Positions 1 to 64,000 of a stretch of 64,000 nt of DNA are shown here, piece after piece (positions within the stretch are counted from its first letter, which is position 1; the number at the start of each line of letters is the position of its first letter). The DNA is from an uncultured delta proteobacterium. GTDB taxonomy: Bacteria; Desulfobacterota; Binatia; UTPRO1. The stretch lies in assembly GCA_963846105.1 (NCBI GenBank), contig CAWJUT010000001.1, forward strand, positions 32,292 through 96,291. The letters are read 5' to 3'. The notes under the pieces are model-generated. The model was not told the origin of the DNA and searched no databases. It saw only the letters and a list, made by a program, of their open reading frames with translations. Made by a program: the position numbers and the translations under genes.

Positions 1-214
1 TCCCCTGTACCTTGCCGTAGAGTCCGCCGGTGGTGATGATCTCGTCATTGCGCTTCAGGTTCTGAATCATGGTCTCGTGCTCGCGCGCGCGCTTCTGCTG
101 CGGCCGGATCAGCAACACGTACAGAATCACGAACATGAGCGCGAACGGCAGCAGATTGACGATCTGGCTCGGCCCCGCCGCACCGCCACCTTGCGCGTAG
201 GCTACGCCGGGCAT
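1..214 (-). CDS. yajC: Preprotein translocase subunit YajC (runs off window start)
   Basis: Hand translation: [71 protein letters not shown] helix + IRPQ.K and TTGG..G motifs; classic queA-tgt-yajC synteny. Confidence 0.93.
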
Positions 215-230
215 GCAACCTCCTCGCGGA

Positions 231-1316
<1,086 letters not shown>

Positions 1317-1320
<4 letters not shown>

Positions 1321-2351
1321 TGGATCAACATCGCGTCGCCGTAGCTGTAGAAGCGGTAACCGGCGGCCCGTGCCGCGCGATAGGCGGCGAGGGTTGGCTC
1401 GATCCCGGCGAAAGCCGCGACCAGCGCGAGCAAGCTCGAGCGTGGCAGGTGAAGGTTGGTGAACAGCGCGTCGACGACGCGAAAACGGTGTCCCGGGGTG
1501 ATGACGAGATCGGTTCGCCCGTCCCCGTCACGCACGGTGCCGTCGTCACACGCGGCACTCTCGAGCGCGCGCACCGTGGTCGTGCCGACGGCGACGATCC
1601 GCCGACGGGCAGCGCGCGCGACACGTACCGACGCGGCCGTCGCCTCGGAAATCGCGTAGCGCTCCGCGGCGACGTGCTGCGAGGCGAGCGACGACGTGCG
1701 CGCGGAGAGAAACGTGGCCGGTCCGACCAGGAGCGTCACGGCCGCGACCTCGACGTCGCGCGCCGCGAGCGCCGCCAGCAGACCGGGCGTGAAATGCAGC
1801 CCGGCGGTCGGCGCGGCGATCGCCCCGCGCACGCGCGCGAAGACGGTCTGGTAGCGCTCCCGATCCTCCGCGAGCGGCCCGACGGGGCGACGGATGTAGG
1901 GTGGCAACGGCAGCTCTCCGTGCGCGTCGAGCGCGGCCGCGAGATCGCCCTCGGCCTGCAGATGGATGTGACGGTACGGTCCATCGGCTTCGCCTTGCCA
2001 GACACCTTCGAGACCGACGCCGAACCGGATGCGCTCGCCAGATCGGACGCGCCCTGCCCGGCGCGCGAGGCAGCGCCAGGTCCCGGTCTCGTCGACCGGC
2101 TCGGTGAGCAGCACCTCCACCTGGCCGCCGGTCACGCGCGTGCCGCGCAAGCGTGCCGGCGTCACCTCGGCGTCGTTCACGATCAGCAGGTCGCCGGGTC
2201 GAAGCCATTCGGGGAGGTCGCGGACGGCGGCGTGGGCCTGCACCCCGTCCCCGCGTCGCAGCACCAGCAACCGGCCGCCATCGCGCGCCGGAAGCGGGCG
2301 CTGCGCGATCAGGGCGGGATCGAGATCGTAGTCGAGCGCGGCCAGGTCCAT
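1317..2351 (-). CDS. queA: S-adenosylmethionine:tRNA ribosyltransferase-isomerase
   Basis: [70 protein letters not shown]. Confidence 0.97.
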
Positions 2352-2428
2352 GGTGATCCGCCTCGTCTACCGCGTAAGAGTCAGCGAATCAAATCAGCTT
2401 CCGCGCTACACTTTTTCCGTTCTCGCCG

Positions 2429-3253
2429 TCATTGCGGCAGCCCGAGCGCCCGCATCACCTGCTGGATGTCTTGCCAGACCAGTCGCTTCTCGGCGGGATT
2501 GCGCAGCAGATACGCGGGATGGAAGGTCGGCATGAGCGCGATGCCGTGATAGTCGGCCCAGACACCGCGCAGGCGGGTGATCGGGGTGCGCGTCTTGAGC
2601 AGGCATTGAGCGGCGAACGTGCCGAGCGCGACGATCACCTTGGGGTGGATGATCTCGAGCTGGCGGATCAAGAAAGGCTCACAGGACGCGATCTCGTCGG
2701 GCTCCGGGTTGCGGTTCTCCGGCGGCCGGCACTTGATGATGTTGGCGATGTAGACGTCCTCGCGCCGGAGCTTCATCCCCTTCACGATGATCTCGGTGAG
2801 GAGTTGCCCGGCGCGGCCGACGAACGGCTCGCCGCGCAGGTCCTCGTCGCGGCCGGGAGCCTCGCCCACGAAGACGAGATCCGCGTTCGGGTTGCCGACC
2901 CCGAACACGAGATGCGTGCGATGGGGCGCGAGCTTGCAGCGTGTACAGTCACCGATGGCCTTCCGCAGATCCTCGAGTGTCGCCGCCGTCCGCACCTCGG
3001 GGGGTGCGAACAGGTCCGCGACCGCCGCATCCGCTGGCCGACCGGGACCGCTGCCGCTCGCCCCGGTGCCGGTCACAGGGTCGTCGCCGGATGCGGCGCC
3101 AGCACCCAGATCGGGAGGCGCCGGAGGCCGCGCCAGCGGCTGCGGGAGACTCGCCAGGGCCGCGGTATCGGATTCGAGACCGGTCTCGCGCAGCCACTCG
3201 AGCCGGGCACGAGCCGCCGTGACGAGCGCCAGCAGGCTATCGCGATCACCCAT
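2429..3253 (-). CDS. Uracil-DNA glycosylase family 4 (4Fe-4S) with low-complexity N-terminal extension
   Basis: [41 protein letters not shown]. Confidence 0.93.
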
Positions 3254-3372
3254 GTCGCGCACCCTCGCAGCGTCCGCGCGCGGCGCCGCGCTCGCCCATC
3301 GCGCGGACCTGGGGCGTGGGCCGGTGAACTCTTGGGTTGTCGGTCCGTCGAGCGGGGAGTACACTTTGCGCA

Positions 3373-4254
3373 ATGGCGCTCGTCATCGTGGGAGTCGTCA
3401 CGGCGGTGCTGCTCCTCATTCCTGGAGAGGCGTACGCGTGGGGACCCGTCACCCACCTGGTGCATGGCGCGACGGTGCTCTCGGCTCTTAGCACCCTCGC
3501 TCCTGCCCTACAAGAAATTCTCCGCACCCACGCCGATGCGTTCCTCTACGGCTGCGTCGGCGCCGACATCATCCAGGCGAAGAAGTTCACGCGCGATCTG
3601 CGCTGTCACTGCCACTCGTGGGCCGTCGGCTGGCAGGTCCTGGAGAGCGCGCGCTCGGATGGCGAGCGCGCCTTCGCCTATGGATACCTCACGCATCTCG
3701 CCGGCGACACGTTCTCGCACAACTACTTCGTGCCGCTGCAACTCATCGTCAGCTTCCGGGCGCGCGCCCTCAAGCACGTCTATTGGGAGGCGCGCTTCGA
3801 TGCCATGCAACCGACCGACGCCTGGCAGCGGGTCCGCGCCGTGGTGAGCCGCCTCTACCCGGATTGCGACGACCTCATGGAGCGCACCGTCGAGCGCACG
3901 CTCTTCTCCTTCAAGACCAACAAGCGCATCTTCAACTCCGTCATGGCGTTGCACGGTCTCGAGCAGTGGCGGGCGCTCATGCACCGGCTCGGCACCCGTT
4001 CCCGCTATCCGCTCGCCGCCGACGACGTCGCACGCTACGACACGCTCTGCAGTCAAGCGGCGCTCGAGATGCTGCGCGTCGGCAAGACGGCGTCGTGCGT
4101 CGCCGCCGATCCGATCGGCCAGGAGAACCTGGCGCGCGCCGAGTCCATTCGCAAGCGCCTGCGGACGCTACAACGCCGCCGCCAGCTGAAGCCCAAGCTG
4201 CACGAGGCGATTCTTCAGACGATCGTTCCGGAGCTGAAGGCCCACATCAGTTGA
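3373..4254 (+). CDS. Secreted zinc-dependent phospholipase C / P1-nuclease-fold protein
   Basis: Signal peptide ending AYA-W; [33 protein letters not shown] motifs of the Zn_dep_PLPC family. Confidence 0.8.
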
Positions 4255-4365
4255 TTACGCGCCCGTGCGGGCGGCGGCTGCGCCGCCGTCCTCCGATGCG
4301 CGTCGGCTCCCGAAGTCAATTCGCTAGCCTCCTGATTCCGCGCCCGTGCGGGCGGCGGCTGCGCC
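4252..4365. repeat. Two 33-bp direct repeats (4252-4284, 4333-4365), each with a GCCCG-TG-CGGGC hairpin
   Basis: tgatt[a/c]cgcgcccgtgcgggcggcggctgcgcc occurs twice, 81 bp apart, one mismatch, between convergent genes. REP-like. Confidence 0.85.
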
Positions 4366-4380
4366 TCCCGCGGGAGCGGA

Positions 4381-5622
4381 TCAGCGGCGCGGGCGGAGCC
4401 GGCGGGGCTCGCTCACCGCGGTCCGCCGCGGCGAGCGCAGGTCGCGCACGCGGTCGAGGATGACGCCTGCCACCTCGTCCTTGGTCAACTTCTCGAGGTG
4501 CTCGACGCGCCCGCTGCGCTCGATCAGCGTCACCACGTTGGTGTCGACGTCGAAGCCCGCGTCGGATCTCGACACGTCGTTCGCCACCATCAGATGCACA
4601 CCCTTCGCCTGCAGCTTGCGGCGGGCGTTGGCGACAAGATCACGAGTCTCGGCTGCGAACCCCACCAGCAAGCGCGTCCCGGGGAGCGCGCTCACGCGCG
4701 CCAGGATGTCGGGGTTGGGCGTGAGACGAAGCGAGATCTCGCCGCGCCCGCGCTTGAGCTTGTGGCGCGGCTGCTCCACTGGCCGGTAGTCCCCGACCGC
4801 CGCCGCCATCACCACGCAATCGGCGCGTGGCGCGTGCTGCAGAGCTGCGCGCTCCATCTCGCGTGCGTTCGTCACCGGCACCAGGTCGACGCCGCGCGGA
4901 GCCGCAAGCGCCGTCGGCCCGCTCACCAGCGTCACCTGCGCGCCGCGCCGCCGAGCCGCGCGCGCCAGCGCATACCCCATCTTCCCCGACGAGCGGTTGG
5001 CGATGTGCCGCACCGGGTCGATCGCTTCCCATGTAGGACCGGCGCTCACCAGCACGTGCACGCCCACCAGGTCTTTCACGCTGACGGCGGCCGCCACCTC
5101 CTCGACGAGCACGTGGGGATCCGGCAAGCGTCCCGCACCTTCGTACCCGCAGGCAAGAAAGCCGGCGTCGGGCTCGATGACGATCCGACCCAGATCGGCG
5201 AGGCGCGCGATGTTCTGCCGGACCACGGGATTCTCGTACATGTGCACGTTCATCGCCGGCGCCACCAGAATCGGCGCGCGGGTCGCCAGCGCGATCGTGG
5301 TGAGGAGGTCGTCCGCGATTCCGGTCGCGAGCTTGGCGATGACGTTGGCGGTGGCGGGAGCGATCAGCAGCGCGTCGGCCGTGTCGGCGAGTCGGATGTG
5401 GCCGATCTCGGACTCGTGCGTGAGATCGAACGTGCTCTGGGCAACCGGATTCCCCGAGAGCGTCTGGAGCGTGAGCGGGGTCACGAACTCGGCGGCGCCG
5501 CGCGTCAGCACGACCCGCACGGTTGCGCCCCCCTGCACCAGGAGCCGGACGGTCTCGCACATCTTGTAGGCCGCGATGCCGCCGGTGATCCCGACGACGA
5601 TCGTCTTGCCACGCACGCTCAT
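4381..5622 (-). CDS. coaBC: Bifunctional phosphopantothenoylcysteine decarboxylase/synthetase
   Basis: GITGGIAAYK, APATAN, APAMN..M, SAGPTWEAIDPVRHIANRSSGKMG, AAVGDYRP, VGFAAET. Confidence 0.97.
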   Translation of the reverse strand: MSVRGKTIVVGITGGIAAYKMCETVRLLVQGGATVRVVLTRGAAEFVTPLTLQTLSGNPVAQSTFDLTHESEIGHIRLADTADALLIAPATANVIAKLATGIADDLLTTIALATRAPILVAPAMNVHMYENPVVRQNIARLADLGRIVIEPDAGFLACGYEGAGRLPDPHVLVEEVAAAVSVKDLVGVHVLVSAGPTWEAIDPVRHIANRSSGKMGYALARAARRRGAQVTLVSGPTALAAPRGVDLVPVTNAREMERAALQHAPRADCVVMAAAVGDYRPVEQPRHKLKRGRGEISLRLTPNPDILARVSALPGTRLLVGFAAETRDLVANARRKLQAKGVHLMVANDVSRSDAGFDVDTNVVTLIERSGRVEHLEKLTKDEVAGVILDRVRDLRSPRRTAVSEPRRLRPRR

Positions 5623-6629
5623 GGGCGGGGCTCCGCTGGCACGGTGTTTCCTTCGACCGCCTGCACGTCGCGCAAGCTTATGTTCTCACGCAGAAGGAAC
5701 ACAACCCCCAAGACGATCTGCGTCAACCACTGAACCGCCCACACGACGATGGCAAACGGCGTCGCGTCGGCCTCGCCGATCCCGAACAGCGCCAGTGCCG
5801 TGACGCAGCCGAACTGGAAGGTGCCGATGAAGCCGGGAGCGGAAGGCGCCGATACCGCGCCCGCGACCACGGTGACCAGGGTGAGCGCTCCGGTCAGGGG
5901 CGGTACCGGGAGACCGCAGGCGATGAATCCGAGCGCGAAGACACCGGCAATCGCCACCCACAGATAGACGGAATAGAGCGCGATGCGCGCGAACGCCCCG
6001 GCGCCGCCGATGCTTTGCAGCCCGTCGATGAAGCCATCCAAGGCATGGCGCACGCGGTCGCGGAAGCTCGCCGGCACGAGATCGATCATGCCTCCGACCA
6101 GGCGCATCGCGAGCGGATGGCGCCGCTGCAACGCCAACACCAACGGAACCGTCGCGAGCGCGAAGACCACGAACACCATTCCGCCGCGGCGGATGGCGTC
6201 CGAGACCGGCACCAGCATGATCACGACGCCGAGGAAGCCGAGGATGGTGACCATGTCGAGCAGGCGCTCGAGGAGCACCGAGCCCAGCACGCCCTGCACC
6301 GGCGTCCCGGTGCGGCGCGCGAGAAGGATCGGCCGCACCACCTCACCGACGCGCAGCGGCAACACCATGTTGCAGAAGAACCCGATGCAGGTGGCAGAAA
6401 ACAGCGGCAGCAAGGGCACGTGTCCGAACGGACGCAACAGAAGCTGCCAGCGTTGGCAGCGCACGAAGATCGTGAACGCCGTGAGCGCGGCGAGCGGGAT
6501 CACATAGATGTACTGGACACGGGCGAAGGCTTGCCAGACGCGCGGCCACTCGCTCTGCGGCGGTACCGCGAAGTAGAGCGCAATCATCGAGATCGCGATC
6601 CCAATCGCGATGCGTCCGCCGCGACTCAT
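5619..6629 (-). CDS. Lysylphosphatidylglycerol-synthase TM region / flippase-like membrane protein (UPF0104)
   Basis: Multi-TM; RWQLLL, GFFCNMVLPLRVGEVVR, LLERLLD, PSAPGFIG.F pattern. Confidence 0.85.
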   Translation of the reverse strand: MSRGGRIAIGIAISMIALYFAVPPQSEWPRVWQAFARVQYIYVIPLAALTAFTIFVRCQRWQLLLRPFGHVPLLPLFSATCIGFFCNMVLPLRVGEVVRPILLARRTGTPVQGVLGSVLLERLLDMVTILGFLGVVIMLVPVSDAIRRGGMVFVVFALATVPLVLALQRRHPLAMRLVGGMIDLVPASFRDRVRHALDGFIDGLQSIGGAGAFARIALYSVYLWVAIAGVFALGFIACGLPVPPLTGALTLVTVVAGAVSAPSAPGFIGTFQFGCVTALALFGIGEADATPFAIVVWAVQWLTQIVLGVVFLLRENISLRDVQAVEGNTVPAEPRP

Positions 6630-6639
6630 CCTGGCCCCA

Positions 6640-6810
6640 TCACGATCGCGACGGCTGGCGCCATTCCGCCGCCAGGCAGGCGGCGCCCGCAACCACGAGC
6701 GCCATCCCTCGCCACCACCAATCGGCATCGAGAATCACGCCCGCCCCGAGCAGCACCAGGAAGACACCAATCACGCCGAACGGTCGCTGTCGACTCGCCA
6801 CGTCGATCAC
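6640..6810 (-). CDS. Small two-TM hypothetical protein (~56 aa)
   Basis: VIDVASRQRPFGVIGVFLVLLGAGVILDADWWWRGMALVVAGAACLAAEWRQPSRS; GTGA overlap with the upstream CDP-alcohol transferase. Confidence 0.55.
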   Translation of the reverse strand: MIDVASRQRPFGVIGVFLVLLGAGVILDADWWWRGMALVVAGAACLAAEWRQPSRS

Positions 6811-7535
6811 GAGAATCGTCGCACCGCGTAGAGGACACGCTGGAGCGCGGTCAAATTGGCGAGCAGGGCCACGAGAAGAACACTGCCGACGAGCAGCCCG
6901 GACGCGGGAGCCGGACTGCACGTCAGATGACCGACGAGCGTGCCGACGATCGCCCCGCCACCGAGCAACACGTAGCGCTCCGGCCGCTGCATGAGCCCGA
7001 TCGAGCAGGAGATGCCGAGCGCCTCCGCACGGGCGCGCGTGTAGCTCACCATGAAGCCGCCGATCAAGGCTGCCAACACCGCCCAGAGTGCCCAACTCGC
7101 CTGAAAGTAGACGGCGAGCCCGAGGCAGACCGCGCCCTCACCATAGCGATCGGTGACCGAATCGACGAACGCGCCGCGCGGGCCGGCTGCCCCTTCCTTG
7201 CGAGCGATGGCGCCGTCGAGCACGTCGAGTGTGCCGCCACCGATCAGCAACCAACCGCCGGTGAACGTCCAGCCGGCGCCGAACGCCAGCGCCGAGAGCA
7301 CGCTCGCGCCGAGCTGCAGCCCGGTCACCGCGTTGGCGCCGACCCCTGCACGCACGAGCGTGTCGGCGAGCGGCTCGAGGCGGTCGCGAAACCAGGTGCG
7401 CAACCCCGTTCCGAGGAGGCCGCTCGCGGGCGCTTCGGCGAAGCCTTCGCGCTGCCGCAATACCGGCACGACCTCGCGAGCGATCAGGACGCCGATGAAG
7501 GCGAACACGCCCGCGGCAAGCCAGGGATGGCACAT
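6807..7535 (-). CDS. CDP-alcohol phosphatidyltransferase (phosphatidylinositol-phosphate synthase-like)
   Basis: Signature LDVLDGAIAR..GAFVDSVTDRYGE; SYTRARAE and GLMQRPER as in PgsA/PIP synthases; directly downstream of ino1. Confidence 0.88.
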   Translation of the reverse strand: MCHPWLAAGVFAFIGVLIAREVVPVLRQREGFAEAPASGLLGTGLRTWFRDRLEPLADTLVRAGVGANAVTGLQLGASVLSALAFGAGWTFTGGWLLIGGGTLDVLDGAIARKEGAAGPRGAFVDSVTDRYGEGAVCLGLAVYFQASWALWAVLAALIGGFMVSYTRARAEALGISCSIGLMQRPERYVLLGGGAIVGTLVGHLTCSPAPASGLLVGSVLLVALLANLTALQRVLYAVRRFS

Positions 7536-7579
7536 GCCGGCGGTTCCAGCGCGTCCTACGAGGAGCCCGACCGGGACCC

Positions 7580-8684
7580 CTACTGGTCGATCTCTCCGCT
7601 GATGAACTTCTCCACCAGATCACGAGCGAGATCGTCGGTGATCTGGATCGGCGGGTGCTTCATCAGGTAGGCGGAGATGCTGCGCAACGGCCCGCCGATG
7701 CCGCGATCGCGCGCCAGGCGGCAACAGCGGATGGCATCGATGGCGACGCCCGCGGAGTTCGGACTGTCCTGCACCGACAACCTGAGCTCGAGCTCCATCG
7801 GGACGTTGCCGAACGCACGGCCCTCGATGCGCAGGAAGCAGATCTTGTTGTCGCCTTGCCAGGGCACGTAGTCGCTCGGCCCGATGTGGATCTCGCGTGC
7901 CGGGAGACGTTCCGGCAGGACCGCTTGCACGGCCTCGGTCTTCGACACCTTCTTCGAGCCGAGACGGCTGCGATTCAGCATGTTGAGAAAATCGGTGTTG
8001 CCACCGGTGTTGAGCTGATACGTGCGCTCGAGCTTGATGCCACGATCGCTGAACAGCTTGGCGAGCGTGCGGTGCACGATGGTGGCGCCGAGCTGCGATT
8101 TGATGTCGTCGCCGACGACCGGGATGCCCCGACTGGTGAAGCGCTCGCTCCACACTGGATCGGAGACGATGAAAACCGGCATGCAGTTGACCAGACTCGT
8201 GCCGGTCTCGAGGCATGCCTGCGCATAGTGCTCGCCGGCCTTCTGGCTGCCGACGGGGAGATAGCTGACCAGGACCTCGGTGCCGGTGGCCTTGAGCACG
8301 GCCGCGACGTCCACGGGCGCGGTGCGGGCGGGCACGAAGGTCTCGTCGTCGGGGTAGTCGGCCATGTGCTCCGCCACGCCGTCGAGAATCGGTCCCATTT
8401 GAACCGTGACGCCGTACTCCGGGAGCTCGCGCCAGATCTCGATCGCCTTGTTCGGTCTGGCGAACACCGCCTTGTGGAGCGGTTGCTCGACCTTGCGCGC
8501 GTCGATGTCGAAGGCGCACGACGAGCTCGAGGTCCTCGGGCCGGTAGCCACCGAGGTCATAGTGCATCAGGCCGGTGTGCTCGACCGCCGCGGAGCCGTT
8601 CAGGTGCCGATAGTACTCGATGCCCTGAATCAGACTGCTCGCGCAGTTTCCGACGCCGACGATGCCGACCCGGATCTTCGTCAT
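7580..8684 (-). CDS. ino1: myo-Inositol-1-phosphate synthase (frameshift near 8520)
   Basis: [74 protein letters not shown]. Confidence 0.95.
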
Positions 8685-8788
8685 AGGCCTCTTCCCATCG
8701 CAACGCCGCAACATTGTGAAACGGCTAAGGAAACGCGGTCTATAACGAACGGCTCCCGCCTTGTAAAGGGACCGGAGCGGACGGCGCG

Positions 8789-9124
8789 CTACTTCTTGCG
8801 GAAGCGCGAAGGGAATCCGGGCTCGAACGAGCGATCGGGGTGGATCACCTGGGCTTTCGCGATCAGTTGCTCCTCGCTCTCGGGATCGTCCGGGTTGGGC
8901 ACGCAGCAGTCCACTGGACAGACCGCGGCGCACTGCTCCTGATCGAAGAAGCCCACACATTCGGTGCACTTCTCCGGCACGATGTAGTAGATCTCGGTCG
9001 AGATCGCCGCATGTTTCTGGCCCGCGTTCTCCCACTCGGCGCCACCCTCGTAGATGGCGGTGTTCGGGCACTCCGGCTCGCACGCGCCGCAGTTGATGCA
9101 CTCCTCGGTGATCATCGTGGACAT
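8789..9124 (-). CDS. YfhL-type 4Fe-4S dicluster ferredoxin
   Basis: [14 protein letters not shown] and [23 protein letters not shown]. Confidence 0.92.
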
Positions 9125-9192
9125 TCAGGATCTCCTCCAAGACGACGGATACCACGGCTAACATGGCGGCGCGGGAGCGTAAAGCACCACAA

Positions 9193-10270
9193 TCAGGACG
9201 TCGCGACGCTCGCTTGGGGAGCACGCTCGAGCGCCGCCATCACCTTGCCGGCGATGTCCCGCGAAGATGGCGGTCACCGGATGTGAAGGGTCGACCGCCA
9301 CCAGCGGCGCGCCTCGATCCATGCTCGTCACGATGTCGGCGAGCAGCGGAATCTCGCCGAGCAGCTCGACACCGAGCGCCGCGGCCTCCCGCCGCCCGCC
9401 TCCGGAGCCGAAGAGATCGTCGCGGACGCCGCAGCGCGGGCAGGTGTAGGTGCTCATGTTCTCGATCAAGCCGAGCACGGGCGCGTTGACGGTCTGAAAC
9501 ATCGCGATGCCGCGGCGCACGTCCTGCAAGGCGACGTCCTGGGGCGTGGTGACGATGACGCCGCCGGCCACCGGCACCTGCTGCACGAGCGTCAGCTGCG
9601 CGTCGCCCGTACCCGGGGGAAGGTCGATCACGAGCACGTCCAACTCGCCCCAGACGACGTCCTTCAGGAACTGGCGTACGATGCTCATGACCATCGGCCC
9701 GCGCCAGATCACGGGCGACGTGTCGTCGAGGAAGAAACCCATCGAGATGAGCGCGAGACCATGGCGCTCGATCGGAAAGATCTTCTTGCTCTCGGCCATG
9801 CGCGGTCGCGCATCGGGAACACCCATCATCAAAGGCACGCTCGGACCGTAGATGTCGGCATCGAGGAGGCCCGTACGCAGGCCGCGCGCCTTGAGCGCCA
9901 GGGCCAGGTTGACCGCCACCGTCGACTTGCCGACCCCGCCCTTGCCGCTCGCGACCGCCAGGATCCGTGCCACGCCGGGGAGCGGCGCGCGCTCGTCGAA
10001 CGGGCTCGCCGCCGCGGCGCGCGCCGCGTCCGCACCGGCGATGCGTACGTCGACCATCTCGACCCCGGCGAGCGTTCGCACCTCGGCTTCGATGCGGCGC
10101 TGGAGTTCCGCCAAGACCGACTGCGTGCGCGTGCCCGGATTGAGCAGCACCGTCACGCGTCCACCCTCCACGGCGACGTCGCGCACCATGCCGAAAGCCA
10201 CGATGTCGCGCGCGAAGCCCGGGTACCGGACGCGCTCCAAGCAGGCGCGTATGTCGTCGGCGTTCGCCAC
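9193..10270 (-). CDS. mrp: Mrp/NBP35 (ApbC) Fe-S cluster carrier ATPase (frameshift near 9250)
   Basis: [40 protein letters not shown]. Confidence 0.93.
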
Positions 10271-10504
10271 GGAGTCCGGAAGGCAGGAGCCACCCTATTC
10301 GTGCCGGGCCGCAAAGGCAATTCGTCGTCCCGTTCGCGACCGTCGCGACATTCGGGCCCGTCGTCGCGCCTGCGTTCGCCCCGTCGACGCGCCCGCCACA
10401 CGCCGGCACGCGAGAACGCTCCAACTTGACAATGCGAAATGTTTACCATTAGGTGGCGCCTGCCTGCCGACCGCGTCGCGACCGACACTGTTAAGGATAC
10501 GGGA

Positions 10505-11507
10505 GTGAGCGATTCCCATGACTGGCGCGAACGCAGCATCCTCCTGCGCGGCAACGGCGCGGCCGCCCTCGGTCTGATCGCGCCCGATCTCGCGCGGGTC
10601 GAGCGCAAGCTCGACGAGTTGCTCGTGTCGCGTGAGGCCCTGCTCTCCGAGATCTCACAGCACCTGATCGGAAGCGGCGGCAAGCGCGTCCGGCCGGCGG
10701 TGGCGCTGCTGGTCTTCAACGCCTGCGGCGGCGAGGACGTGACCGACATGATCGACGTCGCGGTCGCGCTCGAGCTCATCCACTCCGCGACGCTTGCTGC
10801 ACGACGACATCATCGACGGCGGAAAGACGCGGCGCGGGCGCGCCAGCGCTTTCAGCCACTACGGTCTCGCCAACACGCTGGTCACCGGCGACTTCCTTTT
10901 CAGCAAGGCCTTCGAGCTGTGTGGACGTTTCGAGGAGCGCATCGTGCGTTGGGCCGCCGACGCGTGCATCAGCCTGACCGAGGGCGAGGTGATGCAGGGC
11001 CGGTTCCGTCGCAATCCCGCCGTCACGGTCGACGACTATCTCGAGATCATCAAGCGCAAGACCGCGTCGCTGTTCTCACAAGGCGCGCGTGTGGCGGCCC
11101 ACCTGGCCGGCGTCACGACCGAGGCGGCGGACGCGATGTGGCGGTGCGGCCTCAACATCGGCATGGCGTTTCAAGTGGTCGACGACCTTCTCGACGTCGA
11201 CGGCGATGAGGACGTCACCGGCAAGCCGGTCGGCATCGATCTGCGCGACGGCAATCCATCGCTGCCACTGGTGCTGGCCCTGGAAGACCCCGAAGTGCGC
11301 CGCGTGTTCGTCACCCCCGACCCGAGCGAGAGCGACATCACGGGAGCGCTCGATCGCGTGCGCCGTTTGGGCGTGCTCACGACCGTCCGTCGCTTCGCCG
11401 AGGAGTACAGCGCGCGCGCCCGCGACGACCTCGCGCGCCTGCCCTACTCGGCCTACCGGCAGGCGCTCGACGGCATCGTCACCGAGATCGAGGAACGACG
11501 CCTGTGA
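10505..11507 (+). CDS. Polyprenyl-diphosphate synthase, IspB-like (frameshift near 10795)
   Basis: GGKRVRP, ELIHSATL/LHDDIIDG..TRRG, KTASLF, AFQVVDDLLD, GIDLRDGNPSLP. Confidence 0.92.
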
Positions 11508-11509
11508 AC

Positions 11510-11604
11510 TCGACCGCCCCGGCGCTGTCCGGGGTGAACCAACGATTCGCCTTCGTGAGATCGACCGCCCCGGCGCTGTGCGGGGTGAACCAACGATTCG
11601 CCTT
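11510..11604. repeat. Tandem 44-bp direct repeat (11510-11553, 11561-11604), period 51 bp
   Basis: tcgaccgccccggcgctgt[c/g]cggggtgaaccaacgattcgcctt twice, one mismatch; internal CCCCG...CGGGG hairpin. Confidence 0.92.
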
Positions 11605-11631
11605 GACAGAGCGCCGGAGCGACGAAACAAT
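11603..11631 (+). promoter_or_regulatory. Putative sigma70 promoter of moaA (near-leaderless)
   Basis: TTGACA (11603-11608), 17 bp spacer, AACAAT (11626-11631), 8 bp before the ATG at 11640. Confidence 0.55.
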
Positions 11632-11639
11632 CCAGCCGC

Positions 11640-12626
11640 ATGCCGCGTGACCAGTATGGTCGGGAGATCGACTATCTCCGGATCTCCTTGATCGATCACT
11701 GCAATTTGCGGTGTGTCTACTGCATGCCGCTGGCCGGCTTGACGTTCGCACGCGCTGCCGACCTGCTCACGCCCGCGGAGATCGAGGTCGTGGCGCAAGC
11801 GGCGGTCGAGGTCGGCTTCCGCCGCATCCGTCTGACCGGCGGGGAGCCGACCCTCAGGCCTGATCTGCTCGAGATCGTCGAGCGTCTCGCCGCCATCCCC
11901 GGCCTTCAGGACCTGGCCCTCACCACCAACGGCATCTTGCTCCCGGCCCTCGCCCCGGCGCTCGCGGCCGCCGGCCTGAAGCGCGTCAACATCCACCTCG
12001 ACACGCTGCACCCCGAGCGCTTGGCGCGTCTCATGCGCTTCGGGTCCCTCGCCGAGATCTGGGCGGGCATTCTCGCCGCCGAGGCCGCGGGTCTCACCCC
12101 GATCAAGCTGAATGCCGTGGTCACTCGCGGCTACAATGACGGCGATGTCGTCGATCTGGCGGCGCTTACCCGCGAGCGCGGCTGGCACGTGCGCTTCATC
12201 GAGCTGATGCCGCTCGGCGGCGGCGAGCCGGCGGATGTGTCGCGTCAAGCCTTCGTGTCGAGCGCGGAGACCCGCGCGCGCATCGAAGCGTCGCTCGGGT
12301 CGCTCACCGCGCTGCCCATCGCGGACCCCGCAGACGAGGCGCGCAACTATCGCCTCGCCGGCAGCCAGGGCGTGATCGGCTTCATCAGCCCGGTGAGCGA
12401 GCCCTATTGCGGGACCTGCAACCGCATGCGTCTCACCGCCGACGGCAAGTTCCATCTCTGCCTGCTCAACGACGACGAGCGCGACATGCGGCTCGCGCTC
12501 AAGCGCGGCGGCAAGGAGGCGGTCGCGCGCGCCTTGCTGGCGGCCGTCGAGGCCAAACCCATCGGACACCGACTCGCCGCCGGCCACACGATCGAACGAC
12601 GCGAGATGTTTCAGCTCGGCGGGTGA
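11640..12626 (+). CDS. moaA: GTP 3',8-cyclase, molybdenum cofactor biosynthesis
   Basis: YLRISLIDHCNLRCVYC, RLTGGEPTLR, RFIELMP, CGTCNRMRLTADGKFHLCL, MFQLGG C-terminus. Confidence 0.96.
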   Translation: MPRDQYGREIDYLRISLIDHCNLRCVYCMPLAGLTFARAADLLTPAEIEVVAQAAVEVGFRRIRLTGGEPTLRPDLLEIVERLAAIPGLQDLALTTNGILLPALAPALAAAGLKRVNIHLDTLHPERLARLMRFGSLAEIWAGILAAEAAGLTPIKLNAVVTRGYNDGDVVDLAALTRERGWHVRFIELMPLGGGEPADVSRQAFVSSAETRARIEASLGSLTALPIADPADEARNYRLAGSQGVIGFISPVSEPYCGTCNRMRLTADGKFHLCLLNDDERDMRLALKRGGKEAVARALLAAVEAKPIGHRLAAGHTIERREMFQLGG

Positions 12627-12634
12627 CGCACCGG

Positions 12635-13324
12635 ATGCCGGCGCAGACCACCCCGCTCAGCGAAGCACGCGTCGTCTTCGGCCCCGACCTGCTTGCTCCC
12701 GATGATGTCGGTCGGGTTCTCGGCTGCGACGCGGCGACGCTCGCTGCCAGCGCCCCGCACCTTCTCGAGACCGTGCCCTACGACGCCGCCACCTTGCGAG
12801 CCGCGCACGCGCGCGGCGAGATGCTGGTCTTCCGCGTGCCCTCCGACGGGTCGGCGCCGCTCACGGTCCTGCGGCTTCTCGAGCGCTTTCCCGACGTCAT
12901 TCAAGCGAAGCTGATGAAGGGCGTCGGCTACCTCTTGAAAGACGAGTGGACGCTCGAGCAGGAGCCGTTCGCGCACGAGGCCACCTGCACGCTCGGCTGG
13001 CGCCTCGTCCACCGCGAGCCGATCCCGGCGACGCGCAATTTGAGCTACGACCTGCAGGACGGCGCGCTCGCCCAGTACGCGGCGAGCCTCGGTCTCGACG
13101 GCAAGCTCGCGCGGCGCAGCGGAATCGAGATGGTCTACGACATGGTGCTCATCGACCGCGCCCGCGGTGTCCGCTTGCTCGAGCACGCATGGGACTGGTC
13201 GGACACGCGAACGCTCGACGGCGGCTACATCACCGCCGGAGAGTTCGGGGCCGGCGGACTGCACGTGATCGGGTACTCCCGTGCGGTACGCTTCGGCACC
13301 CTCGGCATCTGTGCGCAGCATTGA
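12635..13324 (+). CDS. Hypothetical protein, C-terminus resembling the C-type-lectin/FGE-like fold
   Basis: Good codon usage, follows moaA; ends WDWSDT..GGYITAGEF..GGLHV.GY....FGTLGICAQH. Confidence 0.65.
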   Translation: MPAQTTPLSEARVVFGPDLLAPDDVGRVLGCDAATLAASAPHLLETVPYDAATLRAAHARGEMLVFRVPSDGSAPLTVLRLLERFPDVIQAKLMKGVGYLLKDEWTLEQEPFAHEATCTLGWRLVHREPIPATRNLSYDLQDGALAQYAASLGLDGKLARRSGIEMVYDMVLIDRARGVRLLEHAWDWSDTRTLDGGYITAGEFGAGGLHVIGYSRAVRFGTLGICAQH

Positions 13325-13360
13325 CGGCGTGGCGAACGGGATGCGCCGGGGACTCGACAC

Positions 13361-13606
13361 ATGTACTTCGTAACCAGCAAGAAGGCGGGCTATCAGCTCT
13401 TCTGCATGACGCCGAGTGGGCGCGGCGCCATCGGCTTGACCGACACGCAGAAGGTTCACCTTTTCGAGCGCGCGGGAGCCGAATGGCAGGTGTTGCGTGA
13501 ATGGGATGCCACCGAACGCTCGCACACCGACATCATGATCGCGCTCGGCGACTGCGAGGAGCCCGCCGATCCGAAGGCGCTGCTCGACCTGATCGCGAAG
13601 ACGTAG
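13361..13606 (+). CDS. Small hypothetical protein (81 aa)
   Basis: Clean ORF with globular composition and GC3-biased codons. Confidence 0.7.
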   Translation: MYFVTSKKAGYQLFCMTPSGRGAIGLTDTQKVHLFERAGAEWQVLREWDATERSHTDIMIALGDCEEPADPKALLDLIAKT

Positions 13607-13654
13607 GCCCGGCCGATCTGAGACCGCGTCCGCGCGCCTGGCCGGCCACCGCCT

Positions 13655-15553
13655 TCAGGGGCCTCGCCATTCCCGGCGCCATTCGCGACGGTAGCGCTCT
13701 ACTCCATCGACGGTCACGGTCGAGGCGAGCTCGACCTCGCGTGCCGTCATGTGCTGCGATGCCTTGACCGCGATCACGTCCCCATCCTGCATGACGTCGA
13801 GAGAGTAGCAGGCATCCAGAGTCGCCTCGGCACGCTCGCCGGTGCCGGCCCGGGCGACGTAGTCGTGACGGCTCTCGATGAACGCCCCCGTCGGCGTCGT
13901 GAACTTCATCTCCAGTCCGGCATGGGTGCCCGCCGTGCCGCGCACGACGTCGTGCTCGACCTGCCAGCTCGGCACGAAAACGATCGGCCCCTCGCTGAGC
14001 AGCGCCATGAGATCGGGCGGCGCGAAGCTCGGCGTTCCGGTCGGCGGGCGCTCGCCGCGTACCGCCGGCAGACACAGGACGGAGGTGCGCCGATCGATCT
14101 CGATGGTACCGTTTCCGCGTCCCGGCCACAGGCGGGGGAAGTCACTACAGGCGATCGAGAGCCGCACCCGATGCCCGGGGGCGAAGCGATACGCGGTGCA
14201 CCAGAGCCTGATTTCGACGTCGGCGCCACGCGGGACGAGCCAGCCGGTCGTCACCAGCGTGGAGCTGCCATCGGGCGCGACGTCGCAGAGCTTCGCCACC
14301 AACGTCGGATCGTCCCACGAGGCGGTGACCCGCAGGCGCACCGATGGCCTGCCCGCGATCTCCAGCGCCTCGGGAAGCGGCTGGCTGGTGTAGGTCAACG
14401 ACAGGGCGTCGTCCCGACGTTGGTCCTGCGGATAGTCGAGTCCCATCGGCAGCGGGCTCCACAGACCCGACTGCAGCCCGACGGTGTGCTGCACCCGATA
14501 GTGATCACTGCCTGGATCCGGGTCGCCCTCGCCGAGCACTCCGCCACTGCGGGGTACGAAGCGTCGCGTTTCAGCCGGAGGCGGATAGGCGTCCTCGAAG
14601 CGCCAGCCACCACCTTCACCCTGAACGAACACGCGTGCCGCGGGCTCCCGCATGACACCGGTCTCCTCGCCCTTCAGCCAATGGTCGAACCAGCGCGCGA
14701 TCTCGTGCTCGTGATCGAGCGCCTCGACCACCGACAGGTGCGGCAACATGTGCACCCACGGTCCGACCAGAAGGCGCTTCGGGCCCGCGATGCGCTCGAA
14801 CTGCGCGATGCAGTCATCCAGGAAAATGTCGCGCCATCCGGCGATGACGAGCGTCGGCGTCGTGATCGACGCCGCGTCGATGTTGCCGCGCCTCCAGTAC
14901 GGGTCGTCTTCCGGCAGGTGCTCGAGGCCGTCCATCAGGTAGGGCTGGTGCGTCGCGAGGCGCGATTCCCAGAGCGCGCGCCAACGCCCGGCCGCATCGC
15001 GGAAGAGCGGTGGCGTCAGGTTCATGGCCTGCATGAAGCTCATCCACGCACCCATGCTGCCGAACAGATTCGGACGCCCGCCGGGGACGAGCCAGGTACG
15101 ATACAGGTCCGTCACTCCGTAGATCGGCGCGATCGCCGTCAGGTGCGGCGGATGCAGGCTCGCGGCCTTGAGCGCCGTGATGCCGCCGTACGAGATGCCC
15201 CACATGCCGACCTTGCCGGTGCACCAGCGCTGCGCCCCTACCCACTCGACGAGATCGTAGAGATCCATGGTCACGATCGGCTCGAGCGCGTCGACACTGG
15301 TGCCGTCGGAGCCGCCGGTCCCGCGGCAGTCGACGAGCAAGGCGGCATAACCGCGCCGCGCGAATCCCTTGAGCGCGGCCACGAACGAAACGCCGATCAT
15401 TCCGTCCTTGTGGTACGGGTAGCAGCTGACCACGGCGGGCCAGGGGCCGTTGCCGGAAGGTCGGTAGACGTCTGCCGCCAGACGCGCCCCGTCGCGCATC
15501 GGGATCAGGACGTTTCTCTCGACGGTGATGTCGGCTTCCATCGGCACCTTCAC
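13655..15553 (-). CDS. CocE/NonD family (peptidase S15) hydrolase
   Basis: IPMRDGARLAAD, GMWGISYGG nucleophile elbow, GWRD, GPWVH, C-terminal PepX-like beta domain. Confidence 0.92.
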   Translation of the reverse strand: MKVPMEADITVERNVLIPMRDGARLAADVYRPSGNGPWPAVVSCYPYHKDGMIGVSFVAALKGFARRGYAALLVDCRGTGGSDGTSVDALEPIVTMDLYDLVEWVGAQRWCTGKVGMWGISYGGITALKAASLHPPHLTAIAPIYGVTDLYRTWLVPGGRPNLFGSMGAWMSFMQAMNLTPPLFRDAAGRWRALWESRLATHQPYLMDGLEHLPEDDPYWRRGNIDAASITTPTLVIAGWRDIFLDDCIAQFERIAGPKRLLVGPWVHMLPHLSVVEALDHEHEIARWFDHWLKGEETGVMREPAARVFVQGEGGGWRFEDAYPPPAETRRFVPRSGGVLGEGDPDPGSDHYRVQHTVGLQSGLWSPLPMGLDYPQDQRRDDALSLTYTSQPLPEALEIAGRPSVRLRVTASWDDPTLVAKLCDVAPDGSSTLVTTGWLVPRGADVEIRLWCTAYRFAPGHRVRLSIACSDFPRLWPGRGNGTIEIDRRTSVLCLPAVRGERPPTGTPSFAPPDLMALLSEGPIVFVPSWQVEHDVVRGTAGTHAGLEMKFTTPTGAFIESRHDYVARAGTGERAEATLDACYSLDVMQDGDVIAVKASQHMTAREVELASTVTVDGVERYRREWRREWRGP

Positions 15554-15613
15554 TCGTGGAGAGGGCCGACTATTCGTCCGGGTCAGCGGCGAGTCAACCG
15601 CGCCGCCGAATGG

Positions 15614-16144
15614 TCACGACCTGCGACGGGATGGAGACGTGAGCACGGTCACCGTGCGACGCTGGACGCCGAAGCGGCGTGCTTCGGGGAGGCTCGCTAG
15701 GTAGAGATCGATGTGGTGACCTTTGACGCCGCCGCCGATATCCTCGGCGATGCGCTCACCGATACCCTCGATGTAGACGCGCGAGCCGAGTGGGATCACC
15801 TTGGGATCGACGGCGATTGTCCGCCCCGCGCGCGCGCAGATGCCGGTCTTGGTGATCGGACGCGCCTGGCCGAGCTGTGGACCCGAGTACGCCGTCAGCT
15901 TGAACCGCCCGAGCGGCGCGCGCGGGTGGTCGGCGGGGATGGCGTAGCCGGACGGTCTGGCCAACTCGCTCGCCGGCCGCGCCGCCGGGATGCGGGAAGG
16001 GGCCAGTGGCGCAATCGCCGCAGCGGATGCTTTGACCGTGTCGCCGGGTAGCGGGGGAGCCGAAAGCGCCGGCACACTCAGATTGCTTGCGCTGGAGAGG
16101 ATGAGGCCGGCTAACAGGGCGATTCTCATGACGATTGGCTTCAT
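15614..16144 (-). CDS. Secreted 3D-domain (peptidoglycan lytic) protein
   Basis: Signal peptide; TAY, IAVDPKVIPLGS, AEDIGG.VKG.HIDLY (three Asp). Confidence 0.9.
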   Translation of the reverse strand: MKPIVMRIALLAGLILSSASNLSVPALSAPPLPGDTVKASAAAIAPLAPSRIPAARPASELARPSGYAIPADHPRAPLGRFKLTAYSGPQLGQARPITKTGICARAGRTIAVDPKVIPLGSRVYIEGIGERIAEDIGGGVKGHHIDLYLASLPEARRFGVQRRTVTVLTSPSRRRS

Positions 16145-16262
16145 GAGTCGTTCTCCTGAGGTGCTTGTCGACTTTTCAAACGGTACGGCCGCGGGGGCGA
16201 TTGGCCGCTTCGACAGTGAGCCTTGGCGTAGCCTACGGCCCGCGCTGCTGTCAACCGCTTCG

Positions 16263-16282
16263 GAGTGCGATATCGCGCACTC
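16263..16282. terminator. Hairpin GAGTGCG-ATATCG-CGCACTC at the 3' end of the cupin gene
   Basis: Perfect 7-bp stem; no clear U tract. Confidence 0.35.
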
Positions 16283-16746
16283 TACGGGGACGCCGATAGG
16301 ACAAAGTCTGGTTTCTCCAATCGTGGCGTATAGATAGCGAGTCCGGTGACGATGGTGCCGGGGGCCGGATGGAAGTGATGAACCCTACCACGGGCGATGT
16401 GCAACACGTCTCCGGCCCCAACCTCCAGCCTGCGATCCTCGACGAACAGGGTCCCGCCCCCGCGCAGCACGACGACCGTGAGATCGTGCTCGGCGTGGAG
16501 GTGCGGAGGCTCCGGAGTCTCCGTTTGGAGCAGCTGGTAGGTCGCGTCCAACCCCTCCCCCCATACGCCCCGCCGCAGCCCTGGCCCTGCCTGGGGAAGG
16601 GCTTGCGCGACCTCCATGGCGTCCCCTGCCCTCGGCGGGCCCTCGCCCTCCCACACCAGCCGCGGCTCGCGCCCGGATCCGGTGACAGGTCCGCACGCCG
16701 CAAGGACTCCCGCAGCGGCGACCAGCAACGACACGCGCGCCCCCAT
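16282..16746 (-). CDS. Cupin-domain lipoprotein
   Basis: Lipobox LAAC; PHLHAEHD..VVLRGGG and GDVLHIARGRVHHF cupin motifs. Confidence 0.82.
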   Translation of the reverse strand: MGARVSLLVAAAGVLAACGPVTGSGREPRLVWEGEGPPRAGDAMEVAQALPQAGPGLRRGVWGEGLDATYQLLQTETPEPPHLHAEHDLTVVVLRGGGTLFVEDRRLEVGAGDVLHIARGRVHHFHPAPGTIVTGLAIYTPRLEKPDFVLSASP

Positions 16747-16812
16747 GAGGCGCTCCATGCCTCACCAGCGCGGCGCCTTGCAATGCCATCCGACGGTTCG
16801 TAGGAGGCGACG

Positions 16813-17827
16813 ATGCGCGCCGTCTTCTGCACCGGCCCGGAGCGCGTCGAAGTGCGCGACGTTCCCCCGCCCGAGGCCGCGCCCGGCGAGGTGATGGTCC
16901 GTGTCCACGCCTGTGGGATCTGCGGCAGCGACCTCCACCGCTACCACGCCGGTCTCGTCTTGCCCGTCTGCTTCGGCCACGAGATTTGCGGACGTGTCGT
17001 CACCGCGACCGACGACCTCGCCAACGGCGACGCCGTCGTCGATCGAGCCTCTGCTCTCCTGCGGAGCGTGCGAGCGTTGTCGTACCGGCGAGCCGAATCT
17101 CTGTCGCGACGTGCGCATCCTCGGCAGCATGGCGCCTGGCGGCATGGCCGACGTCGTGTGTGTGCCGTCGTCGTGCGTCTATCGCCTGCCCGCCGCCTTG
17201 GATCTCGACGTCGCGGTACTCGCCGAGCCACTCGCCGTCGCCGTGCACGCGGTGGCGCTCGCCGCCATCGCACCCGGCGAGAACGTCCTCGTCCTGGGGG
17301 CGGGGGCGATCGGTCTCTTGACGGTCTTCGCCGTCGCTCGTGCCGGTGCGCGCGTCACCGTGAGCGCTCGCCATCCCCATCAGGAGGCCACGGCCCGCAT
17401 GCTCGGCGCCGCCCGCGTCATCGCCACCGACCGCGACGCCATCCGCATTGCCACCATCGCGGAGCCGCCCGACGTCGTCCTGGAGACCGTGGGTGGCACC
17501 GCCGCCACGCTCGATCTCGCCCTCAAGGCGGTGCGCGGCGGCGGTCGCATCGTCGTGCTCGGCATCTTCACGCAACCGATCGCCATCGACCCGTTGCGCT
17601 TCATCATGAAGGAGGTCCGATTCACCGGCTCGATGACATACAGCCGCCGGGGTGCGCGCCCCGACTTCGCGACCGCCCTCGCGCACCTCGCCGCCGAACG
17701 CGCGCTTCTCGCGCAGCTCATCACACATCGCGTCCCGCTCGCCGAGGCATCGCGCGGCTTTGTGCTCGCCGCCGACAAATCGAGCGGCGCCATCAAGGTC
17801 GTGCTGACGATGGCGTCGGTAGATTGA
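16813..17827 (+). CDS. Zinc-dependent alcohol dehydrogenase, MDR family (frameshift near 17040)
   Basis: CGICGSDLH, GHE, CGACERC..GEPNLC, EPLAV, GAGAIG. Confidence 0.92.
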
Positions 17828-17926
17828 CGGTCCACCGCCCCGAACATACCCGCGCCGCACCTGCGCGTGTGGACGGGCGCAGATGAATGCGATAGACGCA
17901 CGCCGCACGTGAGCGAGGGAGGACGC

Positions 17927-19347
17927 ATGGTTGGCGCGGCAGCGGATCGGACACGACGGTGGCTCGCAGGGGCCGCGAGCGTCCTCGGGCTGGTGGTCGC
18001 GGGCTGCGGCGGAGGCGGCGGGAAGGATCGGAGCTTCGTGCTGCCGCCCGGAACCGCGGTCGATGGGACGGCGAGCGCGCGGGTTCTCCTCGTCGTCGAG
18101 GCCAGCAACGAATGCGAATCGCACGGGAACTGCCTCTTCTCCTCGCCCGCACCGGGAGCGACGCCGAGCCCGACGCCGGCTCCCTCGATCTGCGACATCG
18201 GCGTCGGCAACACCCGCGGCCTGGCGCTCTATCGGCTCGGCACCGGCGGGTTGCTGCTCGATAGTCCCGGCGCGGCCCGGCACACCGGACGACCCGGAGC
18301 AGATCATCGCCACCGGCGACAACCCACGGCGCGTACTGATGCACCCGAACAAGCCCGACATCGCCTACGTGGCGACGCTCGAGCGCATCCAGGTGTTCCG
18401 CCTCGCCGGCACGGCGGGGAGGCGGTACGCGCTGCATCGGCCAGACCAGGAGCGAAGTCGAGATCGACCCCGAGGCGGACGACCTCGATCCCATCGACCT
18501 CGCGATCGATGCCACCGTCGGCGACGGTGTCCTCTATGTCGCATCGGCAGGCCGCAGCCGCATCGACGCCTATGCCATCGCGCCCGACGGTACGATTCCG
18601 GAGGTGCCGACGAGCTGCGTGATCGGCGCCAACTTCGACGAATTCTCCGCGGTTACCCCGTTGACCGCCGATTTCCTCGCCGCCGCCGGCCGCGAGCGCA
18701 TCCTGGTGTACCAGCGAGCCGGCGGACAGTTTCCGCCTCCGTCGGCCGAGCCCGAGGCGACACCCACACCCCTGCCATCGCCCGAGCAGCGGTGCCAAGG
18801 CGTGCAGAACGTTACGCTCCCGGTATCGGTGCTCGGAGGCGCGCTCGTGACCGATCTCCTCTTCGCCCCTTCCGCCGCCGCACCGATCGGCCAGCTCTTC
18901 ATCTCCGAGGAGGTGAGTCGGCGCGTGTTCACCTTCCCGATCGACGCGACCGGCGCGCTCGCCGAGGACAACTCCAGTCGAACGGGCCGCATCGGCGTCT
19001 ACCAGTACATGCTGCGCCACGACGTCGGCGGCGCCGCCCTCCTGTACTCGAGCGTCTTCAACGAGGGTCGCGTCGACGCCTTCCGTCTCGAGGATGACGG
19101 CCTCTTGCCATCGGAGACGTTCAGCCGCACCGCCGAGGATCCCGACGCATTGCCGGTCGGGTTGGCGATCGAGGGCACCATCTTGTACGTCGCCGAAGGC
19201 GGCCTCGGGCGCGTCGATGGATTCCGTATTCTGTCCGATGGCGGGCTCGACGCGCTGCCGCTCACCAGCACCCGCGTCGTGCTCGGAAACCAAGGGCAGA
19301 TCCTCGACACGTTCCCGAACGACCTCGCGATCGTCACCTTGCCGTAG
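17927..19347 (+). CDS. Secreted lipoprotein, probable beta-propeller (frameshifts ~18290 and ~18430)
   Basis: RBS GGAGG; lipobox VAGC followed by GGGGG; repeated strand-rich units (IAYVA, VLYVA, LFIS, LLYSS, ILYVA). Confidence 0.65.
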
Positions 19348-19386
19348 GAGCGTCGGCCACGGACCGCAAAAGGTCGCGGCCGGCAC

Positions 19387-20955
19387 GTGGCAGGGACGCA
19401 ACCTTCCCGGCGCGCGGCGCCAGACCCCGGCAAGCGGGGCCATGGCGAGCCATCGTCGCCGCGGTCGGCATCGGTCTCGCCCTCGGCGCGAGCTACCTCG
19501 ACTTTCGCCTCTTCGCCGTGCCCTGGCTCGGCGTGGCGGCGCTCATCGCGCTCGTCGACCGCGAGCCGCCCGGGCGCGCGTTCTGGCTCGGGATCGTCTG
19601 CGGCGGGACCGGACTCGCCCTTGCGTTCGCCTGGCTCGTGTACACGTTCCGGGTCTTCGGTGGATTCTCGACGGCGCCGGCGATCGCGATCTATCTCGGG
19701 GCCGTCGGGTGGATGGCCCTCGAGTTCGGCCTCATCACCGCGATGGTGGCGTGGATCGGCCGCCTCCCGCTCGCGCTCGGTCCTCCGCTCGCCTTCACCG
19801 CGATCGAGTTCCTCTTTCCATCGTTCTTCCCGTGGCGCTTCGCGCATTCGCAGTACCTGGTCCCCATACTGCTGCAGAGCGCGGACCTGGCGGGCCCCTT
19901 TTTGCTCACGTTCACGATGGTGTGGACGAGCGCCGGTTTGCTCGGCGCCTTTCGGTACCTGACCGGCGGTGGCGGCCTGCGCGCCGCCGCGACCGCCATC
20001 GCCGCTCCGATGGCACTGCTCGCCGCTCTCCTCGCATACGGAGGCTGGCGCCTCACCGAGGTGCGTGCCGCCCGCGGCGCCGCGCCGGCGCTTCGACTCG
20101 GTATCGTGCAGGGCAACATCGACGTCGACCAGAAGGGTGATCCACGCCTCTTCGCGAGCAACATCGCCGAATACCGTGCGCTCTCGCACCGGGTCGCCGC
20201 CGACGTCGATCTCCTCATCTGGCCCGAGACCGTGGTGCTGAAGCCGATCGGCCTCGATCGCACCCGTTTGACCGGCGCCGAGAGTCCGTTCCCCGATGCG
20301 CCGCGCCCATTGCTCTTCGGCGCCCTCGCGCAGGTCGAGAGCCCGCGCGGTCCGCGGCTCACCAACAGCGCCTTTCTGTTGCAACCCGATGGCACCCTTG
20401 CCGGCCGCTACGACAAACGCGTCCTGATGCCGTTCGGCGAGTACATCCCGCTCGGCGATCGCTTCCCGTCGCTGTACGAGCTCAGCCCGGAGACCGGCGA
20501 CTTCGCGGCCGGCCTCGACCAGAACCCGCTGCTCGCTCGGATCGACCGCGCGTCTCGGCGTCCTGATCTGCTACGAGGATCTCGTCCCCGCGTCAGCGCG
20601 CGCCGCCGTCGCCGCCGGCGCCACACTGCTCGTGAATCTCACCAACGACGCCTGGTACGGACGGAGCGCGGCGCCGCTGCAGCATCAGGCGCTCGCGCTC
20701 TTGCGTGCCGTCGAGACCCGGCGTGACCTCGTCCGCGTCACCAACACCGGGCTCACGAGCCTGATCGGCGCCACCGGCGAGATCCTCGCCGAGCTGCCGA
20801 TGTTCGAAACGCGCACGCTCGCCGTCGACGCTCGACTCCTCACCACGCGCACCGTCTATGCCGCGGCCGGCGACGTCTTCGGATGGGGAGTCGTCGCCGT
20901 GCTCGCGGCAGTCGTCATCCGGCGCCGGTCGAGCCGCCGGCCGCCCGCGTCGTGA
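19387..20955 (+). CDS. lnt: Apolipoprotein N-acyltransferase (frameshifts ~19440 and ~20540)
   Basis: Multi-TM N-half; VQGNI, IWPET, NSA, YDKRVLMPFGEYIP, ICYE, NLTNDAWY, R.TNTG. Confidence 0.93.
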
Positions 20956-23900
20956 TCAGGGGGTGCACGTGATGCGGATCAGGTCCGTGTCCTTGGTGCC
21001 GTCGGTGCGGATGACTCGCGTCTTGAACGTCTTGCGGTTCGCTTCCCCGTTCTTGAGCGGGATCTGCACGTAGGTTCCCACGCAGCGATCCTGCGTCGTC
21101 ACCGGGGGGCCGAAGTCGAGGATGTTCAGATGGTCCCCGGTCGTCACCGAGGGGCCGAGCGCGCTCACCGCCGCCAGGATCGGCCGCGCCGTTCACCTGG
21201 TCCTCGGCCTTGTTCGCGTCGGGACGCGGCTTCTTCATCTGGAAGACGTCGATCTCGGGGCTCGTGGCACTGGTTGCCGTTGGAGTCGATGATGCGCGGG
21301 TCGTTGTTGTTGAAGCAGAGCACGAGGTGCACGACGCAGGTGCCGTCGGCGGCGCCGTCGACGTCGGAGCCACTGCCGTCCACCAGGCTGACCTTCGCCT
21401 TCTGGATGGCGACGGAGTCGACCGGCGTATCGACGAAGAACTCCGACATGCAATCCGTCTTCGGGCTGCCCTTGCCGGGCATGCAGCGCCCGAGTCCGGA
21501 CTCCGTACATCCGGGCAGTCTCGGGAAGGTGTCGCGCGATTCCGCGTCCGCCACCACATCCGCGGTGGCGAGCAGCGTGTCGTGGTAGCCGTTGCCGAGC
21601 CACAGATTCACCTGGTCGCCGTAGTGCGGCTGGCCGACCACGCCATCGGTGCCGCCGGGGATCACGTTCTTCGCCATGCACCGGGCCGCCCGGCCCCATC
21701 TCGACGACGCTCCGGCGGTTGGCGCCGCTGCCGAACGAGAGTCCGTTCTCGGTCGTCGGTCGGAATCCGTGGTTGGCGACGTCGACCGTGCAGCGACCGC
21801 CGTCGGCGGGCTCGCCGGGTGGGAAGCCGACCGCGGGCTGCGGCGGGATGCTGAAGGCTCCGCCGCCGGGGATCTGCGTGTTGTTGAGCTCGCCGTTCAG
21901 GAAGCTCTGGAAGATCACGTAGTGCACCTTGCCCCAGAGGTAGTCGTCGACGTCGAGTGAGTTGGCGTAGGCGTTGACGAAGCCCGCGCCGGCGAGGAGG
22001 TCGAGGGCATCCTGCAGGCTCTTCACCAGGATGACGTCGCGTTCTTGCGCCGCCGTGAGCGTCACGCTCGTGTCGTCGAAGAAGTTGAGGCCCGAGGCGC
22101 CGACGCCGGTGAAGGTGACGGCGTCGAGAAGACGAAGCAGCCCGCGCAGGCCTTCGTTGCTGCCCTGGCGATAGCCGATGCCGTTCGCCGCCAAGGTCGC
22201 GTCGAAGGTGCGCTCCATGAGCTGCCCGACGGCGACGTTGTAGATCGTGGTGGCGGCGCTATCGATCGAGCTCCTGCGCCGTCGGCACACCGGGATCGCC
22301 GGCGGTGTCGAAACCGGCGGGCGTGTTGTAGGTCCAGGCCGCGAGCCGGTCGCGCGCGTCGTCGATCCGGGAGTTGAAAAGCGCCGCGAGCTCGGGCGGT
22401 GCGCCGCCGGCTTCGGCGTTGGCGACCGCGGTCACGAAGTAGCCGGCAAGGCGACGAGCCGTCGAGCTGGTTCACGTCCGCTTGCATGCGCTGCATATCG
22501 GCGAACGAGATCGTGCCGTCGCCGGCCGGAGTGCCGGGCGGCGTCGCGATCAAGTTCAGCTCGCTCTTGATGAGCTCGGTGATGCGCGCGGCGCGGAACT
22601 CGTCATAGCCGACGCTCAGGTAGGGTCCGGTTCCCGCCAGCGCCTCGTCGAGCGGGTCGTTGTCCGCCGTGTTGCCGATCGGATCGTTGTTGGCGTTCAC
22701 GAACCAACCCGCCGGCGGATTCTCGACCTGCGGGACGTCCGCCGTGGCGACGATCTCGTACGGCACCGATTGGTCGGCCGGTTGCGGCCCGCCGAGCGCC
22801 TTCCACTCGTTGCCGCCGGTCCCGTCGCGGATGACGAAGGGAGGATTGCCGGAGACGGCGCCGGCGTCGATGTCCTCGCGGATCGGGAACTCGCCGCTCG
22901 CGAAGTAGGCGATGTTGCCGGCGATGTCGCCGTACGCCCAGTTCTGCGATCCGAAATCGAAGAGCTGCAGGCCGGTCTTGAACTGGTTCAGGTCCGTCGC
23001 CTGGTTCCAGACGAAGAACGTCTCGAGCTCGCGCGTCGGGTAGAGTCCCGTGAACTGGATCGCCAACGCCGAGCCGCCGCTGTGATTGTTCGGGAACGGA
23101 AACGGCTCCAGCGTCTGCGGGAAGATCGGCCCATGGCGGCCGACCACCAGCACCTTCGCCGGCACGAAGTTCGCGAGCAATCCGTGATGTCGACCACGCC
23201 GTTGATCGCGAAGATGGGAACGCCCGCCGCGACCGCGAGCACGGCGCGCTCGAAGCCGACGCAGGTTGCCGTTGTCGCAGTTGACCTTCACCTGCAGCGG
23301 CAACTCGGTGATCGGCTCGGGGTTGCCGAGGTAGTGGCTGGACAGATTCCCGAAGGCGTCGCTCGAGACGTCCTCGAGGTACCAATCGGTGACGTCGGCC
23401 GGATTCGTCGTCGAGCCCCACGCGATGCTCTCGTTGTGCCCCTGCACCACGCCCGGGCGCGCCGGCGAACCCGATGCCGGTCACGTTGAGGTTGCCGCCG
23501 CGGTCCTTGGTGTTGATGTGCAGCTCGTAGAAGGTCGACGGACTGGTCAAGCCGAGATGCGGGTCGTTGGCGACGATCGGATTGCCGGTCGACGAGACCG
23601 TCCCGTCGATGGCCCACTCGTTGGAGCCGACCACGCCGCGCTCGCGAATCGCCGCGCATCGCCGGCTGCTCCATCAGCTTCGCGATGTATTCGCGCGCCT
23701 TGGCTACCGTCGCGCGGCGGGCGGCGTTGCGCGCGTCGCGCTTGTCGGCACGCGCCAGCGTCGTGCGCGCCTTCCGCTTGTCGGCCCGGGCGAGCAGCGA
23801 CTGTGCGCGCCTTCTTGCTCGCCTTCGCCATCATGACCGTCTTCGGCGGCGCCACCGCCGAGAGCGGAATCGGCGCGTTGTTGGCGTCCGGCACCGTGAA

Positions 23901-24631
23901 GGCGTTGAAGGCCGGCTGGCTGCGCGCCAGGTCCTGCGCGAACGCGGTCTCGCCGGTCGCGCAGGCCGAGGGCGTCGGTCACGTCGGCGAGACTCGGCGG
24001 TCAGACCGTCGTCGAAATCGAACGAGAGCTGGAAGGCCTGGAGCTTCCCGAACACCACCGAGTCGACGGGTACCCAGGGCGCGATCTGCGTGAGCGCGAG
24101 GGTTGCGTACTCGGGAGGGAGATCGCCGGTCGCGTTCACGCGCGTGATGTACTCGTTGACGCCATCGGCATACGACTGCAGCGCGCTCTGCACCGAGGGT
24201 GAGAGCGCGTTGAAGGAATCGACGGCGGCGCGGCGCAGGCCGAGCGTCTGGAAGAAGAGGTCCTGGGTCACGTTGCTGATGTTGCCCGGGAACGGCGGTA
24301 CGGTCGGATCGGGTCCGGCGCCGATCTGGAAATCAGGAAATCCGAGCAGCTCGGAGACCGTACCGCTCGGAATGCGTCGAAAGACGTCCATCTGGAACAT
24401 CCGATCGGTGGCGTGGACGTATCCGATGACGAAGGCCGCGTCGTTCAGGGTCGACGCGTACACGTGCGGGATGCCGAGCGAGTCGCGCACCACGTCGACG
24501 GGCGCCGAGAGCTGAGGAAACGTGATCGTCTGCGTGATCGGGAGGTCGGTGACCTCGACCGCCGGCGCAACCGCCGGCGCCGACAGCGACAGGAACACGA
24601 TGAGAGACATCGAGGGGGCGAGACGGCGCAT
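20956..24631 (-). CDS. Penicillin acylase (peptidase S45, Ntn hydrolase) with Cys-rich C-terminal appendage; several frameshifts
   Basis: VRDSLGIPHVYA, HATDRMFQMD, beta-chain start GSNEW, ANDPHL, IAWGSTTN..DVTD, SQNWAYGD..GNIAY, NANN. Confidence 0.88.
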
Positions 24632-24771
24632 GAGTCCTCCTTGCGGGGTTACGGCACCCGTGGCTCAGAATCGGCGCGCATTAGAGAGCGACTGCGTGCG
24701 GCAGTCAAGGGAAATCGCCACTACCTTGCAAACCCGCGCGCCCTGACCGATGATCGCGCCGGTCGTTGCCG

Positions 24772-26590
24772 ATGTACGAAGCGTTCTACCGATTGGGAGG
24801 GCCGCCCTTCCGTCTGACCCCCGACCCCGCCTACGTCTACCTCAGCGCCCAGCACCGCGAGGCGCTCGGCCATTTGCTGTTCGGCATCCGCGACGGGAGC
24901 GGGTTCGTGGCCGTGACCGGGGAGATCGGCACCGGCAAGACGACCCTGCTGCGCACGTTGCTCCGCGACCTCGAGCCCAACACCGTGGTCGCCTACATCT
25001 TCAATCCCGCGCTCTCCGATCTCGAGCTCCTGCAGTCGATCAACTCCGAATTCGGCCTGCCCGCCGCGTCGTCCAGCAAAAAGGAGCTGACCGACGAGCT
25101 CAACCGGTTTCTCGTGGCGCAGAAGCTCGCCGGCACGCGCGTCGTCATCATCGTCGATGAGGCGCAGAATCTGGCGCCGCGCACGCTCGAGCAGCTCCGC
25201 CTGCTCTCCAATCTCGAGACCGAAACCGAGAAGCTTCTCCAGATCGTCCTGGTCGGCCAGCCCGAGCTGCGCACCATGCTCGGCCGGCCCGAGCTCGAAC
25301 AGTTGAACCAGCGCATCACCGTGCGCTGGCACCTGACCCCCCTCGACCGTGCGGCGACCGCCGAGTACGTCCGCCATCGCCTGCGCGTCGCCGGCGGCGC
25401 GCCGGCGGCGAATCTCTTCAGCGCCCGGGCGCTCGCGCTTCTCTATCGCCACTCCCGTGGCGTGCCGCGCCTCATCAACATCGCCGCGCACCGCGCGCTT
25501 CTGGTCGGCTTCACGCGCGAGCGGCCGACCATCAACGCGCGCACCGTACGGCAGGCCATTCGTGAGCTGGCGCGCGACGACGCCGCGGCGGCGCCGCGAC
25601 GTGGCGTGCTGCGTCCCGCGCTCGGAGCCGGAGTGACGGCCGTGGGGATCGCGGTCGCCGCCGCACTGGCGCTGCGCCCGCCGTGGCCCGCATCACCCCC
25701 TGCCGACTCCACCCTCGCGGCGGCACCGTCTCTCGGCACCGTTTCGCCGGCAGCTCCGGCGGGTCGATCGGCGGATGGAGGGGCTATCGCCCACGACGAC
25801 GACGTCCAGGCCGCGCCCGCCTCCGCAAGCCCGGCGCGGGCGAGCAACGTCGCCGCCTCGGCGGTCCCCGTGGCCGAGCAGGCGCCACCGCCCGTTGACC
25901 CCGCCAGCGATCCTCGGCCGGCCTCAGCCCCCTCGCCGTCGGCGGCAACGATCGCGTTCTGGGCGGCGCTCGCGGCCGGCGATCACCGCGGTGCCGCCGT
26001 GACGGCGACGAGCGATCTGCTCGCCGCGTGGGGAACGGAGAGCCTCCAGCCCGACGAGATCGCCCGCCCGAGTCTCGACCTCGAGGCCATCGCGGCACGC
26101 CGCGGGCTCCGCTATCTCCCGATCAGCGGTACGCTCGAACGGCTCCGGCTGCTCGACTTGCCGGTGATCCTCGAGCTTTCGGTTCCACCGTCCCACCAGC
26201 GCCGATTCGCCGTGCTCGCGGAGTTGGATGGCAGACGCGATCCGACTGCGCTTCGGTGGTGTGGAAACCACGCTCGACGACAAACAGATCGCCGACGTCT
26301 GGCTCGGCGAAGGGCATCTCTTCTGGCGTGACTTCGAGAGTCTGTCTCCCTATCTCGCACCCGGCAGCGTCGGGAGCGAGGTCACGCGTCTCCAACAGAT
26401 GCTCGCGCGCGTCGGCGAGTACCACGGCGCGCTCTCGCAAAGCTACGATCAAGCGACTGCGGAGGCCATCGCACGCTTTCAACGCTCGCGCCGTCTGGTC
26501 GCCGATGGTATCGTCGGACCGCTGACGAAGATCGCTTTGTACGGTGCGCTCGCGGACTACGACCGGCCGCGCCTTGATGGGGACACATGA
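24772..26590 (+). CDS. gspA: GspA/ExeA-like AAA ATPase with peptidoglycan-binding C-terminus (frameshift ~26250)
   Basis: PFRLTPDP, GEIGTGKT, IVDEAQ, LVGQPEL, GVPRLIN; C-terminal FQRSRRLVADGIVGPLT. Confidence 0.88.
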
Positions 26591-27520
26591 GTACGATTCT
26601 GGATGCCCTGAAGAAGGTCGAGCACCAGCGCGAGTCGCCGCGCGAGCAGGTGCTCCATGCTCCGGCGGGGGCGCCGGAGCGGCGCCGCTCGTCCATCCCG
26701 CTCATTGCCGCGTGCGCCGTGGTCGGTCTCACGAGCGGCATCGGACTGGCGCTCTGGCGGAACGACCGTGCCGCCGAAGTTGCCGCGCTCCCCGAGCTCG
26801 CGCCGCCGGCGGCGATCGACGTGCCGCCCGCGCCCGCTCCACCCGAGCAAGTCGCGCTCGCGAAACCCGAAGGTGCACCCGGCGACGCGAGCGAAAAATC
26901 CGACGCGATCGACCCACAGGCGCAACACGCGCAGCCGCCGCTCGCTGCCGCGCCGCCACCCGTCGCGGCGCTCCCGCCCTCCGAGTCGGCGCCCGCCGCC
27001 CCGCCCGTCGCGGCAGCCCCGCCGGCGTCCGGGTCGGTCCTCGAGCCCTCGCCGTTCACGCCTCCGCGGGCCGAGGAAGATACGCGTGTGGCGAACGTCC
27101 CTCCGGCTTCGACCAAGCCGGACGCTCCGGCCGTCGCCGCCGTACGACCTGTCCCCGCACCTCCGGTTGCGCCGGCGCAGCCGCCGAGCGAGGCCGCACC
27201 TCCAGAGACAGTGGCAGCCGTGCCGCCGCCGGAGCCCGAAGCGGCGATCCCACCCGTCGAGGCCGAGCCGCCACCCGCGCCGCCGACCGTCCTCGACACC
27301 GGACGCTCGCCGCCCGGCGCTCCCCAGGTTCGCGCTCAGCTTCCTGCAATGGTCCGAGGACCCTGCGCGCCGCTTTGCCTTCGTCAGTATCGACGGCGGT
27401 CCGAGTCAGCGCGTTCGCGAAGGGGACATGGCGGGCGGTTGTCTGGTCGCGGAGATCACACCCGCCGGGGTGCAGTTCAAGCGCGACGACAAGATCTTCA
27501 CGATCCGTCCGCGCCACTGA
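26587..27520 (+). CDS. gspB: GspB/ExeB-like protein: TM, Pro/Ala linker, C-terminal domain (frameshift ~27320)
   Basis: MSTILDALKK start; C-terminus LQWSEDPARRFAFVSIDG..VREGD; ATGA overlap with gspA. Confidence 0.82.
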
Positions 27521-27553
27521 CCGACGCCCGCAGGCGCCGGCACGCCGCGCCGT

Positions 27554-27979
27554 CTATTCCGAACCCACCTCGATGTCGACGTAGTCGGAATCGGAGTCAC
27601 CGCTGCCGTCCGACACCTCGACGGAAGCTCGGTAGGAGCCTGCCTTGGCGTACGCGTGGGTTGGATTCTCCTCGGCGCTCGGCGGCGTTTCGTCGCCGAA
27701 GTCCCACTTGACCTTGCGCTCGCCGGTCCCGCCCGAGATGTCCGCCTTCAGCTGCACGGTGAGCGGTGGGGGACCTTCGTCGGGCTCAGCCTCCGCCCAC
27801 ACCATCAAGATCTCCTCGCCATCCTCCGCGGCGGCTGCCGGTGAACCCTGCGCGGCAACCGTGGGGACGGCGACCGCCGGCGAAGCTGCCGTGACGGGCT
27901 TCTCTTCGCTGCGTGTACAGCCGCTCGCGATGCCCGTCGTCACGAGAGCCGCCACGGCCATCCAGATCGGAAATCGCAT
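27554..27979 (-). CDS. PKD-domain lipoprotein
   Basis: Lipobox ASGC; WDFGD..SAEENPTHAY..AGSYRASV. Confidence 0.88.
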   Translation of the reverse strand: MRFPIWMAVAALVTTGIASGCTRSEEKPVTAASPAVAVPTVAAQGSPAAAAEDGEEILMVWAEAEPDEGPPPLTVQLKADISGGTGERKVKWDFGDETPPSAEENPTHAYAKAGSYRASVEVSDGSGDSDSDYVDIEVGSE

Positions 27980-28130
27980 GCTTCCTCCTCGACTCGCTTG
28001 GGATGGATACAGGCACGCCTGCGTCACAGCGGCCGGGGATTCTCGCCAAAGGGGGGGAGGGAGTCAAGCCAACTTGCGCGCGAGCACAGAAGAAAGCGAA
28101 GTACGAACTGCGGGTTACAACCGGCCTTCG

Positions 28131-28886
28131 CTAGGCGACGCTGGTCGCCAGGGCGGCCTGCCCGTGCGATGCACCGAGAGCCGTCAACACGGCGCGCACC
28201 GCGGCACGCATGAAGATGACCCCACCGTGGCTCGCCAGGTGCTCGTCCGCTCGCGGAACCTGCTTGAGCACCACGTTGGCCGCACCACTCACCGCGCAGG
28301 ACTGCGGCGGCGCGATCAGATCGTGCGGCGAGGCGATCGTGGTGATGCGGGTCGCGTAACGGGCGACGCGCTTGCGCAGGCCGTGAGCGTCACGCCGGCG
28401 GACCTGCAGGATCTGCTCGGCGACACGCTGCAGCGGCGCCCACGGGGTACCACCCGCGATCGGCGTCGCCACCGCGATGACCTGCTTGATGGCGTCCGGT
28501 CTCTCGAGCAGGAGCGCCATGGCGTGCATGCCGCCGAGCGAATGGCCGACGATCCGGAGTGGGCTGCCGGTCGCTTGCACGATCGCGTCGACGCGCTCGC
28601 GCAGGCCCGCCATGTGACGCAGGAACGGCTTGACGTTGACGACGTCGTCGAAGTGCACACCGTACCCGCGGCGCGCCAGAATGCGGCCGAGCGGAGCGTA
28701 GTACGTTGGATGGCTGAAGAGACCGCCCAGCACGAGCACGGGCTCGGCATCGCTCGACTCGTTGTCCGGCGTCGGCGCGTCGCCTTCCTCGGCGCCGTGA
28801 AGCGCCGAGAGACAGATCCACGGGAAGCGGCTTGCCTCGCGACAGATGACTCGCAGCGTGTGGGCAAATGGCTTCGCGGGCGACAT
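28131..28886 (-). CDS. Alpha/beta-fold lipase/esterase
   Basis: GHSLGG elbow, oxyanion segment VLVLGG, D and H (SHGG) downstream. Confidence 0.85.
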   Translation of the reverse strand: MSPAKPFAHTLRVICREASRFPWICLSALHGAEEGDAPTPDNESSDAEPVLVLGGLFSHPTYYAPLGRILARRGYGVHFDDVVNVKPFLRHMAGLRERVDAIVQATGSPLRIVGHSLGGMHAMALLLERPDAIKQVIAVATPIAGGTPWAPLQRVAEQILQVRRRDAHGLRKRVARYATRITTIASPHDLIAPPQSCAVSGAANVVLKQVPRADEHLASHGGVIFMRAAVRAVLTALGASHGQAALATSVA

Positions 28887-28914
28887 GCTCGGATCCTCTA
28901 GGGAGAGACCCGAG

Positions 28915-28930
28915 TGCAACGGCCATGCCG
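28915..28930 (-). promoter_or_regulatory. Putative sigma54 (-24/-12) promoter of the lipase gene
   Basis: Minus strand CGGCATGGCCGTTGCA = GG-N10-GC with TTGCA, 28 bp upstream of the ATG. Confidence 0.45.
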
Positions 28931-29149
28931 CCCTCACACCGCTCGCGCTACCGTCCGCGGCCCGCCAGATGGCCTTCGAGGTTCGAGGGCCGCGCGGCCG
29001 CCCAGGCCCTGTGCCAGGAGCGTCACAGCGCGCTCCCTATATGGCACACGCGGGCGTCGCCGTGCTCGACCCGGGGTCCCCGCCGCAACGCGTGTCGGTC
29101 GTCCGCGACGACCGGGCGCGGCGGCTCTTTCAGGCGACCTGGAGCCCGC

Positions 29150-30149
29150 TCAGCCGAGGAAGTTCCACTTCGCCATCGTCCACACGTCGCGCGGACTCTC
29201 GCCGAGCTTGCGGACGACGGAAGCCTCGAAGCCGCTGTGCATGAGGCAGTTCTGGCAGCGGTGATCCTGCCGGCTTTCCCAGTAGTCCCAGTCGACCCCG
29301 CCCCAGAAATCGTCCCAGCTCTGGAAGTACTTCTCGCCGATCAGGTAGCAGGGCCCCTTCCAGCCGAGCGGGGTGCGGGTGACGTTGCCCCAGGGGGTGC
29401 AGGGATAGTCCCGCTTTCCCGCCGCGAACTCGAGGAACAGCGGCGTCGAGTAGAAGCGATAGCGCTTGGCGAGCTCGACCACACGCTGGAACTTCTCGTT
29501 GATCTCGTGCCCGGTAGAGGAAGTGCTTCTCGGGTAGCACCTCGTAGTGATAGCCCGGCGAGAGCAGCATGCCGTCCACGCCCATCGAGTCGAGCACTTC
29601 CAGCATCTCCTCGATCTCGGCGACATCGGTCTCACGGAACACCGTCGTGTTGGTGCAGACCTGGTAGCCGAGCGACTTGCCGAGCTTGATCATCTCGATC
29701 GCTTTTTCCCACACGCCCGGCCGATCGACGATGAAGTCGTGGGTCCTCGCCATGCCGTCGAGATGCACGTTGATCGAGAGCCGGCGGTGCGGCTCGGCCT
29801 TCTTGTAGAAACGATCGAGCAGGATGCCGTTGGTGCAGAGGTAGATGTGGCGCTTGCGCTCGATGATGCCGGCGATGAGCTCGTTGATCTCCGGATAGAT
29901 GGTGGGCTCGCCGCCGCAGATGGACACCACCGGCGCGCCCGACTCGTCCACCGCCTCGAAGCACTCGTCGAGCGAGAGGCGGTCCTTCAGGTCGCCGTTG
30001 TAACGCTCCGGCGAGCAGCCGAGACACGCGAGATTGCAGGTGTGGAGCGGCTCGAGCATCAACACCAACGGGTAGCGCTTGTGGCCCTTCAGCCAGTTCT
30101 TGGCCTGCCACTTCAACATGTCGCTCGTGATGTGCGCGGGAAATCTCAC
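29150..30149 (-). CDS. hpnH: Adenosyl-hopene transferase, radical SAM (frameshift ~29520)
   Basis: YPLVLMLEPLHTCNLACLGC, GGEP, LCTNG, CTPWGNVTR, GWKGPCYL, CQNCLMHSGFE. Confidence 0.92.
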
Positions 30150-30307
30150 CGATCCACCCCTCTACCGTTCGGTCAGGCGGCGACTATATGGTTCGTCGAC
30201 GCCGGCGGCAAGACACCGGCTCGGCGCAGTGGTGACTCAGGTGGAATCACCGTCCTCGCCGCGCCAGTCACGCGGGTCGATGGCGTCGCTCCCGACGCGG
30301 CGCTCGT

Positions 30308-31045
30308 TCAGACACCGCCCGGCAACGCCGCCAGCGCCGACCGCGCCGCCTTCGTCAGCACCGGAGCCGCCACGCCGAGATGACGCCGCAGCTCGGCGAC
30401 GAGCGACCATGCCGCCGGTCGCGTCACCAGGCGCACGCGTGACGCCCAGCTCGTGCTGACCCCCGGCGGCAGTGCTTCGAGGGACAGCTCGGCTGAATCG
30501 AGAATCACACGCAGGGCCACGAAGGGAATCGCACGCGCCTCCGCGAACGCAGCGAGCGGTGCGGCTTCCATCTCGACGGCCGTCGCGCCGAGCCGCTCGG
30601 CTTCGGCACGTTTCGCCGCCGAGCTGGCGATGACCACTGGCGACGACAGGAGGTCACCGCCGACGATGCGCAACCTGGCATCGGACCCGAGCGCTGCCGA
30701 CGCGGCGTGCAGCACCCCCGACGCTACCCGGTAGCGCCGCAGCTCGCCATCCTCCTCCCACAGAATCTCGCCCGGCAGCACGACGTCACCCGCCGCGAGC
30801 CCGGGCGCCAGGGCCCCCGCAAACCCGAGCGACACCAACACATCGCAGCGCGGCAGATCGGCGGTGGCGCGGCGGGCGGCGATCGGCCCCACGCCTCCCT
30901 GGACGACCGTCACCCGGTGTGCACCGGCCTCGCCCTCCCAGGTCGGAAGGCGACGAGCCGGCCGCGCTCGCCGGACCCGCGTCAGCGCCGCCAGGACAGC
31001 ACGCGTCTCGAAGCGCAACGCGGTGACGGCAACGATCGTTCCCAC
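30308..31045 (-). CDS. hpnG: Hopanoid-associated nucleoside phosphorylase
   Basis: PNP fold: SLGFAGAL, AVEMEAA, LRVILD; adjacent to hpnH. Confidence 0.78.
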   Translation of the reverse strand: MGTIVAVTALRFETRAVLAALTRVRRARPARRLPTWEGEAGAHRVTVVQGGVGPIAARRATADLPRCDVLVSLGFAGALAPGLAAGDVVLPGEILWEEDGELRRYRVASGVLHAASAALGSDARLRIVGGDLLSSPVVIASSAAKRAEAERLGATAVEMEAAPLAAFAEARAIPFVALRVILDSAELSLEALPPGVSTSWASRVRLVTRPAAWSLVAELRRHLGVAAPVLTKAARSALAALPGGV

Positions 31046-31051
31046 GTCGCT

Positions 31052-31956
31052 CTACACCGCGACGCGCACGGGACGCGCCGTCGCGTCACGCAACGTCGCT
31101 AGCGGGGAGCTGGGATAGTCGCGCAGGTGGGCGGACAGGTCGAGCGGCGTCGCATGCCGTTGCCGGTTCAGCGGATGGGCCACGAACAGCGCCACGACCG
31201 GAAGATAGAGAAGGATGCCGATCGTCCCGAGCAACGGCTCCCCGATCGCGAACGTAAGGATCAAGTTGAAGAGCAGAATGCCGAGGTAGAGTCCCGGCTC
31301 GATCCAGCCGCCGTAGCGCACATGGCGGCTGCCGCGCGCGTGCTGCGCACGCCAGCGCGCGGCCCTCGATCTCCTGGTAGAGCCGAATCGTGGTTGCGCC
31401 CACCAGGAACCAGCCGGCGAAGTTGGTGAGGGGGACACCGAAGTAGAGACCTCCCTCCGGATAGTAGTAGATCTTGCCGAGAAACCAACGCTCGCCGAGC
31501 AGTGTCAGCGGATCGATGACGACATCGAGGAGCATCATGAGCAGCGCGCCGGTGAGACAGACGCGCCACGAGCTCGCGATGGCGCGCGTCTCGGCCACTT
31601 GAAAATCACCCGGCACGACCACCAGGGGTGCGTAGACGAACACGCCGAGGCGCCATCCCAGGTAGCACAGGAAGGTGAACGACAGCGAATCCCAGAACGG
31701 CACGTTGCTGATCCAGAGCTCCCGATCGCGGGTGGTGTCGATGTAGTGATAGAGCCCGAACGGAAAGCCATTGCGGGTCGAGGAGAACTCGGCGGCGAAC
31801 GCCACCGTGTAGGCGATGACGCGTGAAGAACGCCGTCCGCCGCCACCCCATGCGCGCCACCGCCGCCACCAGGTACACCGCGAAGAACACGAACACGTAC
31901 GGGCGATGGACCAGCATGCCGGCGATGCGGCCGGCGAGGTCGACGACCGCCGTCAT
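31052..31956 (-). CDS. CruF/DUF422-like membrane protein, carotenoid-hydratase family (frameshifts)
   Basis: AEFSSTRNGFPFGLYHY, VPFWDSLSF, DVVIDPL, YFGVPLTNFAGW. Confidence 0.75.
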
Positions 31957-32360
31957 CCGCCTGGCACGAGCGTGACCGCCACCCTGCGCTCGGCGCGCGG
32001 GCCGTCGAGCTCGACCAGCATGATGCCCTGCCAGGTGCCGAGCACGAGCTCCCCGTCGCGAATCGGAATGGTCTCCGCGGGACCGAGGATCGCCGCCTTG
32101 ATGTGCGCCTGCGCATTGTCGTCCACCCGATCGTGCAGCCAGTTCGCGTGATCGGGAATGGCACGGTCGAGCGCCGTCAGAAGGTCGACGCCGATGTTCG
32201 GATCATCGTTCTCGTTCACGATGATGGCGGCGGTCGCGTGCAGCACCATGACGTGACAGAGTCCGGAGGCCAGTGGCGCCCGGCGGACGATCTGGCGCAC
32301 CTGTTCCGTGATCTCGATGCACTGCTTGCGCTGGTCGCTGCTGATCGTGAAGATCGTCAT
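31953..32360 (-). CDS. yjbQ: YjbQ family protein (UPF0047)
   Basis: HATAAIIVNEN.DP, HD..DDNAQAHIKA, LGTWQGIMLVELDGPR. Confidence 0.92.
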   Translation of the reverse strand: MTIFTISSDQRKQCIEITEQVRQIVRRAPLASGLCHVMVLHATAAIIVNENDDPNIGVDLLTALDRAIPDHANWLHDRVDDNAQAHIKAAILGPAETIPIRDGELVLGTWQGIMLVELDGPRAERRVAVTLVPGG

Positions 32361-32452
32361 GCCTGGCTCGCGGGGCCGTTCACACGCGCCGCTGCCCTCG
32401 GGTGCCTGATTAGCGCGCGCCGCCCCTCGGCGGCAAGCATGGAGGAACGACG

Positions 32453-32891
32453 ATGCGCGTGGTCGTGCAGCGAGTCGCCGAAGCGCAGGTAGTCGTGGAC
32501 GGCGAGGTGATCGGAGCCATCGGACGTGGCCTGCTGTTGCTCGTCGGCTTCGGGCGCGGCGACGGCGAACCGGAGGCGAGCTGGATGGCTGCGAAGGTGG
32601 CGGGCCTGCGTATCTTCGCGTGACACCGAAGGTCTGATGAACGCCGCGCTTGCCGACGTCGGCGGCGCCGTCCTGGCGGTACCGCAATTCACGCTGCTCG
32701 GCGATTGCCGCAAGGGCAAGCGTCCGTCCTTCGATGCGGCGTTGCCGCCGGACGACGCGCGCCCGCTCTTCGATCGCTTCGTCGCGCTACTCTCGGCCCG
32801 GGTCGGACCGGTCGCCACCGGCCGCTTCGGCGCCACGATGCACGTTCGCCTGGTGAACGACGGACCCGTCACGCTCATCCTCGAACGTTGA
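32453..32891 (+). CDS. dtd: D-aminoacyl-tRNA deacylase (frameshift ~32615)
   Basis: [39 protein letters not shown]. Confidence 0.95.
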
Positions 32892-32948
32892 GCGGCGTGC
32901 GATGGCGAGGGGCTGGGCGGCGCCCCGCCCGGCCCCTCGCCTCCTCGG

Positions 32949-33251
32949 CTATTCCTTCGCCGGCGCCGCGCCGACGGTGATGTCCGGACGCAGAGCCTCG
33001 AGCGTCTTTTCGCCGATCCCCTTCACTTTCTTCAGATCGTCGACGCTCTTGAAGGGATCGACGGCCCGGTACTCGACGATCGCCTTCGCCTTCGACTCAC
33101 CGATGCCAGGCAAGCTCGCCAGCTCGGCGACCGAGGCGGAGTTGATGTCGACACGCTGCCCGCTCTCCGTGCCGTACCCGGGGTGCGGCCCGGCGACGGT
33201 GAATACCACCATCGCCGCGAGAACGGTGACCATCTGACGGATGAATTGCAT
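32949..33251 (-). CDS. comEA: ComEA-type helix-hairpin-helix DNA-binding protein
   Basis: Signal peptide; VDINSAS..EL.SLPGIG..KAKAIVEYR, LKKVKGIG. Confidence 0.85.
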   Translation of the reverse strand: MQFIRQMVTVLAAMVVFTVAGPHPGYGTESGQRVDINSASVAELASLPGIGESKAKAIVEYRAVDPFKSVDDLKKVKGIGEKTLEALRPDITVGAAPAKE

Positions 33252-33298
33252 ACGGGTTCCTTTCCGCGCGCGCGGAAGCCCCGGGGGTTGCACGATGA

Positions 33299-34486
33299 TC
33301 ATCGCCGACCGCCGGCGCCATCGCCGATGGCCGGCGCCGGCTCGGTCGCGACGATGGCGGTACTCGGCCGACGGGCGACGGCTTCTGCGATGCCGAGTCG
33401 GCTGCACCAGTAACGAAACTTACGCAGCGCGAGATTGCGACGGCCCTCGGTGAGGACTTGACCGGGCATGCCCTGCTCGCCCGGCGACAAGTGAAAGCCG
33501 AGCAAGATGCCCGCGGCCGTCTTGTTGCCGGCCGCCGTCTCGTAGGCCTGCATCAACACGCGCCGCTGAATGCTCGCCGTTATGGCGTGAAATCCGCCGC
33601 TCCGCACCGGCGCGCCGAGACTCGGAGCCTCGGCACATTCCTCGACAGCGTGCGCGAGCGGCGCCGGCGCATCGTCAGAACCGACGCGTGATCGCGCCGA
33701 CGCCGGGGCGCGAGCGAACCCACGCACGACGCTCTCGACGGTCTCGGCGCTGAGCGTGCCCGGTTCGAGACGCAGCGCGATCCGGAGCGCCGTGTGGAGC
33801 TGACGCACGTTGCCGGGCCAATCGTACTCGGCGAGCCGGTCGAGAGCGCTCGGCTCGATGCGCACACTCGAACGGGCGCCCATGAGATGCACGTACTGGC
33901 GGACGAGAATCGCCACGTCCTCGGGTCGATCACGGAGGGGAGGAATCACGAGAACGCCATCCCGGATGAGCCGGTAGTAGAGATCGTGCCGGAACCGCCC
34001 CTCGGCGGCGAGTACCGCCAGATCCTCGTGCGCCGCGGCGATCATGGCGACGTCGACGAGGACGCTCGCGGTCCCGCCGACGCGCCGAAAGCTCTTGCCT
34101 TCGATGGTGCGGAGGATCTTCGCTTGATGATCGCGGCGCATGGCGGCGATCTCGTCGAAGAAGATCGTTCCGCCATGCGCACGCTCGAGCGCACCGCGCT
34201 TGTCGATCGCACCCGGGAACGCGCCGCGCACGGTTCCGAACAGTTCGCTCTCGAGGTGGTCTTCCGGCACCGCCGGACAATCGAAGATCTCGTGCGGCCC
34301 GCCGCCGCGTGGCGACGCGCGCCGTAGCGTCTCGGCCACGACTTCCTTCCCGACACCCGACTCACCCTGCACGAGCACGGCGCGAAATCCGTCGGCCGCG
34401 AGGGCACGGATCTCGGCGCGCAGGCGCGTGATCGCCGGCGAGATGCCGAGCAGCTCGCTTCCGACCGCCGCGCTGCGCTCGTTCAT
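33299..34486 (-). CDS. Enhancer-binding-protein-like AAA+ with HTH, no N-terminal sensor, GAFPGA loop
   Basis: GESGVGKE, ESELFG..RGAFPGA, FFDEI, FRHDLYYRL, WPGNVRQL, NKTAAG.LLG. Confidence 0.88.
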   Translation of the reverse strand: MNERSAAVGSELLGISPAITRLRAEIRALAADGFRAVLVQGESGVGKEVVAETLRRASPRGGGPHEIFDCPAVPEDHLESELFGTVRGAFPGAIDKRGALERAHGGTIFFDEIAAMRRDHQAKILRTIEGKSFRRVGGTASVLVDVAMIAAAHEDLAVLAAEGRFRHDLYYRLIRDGVLVIPPLRDRPEDVAILVRQYVHLMGARSSVRIEPSALDRLAEYDWPGNVRQLHTALRIALRLEPGTLSAETVESVVRGFARAPASARSRVGSDDAPAPLAHAVEECAEAPSLGAPVRSGGFHAITASIQRRVLMQAYETAAGNKTAAGILLGFHLSPGEQGMPGQVLTEGRRNLALRKFRYWCSRLGIAEAVARRPSTAIVATEPAPAIGDGAGGRR

Positions 34487-34572
34487 ATCGCCGTCGCCGA
34501 CCGCCCCCGCCAGTGCCCCGATCACGCGCGCAGTCTTGCGACCGCACTCGCGTCCAGTCAATCGGCACCGTG

Positions 34573-34591
34573 CATTCTCGTGCAGAGAATG
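34573..34591. promoter_or_regulatory. Perfect 7-5-7 palindrome CATTCTC-GTGCA-GAGAATG between divergent genes
   Basis: AT-richer inverted repeat in the 250-bp divergent intergenic region. Confidence 0.4.
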
Positions 34592-34733
34592 ATGGTCGCG
34601 TCATACGGAAACGATCGACAGCCCCGACCGATGTCGAACGCGACCAGCGCGCCTGCTCGCGAGCGGTGGCATCCGGCGCGTCAAACGTGTACCCGTATCG
34701 ATCGCGCACCTCCCGGTGCGCCACGGAGGCGCG

Positions 34734-34973
34734 ATGGCAAGCGACATAGAGCGCGATCTCGAGAATCAGCTCCGCATGACGCACGACCGCTTCGTAGCGG
34801 CCATGAACGCTCGCCTGCCGGCGATGGCCGTCGAGCACAAGGAGCGCTACTTCGCCGTGCTTTCGACGCTGGTCGGCAAGCTCGAGAGCGCCGACAAGCC
34901 GCTGCGCGAGATCCTGCAGGAGATGATGACCGAAGCGGCGCCCCACATCTTCCAGGAGCTCGGGAGCCGCTAG
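34734..34973 (+). CDS. Small helical hypothetical protein (79 aa)
   Basis: GGAGG RBS before ATG; amphipathic helical sequence MASDIERDLENQLRMTHDRF... Confidence 0.75.
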   Translation: MASDIERDLENQLRMTHDRFVAAMNARLPAMAVEHKERYFAVLSTLVGKLESADKPLREILQEMMTEAAPHIFQELGSR

Positions 34974-34986
34974 CCGACCGCTGCGC

Positions 34987-35663
34987 TCAGAAGATCGCGC
35001 GCAGGCGTGCGAGCGTCAGGCCCGCGAGCGTCGGCACCACCAGATCGGCATCCGCGAGCGCGCTCGAGGGGTAGCTGTTGGTAACGGCGAGGCAGCGCAT
35101 GCCGGCGCGCGCGCGGCCTCGATTCCGGCGCGCGAGTCCTCCACCACCAGACAGCTCGCAGGTGCGAGCGTTCCGACGCCGCGCTCGAGGGCCGCACGGG
35201 CGATGAGGAAACCCTCCGGGTCCGGCTTGCCGGCGCGCACGTCCTCCGCGGCGACGACGGTGGCGAAGGCCTCCCGGATCGCGGCGCGCGCGAGCACGAT
35301 CTCGACCTCCGCGCGCAAGGCCCCGGACGCCACCGCCAGCGGGATCCCCGCGAGCGTACGGACCAACTCGACGACGCCGTCGTAGATCCGGACCTCGGCC
35401 TCCAGGATGCCGCGGAGGCAGCGTGCCTTCTCGGCGATCAGCTCCGCCACCTCCTCGGGTGCAACCGTCCGCCCGTGCGCGCCCAGCACCGCGGCGAAGA
35501 CGCCGCGGTCGTCGAAGCCGAGGTAGCGCGCCGCGTACTCCCCGCCGCTGAGCGTGATGCCACGGAGTCCCAGCACCTGGTTGAACGCGCGTAGATGCAG
35601 CGGCTCGGTGTCGGCGATCACCCCGTCACAGTCGAAGATGACCGCACGCGGGCCGGCGTTCAC
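34987..35663 (-). CDS. HAD-family phosphatase, beta-PGM-like (frameshift ~35110)
   Basis: FDCDGVIADTE, VASG, GKPDPEG, VEDS..GI.AA. Confidence 0.9.
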
Positions 35664-35679
35664 CCGCCGACCCCGATGC

Positions 35680-36819
35680 TCACACCGCACCCCCGGCATG
35701 CAGCGCGGCGATCGCGGCATCATCGTACCCGAGCTCGCGCAAGACCTCGTCGGTGTGCTGCCCGAAGCCGGCGCCGGGGCGGCGCGTCGCCGGAGGGGTG
35801 TCGCTGAGCTTGATCGGCGACCCGAGCGCTCGCACCGGCCCGAACTGTGGATGCTGCTCCTCGACGATCATGCCGCGCGCGCGCAGTTGCGGATCGTCGA
35901 GCGCCTCGCCGACCTCGTTCACCGGGCCGAAACAGATGTCGACGGGCTCGAGCTCGCGTACCCATTCGTCGCGGGTCTTGCGCTGGAACGCCTCACGGAA
36001 GAACCGGAGGACGCGCAGGCGGTCCTCGCCGTCGGCGAACTGCAACGGGATGAGATCGGGTCGCTCGAAGTGGGTGCAGAGGTTGCGCCAGAAATGTTCC
36101 TCGAGAGCGCCGACGCTGACGTACTTGCCGTCGCGGGTCTCGTAGACGGCGTAGCACGCATAGCGACCCGTGAGACGCGTGTCGCCGCGGCTCGTGCCCT
36201 GCCCGATCAGATGCATGAGGATGTGGAAGACGTTCCACGTGAGACTGCCGTCGAGCATCGCGATGTCGACGAACTGTCCGCGCCCGGTGTGCCCGCGGGC
36301 GAGCAGCGCGGCGAGGATGCCGATCACGGCCATCAGCGTCCCGCCACCGATATCGGCAATCTGCACCCCCGGGATCGCCGGCGGTCCGCCGGCCGTACCG
36401 GTGACGCCGAGCACGCCCGCGTACCCGAGGTAGTTGATGTCGTGGCCGACCTTGTCGCGGTACGGCCCCGTCTGTCCGTACCCGGAGATCGAGCAATAGA
36501 TGAGTCGCGGGTTCTGTGCCGCGAGCCGCGGGTAGTCGATGCCGAGCTTGGTCGTAACGCCGGGGCGGAAACCTTCCAGGACCACGTCGGCCCCCGCCGC
36601 GAGCTTGGCGAACACCGCCCGCCCCTCCTCGTGCTTCAGATTGAGGGTCATGTGGCGCTTGTTGCGTGCCAGCATCGGGATTCCGATCCCCATGGGATCG
36701 TTCGGGGCCGCGATGGTGAGCACGTCGGCGCCGAGATCGCCGAGCATCATGGCGCAATACGGACCCGGAAGCTGGCGTGAGAGATCGAGGATGCGAACGT
36801 CGTCGAGTGCGCTCGCCAC
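35680..36819 (-). CDS. CaiB/BaiF family III CoA-transferase
   Basis: PGPYCAMMLGDLGADV, EGFRPGV..KLGIDY, SISGYGQTGP, GHDINY. Confidence 0.93.
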   Translation of the reverse strand: MASALDDVRILDLSRQLPGPYCAMMLGDLGADVLTIAAPNDPMGIGIPMLARNKRHMTLNLKHEEGRAVFAKLAAGADVVLEGFRPGVTTKLGIDYPRLAAQNPRLIYCSISGYGQTGPYRDKVGHDINYLGYAGVLGVTGTAGGPPAIPGVQIADIGGGTLMAVIGILAALLARGHTGRGQFVDIAMLDGSLTWNVFHILMHLIGQGTSRGDTRLTGRYACYAVYETRDGKYVSVGALEEHFWRNLCTHFERPDLIPLQFADGEDRLRVLRFFREAFQRKTRDEWVRELEPVDICFGPVNEVGEALDDPQLRARGMIVEEQHPQFGPVRALGSPIKLSDTPPATRRPGAGFGQHTDEVLRELGYDDAAIAALHAGGAV

Positions 36820-36823
36820 CTGG

Positions 36824-38056
36824 TCAGCCTCCTTGTGCGTTGCCGGACTTCCTGGCGGACGCGGTCCGCCCTCGCGCCGCGCGCGTCGCGAAGCGCTCGA
36901 TCGCGAAGGGTGCGAGGTCATACGACGTCCGGCCGCCGAGGACCAGCTCGGCGAGCGCACGTGCGGTCGCAGGCGCGAGCAGGATGCCGTTCCGGTAGTG
37001 TCCGGTCGCGTAGTAGAGCCCGGCGATCTCCGGATCGCCGCCCAGGATCGGCAAGCCGTCGGCGCTGCCCGGCCGCAGTCCGGCCCAGGTGTCGGCAAGC
37101 GTCGCCGCGCCGAGGATCGGCGCCAGGTGGAGCGTGCGGGCGAGGATGCCACCCATCGCTTCCGCCGTCACGCGCTTGTCGAAGCCCACGTCTTCGTAGG
37201 TGCTGCCGGCGAGCAACCGTCCGTCACGCCGCGGCACGAGGTAGACCCCGCGCGAATAGATCGCGTGACGAAACGGCGGCCGCGCCATGAGAAGCATCGC
37301 CATCTGGCCGCGCACCGGTTTGACCGGGAGGTGACCTGGGCGCGGCGCCAGCTCATCCGACCATGCACCCGCGGCGTTCACGACCGCGCCTGCCGCTATC
37401 GAACCCCCCGCGGCCTCGACGCCGAGCGCGCGCCCGCGCTCGTGGAGCACGCGCCGCACAGAGATACCGGTGCGCAGCTCGACGCCGAGACGGGCTGCCG
37501 CGACCGCATACGCGCGCGTCAGGCGCACGTTGTCGACGCGGTGATCCTCGGGAAAGAGAAACCCGGCTCGCGCGTCCTCGGCGAGCCCCGGTTCGAGGCT
37601 GCGGACCTGGTGGGCATCCAGCCGCTCGACGGGAAAGCCGGCACGCCCCTGCCAATCGGCGCGGGCGCCGAGCAGCCGCTCGTCGTCGGCGTCGAGCGCG
37701 ACGTAGAGGACACCTTCGCGCTCGTACTCGGGATCGATGCCGGTCTCGTCGCACAGTCCGCGCGCGACGTCGCCGTAGAGTGCGAGGCTGGCGACGCCGA
37801 GAGTCAAGAGCGGCCCCGGCGCTTCGCACTCGGCACGCGGGCCGAGCATCCCCGCCGCCGCTGCCGAGGCCTCGCTGCCGGGCCGACCGCGCTCGAGCAG
37901 CGTGACGCGCGCGCCGCCGTGCGCGAGCTCACGCGCCAGCGCGCATCCAATGATGCCGGCGCCGACGATGGCAACGTCGGGCGAGGTCTGCGCGGAGCGT
38001 TTCCTTCGGGTGAGTGATGGTGTGGGCACCGACCGGACGGCGCGTACGCGCCGCAT
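36824..38056 (-). CDS. thiO: Glycine oxidase
   Basis: VGAGIIG, ASAAAAGMLGP, PVRGQM, YLVPR.DG, WAGLRP, GHYRNGILLAP. Confidence 0.88.
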   Translation of the reverse strand: MRRVRAVRSVPTPSLTRRKRSAQTSPDVAIVGAGIIGCALARELAHGGARVTLLERGRPGSEASAAAAGMLGPRAECEAPGPLLTLGVASLALYGDVARGLCDETGIDPEYEREGVLYVALDADDERLLGARADWQGRAGFPVERLDAHQVRSLEPGLAEDARAGFLFPEDHRVDNVRLTRAYAVAAARLGVELRTGISVRRVLHERGRALGVEAAGGSIAAGAVVNAAGAWSDELAPRPGHLPVKPVRGQMAMLLMARPPFRHAIYSRGVYLVPRRDGRLLAGSTYEDVGFDKRVTAEAMGGILARTLHLAPILGAATLADTWAGLRPGSADGLPILGGDPEIAGLYYATGHYRNGILLAPATARALAELVLGGRTSYDLAPFAIERFATRAARGRTASARKSGNAQGG

Positions 38057-38130
38057 GTCTCTCTTACGCGACGTGCTCCCGGCGCTCAAGCGCGCGCGCG
38101 ACGACACCGGGTCGACGGTTGCGTCTCCGT

Positions 38131-39156
38131 ATGGCACAAAGAAGCGTGGATGTGCGCACGGCCAGCGCGGGCAGCTATCCCCGCATCGGTGAAGAGCCCG
38201 GGGCGCAGCGCTTGCGGCGTGCCTACGCGCAACTCGAGAGCGGCGCGATCGCCGAGAGCCATTTCCGCGCCGTCGAGGACGACGTCGCGACGCAGGTGTT
38301 GGCGGAACAGGCCGAGGCGGGCATCGACGTGGTCACCGACGGTCTGGTGCGCTGGTATGATCCGATCTCGCACACCGCCCGCCGTCTCGCCGGCGTCACC
38401 ATCAACGGACTGCTGCGGTACTTCGACAACAACTGCTACTTCCGCCAGCCGGTGGTGCGCGATCACATCGCCAAGACCAGCGCGATCGTCTGCGCCGAGT
38501 ACCGCTTCGCGGCGCGCCATTCGACCCGCCCCGTCAAAGCGGTGCTGACGGGACCCTACACCCTCGCGCGGCTCTCGCTGGTCGAGACCTCGGTGTATCG
38601 CGACCTCGAGGCCCTGACGCTCGCCTACACCGACGTGCTGGCCGCCGAGGTTGCCGATCTGGCGAAGGAGCGCGCGCCGCACATCCAGATCGACGAGCCG
38701 GCCATCCTGCGCGCACCCGAGCACCTCCCGTTGCTCGCCCGCGCCCTGCGTGTGATGGCGGCGGTGCGCGGCGCCAGCGAGCTCACGCTCGCGACGTACT
38801 TCGGCGATGCCACGTCGCTGTTCGACGGCTTGCAGGAGCTGCCCGTCGACGTGCTCGCCCTCGACCTCACCGCCAGCCCTCATCTCGTTCGGCGTCTCAC
38901 GCAAACCGGCGCCCGGCGCCGCCTCGCGCTCGGGGTGCTCGACGGCCGGAGCACGCGACTCGAGGACGTCGACACGCTCGCGCCCCTCATCGCGCGCATT
39001 CTCGCCGCCGCGCGTGACGGTCCCACCTACCTCACCACCTCGTGCGGACTGGAGTTCCTGCCGCGCGCGCATGCGCGCCGCAAGCTCGTGCGTCTCGCCG
39101 AGCTGTGCCGCGCCGTTGCCGGAACGGTCGCCGTGAAGACGGGGCGCGTGGCGTGA
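38131..39156 (+). CDS. Cobalamin-independent methionine synthase, N-terminal (folate-binding) half of a split MetE
   Basis: GSYPRIG, DG.VRWYD, RYFDNN.YFRQP, LTGPYTL, QIDEP, SCGLEFLP; lacks the HxC Zn motif. Confidence 0.82.
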   Translation: MAQRSVDVRTASAGSYPRIGEEPGAQRLRRAYAQLESGAIAESHFRAVEDDVATQVLAEQAEAGIDVVTDGLVRWYDPISHTARRLAGVTINGLLRYFDNNCYFRQPVVRDHIAKTSAIVCAEYRFAARHSTRPVKAVLTGPYTLARLSLVETSVYRDLEALTLAYTDVLAAEVADLAKERAPHIQIDEPAILRAPEHLPLLARALRVMAAVRGASELTLATYFGDATSLFDGLQELPVDVLALDLTASPHLVRRLTQTGARRRLALGVLDGRSTRLEDVDTLAPLIARILAAARDGPTYLTTSCGLEFLPRAHARRKLVRLAELCRAVAGTVAVKTGRVA

Positions 39157-40190
39157 GTCGCACGGCGCTCGAGCGGCTCGGCATCCCTCTGCCGCCGCTT
39201 CCGACCACGACGTGCGGAAGCCTCCCCAAACCCGAAGCGCTGGTCGAGGCACGCGCGCGCCACGGACGCGGGCAGCTCGACCGGACGGCGCTCGACGACG
39301 AGGCGCGACGCGCCATCGAGTTCTGGATTCGCACCCAGGAGCGCATCGGCCTCGACGTGCTGGTCGACGGAGAGATGTACCGAGGTGACATGGTCACCTA
39401 CTTCGCCGAGTCGATGGAGGGATTCGCGCCCGGCGGCTTGGTGCGCTCCTACGGCAACCGCTACTACCGCAAGCCGATCATCACCGGCGCGGTGCGCTGG
39501 CCGGGCCCGATCACGGTACCGTGGTGGGAGTTTGCCCAGTCGCTCACCGACCGGCCCGTCAAAGGGATGGTGACCGGCCCCTACACGATGATGGATTGGT
39601 CCTTCAGCGAGCACTACCTCGATCGGCGCAACGCGTGCCTCGCGCTCGCGCAGGAGATGCGTCACGAGGTCGAAGCGCTGGTTGCGGCTGGAGCGCGCAT
39701 CATCCAGATCGACGAGCCCGCACTCTCCGTCCGTCCCGACGAGCTCACGTTCGCGATCGAAGCGTTGGCGATCGTGACGCGCGATCTCCCCGCGTACTTC
39801 ATCACCCACACGTGCTATGGGGCTTTCGAGGCGATCTACCCCGGCATCCTCGGCTTGCCCGTCGAGAATCTCGACCTTGCGATCTCGCATTCCAGCCTCG
39901 ATCTGCTCGCGCTGTTCGCCCGCGACCCCTCCACCAAAGACATGTCGGTCGGTGTCATCGACGTGCACACGCACGAGATCGAGCCGCCGGCCGAGGTCTC
40001 GGCACGGATCCGCCGCGCCACCCGTCTGTTCGCACCCGCCACCATCTGGGTGAGCCCGGACTGCGGTCTCAAGACCCGGACGGTGGAGGAGGCGGAGGCG
40101 AAGCTGACGGAGATGATGGAGGCAACGCGCGGCGTGCGTGGGGAGCTCGCGAACGCCGAGTCCGCGTCCGCACCCCAGGGATACCGTTGA
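39153..40190 (+). CDS. Cobalamin-independent methionine synthase, catalytic (Zn) half of a split MetE
   Basis: GSLPKP, DGEMYR.DMVTYF, RSYGNRYYRKP, KGMVTGPYT, QIDEP, HTCYG, PDCGLKTR; GTGA overlap with the N-half. Confidence 0.88.
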   Translation: MSRTALERLGIPLPPLPTTTCGSLPKPEALVEARARHGRGQLDRTALDDEARRAIEFWIRTQERIGLDVLVDGEMYRGDMVTYFAESMEGFAPGGLVRSYGNRYYRKPIITGAVRWPGPITVPWWEFAQSLTDRPVKGMVTGPYTMMDWSFSEHYLDRRNACLALAQEMRHEVEALVAAGARIIQIDEPALSVRPDELTFAIEALAIVTRDLPAYFITHTCYGAFEAIYPGILGLPVENLDLAISHSSLDLLALFARDPSTKDMSVGVIDVHTHEIEPPAEVSARIRRATRLFAPATIWVSPDCGLKTRTVEEAEAKLTEMMEATRGVRGELANAESASAPQGYR

Positions 40191-40879
40191 GCGGTCCGCG
40201 CATCCTGGTGCTTCAGCACCATCCGCTCGAGCACCCTGGTGTGATCAGCGACGCGCTCAGCCAGGCAGGCGGACGCCTCGACGTCGCCAAGCTGTTCGAG
40301 GGAGCCCCTTGTCCACGCACGATGGCGGGGTACGACGGGCTCCTCGTCATGGGGGGCCCGATGGGCGCCAACGATCACCTGACGCATCCCGATCTCGTGC
40401 CCTGGCTTGCCGGCGAGCGCGCCCTCATCGAACGGGCGATCACCGCCGACCTGCCGACCCTCGGCATTTGTCTGGGCTCGCAGCTGATCGCGGCGGTCGC
40501 CGGCGCCGAGGTCTCGCGCGGCCCGGTCCCGGAAATCGGCTGGCATCGGATTGCCCCGACCCAGGCGGCCGTCAGTGACGCGCTGTTCACCGATACCGCT
40601 CCCTTCGCTGCGCTGGAATGGCACAACGATGTCTTCCCACTGCCATCAGGAGCGGTCGCGCTGGCGTCGAGCGCCAACTACCCGGTCCAGGGGTTTCGGC
40701 TCGGACGGCGAGTCTACGGCTTGCTGTTCCACCTCGAGATCGATCCGCGCATGGTGGAAGGTTGGCGTGAAGCGTTCGCCGCCGGCGGCCCGCTTCCGCC
40801 CGGAGACATCGCTCCAGACTTCGCGGGCGCCAACCAGCGCGCCGTCAGACTGTCGCGCCGGATCTTCCTCGGCTCGTAG
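40187..40879 (+). CDS. Type-1 glutamine amidotransferase domain protein
   Basis: VMGGPMG, LGICLGSQL, EIGW, WHND, LFHLE. Confidence 0.9.
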   Translation: MSGPRILVLQHHPLEHPGVISDALSQAGGRLDVAKLFEGAPCPRTMAGYDGLLVMGGPMGANDHLTHPDLVPWLAGERALIERAITADLPTLGICLGSQLIAAVAGAEVSRGPVPEIGWHRIAPTQAAVSDALFTDTAPFAALEWHNDVFPLPSGAVALASSANYPVQGFRLGRRVYGLLFHLEIDPRMVEGWREAFAAGGPLPPGDIAPDFAGANQRAVRLSRRIFLGS

Positions 40880-41120
40880 CAACGTCCCGATGCCGCTCGC
40901 GATCTGGCGCAGCCGTGTCAGCACCGAGGAGCAGCGACAGCTCGAGAGCCACCCGCTCCTGCGGCTCGCCCAGGCACGTGACCTTGTGGGTCTGCAGCTC
41001 GGCCACGAGCGCCGCGGGAAGCCGCGGCGCGGCGTGCCGCCAGCCCCACCGGTAGGCGATGCACGCCAGCGGCAGGGTCGCGAGCGCCACCACGACCGCG
41101 ACGATGGCGTCGCCCGTCAC
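40845..41120 (-). CDS. Small single-TM protein B (91 aa), paralog of 41117-41404
   Basis: GTG start overlapping the upstream TGA; VTGDAIVAVVVALATLPLACIAYRWGW...HKVTCLGEPQERVALEL. Confidence 0.6.
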   Translation of the reverse strand: MTGDAIVAVVVALATLPLACIAYRWGWRHAAPRLPAALVAELQTHKVTCLGEPQERVALELSLLLGADTAAPDRERHRDVATSRGRSGATV

Positions 41121-41404
41121 GGCGTTGCACGCACCGCACCGGAACGAAGCCGGCGACGGTCGAGCGGCGTGCGCATGGTCAGAATCTCCTGCCAGGCCCA
41201 TGCCGGAATGTGGAGCCAGGCCTCGATTTCCTCCTGCACCCGACCGCGCTCGTGGCCGAGACAGCGCACGCGGTGGTCGACGAGCTGAAAGATCGGACGC
41301 CATGGAACCGTCGTTCTTTTGCCGGTGCGCCGGCCGGCTGCGTACGCAGCCAGCACGACGACCGGTGGAACGAGGGCGACGATGCAACTGGTGGCGGAGA
41401 GCAT
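41117..41404 (-). CDS. Small single-TM protein A (95 aa)
   Basis: MLSATSCIVALVPPVVVLAAYAAGRR...HRVRCLGHERGRVQEEI; shares a motif with protein B. Confidence 0.55.
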   Translation of the reverse strand: MLSATSCIVALVPPVVVLAAYAAGRRTGKRTTVPWRPIFQLVDHRVRCLGHERGRVQEEIEAWLHIPAWAWQEILTMRTPLDRRRLRSGAVRATP

Positions 41405-42074
41405 GCAGCTGAGACGACCACGGACGCCGATTCTTTCGCGGCCCGCCGCCTCCCCCGCGCTCGCCGCGCCGCCGGTTCCGGCCGGAGAAGCCGCGGACCC
41501 GCTGCTCGTGGCGTGTCGCGCCGGGGATCCCGCGGCCGCGGAACGGCTCTTCGCCACCTACGCCCCCACCGTCCGTGCCGCGATCGGGCGCTATCTTGCC
41601 ACCCGTACGCGCGCGCGCATCGACCTGACCGAGGATCTGACTCACGAGGTCTTCGTCGCGCTGTGGCGCGACGATGGACGCCGGCTCAAGAGCTTTCAAG
41701 GACGTGACGGCTGCTCCTTTGCGGGATGGCTACGGGTGGTCGCCGTGCGCGTCGCGATCGACACACTCCGGCGCGACCGTCGCACAACCTCGCTCGACGA
41801 CGACACGCCGGCGATGACCGAGCTGCGACGCTGCCTCGCGAGCGGCGCCCCCGATCCAGAGAGCGTTGCACGCGGCGCCGAGACAGCCGAACGTCTGACG
41901 CGCGCCGTCGCTGCGCTCGGCCCGAAGGACCGTCTGCTGGTCGAGCTGCACCTGCTGCGCGGCACTCCGCTGCCTGTGGTCGCCGACATGCTCGGGGTCA
42001 CCGCCAACGCGGCCTACGTCCGCAAGAGCCGCGTACTCGAACGACTGCGACGGAGCCTCGAGGAGTCCGTATGA
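41403..42074 (+). CDS. ECF sigma-70 factor (start uncertain)
   Basis: DPLLVACRAGD.AA.ERLF, EDLTHEVF..LW, FAGWL..VAVRVAID, region 4 VADMLGVT.NAAYVRKSRVL.RLR. Confidence 0.9.
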   Translation: MQLRRPRTPILSRPAASPALAAPPVPAGEAADPLLVACRAGDPAAAERLFATYAPTVRAAIGRYLATRTRARIDLTEDLTHEVFVALWRDDGRRLKSFQGRDGCSFAGWLRVVAVRVAIDTLRRDRRTTSLDDDTPAMTELRRCLASGAPDPESVARGAETAERLTRAVAALGPKDRLLVELHLLRGTPLPVVADMLGVTANAAYVRKSRVLERLRRSLEESV

Positions 42075-43438
42075 GTCACGACACCCAGCGCGCCGCGCTC
42101 TGCCCGGACGACGACCTGCTCGCAGGCTACATCGAGCGCCGCCTCGACGAGGGGCGCCACGAAGCCGTCGAGCGCCACGTCGCCGCGTGCCCGCTCTGCG
42201 CCGACGTCGTCGCGGCGAGCCTCACGGCCGCGGAGGAGGCGCGCGCGGTCGACTCTTCAGCGCGCCCGGTTGCCGCCGCGCCGCGCCAGCGATCACGGCT
42301 TCGCCCGCGCCGGCTGGCGCTCGCTGCCGGTCTCGTCCTCGCCTCGACGTCGGTGCTCGGCTATGCCGGCAGCCACCTGCTCCTCGCCGCCCTCGGGCGC
42401 GCGATCGCCACCAGGGCCAGCATCGCCGCGGGAGCGCCGGTGACGATCGCCAGCGTCGGGCTCGGCGTGACGTGGGGCCCATCGCTCAGGCTGCGCCTGG
42501 ACGACGTGCGGATCGCCAGCCGCGCCCCGATGGCGGCGGCGCGCATCGAGATGACGACCGCGCTCGCGGCGTTGGTGCGCGGCGACCTCGCGATCGAGAC
42601 CGTGCAGCTCGTTCGACCGCTGCTGCAGGTGGGCGATCCCGCGCCCATGGCGGCGGGTGCCGCTCCCCGCCGCGCCACTTCGATCTCGGCGGGAGCGGCG
42701 CGATCCTGGCACTGCTCGCCCGCGGCACGCTCGAGGTCCACGACGGCACGTTCGTGGTGACGGCAAGCGACGCCGCCCCCCTCACCGTGATGCACGTCAA
42801 CGGCAGGACGCAAGCGCGCCGAGAAAGCGTTGCGATCGCCTTCACGGGCACGCTCGCTGGTGGCCGCGTCACCGCGACCGGAACGATCGCGCCCGAGACG
42901 AGCGGCGGCCTCGCCGTGACCGATTGCCGGCGCCGACGTCGCGCTCGCCGCGTTGCCCTATGTCCCCACTCGCGTGAGTGGTGTCACGACCTTGCGTTTG
43001 GCCGTCGGCGGAAGCACTACCGCGCCGACACTGCGTGGCAATATCCAGATCTCCAGGGCTCGGGTAGAGGGTTGGAACCCACTTCCCGCATTGCTCGATC
43101 CTCCGTCTGTACCGGGTCTGCTCGCCATCGTTCTTCCCCCGCTGGCGGCACCGAATCTCGGGCTGCACGACGTACGGGTTCGCTTCGCGGCGCACCGTGG
43201 CGCCCTGCGCGTCCAACGAGCTTCGTTTGCGAGCGCCCAGGTCCGCGGCTCCGGCTCACTTCGCCTCCACCGCGATGGTGCGCTCCATGGCGGCGGGCAT
43301 CTCTCCCTCCCGCCCGCGCTCACGCAGGCGCTGCTGACGCACACGCCCACGCTCGGTGTTCCCGGCGCCGACGGCAGGCTGGTACTGCCCTTTCGGGTCG
43401 CGGGCTCGGTTGCGACACCTCGCTTCGCGCTCGAGTGA
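42071..43438 (+). CDS. ZAS anti-sigma domain + TM + AsmA-like periplasmic region (frameshifts ~42700, ~42930)
   Basis: CPDDDLLAGY, HVAACPLC (HxxxCxxC), TM LALAAGLVLA; AsmA-type N-part LRLDDVRI...LVRGDLAIETVQLVRP and C-end LPFRVAGSVATP; ATGA-coupled to the sigma. Confidence 0.75.
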
Positions 43439-43445
43439 CGCGATC

Positions 43446-43474
43446 TTGACAGTCCGGCAGGGCTCGGCCAGGGT
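43446..43474 (+). promoter_or_regulatory. Putative sigma70 promoter of the enoyl-CoA hydratase gene
   Basis: TTGACA, 17 bp, CAGGGT; GGAGG RBS downstream. Confidence 0.4.
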
Positions 43475-43491
43475 CGCGCCGGGAGGATGCC

Positions 43492-44274
43492 ATGGACTAC
43501 CAGGATCTGCTCTACGACGTCCGTGATCACGTCGCGACCGTCACACTCAACCGTCCTGACCGTCTGAACGCGATCAGCGGCCCGATGCTCGACGGCATCT
43601 CGCGTGCCTTGCGCGCCGCCCACGAGGATCCCGAGGTGCGGGTGATCATCCTGACCGGGGCGGGCAAAGGCTTTTGTGCCGGCCTCGACCTTCGCGACGA
43701 GGCGGGTGGACGCGGCCTCACCACCGCCGGCCTGCGCTTCGACCTCGGCACTGCACCGCCGGTCGTGCTCCACAATCTCGACAAGCCGGTCATCTGCGCG
43801 CTCAACGGCGCGGCCGCCGGCTACGGGCTCGACCTCGCGCTCGGTTGCGACGTGCGCATCGCCTCCGAGGACGCCAAGCTCGCGGCCGTCTTCACGCGTC
43901 GCGGCGTACTTCCCGAGAGCGGCGGCAGCTGGCTCCTGCCACGCCTGATCGGCTGGGCGCGCGCCGCCGAGATCGCCTTCCGCGGTCGGGTACTGACGGC
44001 CCGCGAGGCGCTCGAGCTCGGACTCGTCAACACCGTCGTGGCTCCCGACGCTCTCATGACGGAAGCCGCCACCTGGGCGCGCGAGATGGCGGAGAACGCA
44101 CCGCTTGCGGTGCAGGCGACCAAGCGCATGATGCGGCTCGGCCTCGACGAGACCTTCGAAGCCAACGTGCACCACGTCTTCGTACAGCTGCTGCCGCTGC
44201 TCGCCAGTCGCGACTTCCAGGAAGGCGTCCAGGCGTTCATCGAGAAGCGATCGCCGCGCTTCTCGGGCACGTAG
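43492..44274 (+). CDS. Enoyl-CoA hydratase/isomerase
   Basis: LNRPDRLNA, GFCAGLDL, NGAAAGYG, GVLPESG, A.ELGLVN. Confidence 0.93.
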   Translation: MDYQDLLYDVRDHVATVTLNRPDRLNAISGPMLDGISRALRAAHEDPEVRVIILTGAGKGFCAGLDLRDEAGGRGLTTAGLRFDLGTAPPVVLHNLDKPVICALNGAAAGYGLDLALGCDVRIASEDAKLAAVFTRRGVLPESGGSWLLPRLIGWARAAEIAFRGRVLTAREALELGLVNTVVAPDALMTEAATWAREMAENAPLAVQATKRMMRLGLDETFEANVHHVFVQLLPLLASRDFQEGVQAFIEKRSPRFSGT

Positions 44275-44345
44275 CGCGTCGCGCCTCGGCGTGATCACCG
44301 GCTTCTCGGGGACGCCGAGGCGAGCAGGCGATCGTCGCCTGACCG

Positions 44346-46154
44346 TCAAGACACGAGCGTCGCTCCCACCCACCCCGGCACGAAGAAGCGTACCGTGGTG
44401 CCGGCGTTCACCTCGCTGGCGATCTCCAGCCGGCCGCCGTGCGCCTGCACGATGTGCTTGACGATGGCGAGGCCGAGGCCGGTGCCGCCGAGCTCACGCG
44501 CGCGCGCCTTGTCGACGCGGTAGAAGCGCTCGGAGAGACGCGGCAGGTCCTCGGCTGGAATGCCGACGCCGGTATCGCGCACCTCGACCTCGACGACCGG
44601 AGTCGCGCCGTTCTCGGCGAGCCGCGCCGCGATGGTCACGTTTCCCCCGGCCGGCGTGTACTTGATCGGCGTTGTCGACCAGGTTGATCAGCACTTGCTG
44701 CAGACGATCGGGGTCGCCGCAGAGCGCCGGGAGATTGGTTGGAAGCGCGTGATCCAGGGTCACCTTGGCGCGCTCGGCCTTCTCCCCGAGCACCTCCACC
44801 AGCTCGCCGACCAGGCGTCCGAGCGGCACGGCTTCGCGCTTGAACGGCGTCTTGCCGAGCTCGAGGTCGGAGAGCGTGAGCAGATCGTCGATCAGGCGGC
44901 CGAGGCGCTCGGAATGGCGTTCGATGACGGCGAGGAACTGGCGTGCCCGGGTGGTGTCGTCGAGCGCGCCCCCGAGCAACGTCTCCGCATAGCCGCGGAT
45001 CGCCGTCAGCGGCGTGCGCAGCTCGTGGCTGACGTTGGCGACGAAGTCGCGCCGCATGGTCTCGAGCCGCTTCAGGTCGCTGACGTCGTGGAAGAACGAG
45101 CACGAAGCCGGCGCTCGCCGTTCCGGTCCCGGCGAGCGGCGACACGCTCACCGCGAGGACACGCCGCTCGGCGTCCGCGAGCGTGATCTCGCGCAGCGCT
45201 GGTCGCACAGCGTCGCGTGCGGTGAGCGCGCGCAGCACTTCGTGCAGCTCCGGGTCCCGGCACATCTCGAGGAGATGGCGGCCCCGATAGTCGGTGCCGC
45301 AGGGCAGTCCGAAGATCGACTGGGCGCGCTCGTTCATCAACACCACACCGCCGTCGCGTCCGACCACCACGACGCCTTCGACCATCGCGCCGAGCACGCC
45401 GCGCAGCTTCTCGCTCTCCTCACGCAGACCGCGAAAGGACTCCTGCAGGCGCTGGCCCATGTCGTTCAGGTTGCCCTCGAGCGCGCCGATCTCATCGGCG
45501 CGCGCAACCGGCAAGCGCGCCGACAGCTCGCCGCCGGCGACGGCGCGCGAGAACCCCACCATACGCTCGAGGCGACGCCCGATGCGATTGGCGACGACCA
45601 AAGCCGGCAGGAGCGCGATCGCGACCGTCGTCAGCACCGTGAGCAACAGCATGGTGACGAGGCGACGATCGGGTCCGGCGACGATGGCGGCCGGGATGGC
45701 GACGCGCACGATCCTCGCCTCCCGCCCTTCGCCGCTGCGAACCGCGGCATAGATGCGCGGCGCGTGCTCGGTCATGCTCTCGCGCCGTGCCACGCCCGTT
45801 CCCGTGCTGAGCGCCGCCGCGACCTCGGGTCGGGTGAGATGGTTCACCATCGTGGCCGCGTCGGCCACGCTGTCACAGAGCACGCGTCCGTCGCTCGTGA
45901 TCACCGTCAGGCGGCTGGTGCTGCCTTGGGTTTCGGCGTGGCAGCGCCGCGCCAGCTCGGCGGGCGCGAGATCGCGTGGGCAGACGCGCCGCGATGGCGC
46001 GGGCATCCTCGAGCGCCGCCGCGCTGACCAGCTCCGTCGCCACCGTGTCGGCGGCGCGCAGCGCCAACCCGTAGCTCGCCAGCAGGAACGGCGGCAGCGC
46101 CACCAGCGACGGCAGGAGCAAGTAGAGGACGAGCTTAGGCGTCGAGCGCGGCAT
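44346..46154 (-). CDS. phoR: Phosphate regulon sensor kinase (HAMP-PAS-HisKA-HATPase; frameshifts)
   Basis: FVANVSHELRTPL, NLVDNA, DTGVGI, RFYRVDKARARELGGTGLGLAIVKH; follows phoB. Confidence 0.93.
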
Positions 46155-46857
46155 CGTTGAACTTGTAGCCGACGCCGCGCACGGTGAGGATCAGCTCCGG
46201 ATGCGTATCGTCGCGCTCGATCTGCATGCGCAGGCGCCGCACGTGCACGTCGACCGTGCGCGGCTCCACGTAGGTGTCGTGCCCCCACACCATGTCGAGG
46301 ATGCGGGCGCGATCGAACACGCGATTGGGGTGGCGGACGAAGAATCCGAGCAGCTCGAACTCGCGGAGACTGAGCGCGACCTTCGCCCCGTCGAGGAAGA
46401 CCTCGTAGGTGTCGAAGTCGACCCGCAAGCGCCCGCGCTCGTAGATCTCGTGCGGGCGCTCGACCTCCGGTCCATGCGCGCGCCTGAGCACCGCCTTCAC
46501 GCGCGCCACCAGCTCGCGCGTGCTGAACGGCTTGGTGACGTAGTCGTCGGCGCCCATCTCGAGACCGACCACCTTGTCGACCTCGGCGGCTCTGGCGGTC
46601 AGCATCAGGATGGGCATGCGCCCGTTCTCCTCGTCACGACGGATGGCGCGGCAGATGTCCAGCCCCGACATCCCGGGCAGCATGATGTCGAGCACGACGA
46701 GCGCCGGGCGCTCGCGACGCACCAGCGTCAGCGCGAGCTCGCCCTCCTCGGCCTCGAGCACCTGGAAGCCCTCCTGCTCGAGGTTGTAGCGCACGAGCTC
46801 GCGGATGTCCTTCTCATCCTCGACGACAAGGACCTTCCGGGTGCGTTCCTGAGACAT
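46135..46857 (-). CDS. phoB: Phosphate regulon response regulator
   Basis: VVEDE, LDIMLP, GADDYVTKPF, RTVDVHVRRLR, TVRGVGY. Confidence 0.93.
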   Translation of the reverse strand: MSQERTRKVLVVEDEKDIRELVRYNLEQEGFQVLEAEEGELALTLVRRERPALVVLDIMLPGMSGLDICRAIRRDEENGRMPILMLTARAAEVDKVVGLEMGADDYVTKPFSTRELVARVKAVLRRAHGPEVERPHEIYERGRLRVDFDTYEVFLDGAKVALSLREFELLGFFVRHPNRVFDRARILDMVWGHDTYVEPRTVDVHVRRLRMQIERDDTHPELILTVRGVGYKFNDAALDA

Positions 46858-46858
46858 G

Positions 46859-47542
46859 TCACACCGTCGGCGGCAGCTCGCCCGCGTGACGGATACTCTT
46901 CCCTTTGACCATGAAGACCACCATCTCGGCGATGTTGGTGGCATGGTCCGCGATCCGCTCCAGGTATTTCGACACGAAGAGGATGCGCATGGAGCGTCCG
47001 ATCGCACGCGGATCCTCGATCATGAACGACAGCAGCTCGCGGAAGATCTGACTGTTGAGCTGGTCGACCTCGTCGTCGCTGCGGCAGACGTCCAAGGCGA
47101 GCTCGGCATCCTCGCGCACGAACGCGTCGAGGCTGCGGCGCAGCATGCCCGACGAGATCTCCGCCATGCGCGGGATGTCGATGTACGGCTTGAGCGGCGG
47201 CTCGCTGGCGAGCTCGATGGCACGCTCGCTGATGCTCACCGCGCGATCGCCGATGCGCTCGAGATCGGTCGTGATCTTGAGCGCGGTGGTGATGAAGCGC
47301 AGGTCGCGCGCCGCGGGTTGCCGGAGCGCCAGCAGGCGCAAGCACAGATCGTCGATCTCGACGTCGAAGGCGTTGACCGCATCGTCCTTCCGAATGGTGT
47401 CCTCGGCGAGCGGCACGTCGCGCGTCGTGAGCGCGCGCACGGCGTTGGCGATCTGCTTCTCGACCAGCCCGCCCATCTCGAGCAGGCGCTGGCGCAACTG
47501 GCCGAGCTCTTCCTCGTACTGTCGATCAGTGTGACTCGCCAT
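46859..47542 (-). CDS. phoU: Phosphate signalling protein PhoU
   Basis: RQPAARDLR, DLERIGD, DDEVD, KYLERIADHATNIAE. Confidence 0.96.
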   Translation of the reverse strand: MASHTDRQYEEELGQLRQRLLEMGGLVEKQIANAVRALTTRDVPLAEDTIRKDDAVNAFDVEIDDLCLRLLALRQPAARDLRFITTALKITTDLERIGDRAVSISERAIELASEPPLKPYIDIPRMAEISSGMLRRSLDAFVREDAELALDVCRSDDEVDQLNSQIFRELLSFMIEDPRAIGRSMRILFVSKYLERIADHATNIAEMVVFMVKGKSIRHAGELPPTV

Positions 47543-47550
47543 GGCTCACC

Positions 47551-48307
47551 TCACCCGAAACGCCCTGTGATGTAGTCCTCTGTCTCCTGCCGGTCGGGCT
47601 TGGTGAACATCTTCTCGGTCGGCGCAAACTCCACCAACCGGCCGAGATACAGGAAGGCCGTGAAGTCGGAGACGCGGGCGGCTTGCTGCATGTTGTGGGT
47701 CACGATCACGATCGTGTAGTCGGTCTTGAGCTCGTGGATCAGCTCCTCGATCTTGGCGGTCGCGATCGGGTCGAGCGCCGAGCACGGCTCATCCATCAAT
47801 AGCACCTCCGGCTCGACCGCGAGCGCGCGGGCGATGCACAGTCGCTGCTGCTGTCCGCCCGAGAGCTCGAGGGCGCTCCCGGTGAGACGGTCGCGCACCT
47901 CGTCCCACAGCGCCGCGCGGCGCAGGCTGCGCTCGACGATCTCGTCGAGACGGCTCACGATCGGTGAGTCCATGCAGGCGCGGCCCGAACGCGACGTTGT
48001 CGAAGATCGACTGTGGAAACGGATTCGGCTTCTGGAACACCATGCCGACGCGACGGCGGAGCTCGACCAGGTCCGTGTCCGGCGCATAGACGTCGAGCTC
48101 GCCGACGCGTATGGCGCCGTGCACGGTCACCTCGGACACCACCTCCGCGATGCGGTTCACGGACTTGATCAAGGTCGACTTGCCGCACCCCGACGGCCCG
48201 ATGATCGCGGTAACGTGGTGCACGGCGAAGTCGACGCTGATGCTGTCGAGCGCCTGCTTCGGTCCGTAGAAGTAGTCGAGGTCGCGTACGGTGACGGCGG
48301 CCGTCAT
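47551..48307 (-). CDS. pstB: Phosphate ABC transporter ATPase (frameshift ~47960)
   Basis: [44 protein letters not shown]. Confidence 0.95.
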
Positions 48308-49231
48308 AGGTGCGCCTGCTCGCGACGGCGGCGAAAGCGGTTGCGGGTGAGAATTGCCGTCAGGTTGAGAAGAAACGTGAGGCTCACCAGCACCAACGTC
48401 GTCCCGTACTGGATCGGACGCGTGAGCTGCGCGTTGGTCGACTGCGTCGCCATGATGAAGATGTGGTACGAGAGCTCCATGAACTGGTCGAGCGGATTGA
48501 TCATCGGGATGCCGAGCACATCGGTGACGGGAAGCCGCGGTAGAAAATAGGCGCAGCCAGTGAACAGGATGGGGGCGGTCTCGCCGGCACCACGGCTGAC
48601 GCTCAGGATCGCTCCGGTGAGAATCCCCGGATAGGCCTGCGGTAGCACGGTGCGCCGTACCACCTGCCATGGGGTGGCGCCGAGCGCGAACGCCGCTTCA
48701 CGGTGGCTGACGGGCACGGCGTTGAGCGCTTCTTCCGTCGAGACGATGACGACCGGCAGCACCAGGATGGCGAGGGTCGCGGCCGCCCACAGCATCGCCG
48801 GCTGGCCGAACAGCAGTCCCGTCGGCCAGCACGCGGTCGATGGAGCGGCCGACGAACAGGATGAAAAACCCGAGGCCGAAGAGACCGAAGACGATCGACG
48901 GCACGCCGGCGAGATTGTTGACGGCGGCGCGAATGATGCGCGGACCGAGTCCCTTGCCCGCGTACTCGACCAGGTAGATCGCCGCCGCCACCCCGAGCGG
49001 CAGCGCCATCAGCACCATGAGGAGCGTGATGCACACCGTCCCGAAGATGGCCGGCCAGATGCCGCCATGGGTCATCCCCTCGGTCGGCGTTCCGGTCAGG
49101 AACTCGACGCTGATGATCCCGATTCCCTGGACGACGATCACGCCCAGGATGCCGAGCAGCACACCGCACGTGACCGCGGTGAGCAGCCGGCACATACCCT
49201 CGCAGATCGCCCCCCACACGCGCGCGCTCAT
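48304..49231 (-). CDS. pstA: Phosphate ABC permease PstA (frameshift ~48830)
   Basis: GGIWPAIFGT, NLAGVPSIVFGLFG, EAAFALGAT.W, SRGAGETAP. Confidence 0.94.
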
Positions 49232-50172
49232 AGACGCAGCCTCCGCCGCATGCGCTCGATGATGATCTCCGCCGCGACGTTGAGCGTGAACGTGATGGTG
49301 AACAGCAGCGAGCCGACCAGGAAGAGCGCCTGGTACTGCTGCCCGCCTTGCGCCACCGCCCCGAGCTCGGCGGCGATGGTCGCGGTCATCGTGCGCACGC
49401 TCGAGAAGACGTCGAGCGTGATCAGTCCGGCGTTGCCCGTCGCCATCAGCACGATCATGGTCTCGCCGAGCGCCCGCCCCATCCCGAGGATGAGCGCGGC
49501 GGAGATTCCCGACACCGCCGCGGGAACCGTGACGCGCGCGATGGTCTGCCAGCGGGTTGCGCCGAGGCCGTAGGAGGCCGCGCGCAGCTCGCTGGGCACC
49601 GCCCGCAGGGCATCCTCCGTGAGCGAGGTGATCACGGGCACGATCACCATCGACACGCCGAGCGCACCCAGAAACGCGTTCAGCCGAAACGTCGTGCCGA
49701 GAGCCTCCTGCAGCAGGGTACCCAGGGAGGCGAGACAGAGAAATCCGATGACGACCGTTGGAATCCCCGCCAGCAGCTCGATGAAGGGCTTCAAGAGCTC
49801 GCGCGTACGCGACGAAGCGAGCTCGGCGAGATACACCCCGCAGCCGACACCGAACAGACCGGCGATGAGCGTGGCGGGCACGGCAACCAGAAAGCTGCCG
49901 CAGAAGAGCGGCAGTAACGAGTACTTCGGATGGTCGCCGACCGGTTGCCAGAGGTGTACCGTCTTCGCGTTGCCGCGATAGTCGGTGACGGTCGTGCCGA
50001 TGAACTCCCCGAGCGGGATGTTGCGGAGCGCCTGGAGGCCCTCCTTGAACAGGAAGAGAAAGATGAGGGCGATGATGAGCACGGCGAGATAGCCGCTCGC
50101 CATGAGCACGAGCTCGATCGCGGACTCGGACGCACTCCGCCTGCGGACGGCGCGGGGCGCCGCCGTCCGCAT
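49228..50172 (-). CDS. pstC: Phosphate ABC permease PstC
   Basis: ELLAGIPTVVIG, ASYGLGATRWQT, GRALGETM, RTMTATIAAE. Confidence 0.95.
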   Translation of the reverse strand: MRTAAPRAVRRRSASESAIELVLMASGYLAVLIIALIFLFLFKEGLQALRNIPLGEFIGTTVTDYRGNAKTVHLWQPVGDHPKYSLLPLFCGSFLVAVPATLIAGLFGVGCGVYLAELASSRTRELLKPFIELLAGIPTVVIGFLCLASLGTLLQEALGTTFRLNAFLGALGVSMVIVPVITSLTEDALRAVPSELRAASYGLGATRWQTIARVTVPAAVSGISAALILGMGRALGETMIVLMATGNAGLITLDVFSSVRTMTATIAAELGAVAQGGQQYQALFLVGSLLFTITFTLNVAAEIIIERMRRRLRL

Positions 50173-50274
50173 CGCTCGGGAAGACTGCGGCGCGGGCGCT
50201 CGCGTCACGACCGCCGCCGACGATTGGGCTCTATCACTCACCCCGACCAGCACTCACAAGACTGGATCCGGGCT

Positions 50275-51166
50275 TCAGTGGGTCGACTTTCCGCCGAGAA
50301 CACCCTTGAGCGGGATGTACTCGATGTCCGCCACCACCTGTTGGCCTTCGGGTCCCATGATCCAGTCGAGGTACGCTTTCTCCTCCGGCGACGGTTTGCC
50401 GGTTGTATACATGAAGAGCCAGCGAGCGATCGGATAGTCGCCGCTCCATACGACCTCGTTGTCCGGTTTTCCATCCTTCAGCGGAGACACCGCCGGGTGA
50501 CGAGTCGGTCTTCTTGATCGACAGCACCCGCAGAGCTGCGATCGGCGCGAAGTATGCGACGCCGCCGTAGCCGATGCCGTTCTTGTCCCGCGACACCGCC
50601 TCCGCCACCGCGCTCGTACCCGGCATGGTCTGGCAATCGGCGGCGTAGTCCCCGTTCTGGAGGACGTGCTCCTTGAAGAACACGTAGGTCCCGCTGTTGG
50701 ACTCGCGGCAGTAGCGAATGATCTTCCCCGCGGTTCCGCCGACCTCACTCCAGTCGTTGATGTCGCCGCGGTAGATCCCATTCACCTGTTGCAAGGTGAG
50801 CTCCTTGACGCCGTTGCTCGAGTGCACGACCACTCCGAGCCCATCGAGCGCCACTTTGTACTCGCCGGGATCGACGCCGTTGGCATTCGCTTTGGCGATT
50901 TCCTCACCCTTGATCGGGCGACTCGAATTGGCGAGGTTCGTGGTCTTGTTGATGAGCGCGGCGATGCCGGTGCCCGAGCCGCCGCCGGTCACCTGGATCG
51001 TCACGGCGGGGTTCTTCTTCATGTAGGTCTCGGCCCAGCGCTGCGCGAGGATCACCATCGTATCCGAGCCCTTGATCGTGATGTTGGCGGCAGTGGCGGG
51101 AGCGGCGCCGATCAGGCCGAGCACCGCCACGCTCACGAAAGCGCGTATCATTGCGTGCGTTCGCAT
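50275..51166 (-). CDS. pstS: Phosphate-binding protein PstS (frameshift ~50490)
   Basis: KGSDTM, GGGSGTG, NSSR, RESNSGTY.FF, YPIAR.LFMYT. Confidence 0.94.
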
Positions 51167-51190
51167 GTCGTCCTCCTCGTTCTCCGCCGA

Positions 51191-52556
51191 CTAGAAAATA
51201 TACTGTACCTGTAGGCGGTACTCCATGTTCTCGCGTGGGCTCGCGCCGCCGCTCACCGATCGTACACCCTCGGTGCGCAGACTGCCGATGTCACTTTGGA
51301 TCTTGAGGTTGTGACCGGCGACGTAGTAGCTGAGCGGCACCACGGATCTCGCGCTGGTCGTTGTGATCGGTGTCGTCGTTGGGCTCGAGCTCCGACCAGC
51401 GAAATGCCACTTCGAACTTCTTCGGAATCAGGAAGTAGCCGGCTTGCGCGTACCAGCCGGTGGCGTTGAACGAGCCCGGATCGGCGCCGAAAGGAGCGTG
51501 CGGTCTCGACACGATTCGCTGTCGATCGCCGCGAAGAAGTACTCGGCGGCGGCGCTGAACCCGAGCCACCGAAAGGCCGCGTCGACACCGAACTGATTGA
51601 AGTTGACACCGACCCGACTCAGGTTCTGGACGTTCCGGAACGACGGCTGCACGGTACGGAGGATCGGCGCCTGCTGCGACACGGTGCCGCCGGCGATGAT
51701 CTTGGTCGCGTCATCGGGATCGAGGCGAGCGGGAGTGCTGATCTCGTCACCCCGCACCTTGTTGTAGACGTAGCTGCCGCCGATGGCGGCCAGCGGTGAG
51801 TCGCTGAAGGTCACGTCCGACTCCTCGTAGGGCATCGGCCCGAAGGGATTGAACGCGACACGCGTCACGGACGCGAGGCTGGTGTCGAAGCTGGCCTTGT
51901 TGCGTCCCGTACCGTTGAACACGCCACTGCCGTACTCGAGCTTGCCGTCGAACTGCGTGCCGTAGAGGATCGCGCCGGGCATGCGCTCGAGACGCATCGC
52001 GTTGGTCGCCAGCGAGCGGTCGACGAATTGCTGGCGTCCCGAGGAGGTCAGCTCCTGGCGCGCGTACATCGTCTTGAACTGTCCGGCGCGTATGCCGATG
52101 TCGTGAATCGGCAGGTAGTCGAGATAGCCATCACGCAGGATGTCGCCACCGCCCCCGACGACGTCGATCTGGGCCATGTAGGTCAACCCCGGCAGCCACA
52201 TGCGACCCTGCAGCCACAGGCGCGCACGTGTGATGTCGATGCTGAGCGAATCCTCGGTCCCTCCCGGTGCGTTGGTGAAGTCGTCGTCGACGTCGAGCAG
52301 CGTCCCGCGGACCTGGAAACGGCCGCCGATGGAGGTCTCGAACCGACCGTCCCCGCTCTGAAACGTGAATCCCTTCCCCTCCTTGTACGAGGCCAGCGCC
52401 CCTGAGCTCTTGGTGGCCTCCTTGAGCTCCTCGTAGCTGATGACTCCCTTGTCCTTGAGAATCTCCTGCAGCTCCCGCGCTTGCGCCCCGCGTGCTCACC
52501 CCTACGGCGAGCAACCCGAGCAGCGCGTACTTCGAAAGCGATCCAAGCCTCCCCAT
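51191..52556 (-). CDS. Phosphate-selective porin, OprO/OprP-like (frameshifts)
   Basis: Signal peptide, ILKDKGVI.YEE linker, beta-barrel with GQFK and SLATN; ends YRLQVQYIF (terminal Phe). Confidence 0.82.
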
Positions 52557-52636
52557 GCTTGTCCCTCCTTCTCGCGTTGTTCCGTTGCGGTTTGGTTGCG
52601 TCTGAAGGATTTCTACGGCACGGGCGTGCCGGCACT

Positions 52637-52664
52637 GTGACGGGGGCGTTACGATTGCGTTACG
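52637..52664 (-). promoter_or_regulatory. Pho box: three 11-bp-period half sites
   Basis: Minus strand cGTAACgcaat cGTAACgcccc cGTCACagtg, ~80 bp upstream of the porin ATG that heads porin-pstSCAB-phoU-phoBR. Confidence 0.75.
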
Positions 52665-52680
52665 CCCTCGGCTGGCCGGG

Positions 52681-54055
52681 TCAGGGGCACACGCCGGACA
52701 GGATGCGACCGCGTCCGGTGTGGGGAATCGCACCACCGTCGAGGCGCTCGACGTCGCGCAGCCCGAGGCACGACAAGAACGTCCGCCCGAGGTCGGCGGC
52801 AGTGATGGTGCCACAGTCGTCGGTCGCACGAGGTCCGTCCCGGACGACGATCACCGGCACACGGGTCTCGCCGGGAGCACCGTGATTGCCCAGCAGCTTG
52901 CCCTCGTCGCCAGCCGTCGCTGAGCACGTTGCCCGGTGCGGCAACCAGCAGGAGGTCGCCGCCGCGGGGGTGAACGAGGTGCCAATCGGCGTGCATCGCC
53001 GCGAGGGTGAAGGCAGCGCCGCCGTCAGCGGCGTTGGGCGTGAGATACAGCGCTTCGGCGATTCCCGGCGTTGCCAGCGCCAGACGCCGGGCGGCGGCGA
53101 GCTGCGCTTCCGACCCCTCGCCCGGCATGGAGCTCCGCAGGTAGACGTGCCCGACGCCGCCATCGCCGACGCTCACGATGTCCGTCAGTCCAGCGTCGGC
53201 CGCCACCGCACCGAAGGCGAGCGCGGGATGGCGGATGGTATCGAAGCCGTGATCAGCGGTGATCACGACCGTGGTGCGCGGCCAGTCGTCACGCTCGCGT
53301 AGGAACGCCAGCAGATCGCGGACCACGGCGTCGCTGGCGCGTCGCGTCTCGGCGGCCGCCGTGGAGTGCGGTCCGGCGCCGTGGCTCACGCGATCGATGT
53401 CGCTGAAATTGACAAGCGTGAACTCGACGTCGGAGGCGAGGAGACTCGCGCACGCCTGCCAGCGTCGCCGTGTCATACGCGTACCCCGTCACCGGGTCGC
53501 GTCCCGCCGTCCGGCGCTTGCGTCGGGCGCCAGAGCACCTGCGGGGCCGCTTGTCCACCCACCGCGTCGAACATCGAGCGCGAGCTTGTCCTTGCCGACC
53601 GCCACCGCGGTCCGGAGCTGCGGGCGCGTGCGCTGCGCCACCGTGAAGAGCGTCTCGGTGAGCAGATCGCGTGCCGCGCCGAGCTTGCGCGGAGGGTTGC
53701 CGGTACGGTCCCAGAACGCGTTGCCGACGATGCCGTGGACCTCGGGATGGACACCGGTCAACAACGTCGCGTGACTCACGTTGGTACGAGCCGGCATCGC
53801 GGCCCGCCCCTCGGCATTCGGGCACCACGGGCTTTCACGCCAAGCCTGCGCCAACGCCGGCGTGTCCGCGTTGCTGACGTCGCGCGCGTCGAGCCCGTCG
53901 ACGACGATCAGGATGAGCCGCTGTCCACCCGGCCGCGGGCCACGCGGCGCCTCACCTTCGGCGCCGAACCCGCTCGATGGTGACTCGACGCCGTACGCAC
54001 ACGCCGTGACCGAGAGGAGAAGGCTCGCGGCGACGGCGGCCGCCCGCCACGTCAC
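52681..54055 (-). CDS. Alkaline-phosphatase-superfamily (nucleotide pyrophosphatase/phosphonate hydrolase-like) lipoprotein; frameshifts
   Basis: Lipobox VTAC; IVVDGL, PARTNVSHATLLTG.HP..HGIVGN (Thr nucleophile), D..SHG.GP, TADHG, GNHG. Confidence 0.85.
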
Positions 54056-54868
54056 CGCGCTTTCGCCATGCCCGGACGCTCCCGTCCGCGCCGCTGAACG
54101 CCGCGCCCGCGTCGCGTCACGGCACGCGCCTCGTTGACCTGTACCCGCGGCCGTTCGTGAAGCTCGCCAGCGAGGTACCGACGGATGGTCTCTCGCAGAT
54201 GCTGTTGGATGGCGTCGATCGATCGGCTGGCGTCCACGGTCACGAACGAGAACTCGTCGACCATCTGGTCGTACTCGCGGATGATCCGCGCCTGGTAGCG
54301 GCGGAAGGAGTCGAAGATGTCGCTGCCCGAGCGCCAGGTGCATGCCGGACTCCCAGTAGTCCATGCCCTTCCCCTCGAGCACGCGCGGGATCAGCCGCTC
54401 GACGTCGATCTTGAGGTAGAGGACCAGGTCGGGCACGACGGCGAAGCCGAAGAGCTTGCGCGTCCAGTCCGGGTCGGCGCCCATGACGGCGTTGCGGGCG
54501 AACGCGGTGTACATGTAGCGGTCGGCGATGCACGATGAAGCCGGCACGCAGCGCCGGGATGATCTGGTTCTCCAGGCGGTCGGCGAAGTCGGCGGCGTAG
54601 AGCAGGCTGAACGTCGTGACGTTCAGCTCGTGGCCCGCCTTGGCCTCGTTGATGGTGTCGGCGAGCAGCGGCGAGCGCGTCCAGCCCGTGTTGACCGACG
54701 CCGTACCCTTGCAGCTCGAGCCAACGCGTCAGCGCGCTCGATCTGCGTCGAGCGCCCGACGCCGTCGGTGCCCTCGATCACGATGAGGCTGCCCGGGAGC
54801 GGCCCGACCTTCAGGTACGGGAGGCCGTGTCCGTAGAAGGACTTATCGGCGTCGTGCATGCGCGGCAT
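54052..54868 (-). CDS. Thymidylate-kinase-like protein 2, atypical P-loop GVGRST (frameshifts)
   Basis: FYGHGLPYL, VIEGTDGVGRSTQ, LLYAADFADRLE, IADRYMYTAFARN, PDLVLYL, DYWESG. Confidence 0.8.
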
Positions 54869-55551
54869 CGCTCCTCGCCGTCGAGGCCCGAGCGTACGCA
54901 GCTCGGCCAGACGGCGCACCTGCTGCTGCTGCTGGTTGATGTCGCCGGTGGCGTCGATCACGCGCAGACCGAACTCGCGCGACCAGCTCGTCGTAGATGT
55001 CCAGCACGCGGCTCTGGAACAGCCGGAAGCTCTCGGCCGGGTCCGCGGCTGAGCCCGACGTCCATGCCGGCCTCGTGGTACTTGAGCTTGGTGCGCCCGG
55101 TGAGGAGGCGCTCAGCGAGACTTCGATCGGCACGCGGAAATAGAGCGCCAGGTCCGGCTTGGGCGCGAAGCTGTAGAGCGCCGCGCACCCACTCGTTGTC
55201 GACGCCGCGCGCGACGTCGCGGCCGAACGCGGTGTAGACGTAGCGGTCGGCGAGCACGATCATGCCGGCCTTGAGCGGCGGGATGATCTTGTAGGTGAGC
55301 CGGTCGGCGAAGTCGACCGCGTGCAGCATGCTGAAGGTCGTCGGGGTGAGCAGGTCCTTCTTCTTCCCGCGCTTCATCGAGCGCCGCACCAGCGCCGACG
55401 AGTTCCACTCGGTGAAGAACACGCTTGCTGCCCTGCGCCAGCAGCCAGCGGTGCGAGCAGCGCGAGCTGCGTCGATCTTGCCCGAGCCGTCGATGCCCTC
55501 GACGATGATCAACTTCCCGGGATACGGATGCGACGCGGTCAATCCTTGCAT
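54869..55551 (-). CDS. Thymidylate-kinase-like protein 1 (frameshifts; 3' end uncertain, possibly fused to the next gene)
   Basis: IIVEGIDGSGK(ST), FTEWNSS, HAVDFADRL, LADRYVYTAFGRD, KYHEAG. Confidence 0.82.
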
Positions 55552-55646
55552 GTCACCTCTCCCCTTCCCTGTCCGTTTCGACCGGAGACGCGCGCCGATG
55601 TCGATCGCCTCGGCTTTCATACGGGGACCTCACTCTATCTCGCACA

Positions 55647-55662
55647 TGTGACAAGAGCCACA
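55647..55662. promoter_or_regulatory. CRP/FNR-family-like box
   Basis: TGTGA-caagag-CCACA, one mismatch to TGTGA-N6-TCACA, in a 125-bp divergent intergenic region. Confidence 0.4.
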
Positions 55663-55676
55663 CGATCAGGTTAGAA

Positions 55677-57359
55677 GTGATGGCGATGCCGTCACCGTGG
55701 GGCGTCCCCGACTGGATCGAGACCCACACCGGTAGCGCGCCGCTCCTCCTGCTCGCACCCCATGGCGGTCGACGTGCGGGCACGCGCCATCCCGGACGTC
55801 ACAAGGTAAACGACCTGCATACCGCGGAGCTGACCCGCGAGCTGGCGGCGGCCTGCGACGCGACATCCGTCGTCAACGGCACGCGTGATCGCAACGAGCT
55901 GGATCTGAACCGCATCAGTCAGGTGTGCGAGCGTGGCCGCTGGCTCCTCGATCTGCTCGCCGACACGCTCGAGGCCATGCTGGCTCGAAGCCCGCGGGCC
56001 ACCGTGGTGGTCATCCACGGCTGGAACGTCGTGCAGCCGGCGTGCGACGTCGGTGCCGGCGTGGTCGTGCACGACGGCCGGTACGTGCCGGCTGCGGAGG
56101 GGCAGCCGACGGCGTCCGACGCGTTCCTCGACGGCACGGTGGGGCTCCTGCGTCGGCTCGCCGAGCCGGCGTCGATCGTGGTCACCATCGGCGCGCGCTA
56201 CCCAGGGGCGCACCGGAACAACCTCCTGCAGCTCTTCACTCCGACACATCGCGACCACAGCGATGCGACGGTGCGCAAGATCGCCGCCCTCGCGCCGCGC
56301 GTCGATGCCGCGCAGCTCGAGCTCGGGATTCCGTTGCGCTGGCCGGGGCCGCGACGGGCGACGTTCGTCGATCTGTTGACGCGCGTGTTCGACGGCCGTC
56401 GCGCCGAGAGCGTCCCCACTCCCGCGACGGAAGGCTCGGCCCTCGCCTGCGGCGGCCACGCCACCGCGCGGCAGGGGATTCAGTTTGCGCAGGACGGCCT
56501 GCTCGGATTCACGAGCATCGACACCGCCGGCGACGGCGGCGTCGCCGGCCGCCTTCTCGTGAGCCCGACCTCCGATGAGCTCGCGCTCTTCACCGGCGAG
56601 CTGGCTGAGCGCGGTGATGGAGCCCTCACGATCCCCGGTCTCGAGTACACCACCACCGATGCGGGCGGCATGCGGGTGCGCTTCGAGGGACCTCTGCTTT
56701 CGTTCCCGACGCTCACACCCTTCCTCGATCTCGAGCACGGGCTGGCGCGCGGACACCTGGTCGAGGCCGCACTCGATCTCTCCTTCACACCCGCGCGCGC
56801 CGAGGCGCCCGCACCCCAGGCGAGGGGCGCGTTCGGCACGCTCCAGGGATGGCTCGCGCTCGACGGCACGCGCCGAACGATCTCGACAGTGGCGCAAGGG
56901 CTCGCGGGTCCGCTCGCGGTTCCCGACCAGCACTTTCCCTTCGCGCGCTTCACGCTCCCCGCCACGCCGCTCGGTCATCTGGCGCTGGTTTCTGAGCACG
57001 CCAGCGACCCGGCCCCCGACCCGGACTCGTCGTCGCTCCGCGCGCGAAGGTTCCAGTTCGCCCTCACCGGCACCGCCTGGCGAAATGACGGGTCACGAAC
57101 CGTCGCCGCCACGTGTGACCTGACACTCACGCCCTCCGGCGGTCAACTGCGGCTCGACGTCGACGCCGCCGGCGAGACTCGTGTCTTCACGGCAGCGCTC
57201 GAGCGCCTCATTCCCGTACGTCGTCCCGGTCGCGCACGCTCCGTCGTCCTGACGGTGTTCGCGCTCTGCGTGCCGAGCGGGGGCCCGGCGGGATGGATCG
57301 AAGTGTCGACGCAGCATCCGGCGGCGCCGTCCGCCGGCCCGCCGCCGCGAGAGTCTTGA
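55677..57359 (+). CDS. Two-domain hypothetical: Zn-peptidase-like (PghP / N-formylglutamate amidohydrolase-type) N-domain + beta-rich C-domain
   Basis: LLLAPHGG, NDLHT, DLNR, VIHGW, AQLELG..LR; uninterrupted 560-codon ORF. Confidence 0.65.
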   Translation: MMAMPSPWGVPDWIETHTGSAPLLLLAPHGGRRAGTRHPGRHKVNDLHTAELTRELAAACDATSVVNGTRDRNELDLNRISQVCERGRWLLDLLADTLEAMLARSPRATVVVIHGWNVVQPACDVGAGVVVHDGRYVPAAEGQPTASDAFLDGTVGLLRRLAEPASIVVTIGARYPGAHRNNLLQLFTPTHRDHSDATVRKIAALAPRVDAAQLELGIPLRWPGPRRATFVDLLTRVFDGRRAESVPTPATEGSALACGGHATARQGIQFAQDGLLGFTSIDTAGDGGVAGRLLVSPTSDELALFTGELAERGDGALTIPGLEYTTTDAGGMRVRFEGPLLSFPTLTPFLDLEHGLARGHLVEAALDLSFTPARAEAPAPQARGAFGTLQGWLALDGTRRTISTVAQGLAGPLAVPDQHFPFARFTLPATPLGHLALVSEHASDPAPDPDSSSLRARRFQFALTGTAWRNDGSRTVAATCDLTLTPSGGQLRLDVDAAGETRVFTAALERLIPVRRPGRARSVVLTVFALCVPSGGPAGWIEVSTQHPAAPSAGPPPRES

Positions 57360-57367
57360 GAGCCGCC

Positions 57368-59182
57368 TCACTCGCCGGGAAGAACGAGCGTGATCGACGA
57401 CGACAGTCCGTGACGCGAGCCGATCTCGCCGGCGCCGCCGTCCCAGGCCTGGATGGAGAATGGCACCATGCCTCCGGCAGGGAAGCCTCCCGGGGATGCG
57501 TCGGATGGATGTCGGGCGGCGATGACCAGCATCCGCCAGCGCCCGAACGCGAAGTTCGCCGTCGATGAGACGCGCATGGCGCCACCGGCGCCCTCAGTCT
57601 TCTTTCTGCCGAAGATCCCGAGCAATCCCGATCGCCCGTCGCCCCCGGTGCGTTCCTTCGCCTCGACCGCTGGCGCACTCGGACTGGTCCGCTCGATGCG
57701 CATCGCGGACGCGCCAGGTGTCGCGCTCGTCGCCGACCAGATCCAGCGAGCAGACGGGATCTCGAGGGCGATCTGGTCAGCGAGGCGCCAGCGACCCACG
57801 CGTCCGGCATCGATGGTGTGATCTCGCGGGGCGCCTGCGTCGTCGTTCGTGACGTCGCGCGTTCGATCGTCCCACACGAGGAGGAAGCCTATCTCGCCCG
57901 CACTCACCGCCACGGCGATCTCGACGACATCGATCGCCGGCGACCCCCAACGAGGTTCCTCTGCCATCTGCGGACCGAGGGGGACCGCGACGCGCGCCAA
58001 CCCCTGCCAGAAGGGCGCCTCTGGATCACGCGGCAGCGCCGCCGGCGCGCGCGCCGCCCGTACCTCGGACACGAACTCCGGCCGGGGGCGCCCGAGGCTC
58101 GCGACGTACTGCACCAGCGCCCACCGATCATCGGGCTCGGTCGAGTCGACGTAGCTCGGCATGGGCGTACCGTTCAGGCCGGTCGAGATGGTCCGGAAGA
58201 GATCCGCCGCGGAGGCACCACCCTTCAGTTGCCAGCGCTTGGTCAGGTTGGCGGGACGTGAGGCGTTGCCGGCGTCATCCTTCAAATCCGCAGGCCCGTC
58301 GCCGCGGCCGTCCTTGCCGTGACACTGACCACAGCTGAGGTCGTCGTAGAGCGTGCGACCGCGCGCAAGAATCGCCGCGTCCGCCGCCGGCTCCGCCGGC
58401 GCCGATGCGACGACACGCGCCGGCGCCGCAAATCGCTCCGGCGAGAAGGTCTTGAGCCGCCCCGCCAGACGGGCAAGCGCCGGCTCGCCGAGCGGCGCGA
58501 AGCTGCCCATGGCGGTATCGCCGAGTCCACGCTCGAGGGTGCGGACGAGGTCGGTCGGTTGCGGCGATGCGCCCGATTCGGTCGAGCGGAAGCGATACCC
58601 CGCACGGGTGAAGTCACGCGGGCGCGGAAAGAGCTCGGCGGCGATCGGACCATCGCCGGCACCGCCGGCACCATGGCAGACGGAGCATCTGGCTTCGTAG
58701 AGTGCGGCGGCATCGACGGACGACGCCCGCCGCCCGAGCAGCGCGCGCGTGTCGTCGAGGACGAGCAGGACCGACCAGATCTGGCGATCGCTCAGCGCGT
58801 CACCGAAGGCCGGCATGGCGGCACCGGAGCGCTCCGCTTCGGGGAGCGCCGTGGCGCCTCGCTTGATGCGATCGAACATGCGCCCGGGTGCGCCCGGCGC
58901 GCCGCCCGCCATCAATAGGTCCGTCGCCGGCGCGGCGAACGTCCTCGCGTACGGTCCGTCACCGGCGCCGAGCATGCCGTGACACGGACGACAGCTACGC
59001 TGGTAGATCAGCTGCCCTTCGCGGCGGGCCCCCTCGCGCCCAGCCGCGTCTTCACTCAGCAACGGATTGGTTGCGAGCGGCGTCGCGGCCGGACCCTCCC
59101 CAGCCCCGGCCGCGCTCCGCCCGCACCACAACGGAAAAACGAGCAGCGTCGCGGCCGCACACACCGCAGCGACCGCCCGCAT
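57368..59182 (-). CDS. Triheme cytochrome c with C-terminal DOMON-like (EB_dh-type) domain
   Basis: N-terminal signal/TM; CRPCH, CSVCH, CGQCH; PRDFT...FRST and PANLT, TPMPS; C-domain W.D.T.D, DQIALE, AWDG..GE.G. Confidence 0.88.
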   Translation of the reverse strand: MRAVAAVCAAATLLVFPLWCGRSAAGAGEGPAATPLATNPLLSEDAAGREGARREGQLIYQRSCRPCHGMLGAGDGPYARTFAAPATDLLMAGGAPGAPGRMFDRIKRGATALPEAERSGAAMPAFGDALSDRQIWSVLLVLDDTRALLGRRASSVDAAALYEARCSVCHGAGGAGDGPIAAELFPRPRDFTRAGYRFRSTESGASPQPTDLVRTLERGLGDTAMGSFAPLGEPALARLAGRLKTFSPERFAAPARVVASAPAEPAADAAILARGRTLYDDLSCGQCHGKDGRGDGPADLKDDAGNASRPANLTKRWQLKGGASAADLFRTISTGLNGTPMPSYVDSTEPDDRWALVQYVASLGRPRPEFVSEVRAARAPAALPRDPEAPFWQGLARVAVPLGPQMAEEPRWGSPAIDVVEIAVAVSAGEIGFLLVWDDRTRDVTNDDAGAPRDHTIDAGRVGRWRLADQIALEIPSARWIWSATSATPGASAMRIERTSPSAPAVEAKERTGGDGRSGLLGIFGRKKTEGAGGAMRVSSTANFAFGRWRMLVIAARHPSDASPGGFPAGGMVPFSIQAWDGGAGEIGSRHGLSSSITLVLPGE

Positions 59183-59198
59183 CAGACGCTTCGCGCGC

Positions 59199-59931
59199 CT
59201 ACTTCTTCGCCATCTGCGCGCTGACTTTGGCGTCTTCCTTCGCCTTCACCGTCACCTTCTGCGTCTGTCTTGCCGAGCTCCTCGTGCCAGACCTCGACCT
59301 CGTAGTCGCCGGCCGGCAGGTCGGTGATCTTGAAGGTGCCGTTGGCGTCGGTGACCGCGTAGTACGGGTGGTCCTGCGAGATCCAGCAGGCGTGCATCCA
59401 GCCGTGCGCGTCGCACTGCACCTTGATCGGCCACTCCGGCTTCTCGACCTTGCTCTCGATCTTCTTCTTGAACTTCGGCTGCGCCATGTTGAACGCCGGG
59501 TTGGCCGTCGCAGGTGGTGTGCACGTTGTGCAGGATGCCGTCGGTGTTCAGGATGTCGATCGTGCTGCCGGCGGGGAACGCCAGCACGTGCGGAGTGTAC
59601 TCGCAGCCCTTCTGGTCGAAGACCGGGTTGGTCGCCGCCGGCGCGAGCTTCTTGCCCTTCTGGATGTTCGCTGATCGCACCACCACGTTCTGAATGCCCC
59701 TGCCGGCGCCGACGATGAGGTCGGGCGAGGTCTTCTCCTTGCCGCACACCTCGTTGTCCTTGGTGACCGGTAGCTTCGCCGGGGCCGGCGGCGTCGCCGT
59801 TGTACTTCACGTCGCCGCTGATCGAGCCGCCGTCCGTCACAGCGACGCCCTCGTAGGCCGACGGCCGTGGCGACCAGCATCGCGCTCGCAACGAGCGCCA
59901 GCGCTCCCAGAGTCCATCTACGCATGATCAT
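59199..59931 (-). CDS. Secreted cupredoxin-like / carboxypeptidase-regulatory-like domain protein (frameshifts)
   Basis: AAGGAGG RBS; FDQKGCEY.PHV, N.DGILHNVH, CDAHGWM, HPYYAVTD..G.F.I.DLP.G.YEV..WHE. Confidence 0.8.
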
Positions 59932-59995
59932 CTCCTCCTTGGCTTGCCCGTCAGGGGTTGCCCTCAAACACACACGGTCGAGATGGTTTCGGTTG

Positions 59996-62730
59996 CTACT
60001 GGGACCCGCCGGCTCCCTGTGCCACCTGCATCGCCCCTCGGGAGGGCGCGGCGCCGAGCACCATCAGATAGTCGCGGAGCGCATGGATCTGCCGCTCGTC
60101 GTTCCCGCCGAGGATGTCCTCGCGGACCACCGGGATAGAACGACGGCATCTTGGTTCCCGGCTGAACTTCTGCGGGTCGCGGAGCCACTCGACGATCCAC
60201 TCCGGGTTGAGGCGGTGCTTCGCCATCGCGAGGTCCGGCGCCCAGCCCTCCGGCGGTCCTTCCGGCTTCTTGTCGCCCTGCACGTGGCACGAGAAGCAGT
60301 TGAAGTAGTCCGGCGTCAGGAGCTGCTTGCCGCCTCGACGTGCTCGGCGGGAGATCGCCGCCGGATCCACGTAGACGAACGGCATATCCTTGCGCGTCGA
60401 GCGCTGCGAAGTACTCGACGAGCGATGGTCGCTTCCTCGTCGGACAGGCCGAAGGTGGGCATGCGCACCTCGAGCCACGGCCGGATCGGCGTCGGCGCCT
60501 TCAGGAAGCTGAAGAGCCAGTCGGACTGCACCTTGGCGCCCTCGCCTGCAGGATCGGCGGCGCCAGCGACAGGCTTCTCCTCGTAGAGCGGCGGATGTCG
60601 CCGCCGCTGCCCTCGATGACGTGGCAGCCGGTGCAGTTGTACTCGCCACCAGCCGCCGCCCCTCGACGATGTGCTTCTGCGCCGGATCGCGCGCCTTGTA
60701 GCGGTACGCCGCCGGCACGACGTGCTCGGTGCGGCTCGTGAGGAAGACGCGCAGCGCCTTGATGTCCTCGTCGGCGAGGTCGAACTGCGGCATCAGCTGC
60801 TCGATCCGCTCGGTCTCGTAGGTGCGCGGCGTCTTGATCTTGTTGAAGGTCCAGTCGTCCCAGGTCTCGCGGGATGTCGGTGCGGTCGCCGAAGAAGAGC
60901 TCCTCGAGCGTCTTCGCGCCGAACGTCGAGAGCTCGACGCCGATGCGCGACTCGCTCTCCATGCCGGGGATGTCGTGGCAGCCGGCGCAGCCGTACTTGC
61001 GCACCGAGCTTCTCGCCGGCCGCGACTGCTTCGGGCGTCGCGCAAGCGTCGCGCAGTCGCTCCGCCGGCGCCGGCTTCTTGGCGCCGAGCGTCAGCAGGT
61101 AGGACGTGATGGCGCGCGCCTCGTCGTCGCGTGAGCCGCAGGCTCGGCATGCGCGACACCGGCGAGAAGCCGCGCGGGTTCTTGATCCAGTGGTAGATCC
61201 AGCGCGCGTCGGTCTTCTCGGCGACGTTCGCGAGGTTCGGCGCGATGTCCTTGTTCGCCGCCGAGCTCGGGCCGCGACCTCGCCGGCCGCGAACGCGTGG
61301 CAGCCCGGCAGCCGACGCTCGTCGATGAGCTGCTTGCCGCGCGCGACGAGCGCGGCGTTCGCCGGATCGATGCCGCTCGGTGCCGGCATGCGCCGCCGAG
61401 CCACTCTTCGGCTCCTTCGCCGACGCCTGCAGCAGATACGCCGCGATCTGCGTCGCCTGCTCGCGCGTGAACATGAAGTTCGGCATCGCGTGCTGCGGCC
61501 GGAACTCGTGCGGGTTCGTGACCCAGCGCACCAGCCACGCCGGATCGACCTTGGCGCCGATGCGGCGCAGGATACGGGCGCCGTCCTTCGGCAGCTCCTC
61601 GTAGCCCTCGACCAGGTGGCAGCCGTGGCAGCCGAGCTGCTCGAAGAGCTGCTCGCCCGTGCGCGATCCGGTCGGCGTGCGTCGAGCTGCTGCACGTCGG
61701 CGTGGCACTTGATGCAGCTGCGCCTGCACCTTGTCGCCGCGTGAGCAGCGGGTGCTCCCAGAACTGTGCACGTTGCCGTGCGCCACGCTGCGACGCGTGT
61801 TCACCGCCGCGCCCTGGCCGTCGTGGCAGGGCGTGCAGCCGAACTTGTCCGGTCGGATGCTTGTCGAGAGGAGCTCGCGCGTCGGGATGCGTCTTGAACG
61901 GGTTCGGCTGGTCCTCGAAGCCCGGCTTGTCGATCGCCGGCGTGACACGAGGTGCAGCGATCGACGCGCGCCACCGGCTGGTCGTAGGCGTTGCGGTCGA
62001 ACTCGTCGAGCACGACCTGCTCGATCTTGCGGGATCTTCGGCAGCATGCGCGATGCGGGACCGACCTGCAGCACCACGAGCCCGTCGAGCTTCTGCTGCG
62101 AGCTTGCTCGCGCTCGCGTCGCGAGCTCGGCGATCTTCTCCTCGACGTTCTTGACGCCGACCTGCAGCTCCTTGATCTCGCTCTCGAGCTCGATCCGTCT
62201 TGTGCGTGCGAGCTCGTCGAACTCCTTCTTGGTCTCGACCTCGATGCTCCTCGAGCTCGTCGACGTGGGCGCGCGGCTCGTCGATCGGGTGCGCCGAGCT
62301 CGCTTGGCGTGATCGTAGCTCGTACCACGCTTCCTCGAGCTCGCTCTTCACGAAGCGCAGGTCGAGATCCTCCTCGTCGAGTCGCGCGCCTGAGCGCGTC
62401 GAGCTCCGCTTGCGCGGCTGGCGATCTGGCGCGCGTTCTCGCCCTCGGTCAGACGCTCGCCTGCGCCGTCGCCGAGCTGCTTGCTGCAGCCTCCTGGTAC
62501 TGCGGGTCGGCGTCGAGCCGCGCCTGCTCGGCGGCGATCGCCTGCTCGGCGCGCTCGTATCTCGAGGTTGCGGAACTCGCGCCTGGTACTTCTTCCACGG
62601 CCGGCGCAAGATGTTGTCGTCCCACACCGCCCAGAGGCCGCCGACGAAGCAGCAGCACCGCCGAGCAACCAGGAAGACGACGCTGTAGGACTTCTTCTCG
62701 TCGTCGATCGTCTGTGTCGCGCCGCGCCAT
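59996..62730 (-). CDS. Membrane-anchored octaheme cytochrome c (many frameshifts)
   Basis: CTSCH, CTPCH, CIKCH, CHGCH, CRGCH (needs +1 G), CAGCH, CTGCH, CFSCH; N-terminal TM and coiled coil. Confidence 0.85.
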
Positions 62731-62938
62731 GTCGTTCCTTCACGCCGCTCGCCTCCCGCTCCAGCAGCCGTCCGACGGAGAACAGAAGCGCGACCCGAGC
62801 ATCGAGCAGCTACAGCTCCGGCCCATGGAGTTCGTCCTCGCGTCAGACCCACGTAGAGCGCGATAGCCCACGTGCGCGAAGCCGACGGCCTGCGAGCATC
62901 TTGGCGCAGAGAAGAACATCGCCGATCCGGGCGGCCGC

Positions 62939-63770
62939 TCAGATGTTGATCAAGACGGCGTCACCCATACGTACTTGATGTTGAACGCAGATGGCGCAGC
63001 AGCATCTTGACCACCACCGCCCACATGTTGAGAAACAGGAACGCGGTGATGCCGAAGCGCGGCCATGCCCCAGCGGCGCATGAACTCCCGTCCCTTGAGC
63101 CGCACGCACGCCACCAGTACATCGCCGCGGTGCCGACGCACGAAGAAGCCGATCACGAGGATGCCGCCGACGATCGACGACCACGACGTAGTCGCGGACG
63201 CCGAGCAGGTACGGCAGGTCGACGTTGGTCATCGCCTCGACCTTGTGCGGGTCCCACACCTCCCAGGGCCAGAACCAGTTCCAGCCCGGGCCGCGCAGGA
63301 ACGTGCCGATGATGATCAGCGACACCCACAGGATGTGGAAGCCGAGGATAGAAGGTGATGATCTCCCACTTGCGGTCCTTGAAGCAGTAGTAGCCGTTCC
63401 CCTTCGGGTTGATGTCGATGTACGGGATGCACCATCAGCCCGACGATGATGAAGCTCGGCAGCACGACGCCGGCGTGCCAGGGATCGAAGAAGACCAGCA
63501 TCTCCTGCAGGCCGAGGAAGTACCACGGCGCCTTCGACGGGTTCGGCGTGCGCGTCGGGTTGGCCGGCTCCTCGAGCGGCGCGTCGACCAGCAGCGACCA
63601 GACGATCAGCAGCAGCGTGATGAAGATCGCGCAGCAGGAACTCGGCGCGCACCAGGTGCGGCCAGGTGTGGACCTTGTCGTCGCCCGGCCCGACCGCCTT
63701 CTTGATCGGCGACCTCGATGCGCTTGCCGGCGGCCGGCGCGCCGAGCGGCTTCACCTGCGGTTCGGCCAT
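62939..63770 (-). CDS. Cytochrome b C-terminal subunit (PetD / subunit IV-like; frameshifts)
   Basis: DKVHTWPHLV, APLEEPANP..TPNPSKAPWYFLGLQEML, PYIDINP.GNG. Confidence 0.88.
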
Positions 63771-63800
63771 GACGCAATCCTCCGTCGTCGGCTTGGCCGC

Positions 63801-63915
63801 TCAGAGCAGCACCAGCAGCACGGCGAAGAGCACCGGCAGCATCAGCACGCGCCGCCGGGGATGACCAGGCGACCGCGAGCACGACCAGGTGAGCGACCGT
63901 GTACTTGGCTCGCAT
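63801..63915 (-). CDS. Possible ~38-aa hydrophobic peptide between cytochrome b subunits (needs one indel)
   Basis: MRAKYTVAHLVVLAVAW in one frame continues as ...VLMLPVLFAVLLVLL* in another. Confidence 0.35.
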
Positions 63916-63936
63916 GCATGCGCGTCGCTCGCCCGC

Positions 63937-64000
63937 CTCAGAGCGGCGGGCCCGGAGAAGCCGTCGCGGCGGATGCGCCAGAAGTGCACCGCCAGGAAGA
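63937..64000 (-). CDS. C-terminal tail of cytochrome b N-terminal subunit (b6-like), truncated by window end
   Basis: FLAVHFWRIRRDGFSGP: heme-ligand His and the typical end of split cytochrome b. Confidence 0.8.

Follow-up and report, generated by a model that had tools for sequence, protein, structure and literature searches.

Two short minus-strand open reading frames, hereafter A and B, found in a 64,000-nucleotide stretch of DNA from an uncultured member of the Binatia (the window, meaning the whole stretch which was analysed), are translationally coupled paralogues belonging to an undescribed protein family that is restricted to uncultured Binatia, and, together with an ECF sigma factor and an anti-sigma factor, they constitute a conserved four-gene module. 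We regard it as practically certain that A and B are real genes. Our overall reading of the module is that the sigma factor would induce A and B, which would then pair in the membrane as a heterodimer with a shared metal or thiol site and feed back on the pathway controlling them; taken as a whole, this reading seems to us evenly poised between right and wrong, and its parts, which differ considerably in strength, are graded below.

The analysis turns two unannotated open reading frames into a defined, testable module, consisting of an orphan family with a clear signature, to which a predicted regulator (the adjacent ECF sigma factor) and a predicted signal input (the AsmA-like anti-sigma factor) can be assigned. 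The regulation is unusually compact, with promoter-like elements in coding sequence which freeze codons of 0.1-10% genome-wide usage. For the uncultured Binatia, for which the literature yielded no paper linking Binatota and sigma factors, this is one of few regulatory circuits readable from sequence alone, and for ECF biology it could represent a minimal regulon, consisting of no more than the sigma operon and one tiny operon, which might be rebuilt in a laboratory host.

A and B are coupled protein-coding genes

Gene A (41117..41404, minus strand) starts with ATG and encodes 95 residues, and gene B (40845..41120, minus strand) starts with a GTG overlapping A's TGA (GTGA) and encodes 91 residues, A's TGA and B's GTG having three bases in common. 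The minus-strand translations are MLSATSCIVALVPPVVVLAAYAAGRRTGKRTTVPWRPIFQLVDHRVRCLGHERGRVQEEIEAWLHIPAWAWQEILTMRTPLDRRRLRSGAVRATP for A (41404-41117) and VTGDAIVAVVVALATLPLACIAYRWGWRHAAPRLPAALVAELQTHKVTCLGEPQERVALELSLLLGADTAAPDRERHRDVATSRGRSGATV for B (41120-40845). The first-pass annotation, made from the sequence of the window, had described such a GTGA-overlapping pair of 95 and 91 residues, and both frames, as well as the two peptides it quoted, were recovered in the window. It also called the two genes hidden. This is correct for the window itself, where each of the two is contained in a longer mechanical ORF (41117..41557, 146 aa, and 40845..41699, 284 aa) and where the G+C content of 70% makes spurious long ORFs plentiful, but it does not extend to metagenome gene callers, which already predict such “hypothetical proteins”, one of 95 aa with 89% identity to A and one of 91 aa with 78% identity to B.

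A six-frame search of 40 related genomes recovered orthologues of A in 17 of the 18 other genomes of the same family (E 1e-20 to 1e-26, 49-58% identity), with B directly downstream of A in the same 17. Over 15 independent loci, the start of A lies 31-36 codons ahead of the PWRP motif (being ATG in 14 loci) and that of B 41-44 codons ahead of the motif His (ATG in 12 loci). The A/B junction is ATGA or GTGA in 13 of 15 related loci, the other two having a 3-nt gap and a single fused frame; locus L038 is a natural A-B fusion. A and B accordingly show the stop-start overlap that characterizes a translationally coupled operon. The codon-position GC contents are coding-like (0.71/0.56/0.75 for A and 0.78/0.57/0.84 for B, next to 0.77/0.58/0.79 for the sigma gene), and whole-length dN/dS for the closest pairs is about 0.35-0.5. 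We also checked whether a plus-strand reading frame might be the cause of the conservation, the outcome which the first-pass annotation had named as fatal to its proposal. Antisense frames are interrupted by stops in nearly all relatives, and in gene A of the relatives the third codon positions are the most variable (0.53 vs 0.37 and 0.30), which is why this explanation fails.

A duplicated family with an invariant His/Cys motif

The duplication proposed in the first-pass annotation holds at the profile level, where an A profile (25 sequences) aligns with a B profile (19 sequences) over 67 columns (hhalign 97.7%, E 1.9e-12). The family itself is small: when 1.84 billion representative proteins were scanned in full with an HMM, only 75 matching clusters were returned, a few of which are repeats or artefacts, and among 201 genomes of the class 34 possess a member. 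The copies are arranged as a tandem pair in the window's family and in a sister family (genome G019), as a single copy in the family f7, and as two unlinked copies in genome G033.

No recognised family had been named for A or B beforehand, and every search that we made agrees with this. Neither A, nor B, nor any of the 35 aligned A/B members rose above noise in Pfam and NCBIfam scans, the best hit of the A profile in a PDB sequence search was a spurious myosin match (E 0.037), and Foldseek comparisons of both AlphaFold2 models with the PDB reached at best E 3.4 and 3.9. Since Foldseek revealed no relatives, no known fold backs any specific activity for these proteins.

The most distinctive feature of the family is a short His/Cys motif, which reads HRVRCLGHE in A (residues 44-52; 41249..41275, minus strand), that is H-x3-C-x2-H, and HKVTCLGE in B (residues 45-52; 40965..40988, minus strand), that is H-x3-C-x2-E; in both proteins it occupies the end of helix 2 and the next turn. 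The His and Cys of H-x3-C are invariant in all 85 family motifs, and the position three residues after the Cys (C+3) is Glu in 56, His in 14 and Gln in 8 of them (92% together), and never Cys. Near-invariant positions in the same 85 instances are Pro at -10, Leu at -3, Arg-Val at +11/+12 and Glu-Leu at +15/+16; a comparison of 35 A and B sequences shows no change in P, L, H or C and hardly any in R-V, and within the 19 B sequences H45, K46, C49 and E52 are invariant. The family signature can be written as [TR]-[LVI]-P-x6-L-x2-H-[KR]-x2-C-L-G-[EHQ]-x-P-x-R-V-x-L-E-L. The profile alignment and the conservation over 35 sequences place the likeness between A and B well beyond chance, as had been supposed when the motif was noticed, and the homologues found across related genomes keep it in frame.

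A four-gene module with an ECF sigma factor

Divergently from A lies a gene for an ECF sigma factor (41403..42074, plus strand; TIGR02937 2.6e-23, Sigma70_r2), whose putative ATG overlaps A's ATG in the palindrome CATG. The sigma frame is open up to this shared CATG in 16 of 16 loci, despite a sigma length range of 221-245 aa. It is coupled by ATGA to an anti-sigma gene (42071..43438, plus strand), the product of which combines a zf-HC2 motif (H-x3-C-x2-C), one membrane helix and an AsmA/DUF748/YhdP-like domain. The Pfam matches on which this last description is based (zf-HC2 and DUF748/YhdP/TamB-like) are below threshold yet consistent in three proteins from two families. In the assembly, the anti-sigma gene contains two compensating frameshifts (frame changes near 42640-42680 and 42925-42935), and in most relatives it is intact (443-505 aa).

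The link between A/B and this ECF pair, which had been suggested as worth testing, was examined by adjacency and by joint presence and absence across genomes. The A/B pair is divergent from sigma and anti-sigma in 15 of 15 related loci, and a sigma orthologue (E < 1e-69) occurs in exactly the 17 family genomes that have A/B and is not found in G011 and G015, the two genomes without A/B. The association also reaches family f7, where the single-copy homologue is divergent from a 39-43% identical sigma factor followed by the same kind of anti-sigma factor. Two genomes depart from the pattern: in G024 the homologue is present with no sigma match within the 10-kb locus examined, and in G033 the homologues are present with no strong sigma orthologue. 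No conserved third partner gene adjoins the module, a neighbouring glutamine amidotransferase being found in only about 10 of 15 loci.

Two promoter-like elements embedded in coding sequence

Upstream of A lies an ECF-type promoter-like element, P_A (41413..41437, minus strand), formed by a -35 box GAAAGA (41437-41432), a 15-nt spacer and a -10 box CGTC (41416-41413), 8 nt from A's ATG. When the DNA upstream of A is aligned, all 16 of 16 loci show the pattern G[TA]AAGA-N15-CGTC-N8-start codon, always at the same offset. In its strict form the motif occurs once in the 4.96-Mb genome and, with the ATG constraint, once in each of the genomes of three relatives; matches to looser forms are no more frequent elsewhere in the genome than chance would give, and show no sign of a wider regulon. 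P_A is located inside the sigma reading frame, where it fixes the codons AGA (1.2% of Arg) and TTA (0.1% of Leu), and the fixation of such rare codons indicates that the constraint acts on the DNA. With two blocks, -35 and -10, held at a fixed spacing (in the 15-17 nt range) beside an ECF sigma gene, P_A reads as an ECF-type promoter, and we consider control of A/B by the adjacent sigma factor to be quite probable from its sequence and position. Scans for sigma-70 promoter and terminator consensus sequences between 40600 and 41700 found none, and Rfam gave no match between 40000 and 42500.

General properties of ECF promoters were taken from Todor et al. 2020 (PMC7776599), who document both ECF promoters ahead of divergent genes and leaderless ECF transcripts that start with A after a pyrimidine. 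With CGTC at -12 to -9, the start site is expected at the A of the ATG (41404), and there is a C at -1 and an A at +1 in 14 of 16 loci; from this arrangement we lean towards a truly leaderless A-B mRNA. In families f2 and f7 the distance from the CGTC-type box to the start codon is 10-15 nt, so a leader of a few nucleotides would be predicted there.

A second ECF-type element, P_sigma (41287..41312, plus strand, which is the sigma strand; GAAAGA-N16-CGTC(T)), lies inside gene A. It was noticed through frozen synonymous sites in A, namely Phe39, which is TTT in 17 of 17 sequences (genome usage 10%), and Thr32, which is ACG in 17 of 17 (46%), the same codons forming the element when read on the sigma strand. 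P_sigma is present in all 16 loci of the family and in G019 (17/17), and its distance upstream of the sigma ATG is 92 nt in the window and 86-101 nt across loci; we read it as a putative autoregulatory promoter of the sigma operon. Codons 31-40 of A, which are part of A's strongest conservation, also carry this plus-strand promoter-like element, and part of the conservation of T-x-P-W-R-P-I-F-Q therefore serves a plus-strand DNA element. The protein constraint is nonetheless real, because the invariant P-W-R-P between the two boxes varies synonymously. P_A and P_sigma are placed face to face, in such a way that the predicted transcripts overlap by about 83 nt. In family f7 both kinds of box are instead interleaved back to back within about 45 bp (10/10 loci), and a sigma-70-like TTGCCC-N17-TACAA precedes the sigma gene.

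Predicted topology and position of the motif

The AlphaFold2 model of A (pLDDT 74) has a membrane helix at residues 2-30, followed by helices at 35-48, 53-64 and 68-91, and that of B (pLDDT 76) has a membrane helix at 2-30, helices at 36-50 and 54-65, and a disordered tail. Both models put the His and Cys in the final turn of helix 2 and the Glu/His residue in the turn that follows. Lys and Arg are distributed very unevenly, averaging 0.39 before the hydrophobic helix vs 3.86 in the 15 residues after it (57 family members). With one hydrophobic helix and the positive charges on its C-terminal flank, a single-pass N-out/C-in topology is predicted, and the hairpin bearing the His and Cys would face the cytoplasm. 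A and B are thus predicted to be inner-membrane proteins with a very short N-terminus outside and a cytoplasmic helical hairpin, and the description of both as small membrane proteins with an N-terminal transmembrane segment, already present in the first-pass annotation, finds support in the models and in the charge asymmetry.

Conservation of the His, the Cys and the C+3 residue (His and Cys in 85/85 motifs, Glu, His or Gln in 92%) is of the kind expected for ligands of an intersubunit metal site, and, together with the predicted position in the hairpin turn, it fits a metal or redox site in a heterodimer, as had been supposed. A metal site shared between A and B may exist, but judging from the residues available we find it somewhat doubtful, and with one His, one Cys and one Glu/His per chain a redox switch could equally be formed.

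A working model and its alternatives

In the model that we propose, release of the sigma factor would allow RNA polymerase to start at P_A, with the -10 box 8 nt before A's ATG, producing a leaderless A-B mRNA from which B would be translated by stop-start coupling. The same release would also produce more sigma and anti-sigma factor and, with P_sigma aimed at the sigma operon, the two sigma-dependent transcripts would run towards each other, with an overlap of about 83 nt. A and B would insert N-out/C-in and pair as a heterodimer with their hairpins side by side, so that the turn motifs (H-x3-C-x2-H in A and H-x3-C-x2-E in B) would gather two His, two Cys and a Glu/His into a shared site for a metal, probably zinc, or into a redox-active thiol site. 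Such a dimer would work through contacts with other proteins at the inner face of the membrane, the most plausible target of its feedback being the anti-sigma/sigma pair with which it is co-inherited. We prefer action by binding, with the anti-sigma factor as the simplest target, because A and B are of a size too small for an enzyme and because they are inherited only together with the sigma pair. Feedback on the sigma pathway is the most tentative of these steps, and we think it possible rather than probable. A still bolder view is that A and B found a new class of membrane-tethered regulators, in which a His2Cys2(Glu) heterodimer would exert feedback on a lipid-sensing ECF sigma/AsmA-like anti-sigma pair while the convergent promoters, with about 83 nt of complementary 5' ends, would set the ratio of regulator to sigma factor; this we offer as speculation that is more probably wrong than right by a wide measure.

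How far the evidence favours this model depends on what else could account for it. A and B might be controlled by the sigma factor and yet give no feedback, being stand-alone effectors that tune another membrane enzyme or transporter, for instance in envelope lipid homeostasis. The DUF748/YhdP/TamB-like sequence of the anti-sigma factor in both families, the lack of any conserved gene with this promoter apart from A/B and the sigma operon, and genome G024, where a homologue persists although the locus examined has no sigma match, all agree with such a role. Against it, the module has no conserved third gene beside it (the glutamine amidotransferase is there in only about 10 of 15 loci) and joint gain and loss is seen only with the sigma/anti-sigma pair, and in our view the role is rather unlikely. 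The invariant residues themselves could have another meaning if the Cys and His formed a redox-sensing thiol, through an A-B disulfide or a stress modification, rather than structural metal ligands. There is one invariant Cys per chain, predicted to lie in a reducing compartment and preceded by a His four residues before it on the same helix face, and the partner anti-sigma factor is of the zinc/thiol zf-HC2 class; the acidic or His residue at C+3 (92%), on the other hand, suits a three-ligand metal motif better, and we rate the thiol reading as unlikely.

Two more radical proposals fare worse. One holds that A and B are accessory anti-sigma or anti-anti-sigma factors, either homologous to the zinc anti-sigma domain or mimicking sigma region 4. 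The spacing H-x3-C-x2-[E/H/Q] equals the H-x3-C-x2-C of the neighbouring anti-sigma factor, and by eye there is some likeness to the region 4 helix-turn-helix (“ELG..L.IP”), with SigR region 4 at rank 12 in Foldseek. The membrane helix of A and B is N-terminal, however, the opposite of known anti-sigma factors, and none of the 35 members has a Pfam match. Direct comparisons were equally negative: in hhalign, A4 reached a probability of 0.4% with 15 neighbouring ZAS N-domains and of 0.1% with the sigma alignment (PhyR-like mimicry), zf-HC2 matched none of the 35 members at E<=10, and the SigR region 4 match has E 8.8 and a TM-score of 0.28-0.36. Homology or mimicry of either kind is therefore very improbable. 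The other proposal denies translation altogether and attributes the conservation to promoters, to the sigma 5' leader or to a plus-strand frame. Two promoter-like elements do overlap the region, and the sigma leader would be antisense to the first 28 or so codons of A, but synonymous variation is seen in the invariant P-W-R-P and throughout B, the protein motif recurs in B and in the single-copy relatives, in which those DNA elements are missing, and the relatives combine plus-strand stops with conserved starts, stops and coupling, which leaves this proposal almost no room.

Relation to known systems

The module invites comparison with several known systems, beginning with its chemistry. In metal sensors of the CsoR/RcnR type one helix supplies a His-x3-Cys and the other chain of a dimeric helical bundle supplies the ligand that completes the site, and A and B resemble them in the i, i+4 His/Cys on a helix, in being small all-helical proteins, and in that a second chain would be needed for the metal site. 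The analogy is one of geometry only, since A and B are membrane-anchored, have no Pfam match and show no sign of DNA binding. The zf-HC2 family (PF13490) comes nearer in setting, with H-x3-C-x2-X at a helix end or turn and a membrane-tethered cytoplasmic helical domain encoded beside an ECF sigma factor. In A and B, however, the third ligand is Glu, His or Gln and never Cys, and the domain comes after the membrane helix rather than before it; given this C+3 residue, the reversed domain order, the hhalign value and the lack of a Pfam match mentioned above, A and B are not members of zf-HC2.

In the role that we propose, the closest parallels are small membrane regulators induced by the system they modulate, such as MgrB with PhoQ/PhoP, and YhdK with SigM-YhdL in Bacillus. 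Like these, A and B have fewer than 100 residues, one membrane helix and no enzymatic domain, and in our working model they would be controlled by the adjacent pathway. They differ in having no sequence relation to either, and in possessing a predicted structured cytoplasmic hairpin with invariant His and Cys, as well as in being a coupled paralogous pair.

For the module as a whole, the regulatory logic of an ECF sigma factor with a divergent target is known, and it is the protein family that is undescribed. ECF sigma factors encoded with zinc-finger (zf-HC2, ZAS) anti-sigma factors and acting at sigma-dependent promoters include SigR-RsrA and RpoE-ChrR. The present module shares with them a sigma gene coupled by ATGA to an H-x3-C-x2-C anti-sigma factor, a divergent target gene, a promoter of two blocks with CGTC as its -10 box and a spacer of 15-16 nt, and a likely autoregulatory sigma promoter. 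It departs from them in that its conserved target consists of two tiny orphan membrane proteins and the anti-sigma factor has an AsmA/YhdP-like domain, in that the A and sigma start codons overlap in CATG, with a leaderless A-B mRNA as the prediction, and in that each promoter lies inside the coding sequence served by the other, the two facing one another in the window's family and being interleaved back to back in f7. The location of both promoters within coding sequence, combined with overlapping start codons, is unusual.

Overlapping starts of A and the sigma gene

The gene for A, one of the two paralogous small membrane proteins (41117-41404, minus strand), and the divergent ECF sigma gene (41403-42074, plus strand) meet at a CATG palindrome (41402-41405), in which the start codon of A on the minus strand overlaps the sigma start codon on the plus strand. 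This overlap is kept in 14 of the 16 loci, and the sigma frame is open as far as the CATG in all 16; this implies that sigma is translated with an N-terminal extension of 30-50 aa, whose coding region includes the ECF-type promoter-like element of A (41413-41437, minus strand).

In f7, another family with a single-copy homologue of A and B, an intergenic quasi-palindromic element of about 45 bp adjoins the homologue (L045, L051-L060), and contains two interleaved ECF-type promoter-like boxes: the one directed at the small gene has N15 spacing, the one directed at sigma N16. A sigma-70-like TTGCCC-N17-TACAA(G/C) is also conserved about 12 nt upstream of the sigma ATG in the f7 loci. No sigma match was found within the locus examined at the family homologues L048 (genome G024) and L046 and L047 (the unlinked copies of G033); the G024 homologue adjoins TetR-like and LOG-like genes. 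The relative in G040 has an A-type box (GAAAGAT-N14-CGTCC), with a weak sigma match adjoining.

The anti-sigma gene (42071-43438, plus strand) is interrupted in the assembly by two compensating frameshifts, running in frame 1 to about 42640, in frame 3 between about 42680 and 42925, and in frame 1 again from about 42935. Its original frame contains stops. Intact anti-sigma proteins of 443-505 aa are found in most relatives, and the frameshifts may be an assembly error or a genuine lesion.

A fused frame and the genes downstream of B

In the related genome G006, a single open frame of 203 aa (L038:4965-5573; protein P0016) spans A and B, and is apparently a natural fusion carrying two membrane helices. 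An indel error is possible, because the source is a long-read MAG; if real, the fusion supports association of A with B.

B (40845-41120, minus strand) converges with a plus-strand gene (40193-40879) that resembles class-I glutamine amidotransferases, and the 3' ends of the two overlap by 35 nt (40845-40879). Of 15 loci, about 10 share this neighbour, as does G019 from the sister family, but it is not conserved in genus g5. Two tandem MetE-like paralogues (38014-40190, plus strand; cobalamin-independent methionine synthase family) share about 29% identity. Two relatives (L038 and L042) conserve this pair on the upstream side of the amidotransferase gene.

Follow-up and report, generated by a model that had tools for sequence, protein, structure and literature searches.

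A four-gene module of Candidatus Binatia with a short AsmA-like anti-sigma factor as a candidate envelope sensor

Within the window, a 64,000-nucleotide stretch of DNA, four adjoining genes make up a putative signalling module (Table 1). One encodes an ECF sigma factor, the second a zinc-binding (class I) anti-sigma factor anchored in the membrane, and the other two, which are transcribed divergently, encode the small membrane proteins sA and sB. The source organism is an uncultured soil bacterium (Candidatus Binatia). Its genome consists of 27 contigs, with an estimated completeness of only 61.6%.

Table 1. Positions of genes, protein domains and sequence features at the locus, numbered within the window
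Feature	Position	Strand	Description
Small membrane protein sB	40845..41120	-	91 aa; N-terminal helix, basic stretch, H-x3-C motif (THKVTCLG)
Small membrane protein sA	41117..41404	-	95 aa; motif WRPIFQLVDHRVRCLG
ECF sigma gene	41403..42074	+	223 aa if the start is ATG 41403
Bipartite motif AGACG-N15-TCTTTC	41412..41437		Minus-strand reading GAAAGA-N15-CGTCT
Anti-sigma gene	42071-43438	+	Zinc domain, one transmembrane helix, ~350-residue periplasmic part
Cytoplasmic zinc anti-sigma domain	42071..42235	+	Residues 1-55; ligands C11, H36, C40, C43
Single transmembrane helix	42311..42388	+	Residues ~82-106; from hydropathy and charge
Periplasmic mini-AsmA domain	42389..43438	+	~350 residues, stop codon included; three frame pieces
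First frame change	42635..42675	+	Reading frame back by one; short C-run within
Second frame change	42919..42923	+	Offsets the first and restores the original frame

The product of the sigma gene matched TIGR02937 of NCBIfam with 82.9 bits (cut-off, 42.9) and the Pfam models Sigma70_r2 (35.9; cut-off, 24), Sigma70_ECF (30.8; cut-off, 21.1), and r4_2. With regions 2 and 4 only and scores above the model cut-offs, the protein belongs to the ECF (group 4) sigma-70 factors. None of the specific NCBIfam sigma subfamilies searched with this product reached its own cut-off. The start of the gene is uncertain because a promoter-like motif lies downstream of the ATG; the next in-frame start is a GTG at ~41508. 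The TGA stop codon (42072-42074) and the anti-sigma ATG (42071-42073) form an ATGA overlap, which was found at all 11 of the 11 orthologous loci, and a sigma orthologue was located upstream of each anti-sigma orthologue at the loci examined. The ORF ends, together with the Pfam and NCBIfam matches, confirm the proposal of the initial annotation that an ECF sigma gene is ATGA-coupled to a zinc anti-sigma gene with an H-x3-C-x2-C motif.

In the anti-sigma protein, this motif is H36-x3-C40-x2-C43, with C11 upstream. The protein thus has the pattern by which zinc anti-sigma (ZAS) domains are recognized, namely H-x3-C-x2-C plus a Cys or His ligand ~25 residues upstream. The four ligands were invariant across 13 aligned sequences, and in distant members the first ligand was His instead of C11. 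The window copy scored 21.0 bits with zf-HC2, against a Pfam gathering score of 22.2. Most intact family members scored above this threshold (25.1 for P0004 and 27.8 for both P0006 and L014), and P0005 (18.2) and the L011 orthologue (19.6) fell below it. The zinc domain was helical in the AlphaFold2 (AF2) model, and a long helix was predicted at residues 78-121. An Arg-rich linker with a net charge of +5 precedes the transmembrane helix, indicating that the N-terminus lies in the cytoplasm. The single membrane passage claimed earlier was found as one hydrophobic helix at residues 82-106, followed by beta-rich sequence.

As assembled, the anti-sigma gene is read in three pieces (42071 to ~42650, ~42676-42918, and 42923-43438), and the indels that had been suspected near 42700 and 42930 were placed correctly within a few tens of bases. 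Frame switches were present in 19 of the 37 conserved ORFs of the assembly, corresponding to ~0.9 per kb, and the neighbouring PhoR-like kinase gene carries two. Anti-sigma matches were found in 16 of 18 same-family genomes; 13 were full length, with one open frame and no stop. The orthologues in relatives were intact, with 430 to 505 aa in one frame. The closest database homologue is likewise intact (457 aa, 61% identical), and further intact homologues have 462 aa and 458 aa. Because of the assembly-wide frequency of switches, the one-frame orthologues, and the intact closest homologue, both breaks are almost certainly assembly errors and the gene is intact in the organism. Programmed frameshifting was ruled out, as like switches are scattered over unrelated genes and the orthologues are single-frame. 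The two frame changes and the in-frame stops of the sequence as given could also mark a true pseudogene, which would leave the sigma factor unrestrained. However, this is very improbable: one change cancels the other, the GC3 codon signal is preserved in the shifted middle piece and its phase tracks that frame, all three pieces stay ~60% identical to an intact homologue, and about half of the conserved genes of the assembly carry the same kind of defect.

The initial annotation had described ~350 aa of beta-rich periplasmic sequence after the transmembrane helix, with AsmA-type patterns at its N- and C-terminal ends. Both the length and the composition were borne out, and the patterns reflect real homology rather than chance. 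In hhalign, the domain aligned with stand-alone 450-aa AsmA proteins, which themselves pass the Pfam AsmA cut-off, at a probability of 99.7% (E = 1.8e-25, 346 columns). The family profile matched AsmA-, TamB-, and YhdP-positive proteins at 1e-17 to 1e-23. Homology to the AsmA-like clan (AsmA, TamB, YhdP, and DUF748) extends over the periplasmic region, and these alignments establish, at the level of sequence, that the domain is homologous over its entire length to the AsmA-family proteins of 450 aa that stand alone. The window pieces did not reach the Pfam gathering scores of the AsmA-clan families (DUF748, 16.6 versus 50; AsmA, 11.4 versus 29.8), and the closest orthologues were likewise below these cut-offs. 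Only the distant member P0056 reached the AsmA cut-off (30.0 versus 29.8), and it also exceeds the Pfam threshold for zf-HC2. The DUF748, YhdP, and AsmA matches always started at profile positions 7 to 20 and covered the helix and the first strands. The inner-membrane helix, which is internal in this protein (residues 82-106), is thus followed directly by a chorein-N-like start.

Structure prediction agreed with the sequence comparison. The AF2 model of an orthologous periplasmic domain had a pLDDT of 83.4, and its best Foldseek matches were LPD-3/BLTP1 (E = 3.3e-4, probability 0.97), TamB (1.8e-2), and the N-terminus of Vps13 (2.6e-2). The TM-scores of these matches were low (0.2 to 0.3), and a single match had an E value below 0.001. 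Foldseek with the full-length anti-sigma model returned nothing meaningful, just beta-barrel and LacZ matches, and an HMM search of PDB sequences with the family and stand-alone AsmA profiles gave nothing significant (TamB, E = 0.98). The domain model and its matches point to a repeating beta-groove (beta-taco) fold, so that the predicted structure is that of TamB, Vps13, and LPD-3. The structural comparison that had been proposed supports homology to the AsmA family. The periplasmic parts of the E. coli AsmA-like proteins comprise 425 to 1,125 residues plus chorein-N, and more than 700 beta-rich residues are held to be sufficient to cross the periplasm (PMC8593681). With ~350 residues, the groove domain described here has roughly half of this length and would be unable to span the periplasm alone.

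The divergent twin small proteins mentioned in the initial annotation do exist on the minus strand, and copies of both were found at all 12 of the 12 family loci. The two genes are GTGA-coupled, and their products are paralogues (33% identity over 60 residues). The ATG of sA overlaps the sigma ATG head to head within a GCATGC palindrome. Single-copy homologues of sA/sB adjoin the distant modules L020 and L028. Read on the minus strand, the bipartite motif has its end 7 nt upstream of the start codon of sA, and it was present at the same place in 14 of 14 loci examined, the distant L020 and L028 included. We regard it as a candidate ECF-type promoter that may point in one direction or the other. 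A genome scan for GwAAGA-N14-16-CGTCy gave 16 matches versus ~13 expected, with no convincing second target, and a search for sigma-70-type promoters and intrinsic terminators in 40700-43700 found none. The putative role of the twin proteins is read only from strict synteny and the shared promoter-like motif.

Word-indexed protein searches returned only three to four homologues, probably because of the Ala/Gly/Arg-rich composition of the protein, and an exhaustive profile search was used instead. It found ~42 clusters at 50% identity with the whole sigma-inhibitor architecture of zinc domain, transmembrane helix, and AsmA-like domain. Members with as little as 24 to 28% identity still have the fusion, the same order of genes, and a small-protein partner, which argues for a role of the periplasmic part in the signalling unit. 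A 795-aa fusion in which the zinc and AsmA-like domains are joined to MltA and 3D domains was seen in six cluster members, one of which occurs on seven contigs. At L020, the gene for the lytic transglycosylase MltA lies directly downstream of the anti-sigma gene. In the family of the window, MltA is encoded on a different contig, and the motif does not occur in its vicinity. The MltA link in distant relatives points to envelope or cell wall status at least as much as to lipid flux. Stand-alone homologues of the periplasmic domain occur with no sigma factor nearby, indicating that the domain can function independently of one; stand-alone mini-AsmA genes beside split sigma/anti-sigma pairs were looked for, and none were found. 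So far, the architecture is confined to uncultured Binatia-type lineages.

Next, we compared the module with known systems. With the ZAS (class I) anti-sigma factors, such as RslA of SigL, the soluble ChrR of RpoE, and the redox paradigm RsrA of SigR, the protein shares the [C/H]-x24-H-x3-C-x2-C pattern and an N-terminal helical domain. Translational coupling to the ECF sigma gene and a single-pass topology with a C-terminal extracytoplasmic domain are shared with the membrane-bound members of this class, but here an AsmA-like beta-groove makes up the extracytoplasmic domain. The papers searched and the main text of the ECF reclassification contained no mention of an AsmA-like extracytoplasmic domain on any anti-sigma factor. 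Literature matches to "AsmA" proved to be the author name Otero-Asman and not the protein. With AsmA-like and bridge-like proteins (TamB, YhdP, YdbH, and AsmA; Vps13 and BLTP1/LPD-3), the protein shares a membrane helix that leads directly into a start resembling chorein-N, followed by a beta-rich groove region whose C-terminal end is of the AsmA type. It differs from them in the 55-residue cytoplasmic anti-sigma domain that precedes the helix, and its ~350 periplasmic residues are fewer than those of the E. coli proteins.

Two further systems offer functional parallels. Dma1 is an anti-sigma factor whose extracytoplasmic part is likewise taken from the outer-membrane or envelope toolkit, and both proteins could plausibly report the state of the outer membrane to an ECF sigma factor. 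Dma1, which occurs only in Bacteroidota, ends in an outer-membrane beta-barrel of eight strands that is attached through a disordered linker; it is without an AsmA-like groove, and the section consulted on it mentions no zinc motif (PMC10927553). Neither a barrel of this type nor a long disordered linker was found in the models of the present protein, which consist of continuous long strands and short helices. The RseA-RpoE system shares a single-pass anti-sigma factor by which an ECF sigma factor is retained at the inner membrane, and its proposed release by regulated proteolysis on envelope defects would also be shared. RseA is not of the zinc type, and in the periplasm it is bound to RseB, a sensor of lipopolysaccharide and lipids, whereas in the present protein the periplasmic domain is itself of the lipid-groove type.

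Taken together, we favour, with somewhat more confidence than doubt, a four-gene signalling module of Candidatus Binatia in which the mini-AsmA anti-sigma factor serves as an envelope sensor for the ECF sigma factor. The zinc domain would keep the sigma factor at the inner membrane, and the mini-AsmA domain would act as the input module that reports an envelope property. This property may be the lipid occupancy of the groove or contact with an outer-membrane or cell wall partner; the latter variant fits the MltA fusion in relatives. Once the reported state is lost, the sigma factor would be set free, most likely because the anti-sigma factor undergoes regulated proteolysis as in RseA-type systems. 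The freed sigma factor might then fire the conserved local promoter and raise expression of the small H-x3-C proteins, of its own operon, or of both. Sensing of lipid or envelope state by the module is plausible, and a direct reading of lipid flux would be pure inference.

Zinc anti-sigma domains can be sensors in themselves, and the zinc domain could be the real sensor here, with the AsmA-like part serving as an envelope-biogenesis module or a mere fused anchor. Cytoplasmic oxidation or zinc loss at C11/H36/C40/C43 would then free the sigma factor, as in RsrA, ChrR, and RslA. The invariant four-ligand set, with Cys as the first ligand at position 11 in this Binatia family and a spacing that we take to be the same as in RsrA, is consistent with such a role, as are the periplasmic-domain homologues that stand alone with a function of their own. 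However, distant members have the ChrR-like set with His in place of C11, which is not obviously redox-tuned, and the retention of the fusion, gene order, and small-protein partner in highly divergent members also argues against it. We consider a zinc sensor unlikely. An assembly checkpoint instead of a lipid sensor is distinctly less probable still. Here, the protein would chiefly be an envelope factor, short and AsmA-like, whose partner is the cell wall enzyme MltA or a protein of the outer membrane. Because the sigma factor is tethered to this factor, its failed assembly or its turnover would raise the expression of the module and its helpers. The MltA/3D fusion and MltA adjacency in distant members agree with this explanation, and so does a domain too short to bridge alone (PMC8593681), but the separate location of MltA in the family of the window, away from any motif copy, and the lack of an identified partner speak against it.

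Within the preferred reading of an envelope-sensing module, we tentatively put forward a more specific and rather doubtful proposal, in which the AsmA/RBG fold serves as a signal-input domain. The occupancy of the short groove, or its docking to the outer membrane or cell wall, would be read through one helix by the zinc anti-sigma domain. The small H-x3-C proteins would be a third component, as yet undescribed, which either feeds back on the zinc domain as its partner or forms the sole regulon. The papers searched held no published description of an AsmA-like anti-sigma factor and no characterised counterpart. The architecture itself is already on record, since one member bears the automatic IMG name "AsmA-like C-terminal region/Putative zinc-finger".

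How the phospholipid supply of the outer membrane is sensed and kept in balance in diderm bacteria is an open question. The proposal that AsmA-like proteins are the conduits is recent, and a dedicated regulator that takes its reading from them is not known. The AsmA-anti-sigma fusion offers a compact and genetically tractable candidate for such a read-out. The family has so far been seen only in uncultured Binatia-type lineages, which limits its general importance as long as no function is shown. The module indicates that the AsmA fold exists as a minimal unit of ~350 residues that can be recruited for signalling, and the recurrent MltA link suggests a way in which AsmA-like proteins of small size may cope with the cell wall. 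If the proposed function is true, the module would provide these bacteria with a direct transcriptional read-out of envelope lipid status.

On the plus strand of the window, which has a G+C content of 69%, an open reading frame ending at 42074 encoded an ECF sigma factor with matches to Pfam Sigma70_r2, Sigma70_ECF, and r4_2 and a score of 82.9 bits against NCBIfam TIGR02937 (cutoff, 42.9). The start codon of the anti-sigma gene (ATG, 42071 to 42073) overlapped the sigma stop codon (TGA, 42072 to 42074) in an ATGA. The anti-sigma product starts MSHDTQRAALCPDDD...HVAACPLC, and its residues C11, H36, C40, and C43 make up the H-x3-C-x2-C zinc anti-sigma motif with the upstream ligand. This overlap, the Pfam and TIGR02937 matches, and the four residues confirmed the initial annotation of an ECF sigma gene ATGA-coupled to an HxxxCxxC anti-sigma gene. 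Neither the sigma factor nor the zinc domain is unusual within its family. Residues 82 to 106 were the sole strongly hydrophobic segment of the anti-sigma protein, and the Arg-rich linker on its N-terminal side (net charge, +5) predicts a cytoplasmic N-terminal domain, with the remaining ~350 residues in the periplasm.

In the assembly, the anti-sigma gene was read in three pieces, all colinear with an intact homologue and with relatives (tblastn). The phase of the third-position G+C signal shifted at both frame changes, and the two changes were mutually compensating. A broken frame could be that of a true pseudogene, but we consider this very improbable. The genome was assembled into 27 contigs, yet its estimated completeness was only 61.6%, a combination characteristic of long-read assemblies that contain indels. 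Among 37 well-conserved open reading frames drawn from 80 kb of a short-read relative, 19 contained frame switches in the window's genome, with 32 switches in 36.5 kb (~0.9 per kb). Because half of the conserved genes could not be broken in a living cell, the anti-sigma gene was treated as intact in vivo; this is a strong, though indirect, basis for reading its frame breaks as assembly errors. Any finding of a broken gene elsewhere in this genome should be weighed against the same rate of frame switches.

Coordinates of the module, neighboring features, and related loci (window positions unless a locus or contig is named)
Feature	Position	Strand	Remark
sB	40845-41120	-	Small protein divergent from sigma, paralogue of sA
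sA	41117-41404	-	Small protein divergent from sigma, paralogue of sB
Bipartite motif rGACG-N15-TCTTwC	41412-41437		Between divergent genes; present in 14/14 loci
Anti-sigma piece 1	to ~42650	+	Original frame
Anti-sigma piece 2	~42676-42918	+	Frame one base back
Anti-sigma piece 3	42923 to stop at 43436-43438	+	Original frame restored
PhoR-like histidine kinase	44346-46288	-	Adjoins module; two frame switches, splits at ~44667 and ~45094
Small protein, single copy	L020 4742-5029	-	Beside distant module
MltA	L020 7836-8564		Next gene downstream of module
Small protein, single copy	L028 3413-3703	-	Beside distant module
Zinc domain + AsmA-like + MltA + 3D domain fusion, 795 aa (P0090)	L028 4528-6915		Seen in six cluster members
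Stand-alone mini-AsmA (P0100)	L030 246-1618
Class V aminotransferase and MltA	C17:273839-276064		Single uninterrupted open frame, 742 codons

Of the 18 same-family genomes, 16 contained a match to the anti-sigma protein, and in 13 of these the match covered the whole protein in one open frame without stops. The intact homologues in protein databases were 457 aa (61% identical), 462 aa, and 458 aa long. All 13 aligned sequences kept C11, H36, C40, and C43; in more distant members, C11 was replaced by His. Both Cys and His are known at the upstream ligand position of zinc anti-sigma domains. An ATGA or GTGA overlap with the stop codon of the ECF sigma gene was present at each of the 11 loci inspected. 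The relatives carrying this architecture were Candidatus Binatia MAGs. A profile search run exhaustively against 1.84 billion representatives yielded 46 proteins below 1e-30, and ~42 clusters spanned both the zinc domain and the C-terminus. No full-length copy was found outside the family among 251 genomes drawn phylum-wide, and all named database members were 'Candidatus Binatia' or 'Deltaproteobacteria bacterium' MAG proteins, thereby indicating that the family is narrow.

The periplasmic part had been described in the initial annotation as AsmA-like. The window pieces and the closest orthologues gave subthreshold Pfam matches to DUF748, YhdP, AsmA, and TamB, which always started at the beginning of the profile and spanned the membrane helix and the first strands; Pfam alone was only suggestive. 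Using the family profile, 797 matches were obtained at E values of 1e-10 or better (down to ~1e-23), with ordinary AsmA-clan proteins in the hundreds, and the best 150 of the 797 (reaching 1e-17) typically showed one N-terminal and one C-terminal match each. All seven scanned matches without a zinc domain exceeded Pfam AsmA-clan cutoffs (AsmA in five, TamB in one, and DUF748 or YhdP in several). The whole periplasmic region aligned with stand-alone proteins of 420 to 480 aa that carry no zinc domain, and both of those scanned passed the Pfam AsmA cutoff (P0122, 78.7 bits; P0100, 52.6 bits). The hhalign comparison of the anti-sigma family with the stand-alone family gave a probability of 99.7% (E, 1.8e-25; 346 columns). 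In addition, a distant member of the anti-sigma family, P0056, was above the Pfam cutoffs for both zf-HC2 and AsmA and is labeled 'AsmA-like C-terminal region/Putative zinc-finger' in IMG. Together, the profile matches, the stand-alone alignment, and P0056 settle the question of AsmA-likeness. In the neighborhoods examined, no sigma factor was found near the stand-alone genes. The gene for P0100 is located ~2.4 kb downstream of phosphatidylserine decarboxylase and CDP-alcohol phosphatidyltransferase genes, a weak contextual tie to phospholipid synthesis.

In the AlphaFold2 model of a full-length homologue (pLDDT, 74.9), a helical zinc domain was followed by a long membrane helix and ~20 long strands; Foldseek returned no meaningful matches for this model. 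When a model of only the periplasmic domain of a relative (pLDDT, 83.4; pTM, 0.76) was searched against 350,542 PDB chains, the top match was LPD-3/BLTP1 (E, 3.3e-4; probability, 0.97), and TamB (E, 1.8e-2 and 8.7e-2) and an N-terminal fragment of Vps13 (E, 2.6e-2) were also at the top. The TM-scores were low (0.2 to 0.3), as expected for long twisted sheets, but all three proteins are of the bridge-like lipid-transfer class. The Foldseek results thus gave no sign of another fold, which the initial annotation had named as grounds for refutation. Homology and predicted fold place the periplasmic domain in the AsmA-like clan, of which it is a short, divergent member that failed the Pfam thresholds and does not reach bridge length. 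The AsmA-like proteins of E. coli have ~120 residues of chorein-N and an AsmA region of 425 to 1125 residues, and a beta-rich region of >700 residues is regarded as sufficient for crossing the periplasm (PMC8593681). In contrast, the window domain has ~350 residues, so it alone would be a stub rather than a bridge.

A small protein accompanied the sigma/anti-sigma pair at every locus. It was duplicated in the Binatia family, in which all 12 loci carried both sA and sB, and single in the distant relatives, in the same position at L020 (24% identity) and L028. An N-terminal helix and a basic stretch are found in both sA and sB, as is a conserved H-x3-C motif. This motif corresponds to one half of the zinc anti-sigma motif and is placed in a predicted cytoplasmic tail; NCBIfam gave no match for these small H-x3-C proteins. 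On the minus strand, the bipartite motif reads GwAAGA-N15-CGTCy and ends 7 to 11 nt upstream of the small-protein ATG. ECF promoters have an AAC-like -35 element, a 16-nt spacer, and a CGTC -10 element. We take the minus-strand motif to resemble such a promoter, from which the transcript would be leaderless. On the plus strand, the motif ends 7 to 22 nt upstream of the first in-frame sigma start at the family loci and >100 nt upstream at the distant loci. It is thus a candidate promoter that could be read in either direction. The sigma ATG (41403 to 41405, plus strand) and the sA ATG (41404 to 41402, minus strand) overlap head to head in a GCATGC palindrome (41401 to 41406), which, if both are correct, leaves zero intergenic DNA. 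Because the motif sits just within the annotated sigma frame, the ATG at 41403 is doubtful as the sigma start; the true start may be further downstream or masked by an indel. A genome-wide search for the motif showed no enrichment elsewhere (16 matches, about chance level), and the regulon may therefore be local.

The distant members suggest that short AsmA-like proteins are functionally linked to the lytic transglycosylase MltA. The MltA fusion was seen in six cluster members, one of which was recorded on 7 contigs, and a sigma gene and a small protein are adjacent to it. The sole MltA gene of the window's genome is on another contig, after the aminotransferase. Since this MltA carries a lipoprotein-like signal of its own (LVAC), the pair probably represents two separate genes; no stop is visible in this frame.

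From the observed parts, topology, homologies, conserved synteny, and motif, we propose a mechanism by analogy with class I anti-sigma factors. The zinc domain would hold the sigma factor at the membrane, and the mini-AsmA domain would be the input, reporting an envelope property, either whether lipid occupies the groove or whether the domain is docked to an outer-membrane or cell-wall partner. Release of the sigma factor would probably proceed via regulated proteolysis, and the output would be the local promoter. Taken jointly, sequestration, mini-AsmA input, release, and local output are slightly favored to be correct. The zinc site itself might be the sensor, which we consider unlikely, and it is less likely still that the protein is chiefly an envelope-assembly factor for which the tethered sigma factor serves as a checkpoint.

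A full-text literature search revealed no description of an anti-sigma factor with an AsmA, DUF748, or AsmA-like domain, and the main text of the ECF reclassification paper did not mention AsmA, DUF748, TamB, or lipid. To the extent of these sources, the earlier claim that no characterized anti-sigma factor has an AsmA-like sensor was upheld. The nearest published concept is Dma1 of Bacteroides, an anti-sigma factor that uses a disordered linker and a beta-barrel to reach the outer membrane (PMC10927553), a build quite different from the AsmA-like domain of the window anti-sigma protein. The candidate sensor-domain type, found in an uncultured lineage, is genuine, conserved, and apparently undescribed. 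Altogether, an AsmA-like domain on a classical sigma/anti-sigma chassis represents a candidate sensor-domain type.

Follow-up and report, generated by a model that had tools for sequence, protein, structure and literature searches.

A tandem pair of thymidylate-kinase-like genes upstream of a Pho/pst cluster in an uncultured Binatia bacterium as a probable family-3 polyphosphate kinase

Within the window analysed here, a 64,000-nucleotide stretch of contig CAWJUT010000001.1 (positions 32,292 to 96,291, assembly GCA_963846105.1) from an uncultured soil bacterium, a delta proteobacterium of the Binatia, profile searches place two adjacent, co-oriented paralogs of the Thymidylate_kin family (PF02223) on the minus strand at 55551-54052. 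Gene 1 (54843..55551) starts at ATG 55551, with an in-frame ATG at 55620 as a less likely alternative, and carries the motifs GIDGSGK(ST) (55497-55477), TEWNSS (55413-55396), RGKKKDLLTP (55371-55342) and ADRYVYT (55251-55231), followed by the lid GRTKLKYHEAGMD at 55098-55060. Gene 2 (54052..54859) runs from ATG 54859 (MHDADK) to TGA 54054-54052, with an arginine-rich tail that is uncertain beyond ~54150; its P-loop, GTDGVGRST (54772-54746), has the Walker-A lysine replaced by arginine (codon CGC, 54754-54752), and further motifs are NTGWTRS (54692-54672), ADRYMYT (54526-54506) and the lid GKGMDYWESGMH (54373-54338). The first-pass annotation had recognised the essentials of this arrangement, namely two neighbouring thymidylate-kinase-fold genes that both keep DRY, one with GSGKS(T) and the other with the P-loop lysine exchanged for arginine, and all of these are present at the positions just given; the gene 2 start it had given, ATG 54868, is indeed in frame 9 nt upstream, but ATG 54859 is better supported by homologs.

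Downstream, and on the same strand, the GTG start (54055) of a gene for a type I phosphodiesterase/nucleotide pyrophosphatase (NPP-type) lipoprotein (52681..54055; PF01663, 5e-16 and 2e-17) overlaps the gene 2 stop as GTGA. Its product has a signal peptide ending in a lipobox (...SVTAC), is interrupted by at least two frameshifts, and is 52-57% identical to the ortholog in one relative, L003. It is followed, still on the minus strand, by a frameshifted homolog of the phosphate-selective porin O/P (Porin_O_P, 51253..52556; PF07396, 8e-06) that begins with a signal peptide, by the phosphate ABC importer pstSCAB (47551..51166; pstS 51166-50234, pstC 50253-49228, pstA about 49217-48304, pstB about 48307-47551), and by a phoU-phoB-phoR stretch (44364..47542) comprising phoU (47542-46859), a phoB-type response regulator (46839-46135) and a phoR-type histidine kinase (about 46000-44364). 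The overlap with a co-oriented phosphatase gene ahead of pst/pho, likewise proposed from the first reading, is therefore borne out by the shared strand and the GTGA junction. No terminator was found between the three genes, and the promoter and terminator scan otherwise returned nothing useful.

The intergenic region between the pair and a divergent 560-aa gene (55552..55676) holds one TTGTCAC half-site and no clear three-repeat Pho box of the kind seen in relatives; upstream of gene 1, neither a position weight matrix built from the relatives nor three copies of the E. coli consensus CTGTCAT at 11-bp spacing gave a site above shuffled sequence. Upstream of the porin gene, at 52615-52665, there is only a phased repeat of borderline quality. 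Pho-box-like repeats, three at 11-bp intervals, are the top site of the whole locus in six of 12 of the nearest relatives, which share the NPP-PhoBR/pst arrangement. Pho control of the operon in the window's own genome is something we infer. The divergent 560-aa neighbour itself has no match in the PDB; its N-terminus resembles FGase, at sub-threshold level only.

Neither gene of the pair is an intact open reading frame, and each protein can be read only by hopping between frames. Comparison with four relatives locates 11 one-base indels, seven in gene 1 (at about 55480, 55455, 55423, 55182, 55113, 55044 and 54980) and four in gene 2 (at about 54734, 54696, 54531 and 54325). Such a need for four to seven frame hops per gene is what would be expected of a decayed remnant in which the frameshifts are real and the kinase is no longer made, and a single frame suffices to read the canonical tmk of this genome as well as one of its PPK2 copies, so that the damage is somewhat uneven. 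Against decay, all genes between 44 and 64 kb are broken in the same manner, including pstS, pstC, the NPP gene and cytochromes; codon-phase changes occur at ~2.0 per kb on every one of the 27 contigs of the assembly, whose estimated completeness is only 62%, as opposed to 0.9-1.4 in clean relatives; and every event in the pair is a single base, 10 of the 11 being insertions, with the amino-acid sequence between them still 85-89% identical to that of the relatives. A pseudogene is accordingly very unlikely, and the frameshifts are best taken as assembly errors. The junction between the two genes can be viewed in the same light. As assembled, the tail of gene 1 runs without a stop, and in frame, into gene 2, and the protein collection contains two entries (389 and 407 aa) in which the subunits are fused, which together could point to a single two-domain polypeptide analogous to the two-domain class II PPK2 enzymes. 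Both entries, however, are missing a portion of one domain and resemble mis-assemblies, and not one of 79 resolvable relatives has the pair fused. In the ten nearest relatives gene 1 stops at a TAA located 17 nt inside gene 2, and this TAA also exists in the window (54845-54843), one frame off; at a local error rate of ~1 per 140 nt, one extra indel is expected in the 120-nt tail. The true gene 1 stop is hence probably this TAA, reached through one further indel, and the apparent fusion is, given the count among relatives, most likely an indel artefact, a genuine two-domain protein being highly improbable. The in-frame read-through reported initially is thus present, whereas the fusion that it seemed to allow finds no support.

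The family to which two such proteins belong is indicated by several comparisons. Among solved structures, the best match to both genes is 2plr/5h70, the Sulfurisphaera tokodaii protein STK_15430 (195 bits and 9.4e-57 for gene 1 against 2plr/5h70; 147 bits and 5.7e-42 for gene 2 against 2plr), while true dTMP kinases reach only ~49 bits and about 1e-12 for gene 1. STK_15430 (PDB 2plr, 4nzy, 4rzx, 5h70) was deposited as a ‘probable thymidylate kinase’ and is now regarded as the catalytic subunit of a polyphosphate kinase of family 3 (PPK3), whose first descriptions date from 2024-2026 (Hofmann et al., J Biol Chem 2026, PMC12995831; bioRxiv 10.1101/2024.08.28.610084). In a maximum-likelihood tree the canonical thymidylate kinases separate from the PPK3 clade with support 100/100; within the latter, gene 1 groups with STK_15430 and Saci_2019 of Sulfolobus acidocaldarius (99/90), and gene 2 with Saci_2020, itself a long branch (6.46), and the Nitrososphaera regulatory subunit (88/82). 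Both genes keep ATP-binding features (the P-loop glycines, Ser/Thr and DRY), and where canonical enzymes have the dTMP-binding REPGG/TREPGAT motif, gene 1 has TEWNSS and gene 2 has NTGWTRS. RGKKKxLLTP and a basic lid (R.K.K) occur in all catalytic subunits from bacteria to Sulfolobales and in none of the regulatory ones, and probably correspond to the polyphosphate-cleft residues described previously (PMC12995831). An AlphaFold2 model of gene 2 from a 10-sequence alignment was too poor for a fold search (pLDDT 49.9), but its fold is already fixed, at the level of sequence, by the match to 2plr/5h70. Clade, operon and motif evidence together place the pair in the PPK3 family as a bacterial representative, with gene 1 very probably the catalytic subunit, cPPK3 (from its motifs, the 2plr/5h70 match, the tree and the stop position in relatives), and gene 2 the regulatory subunit, rPPK3 (from its motifs, homologs, the 2plr match and the tree).

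That one or both proteins are instead ordinary ATP-dependent (d)NMP kinases, extra dTMP kinases serving nucleotide salvage beside phosphate genes, is the reading that database names would suggest: both match PF02223, homologs are labelled ‘dTMP kinase’, and STK_15430 was originally published as an unusual thymidylate kinase. Scores against the dTMP-kinase model TIGR00041 (cut-off 83.25 bits) fall below the threshold for gene 1 (75.7) and above it for gene 2 (91.5), which explains the name carried by homologs of the latter. Yet both genes lack the dTMP-binding motif, and the genome encodes a separate canonical tmk, a full-length match of 156 bits with a REPGAT motif on another contig (C25:106783-107337), as the first-pass annotation had proposed to look for. 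Furthermore, dTDP formation was seen with Saci_0893 and not with Saci_2019 or Saci_2020 (PMC12995831), the STK_15430 report measured ADP formation as its sole readout, and the operon partners are polyphosphate rather than nucleotide genes. We therefore consider a salvage role extremely improbable. The initial proposal of a non-housekeeping, heteromeric kinase with catalytic and regulatory subunits in phosphate or polyphosphate metabolism is upheld by PPK3 clade membership, although the family it had pointed to, PPK2, was the wrong one: neither product matches the PPK2 profile PF03976 (E <= 0.1), and PPK3 is a branch of the dTMP-kinase superfamily.

The closest characterised system is SaPPK3 of S. 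acidocaldarius, a heteromeric polyphosphate kinase composed of Saci_2019 (cPPK3) and Saci_2020 (rPPK3) and studied biochemically (PMC12995831). Like the window pair, it consists of neighbouring dTMP-kinase paralogs that overlap, with c preceding r; they fall into the same tree clades and coexist with a canonical dTMP kinase encoded elsewhere, and the catalytic subunit of SaPPK3 has in common with gene 1 the hallmarks GSGKS, TEWNSS, KKKxLLTP, DRY and a basic lid. The two systems differ in their regulatory subunits, since that of the window combines DRY with a Walker-A arginine where Saci_2020 shows the reverse (GKTT, DGY), and since the bacterial subunit is slow-evolving in contrast to the very long branch of Saci_2020; they also differ in their partners, which in the window are the NPP phosphodiesterase and the Pho/pst cluster rather than ppx, CHAD and sixA, and in their hosts, the window's pair coming from a mesophilic bacterium in which PPK2 is present as well. 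STK_15430 aligns with gene 1 over the whole domain, with matching P-loop, TEWNSS, KKK, DRY and lid motifs, but is archaeal and thermophilic, and its own partner subunit has GSGRTA and DGY. The aligned catalytic subunits are roughly half identical by eye, and any polyphosphate kinase activity and subunit stoichiometry of the window pair would be extrapolations from a single archaeal enzyme. Canonical dTMP kinases (Tmk; TIGR00041, PF02223) share with the pair the fold and superfamily, the P-loop and DRY/DRF, but form a separate clade and have the REPGG motif. PPK2 (PF03976) likewise is a P-loop kinase that uses polyphosphate, and its two-domain class II members also combine an active with an inactive paralogous module, the latter driving oligomerisation; it nevertheless belongs to a different P-loop kinase branch in which the ADP and polyphosphate sites are swapped (PMC12995831).

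Gene order in the relatives reinforces the assignment. The catalytic gene lies directly upstream of the regulatory one, in tandem, at all 80 related loci fetched, with PPX upstream in 68 and CHAD and SixA downstream in 55 and 56, respectively; the resulting order ppx/c/r/CHAD/sixA is that of the SaPPK3 operon, saci_2017-2021. Across phyla the pair is linked to ppx, CHAD, sixA, PPK2, pst and phoU, in keeping with the phosphate neighbourhood anticipated at the outset. In the window's genome ppx and CHAD (contig C23) and sixA (contig C24) lie away from the pair, and the NPP-PhoBR/pst arrangement is common to its nearest relatives: in this lineage a phosphodiesterase and Pho genes have taken the place of ppx/CHAD/sixA. 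Two PPK2 loci, on C23 and C17, show that PPK3 and PPK2 coexist here and that PPK3 is not the sole route between polyphosphate and nucleotides. The idea that PPK3 replaces PPK1 was also considered and is unsupported in this lineage, as PPK1 is present in eight of 14 family relatives that have the pair, and the window genome has its two PPK2 loci. Homologs of the regulatory subunit number in the thousands at 75-90% identity; with this subunit as the only query, thousands of 90%-identity clusters are retrieved from soil and groundwater metagenomes, all annotated as dTMP kinase and assigned to Binatia, MAGs labelled ‘delta proteobacterium’ or Polyangiaceae, Acidobacteriota, Chloroflexota and Verrucomicrobiota.

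These comparisons also bear on what marks a regulatory subunit. The inactivity of rPPK3 has been ascribed to loss of the DRX arginine (PMC12995831), an explanation that is inapplicable here because gene 2 retains DRY, as do all 80 bacterial regulatory subunits and that of Nitrososphaera; DGY is found only in three Sulfolobales subunits. Given that Nitrososphaeraceae and bacterial pairs are themselves counted as PPK3 (PMC12995831), loss of the DRX arginine is a trait of Sulfolobales, not a defining feature of the family. What marks rPPK3 almost universally is instead the Walker-A lysine-to-arginine exchange, the arginine being invariant in regulatory subunits of every lineage examined except S. 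acidocaldarius. Mean pairwise identity is 77.0% for rPPK3 vs. 78.5% for cPPK3, a comparable level of conservation that seems high for a passive scaffold; the stronger proposition that rPPK3 is the more conserved of the two was rejected on the same values, with the regulatory subunit ahead in only 23% of genome pairs. The retained DRY and Walker Ser/Thr, the invariant arginine and the high conservation leave room for a tentative, and on balance doubtful, alternative to a dead scaffold, in which bacterial and thaumarchaeal rPPK3 would act as a ligand sensor that binds ATP/ADP or a polyphosphate end without turnover and sets the direction of PPK3 by energy charge or phosphate status. If so, the well-studied Saci_2020 would be no model for the family but a degenerate exception to it.

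By homology with SaPPK3, which is α2β2 in the archaeon, we propose that the two subunits assemble as a heteromer. cPPK3 would bind ATP or ADP using the intact P-loop, the DRY motif and the basic lid, hold polyphosphate along a basic cleft that includes the RGKKK stretch and, as in the archaeal enzyme, reversibly transfer the terminal phosphate between polyphosphate and ADP. rPPK3, with its Walker-A arginine and without the basic patch and basic lid, would perform no catalysis and activate cPPK3 via oligomerisation. Since the operon of this lineage runs on through the gene of a secreted phosphodiesterase to porin-pstSCAB-phoU-phoBR, polyphosphate turnover seems to be tied in with phosphate scavenging and the Pho response.

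Bacterial operons of this sort have already been predicted, their members being called ‘few’ (PMC12995831), so that the finding is no longer new and the window itself is mostly confirmation of a published prediction. To that prediction it makes small additions, namely the Walker-A lysine-to-arginine mark, the exchange of ppx/CHAD/sixA for other partners and the coexistence of PPK3 with PPK2, of which the first gives a cleaner picture of what distinguishes the regulatory subunit. Recognising such pairs corrects a systematic mis-annotation as dTMP kinase and brings a polyphosphate enzyme into the picture of how abundant, uncultured soil bacteria manage phosphate.

Three-frame reading of the minus strand from 55700 to 53950 recovers two dTMP-kinase-like proteins, each readable by frame-hopping only. 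Gene 1 (55551-54843), the putative catalytic subunit (cPPK3) of a family-3 polyphosphate kinase (PPK3), starts at ATG 55551 with MQGLTASHPYPGKLIIVEGIDGSGK and carries, in the frame-hopped reading, the motifs TEWNSS, RGKKKDLLTP and ADRYVYT and the basic lid GRTKLKYHEAGMD. Gene 2 (54859-54052), the putative regulatory subunit (rPPK3), has its start at ATG 54868 or at ATG 54859 (MHDADKSFYG...), the start seen in all homologs, stops at TGA 54054-54052, and in a similarly reconstructed reading contains GTDGVGRST, NTGWTRS, ADRYMYT and GKGMDYWESGMH. After reconstruction, the two proteins hit Pfam Thymidylate_kin with E-values of 2e-19 and 5e-23; ORFs taken raw only just reach the cut-off. On the same strand, a Phosphodiest-family lipoprotein gene (NPP, a type I phosphodiesterase/nucleotide pyrophosphatase; 52681-54055) begins at GTG 54055, overlapping the gene 2 stop, and is followed by a Porin_O_P homolog, pstS, pstC, pstA, pstB, phoU, a PhoB-type regulator and a PhoR-type kinase, confirming the tandem pair that the first-pass annotation placed, co-oriented and overlapping with a phosphatase gene, before the pst/pho genes.

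The same annotation proposed that the two are not housekeeping dTMP kinases but a heterodimeric TMK-fold kinase (catalytic plus regulatory or polyP-binding) of phosphate or polyphosphate metabolism, which, judged from sequence, appears essentially right: a separate canonical tmk is indeed present elsewhere in the genome (C25:106783-107337; 156 bits; dTMP-binding motif TREPGAT), and both proteins fall in PPK3 clades. In S. acidocaldarius, the genes saci_2019 and saci_2020, annotated as thymidylate kinases and located between ppx and a CHAD gene, encode the heteromeric polyphosphate kinase SaPPK3, an alpha2beta2 assembly of catalytic cPPK3 and regulatory rPPK3 whose reversible reaction favours polyP + ADP -> ATP; bacterial dTMPK-paralog pairs beside ppx, sixA, CHAD and pstSC lie inside the PPK3 clade of the same study and were predicted to be polyphosphate kinases (Hofmann et al., J Biol Chem 2026, PMC12995831; preprint 2024). 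For comparison we fetched the S. acidocaldarius operon (sixA-ppx-saci_2019-saci_2020-CHAD), a Nitrososphaera pair and the pairs of M. sedula, S. tokodaii and Chthoniobacterales. In a maximum-likelihood tree of 56 sequences, canonical TMKs and the PPK3 clade are separated with 100/100 support; gene 1 groups with Saci_2019 and STK_15430 in the cPPK3 clade (99/90), and gene 2 with the Nitrososphaera r-subunit and the very long-branched Saci_2020 in the rPPK3 clade (88/82). PDB searches likewise return the Sulfurisphaera tokodaii STK_15430 structures (2plr/4nzy/4rzx/5h70) at 9.4e-57 for gene 1 and 5.7e-42 for gene 2, with all true dTMP kinases at ~1e-12 or worse. In the alignment, GSGKS, TEWNSS, (R/K)GKKKxLLTP, DRY and a basic lid are common to the c-subunits, the basic stretch and lid are both missing from r-subunits, and the REPGG dTMP motif is absent from c- and r-subunits alike. 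Together, these data argue for a bacterial PPK3 member, with polyphosphate kinase activity in bacteria a prediction.

The GVGRST P-loop of gene 2, with Arg in place of Lys, had already been remarked on; the Arg is near-universal among the r-subunits examined. The inactivity of rPPK3s was explained by replacement of the DRX arginine (PMC12995831), but DRY is kept in gene 2, in 80/80 bacterial r-subunits, in seven more divergent ones and in the Nitrososphaera r-subunit; DGY occurs only in the three Sulfolobales r-subunits fetched (loci L008, L109 and L110). Since the authors count Nitrososphaeraceae and bacterial pairs as PPK3 (PMC12995831), we regard the loss of the DRX arginine as a trait of the Sulfolobales rather than a family-defining one. 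The Walker-A Lys-to-Arg exchange, by comparison, is found in every r-subunit examined except Saci_2020 (SSGKTT), extending, as in bacteria, to those of S. tokodaii (GSGRTA) and M. sedula (GSGRTY). Across these sequences, the Walker-A Arg is thus the real rPPK3 hallmark to which the model protein, the one Sulfolobales r-subunit characterised biochemically, is the exception; we found it mentioned in the main text of neither the preprint nor the journal version (PMC12995831).

DNA alignment of the window with four relatives reveals 11 window-specific one-base indels in conserved parts of both genes (seven in gene 1, four in gene 2; 10/11 insertions), their positions coinciding exactly with the frame hops. 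The window's phosphodiesterase, pstS, pstC and cytochrome genes share this breakage, codon-phase changes run at ~2.0 per kb on all 27 contigs vs 0.9-1.4 in clean related loci, and the 27-contig assembly scores only 62% for completeness; we read the frameshifts as long-read assembly indel noise rather than gene decay. The possible fusion raised at first pass stands as far as the assembly goes, where the gene 1 tail does run in frame into gene 2. In 79/79 resolvable relative loci, gene 1 nonetheless has its own stop, overlapping or just before the gene 2 start; in the ten nearest, gene 2 codons 5-6 (GAT-AAG) contain this stop as a TAA, hence an overlap of 17 nt. An identical ...ARRR-TAA is present in the window at 54845-54843, one frame off from the present reading, and at a local error rate of about one per 140 nt the offset would be accounted for by one additional single-base error within the 120-nt tail. 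Given the relatives' separate stops, the displaced TAA and this error rate, the fusion is most likely an artefact. Two database proteins, P0082 (389 aa) and P0086 (407 aa), join c- and r-subunit in one chain with part of one domain missing at the joint, and are probably mis-assemblies or frameshift read-throughs, not natural fusions.

Gene 2 has thousands of metagenomic homologs (~250 aa, 75-90% identity), nearly all named "dTMP kinase", and a survey of their neighbourhoods finds the tandem pair beside Ppx-GppA, CHAD or CYTH-CHAD, His_Phos_1 (SixA), PPK2, PhoU-pst and PhoBR, the linkage to phosphate genes anticipated at the outset. Scanning a single genome for each species yielded 80 loci: c lies directly upstream of r in all 80, with PPX upstream in 68 and CHAD and SixA downstream in 55 and 56, respectively. 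Downstream of the pair, the 12 loci closest to the window have the NPP phosphodiesterase instead, in most cases with PhoBR and/or pst genes after it, and PPX is additionally missing from the six closest; in the window's genome, ppx and CHAD sit together on contig C23 and sixA on C24. Divergent from the PPK3 operon, a gene at 55677-57359 (plus strand) encodes a protein of 560 aa that lacks a Pfam family and any PDB relative; queried with its clean ortholog at locus L022, 12 further related loci with the NPP-type operon hold orthologs (40-52% identity) in the same divergent position. Its N-terminus gives sub-threshold FGase (N-formylglutamate amidohydrolase) matches only, the best being 2e-05 in locus L024.

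Upstream of the first gene, by 55-140 nt, relatives with the NPP-type operon bear three TGTCAY-like heptamers at 11-bp spacing. Scored with the E. coli Pho-box consensus, this site is the top of the whole 16.7-kb locus in 6/12 loci and tied or just below top in two more, which fits putative Pho control in these relatives. No such site was found upstream of gene 1 in the window, so we infer Pho control of its own copy from gene order and the relatives. The window's only candidate Pho box, at 52615-52665 (minus strand) upstream of the Porin_O_P gene, comprises 4-5 heptamers (CGTAACG/CGTCACA/CGGCACG) at 11-bp spacing; the phased repeat scores borderline against shuffles and possibly serves the porin-pst-phoU-phoBR genes.

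The pair occurs in 14/18 relatives of the window's own family, all 14 also having a canonical tmk, and in 11/401 genomes sampled evenly across the phylum, a patchy distribution. Most PPK3 hosts are reported to miss PPK1 and PPK2 (PMC12995831); PPK1 is also present in 8/14 relatives with the pair, and the window's genome has no PPK1 match and two PPK2 loci, one intact (C23:10783-11472) and a second (C17:562187-562867, minus strand) spread over three frames as a further example of assembly indel noise. Several relatives hold an additional Thymidylate_kin-like paralog (55-62 bits), which stands alone and is distinct from both the canonical tmk and the members of the PPK3 pair (genome:contig G004:C198, G007:C141, G011:C16, G013:C2, G017:C80 and G018:C6).

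The PPK3 system, bacterial prediction included, is already known from publications of 2024-2026; the present locus adds a lineage-specific operon, in which the NPP phosphodiesterase and Pho/pst genes replace ppx/CHAD/sixA, and a useful refinement of the r-subunit mark. Gene 2 scores 91.5 bits against NCBIfam TIGR00041, over the 83.25-bit cut-off of this dTMP-kinase equivalog model: pipelines will therefore go on calling rPPK3, a non-kinase subunit, "dTMP kinase".
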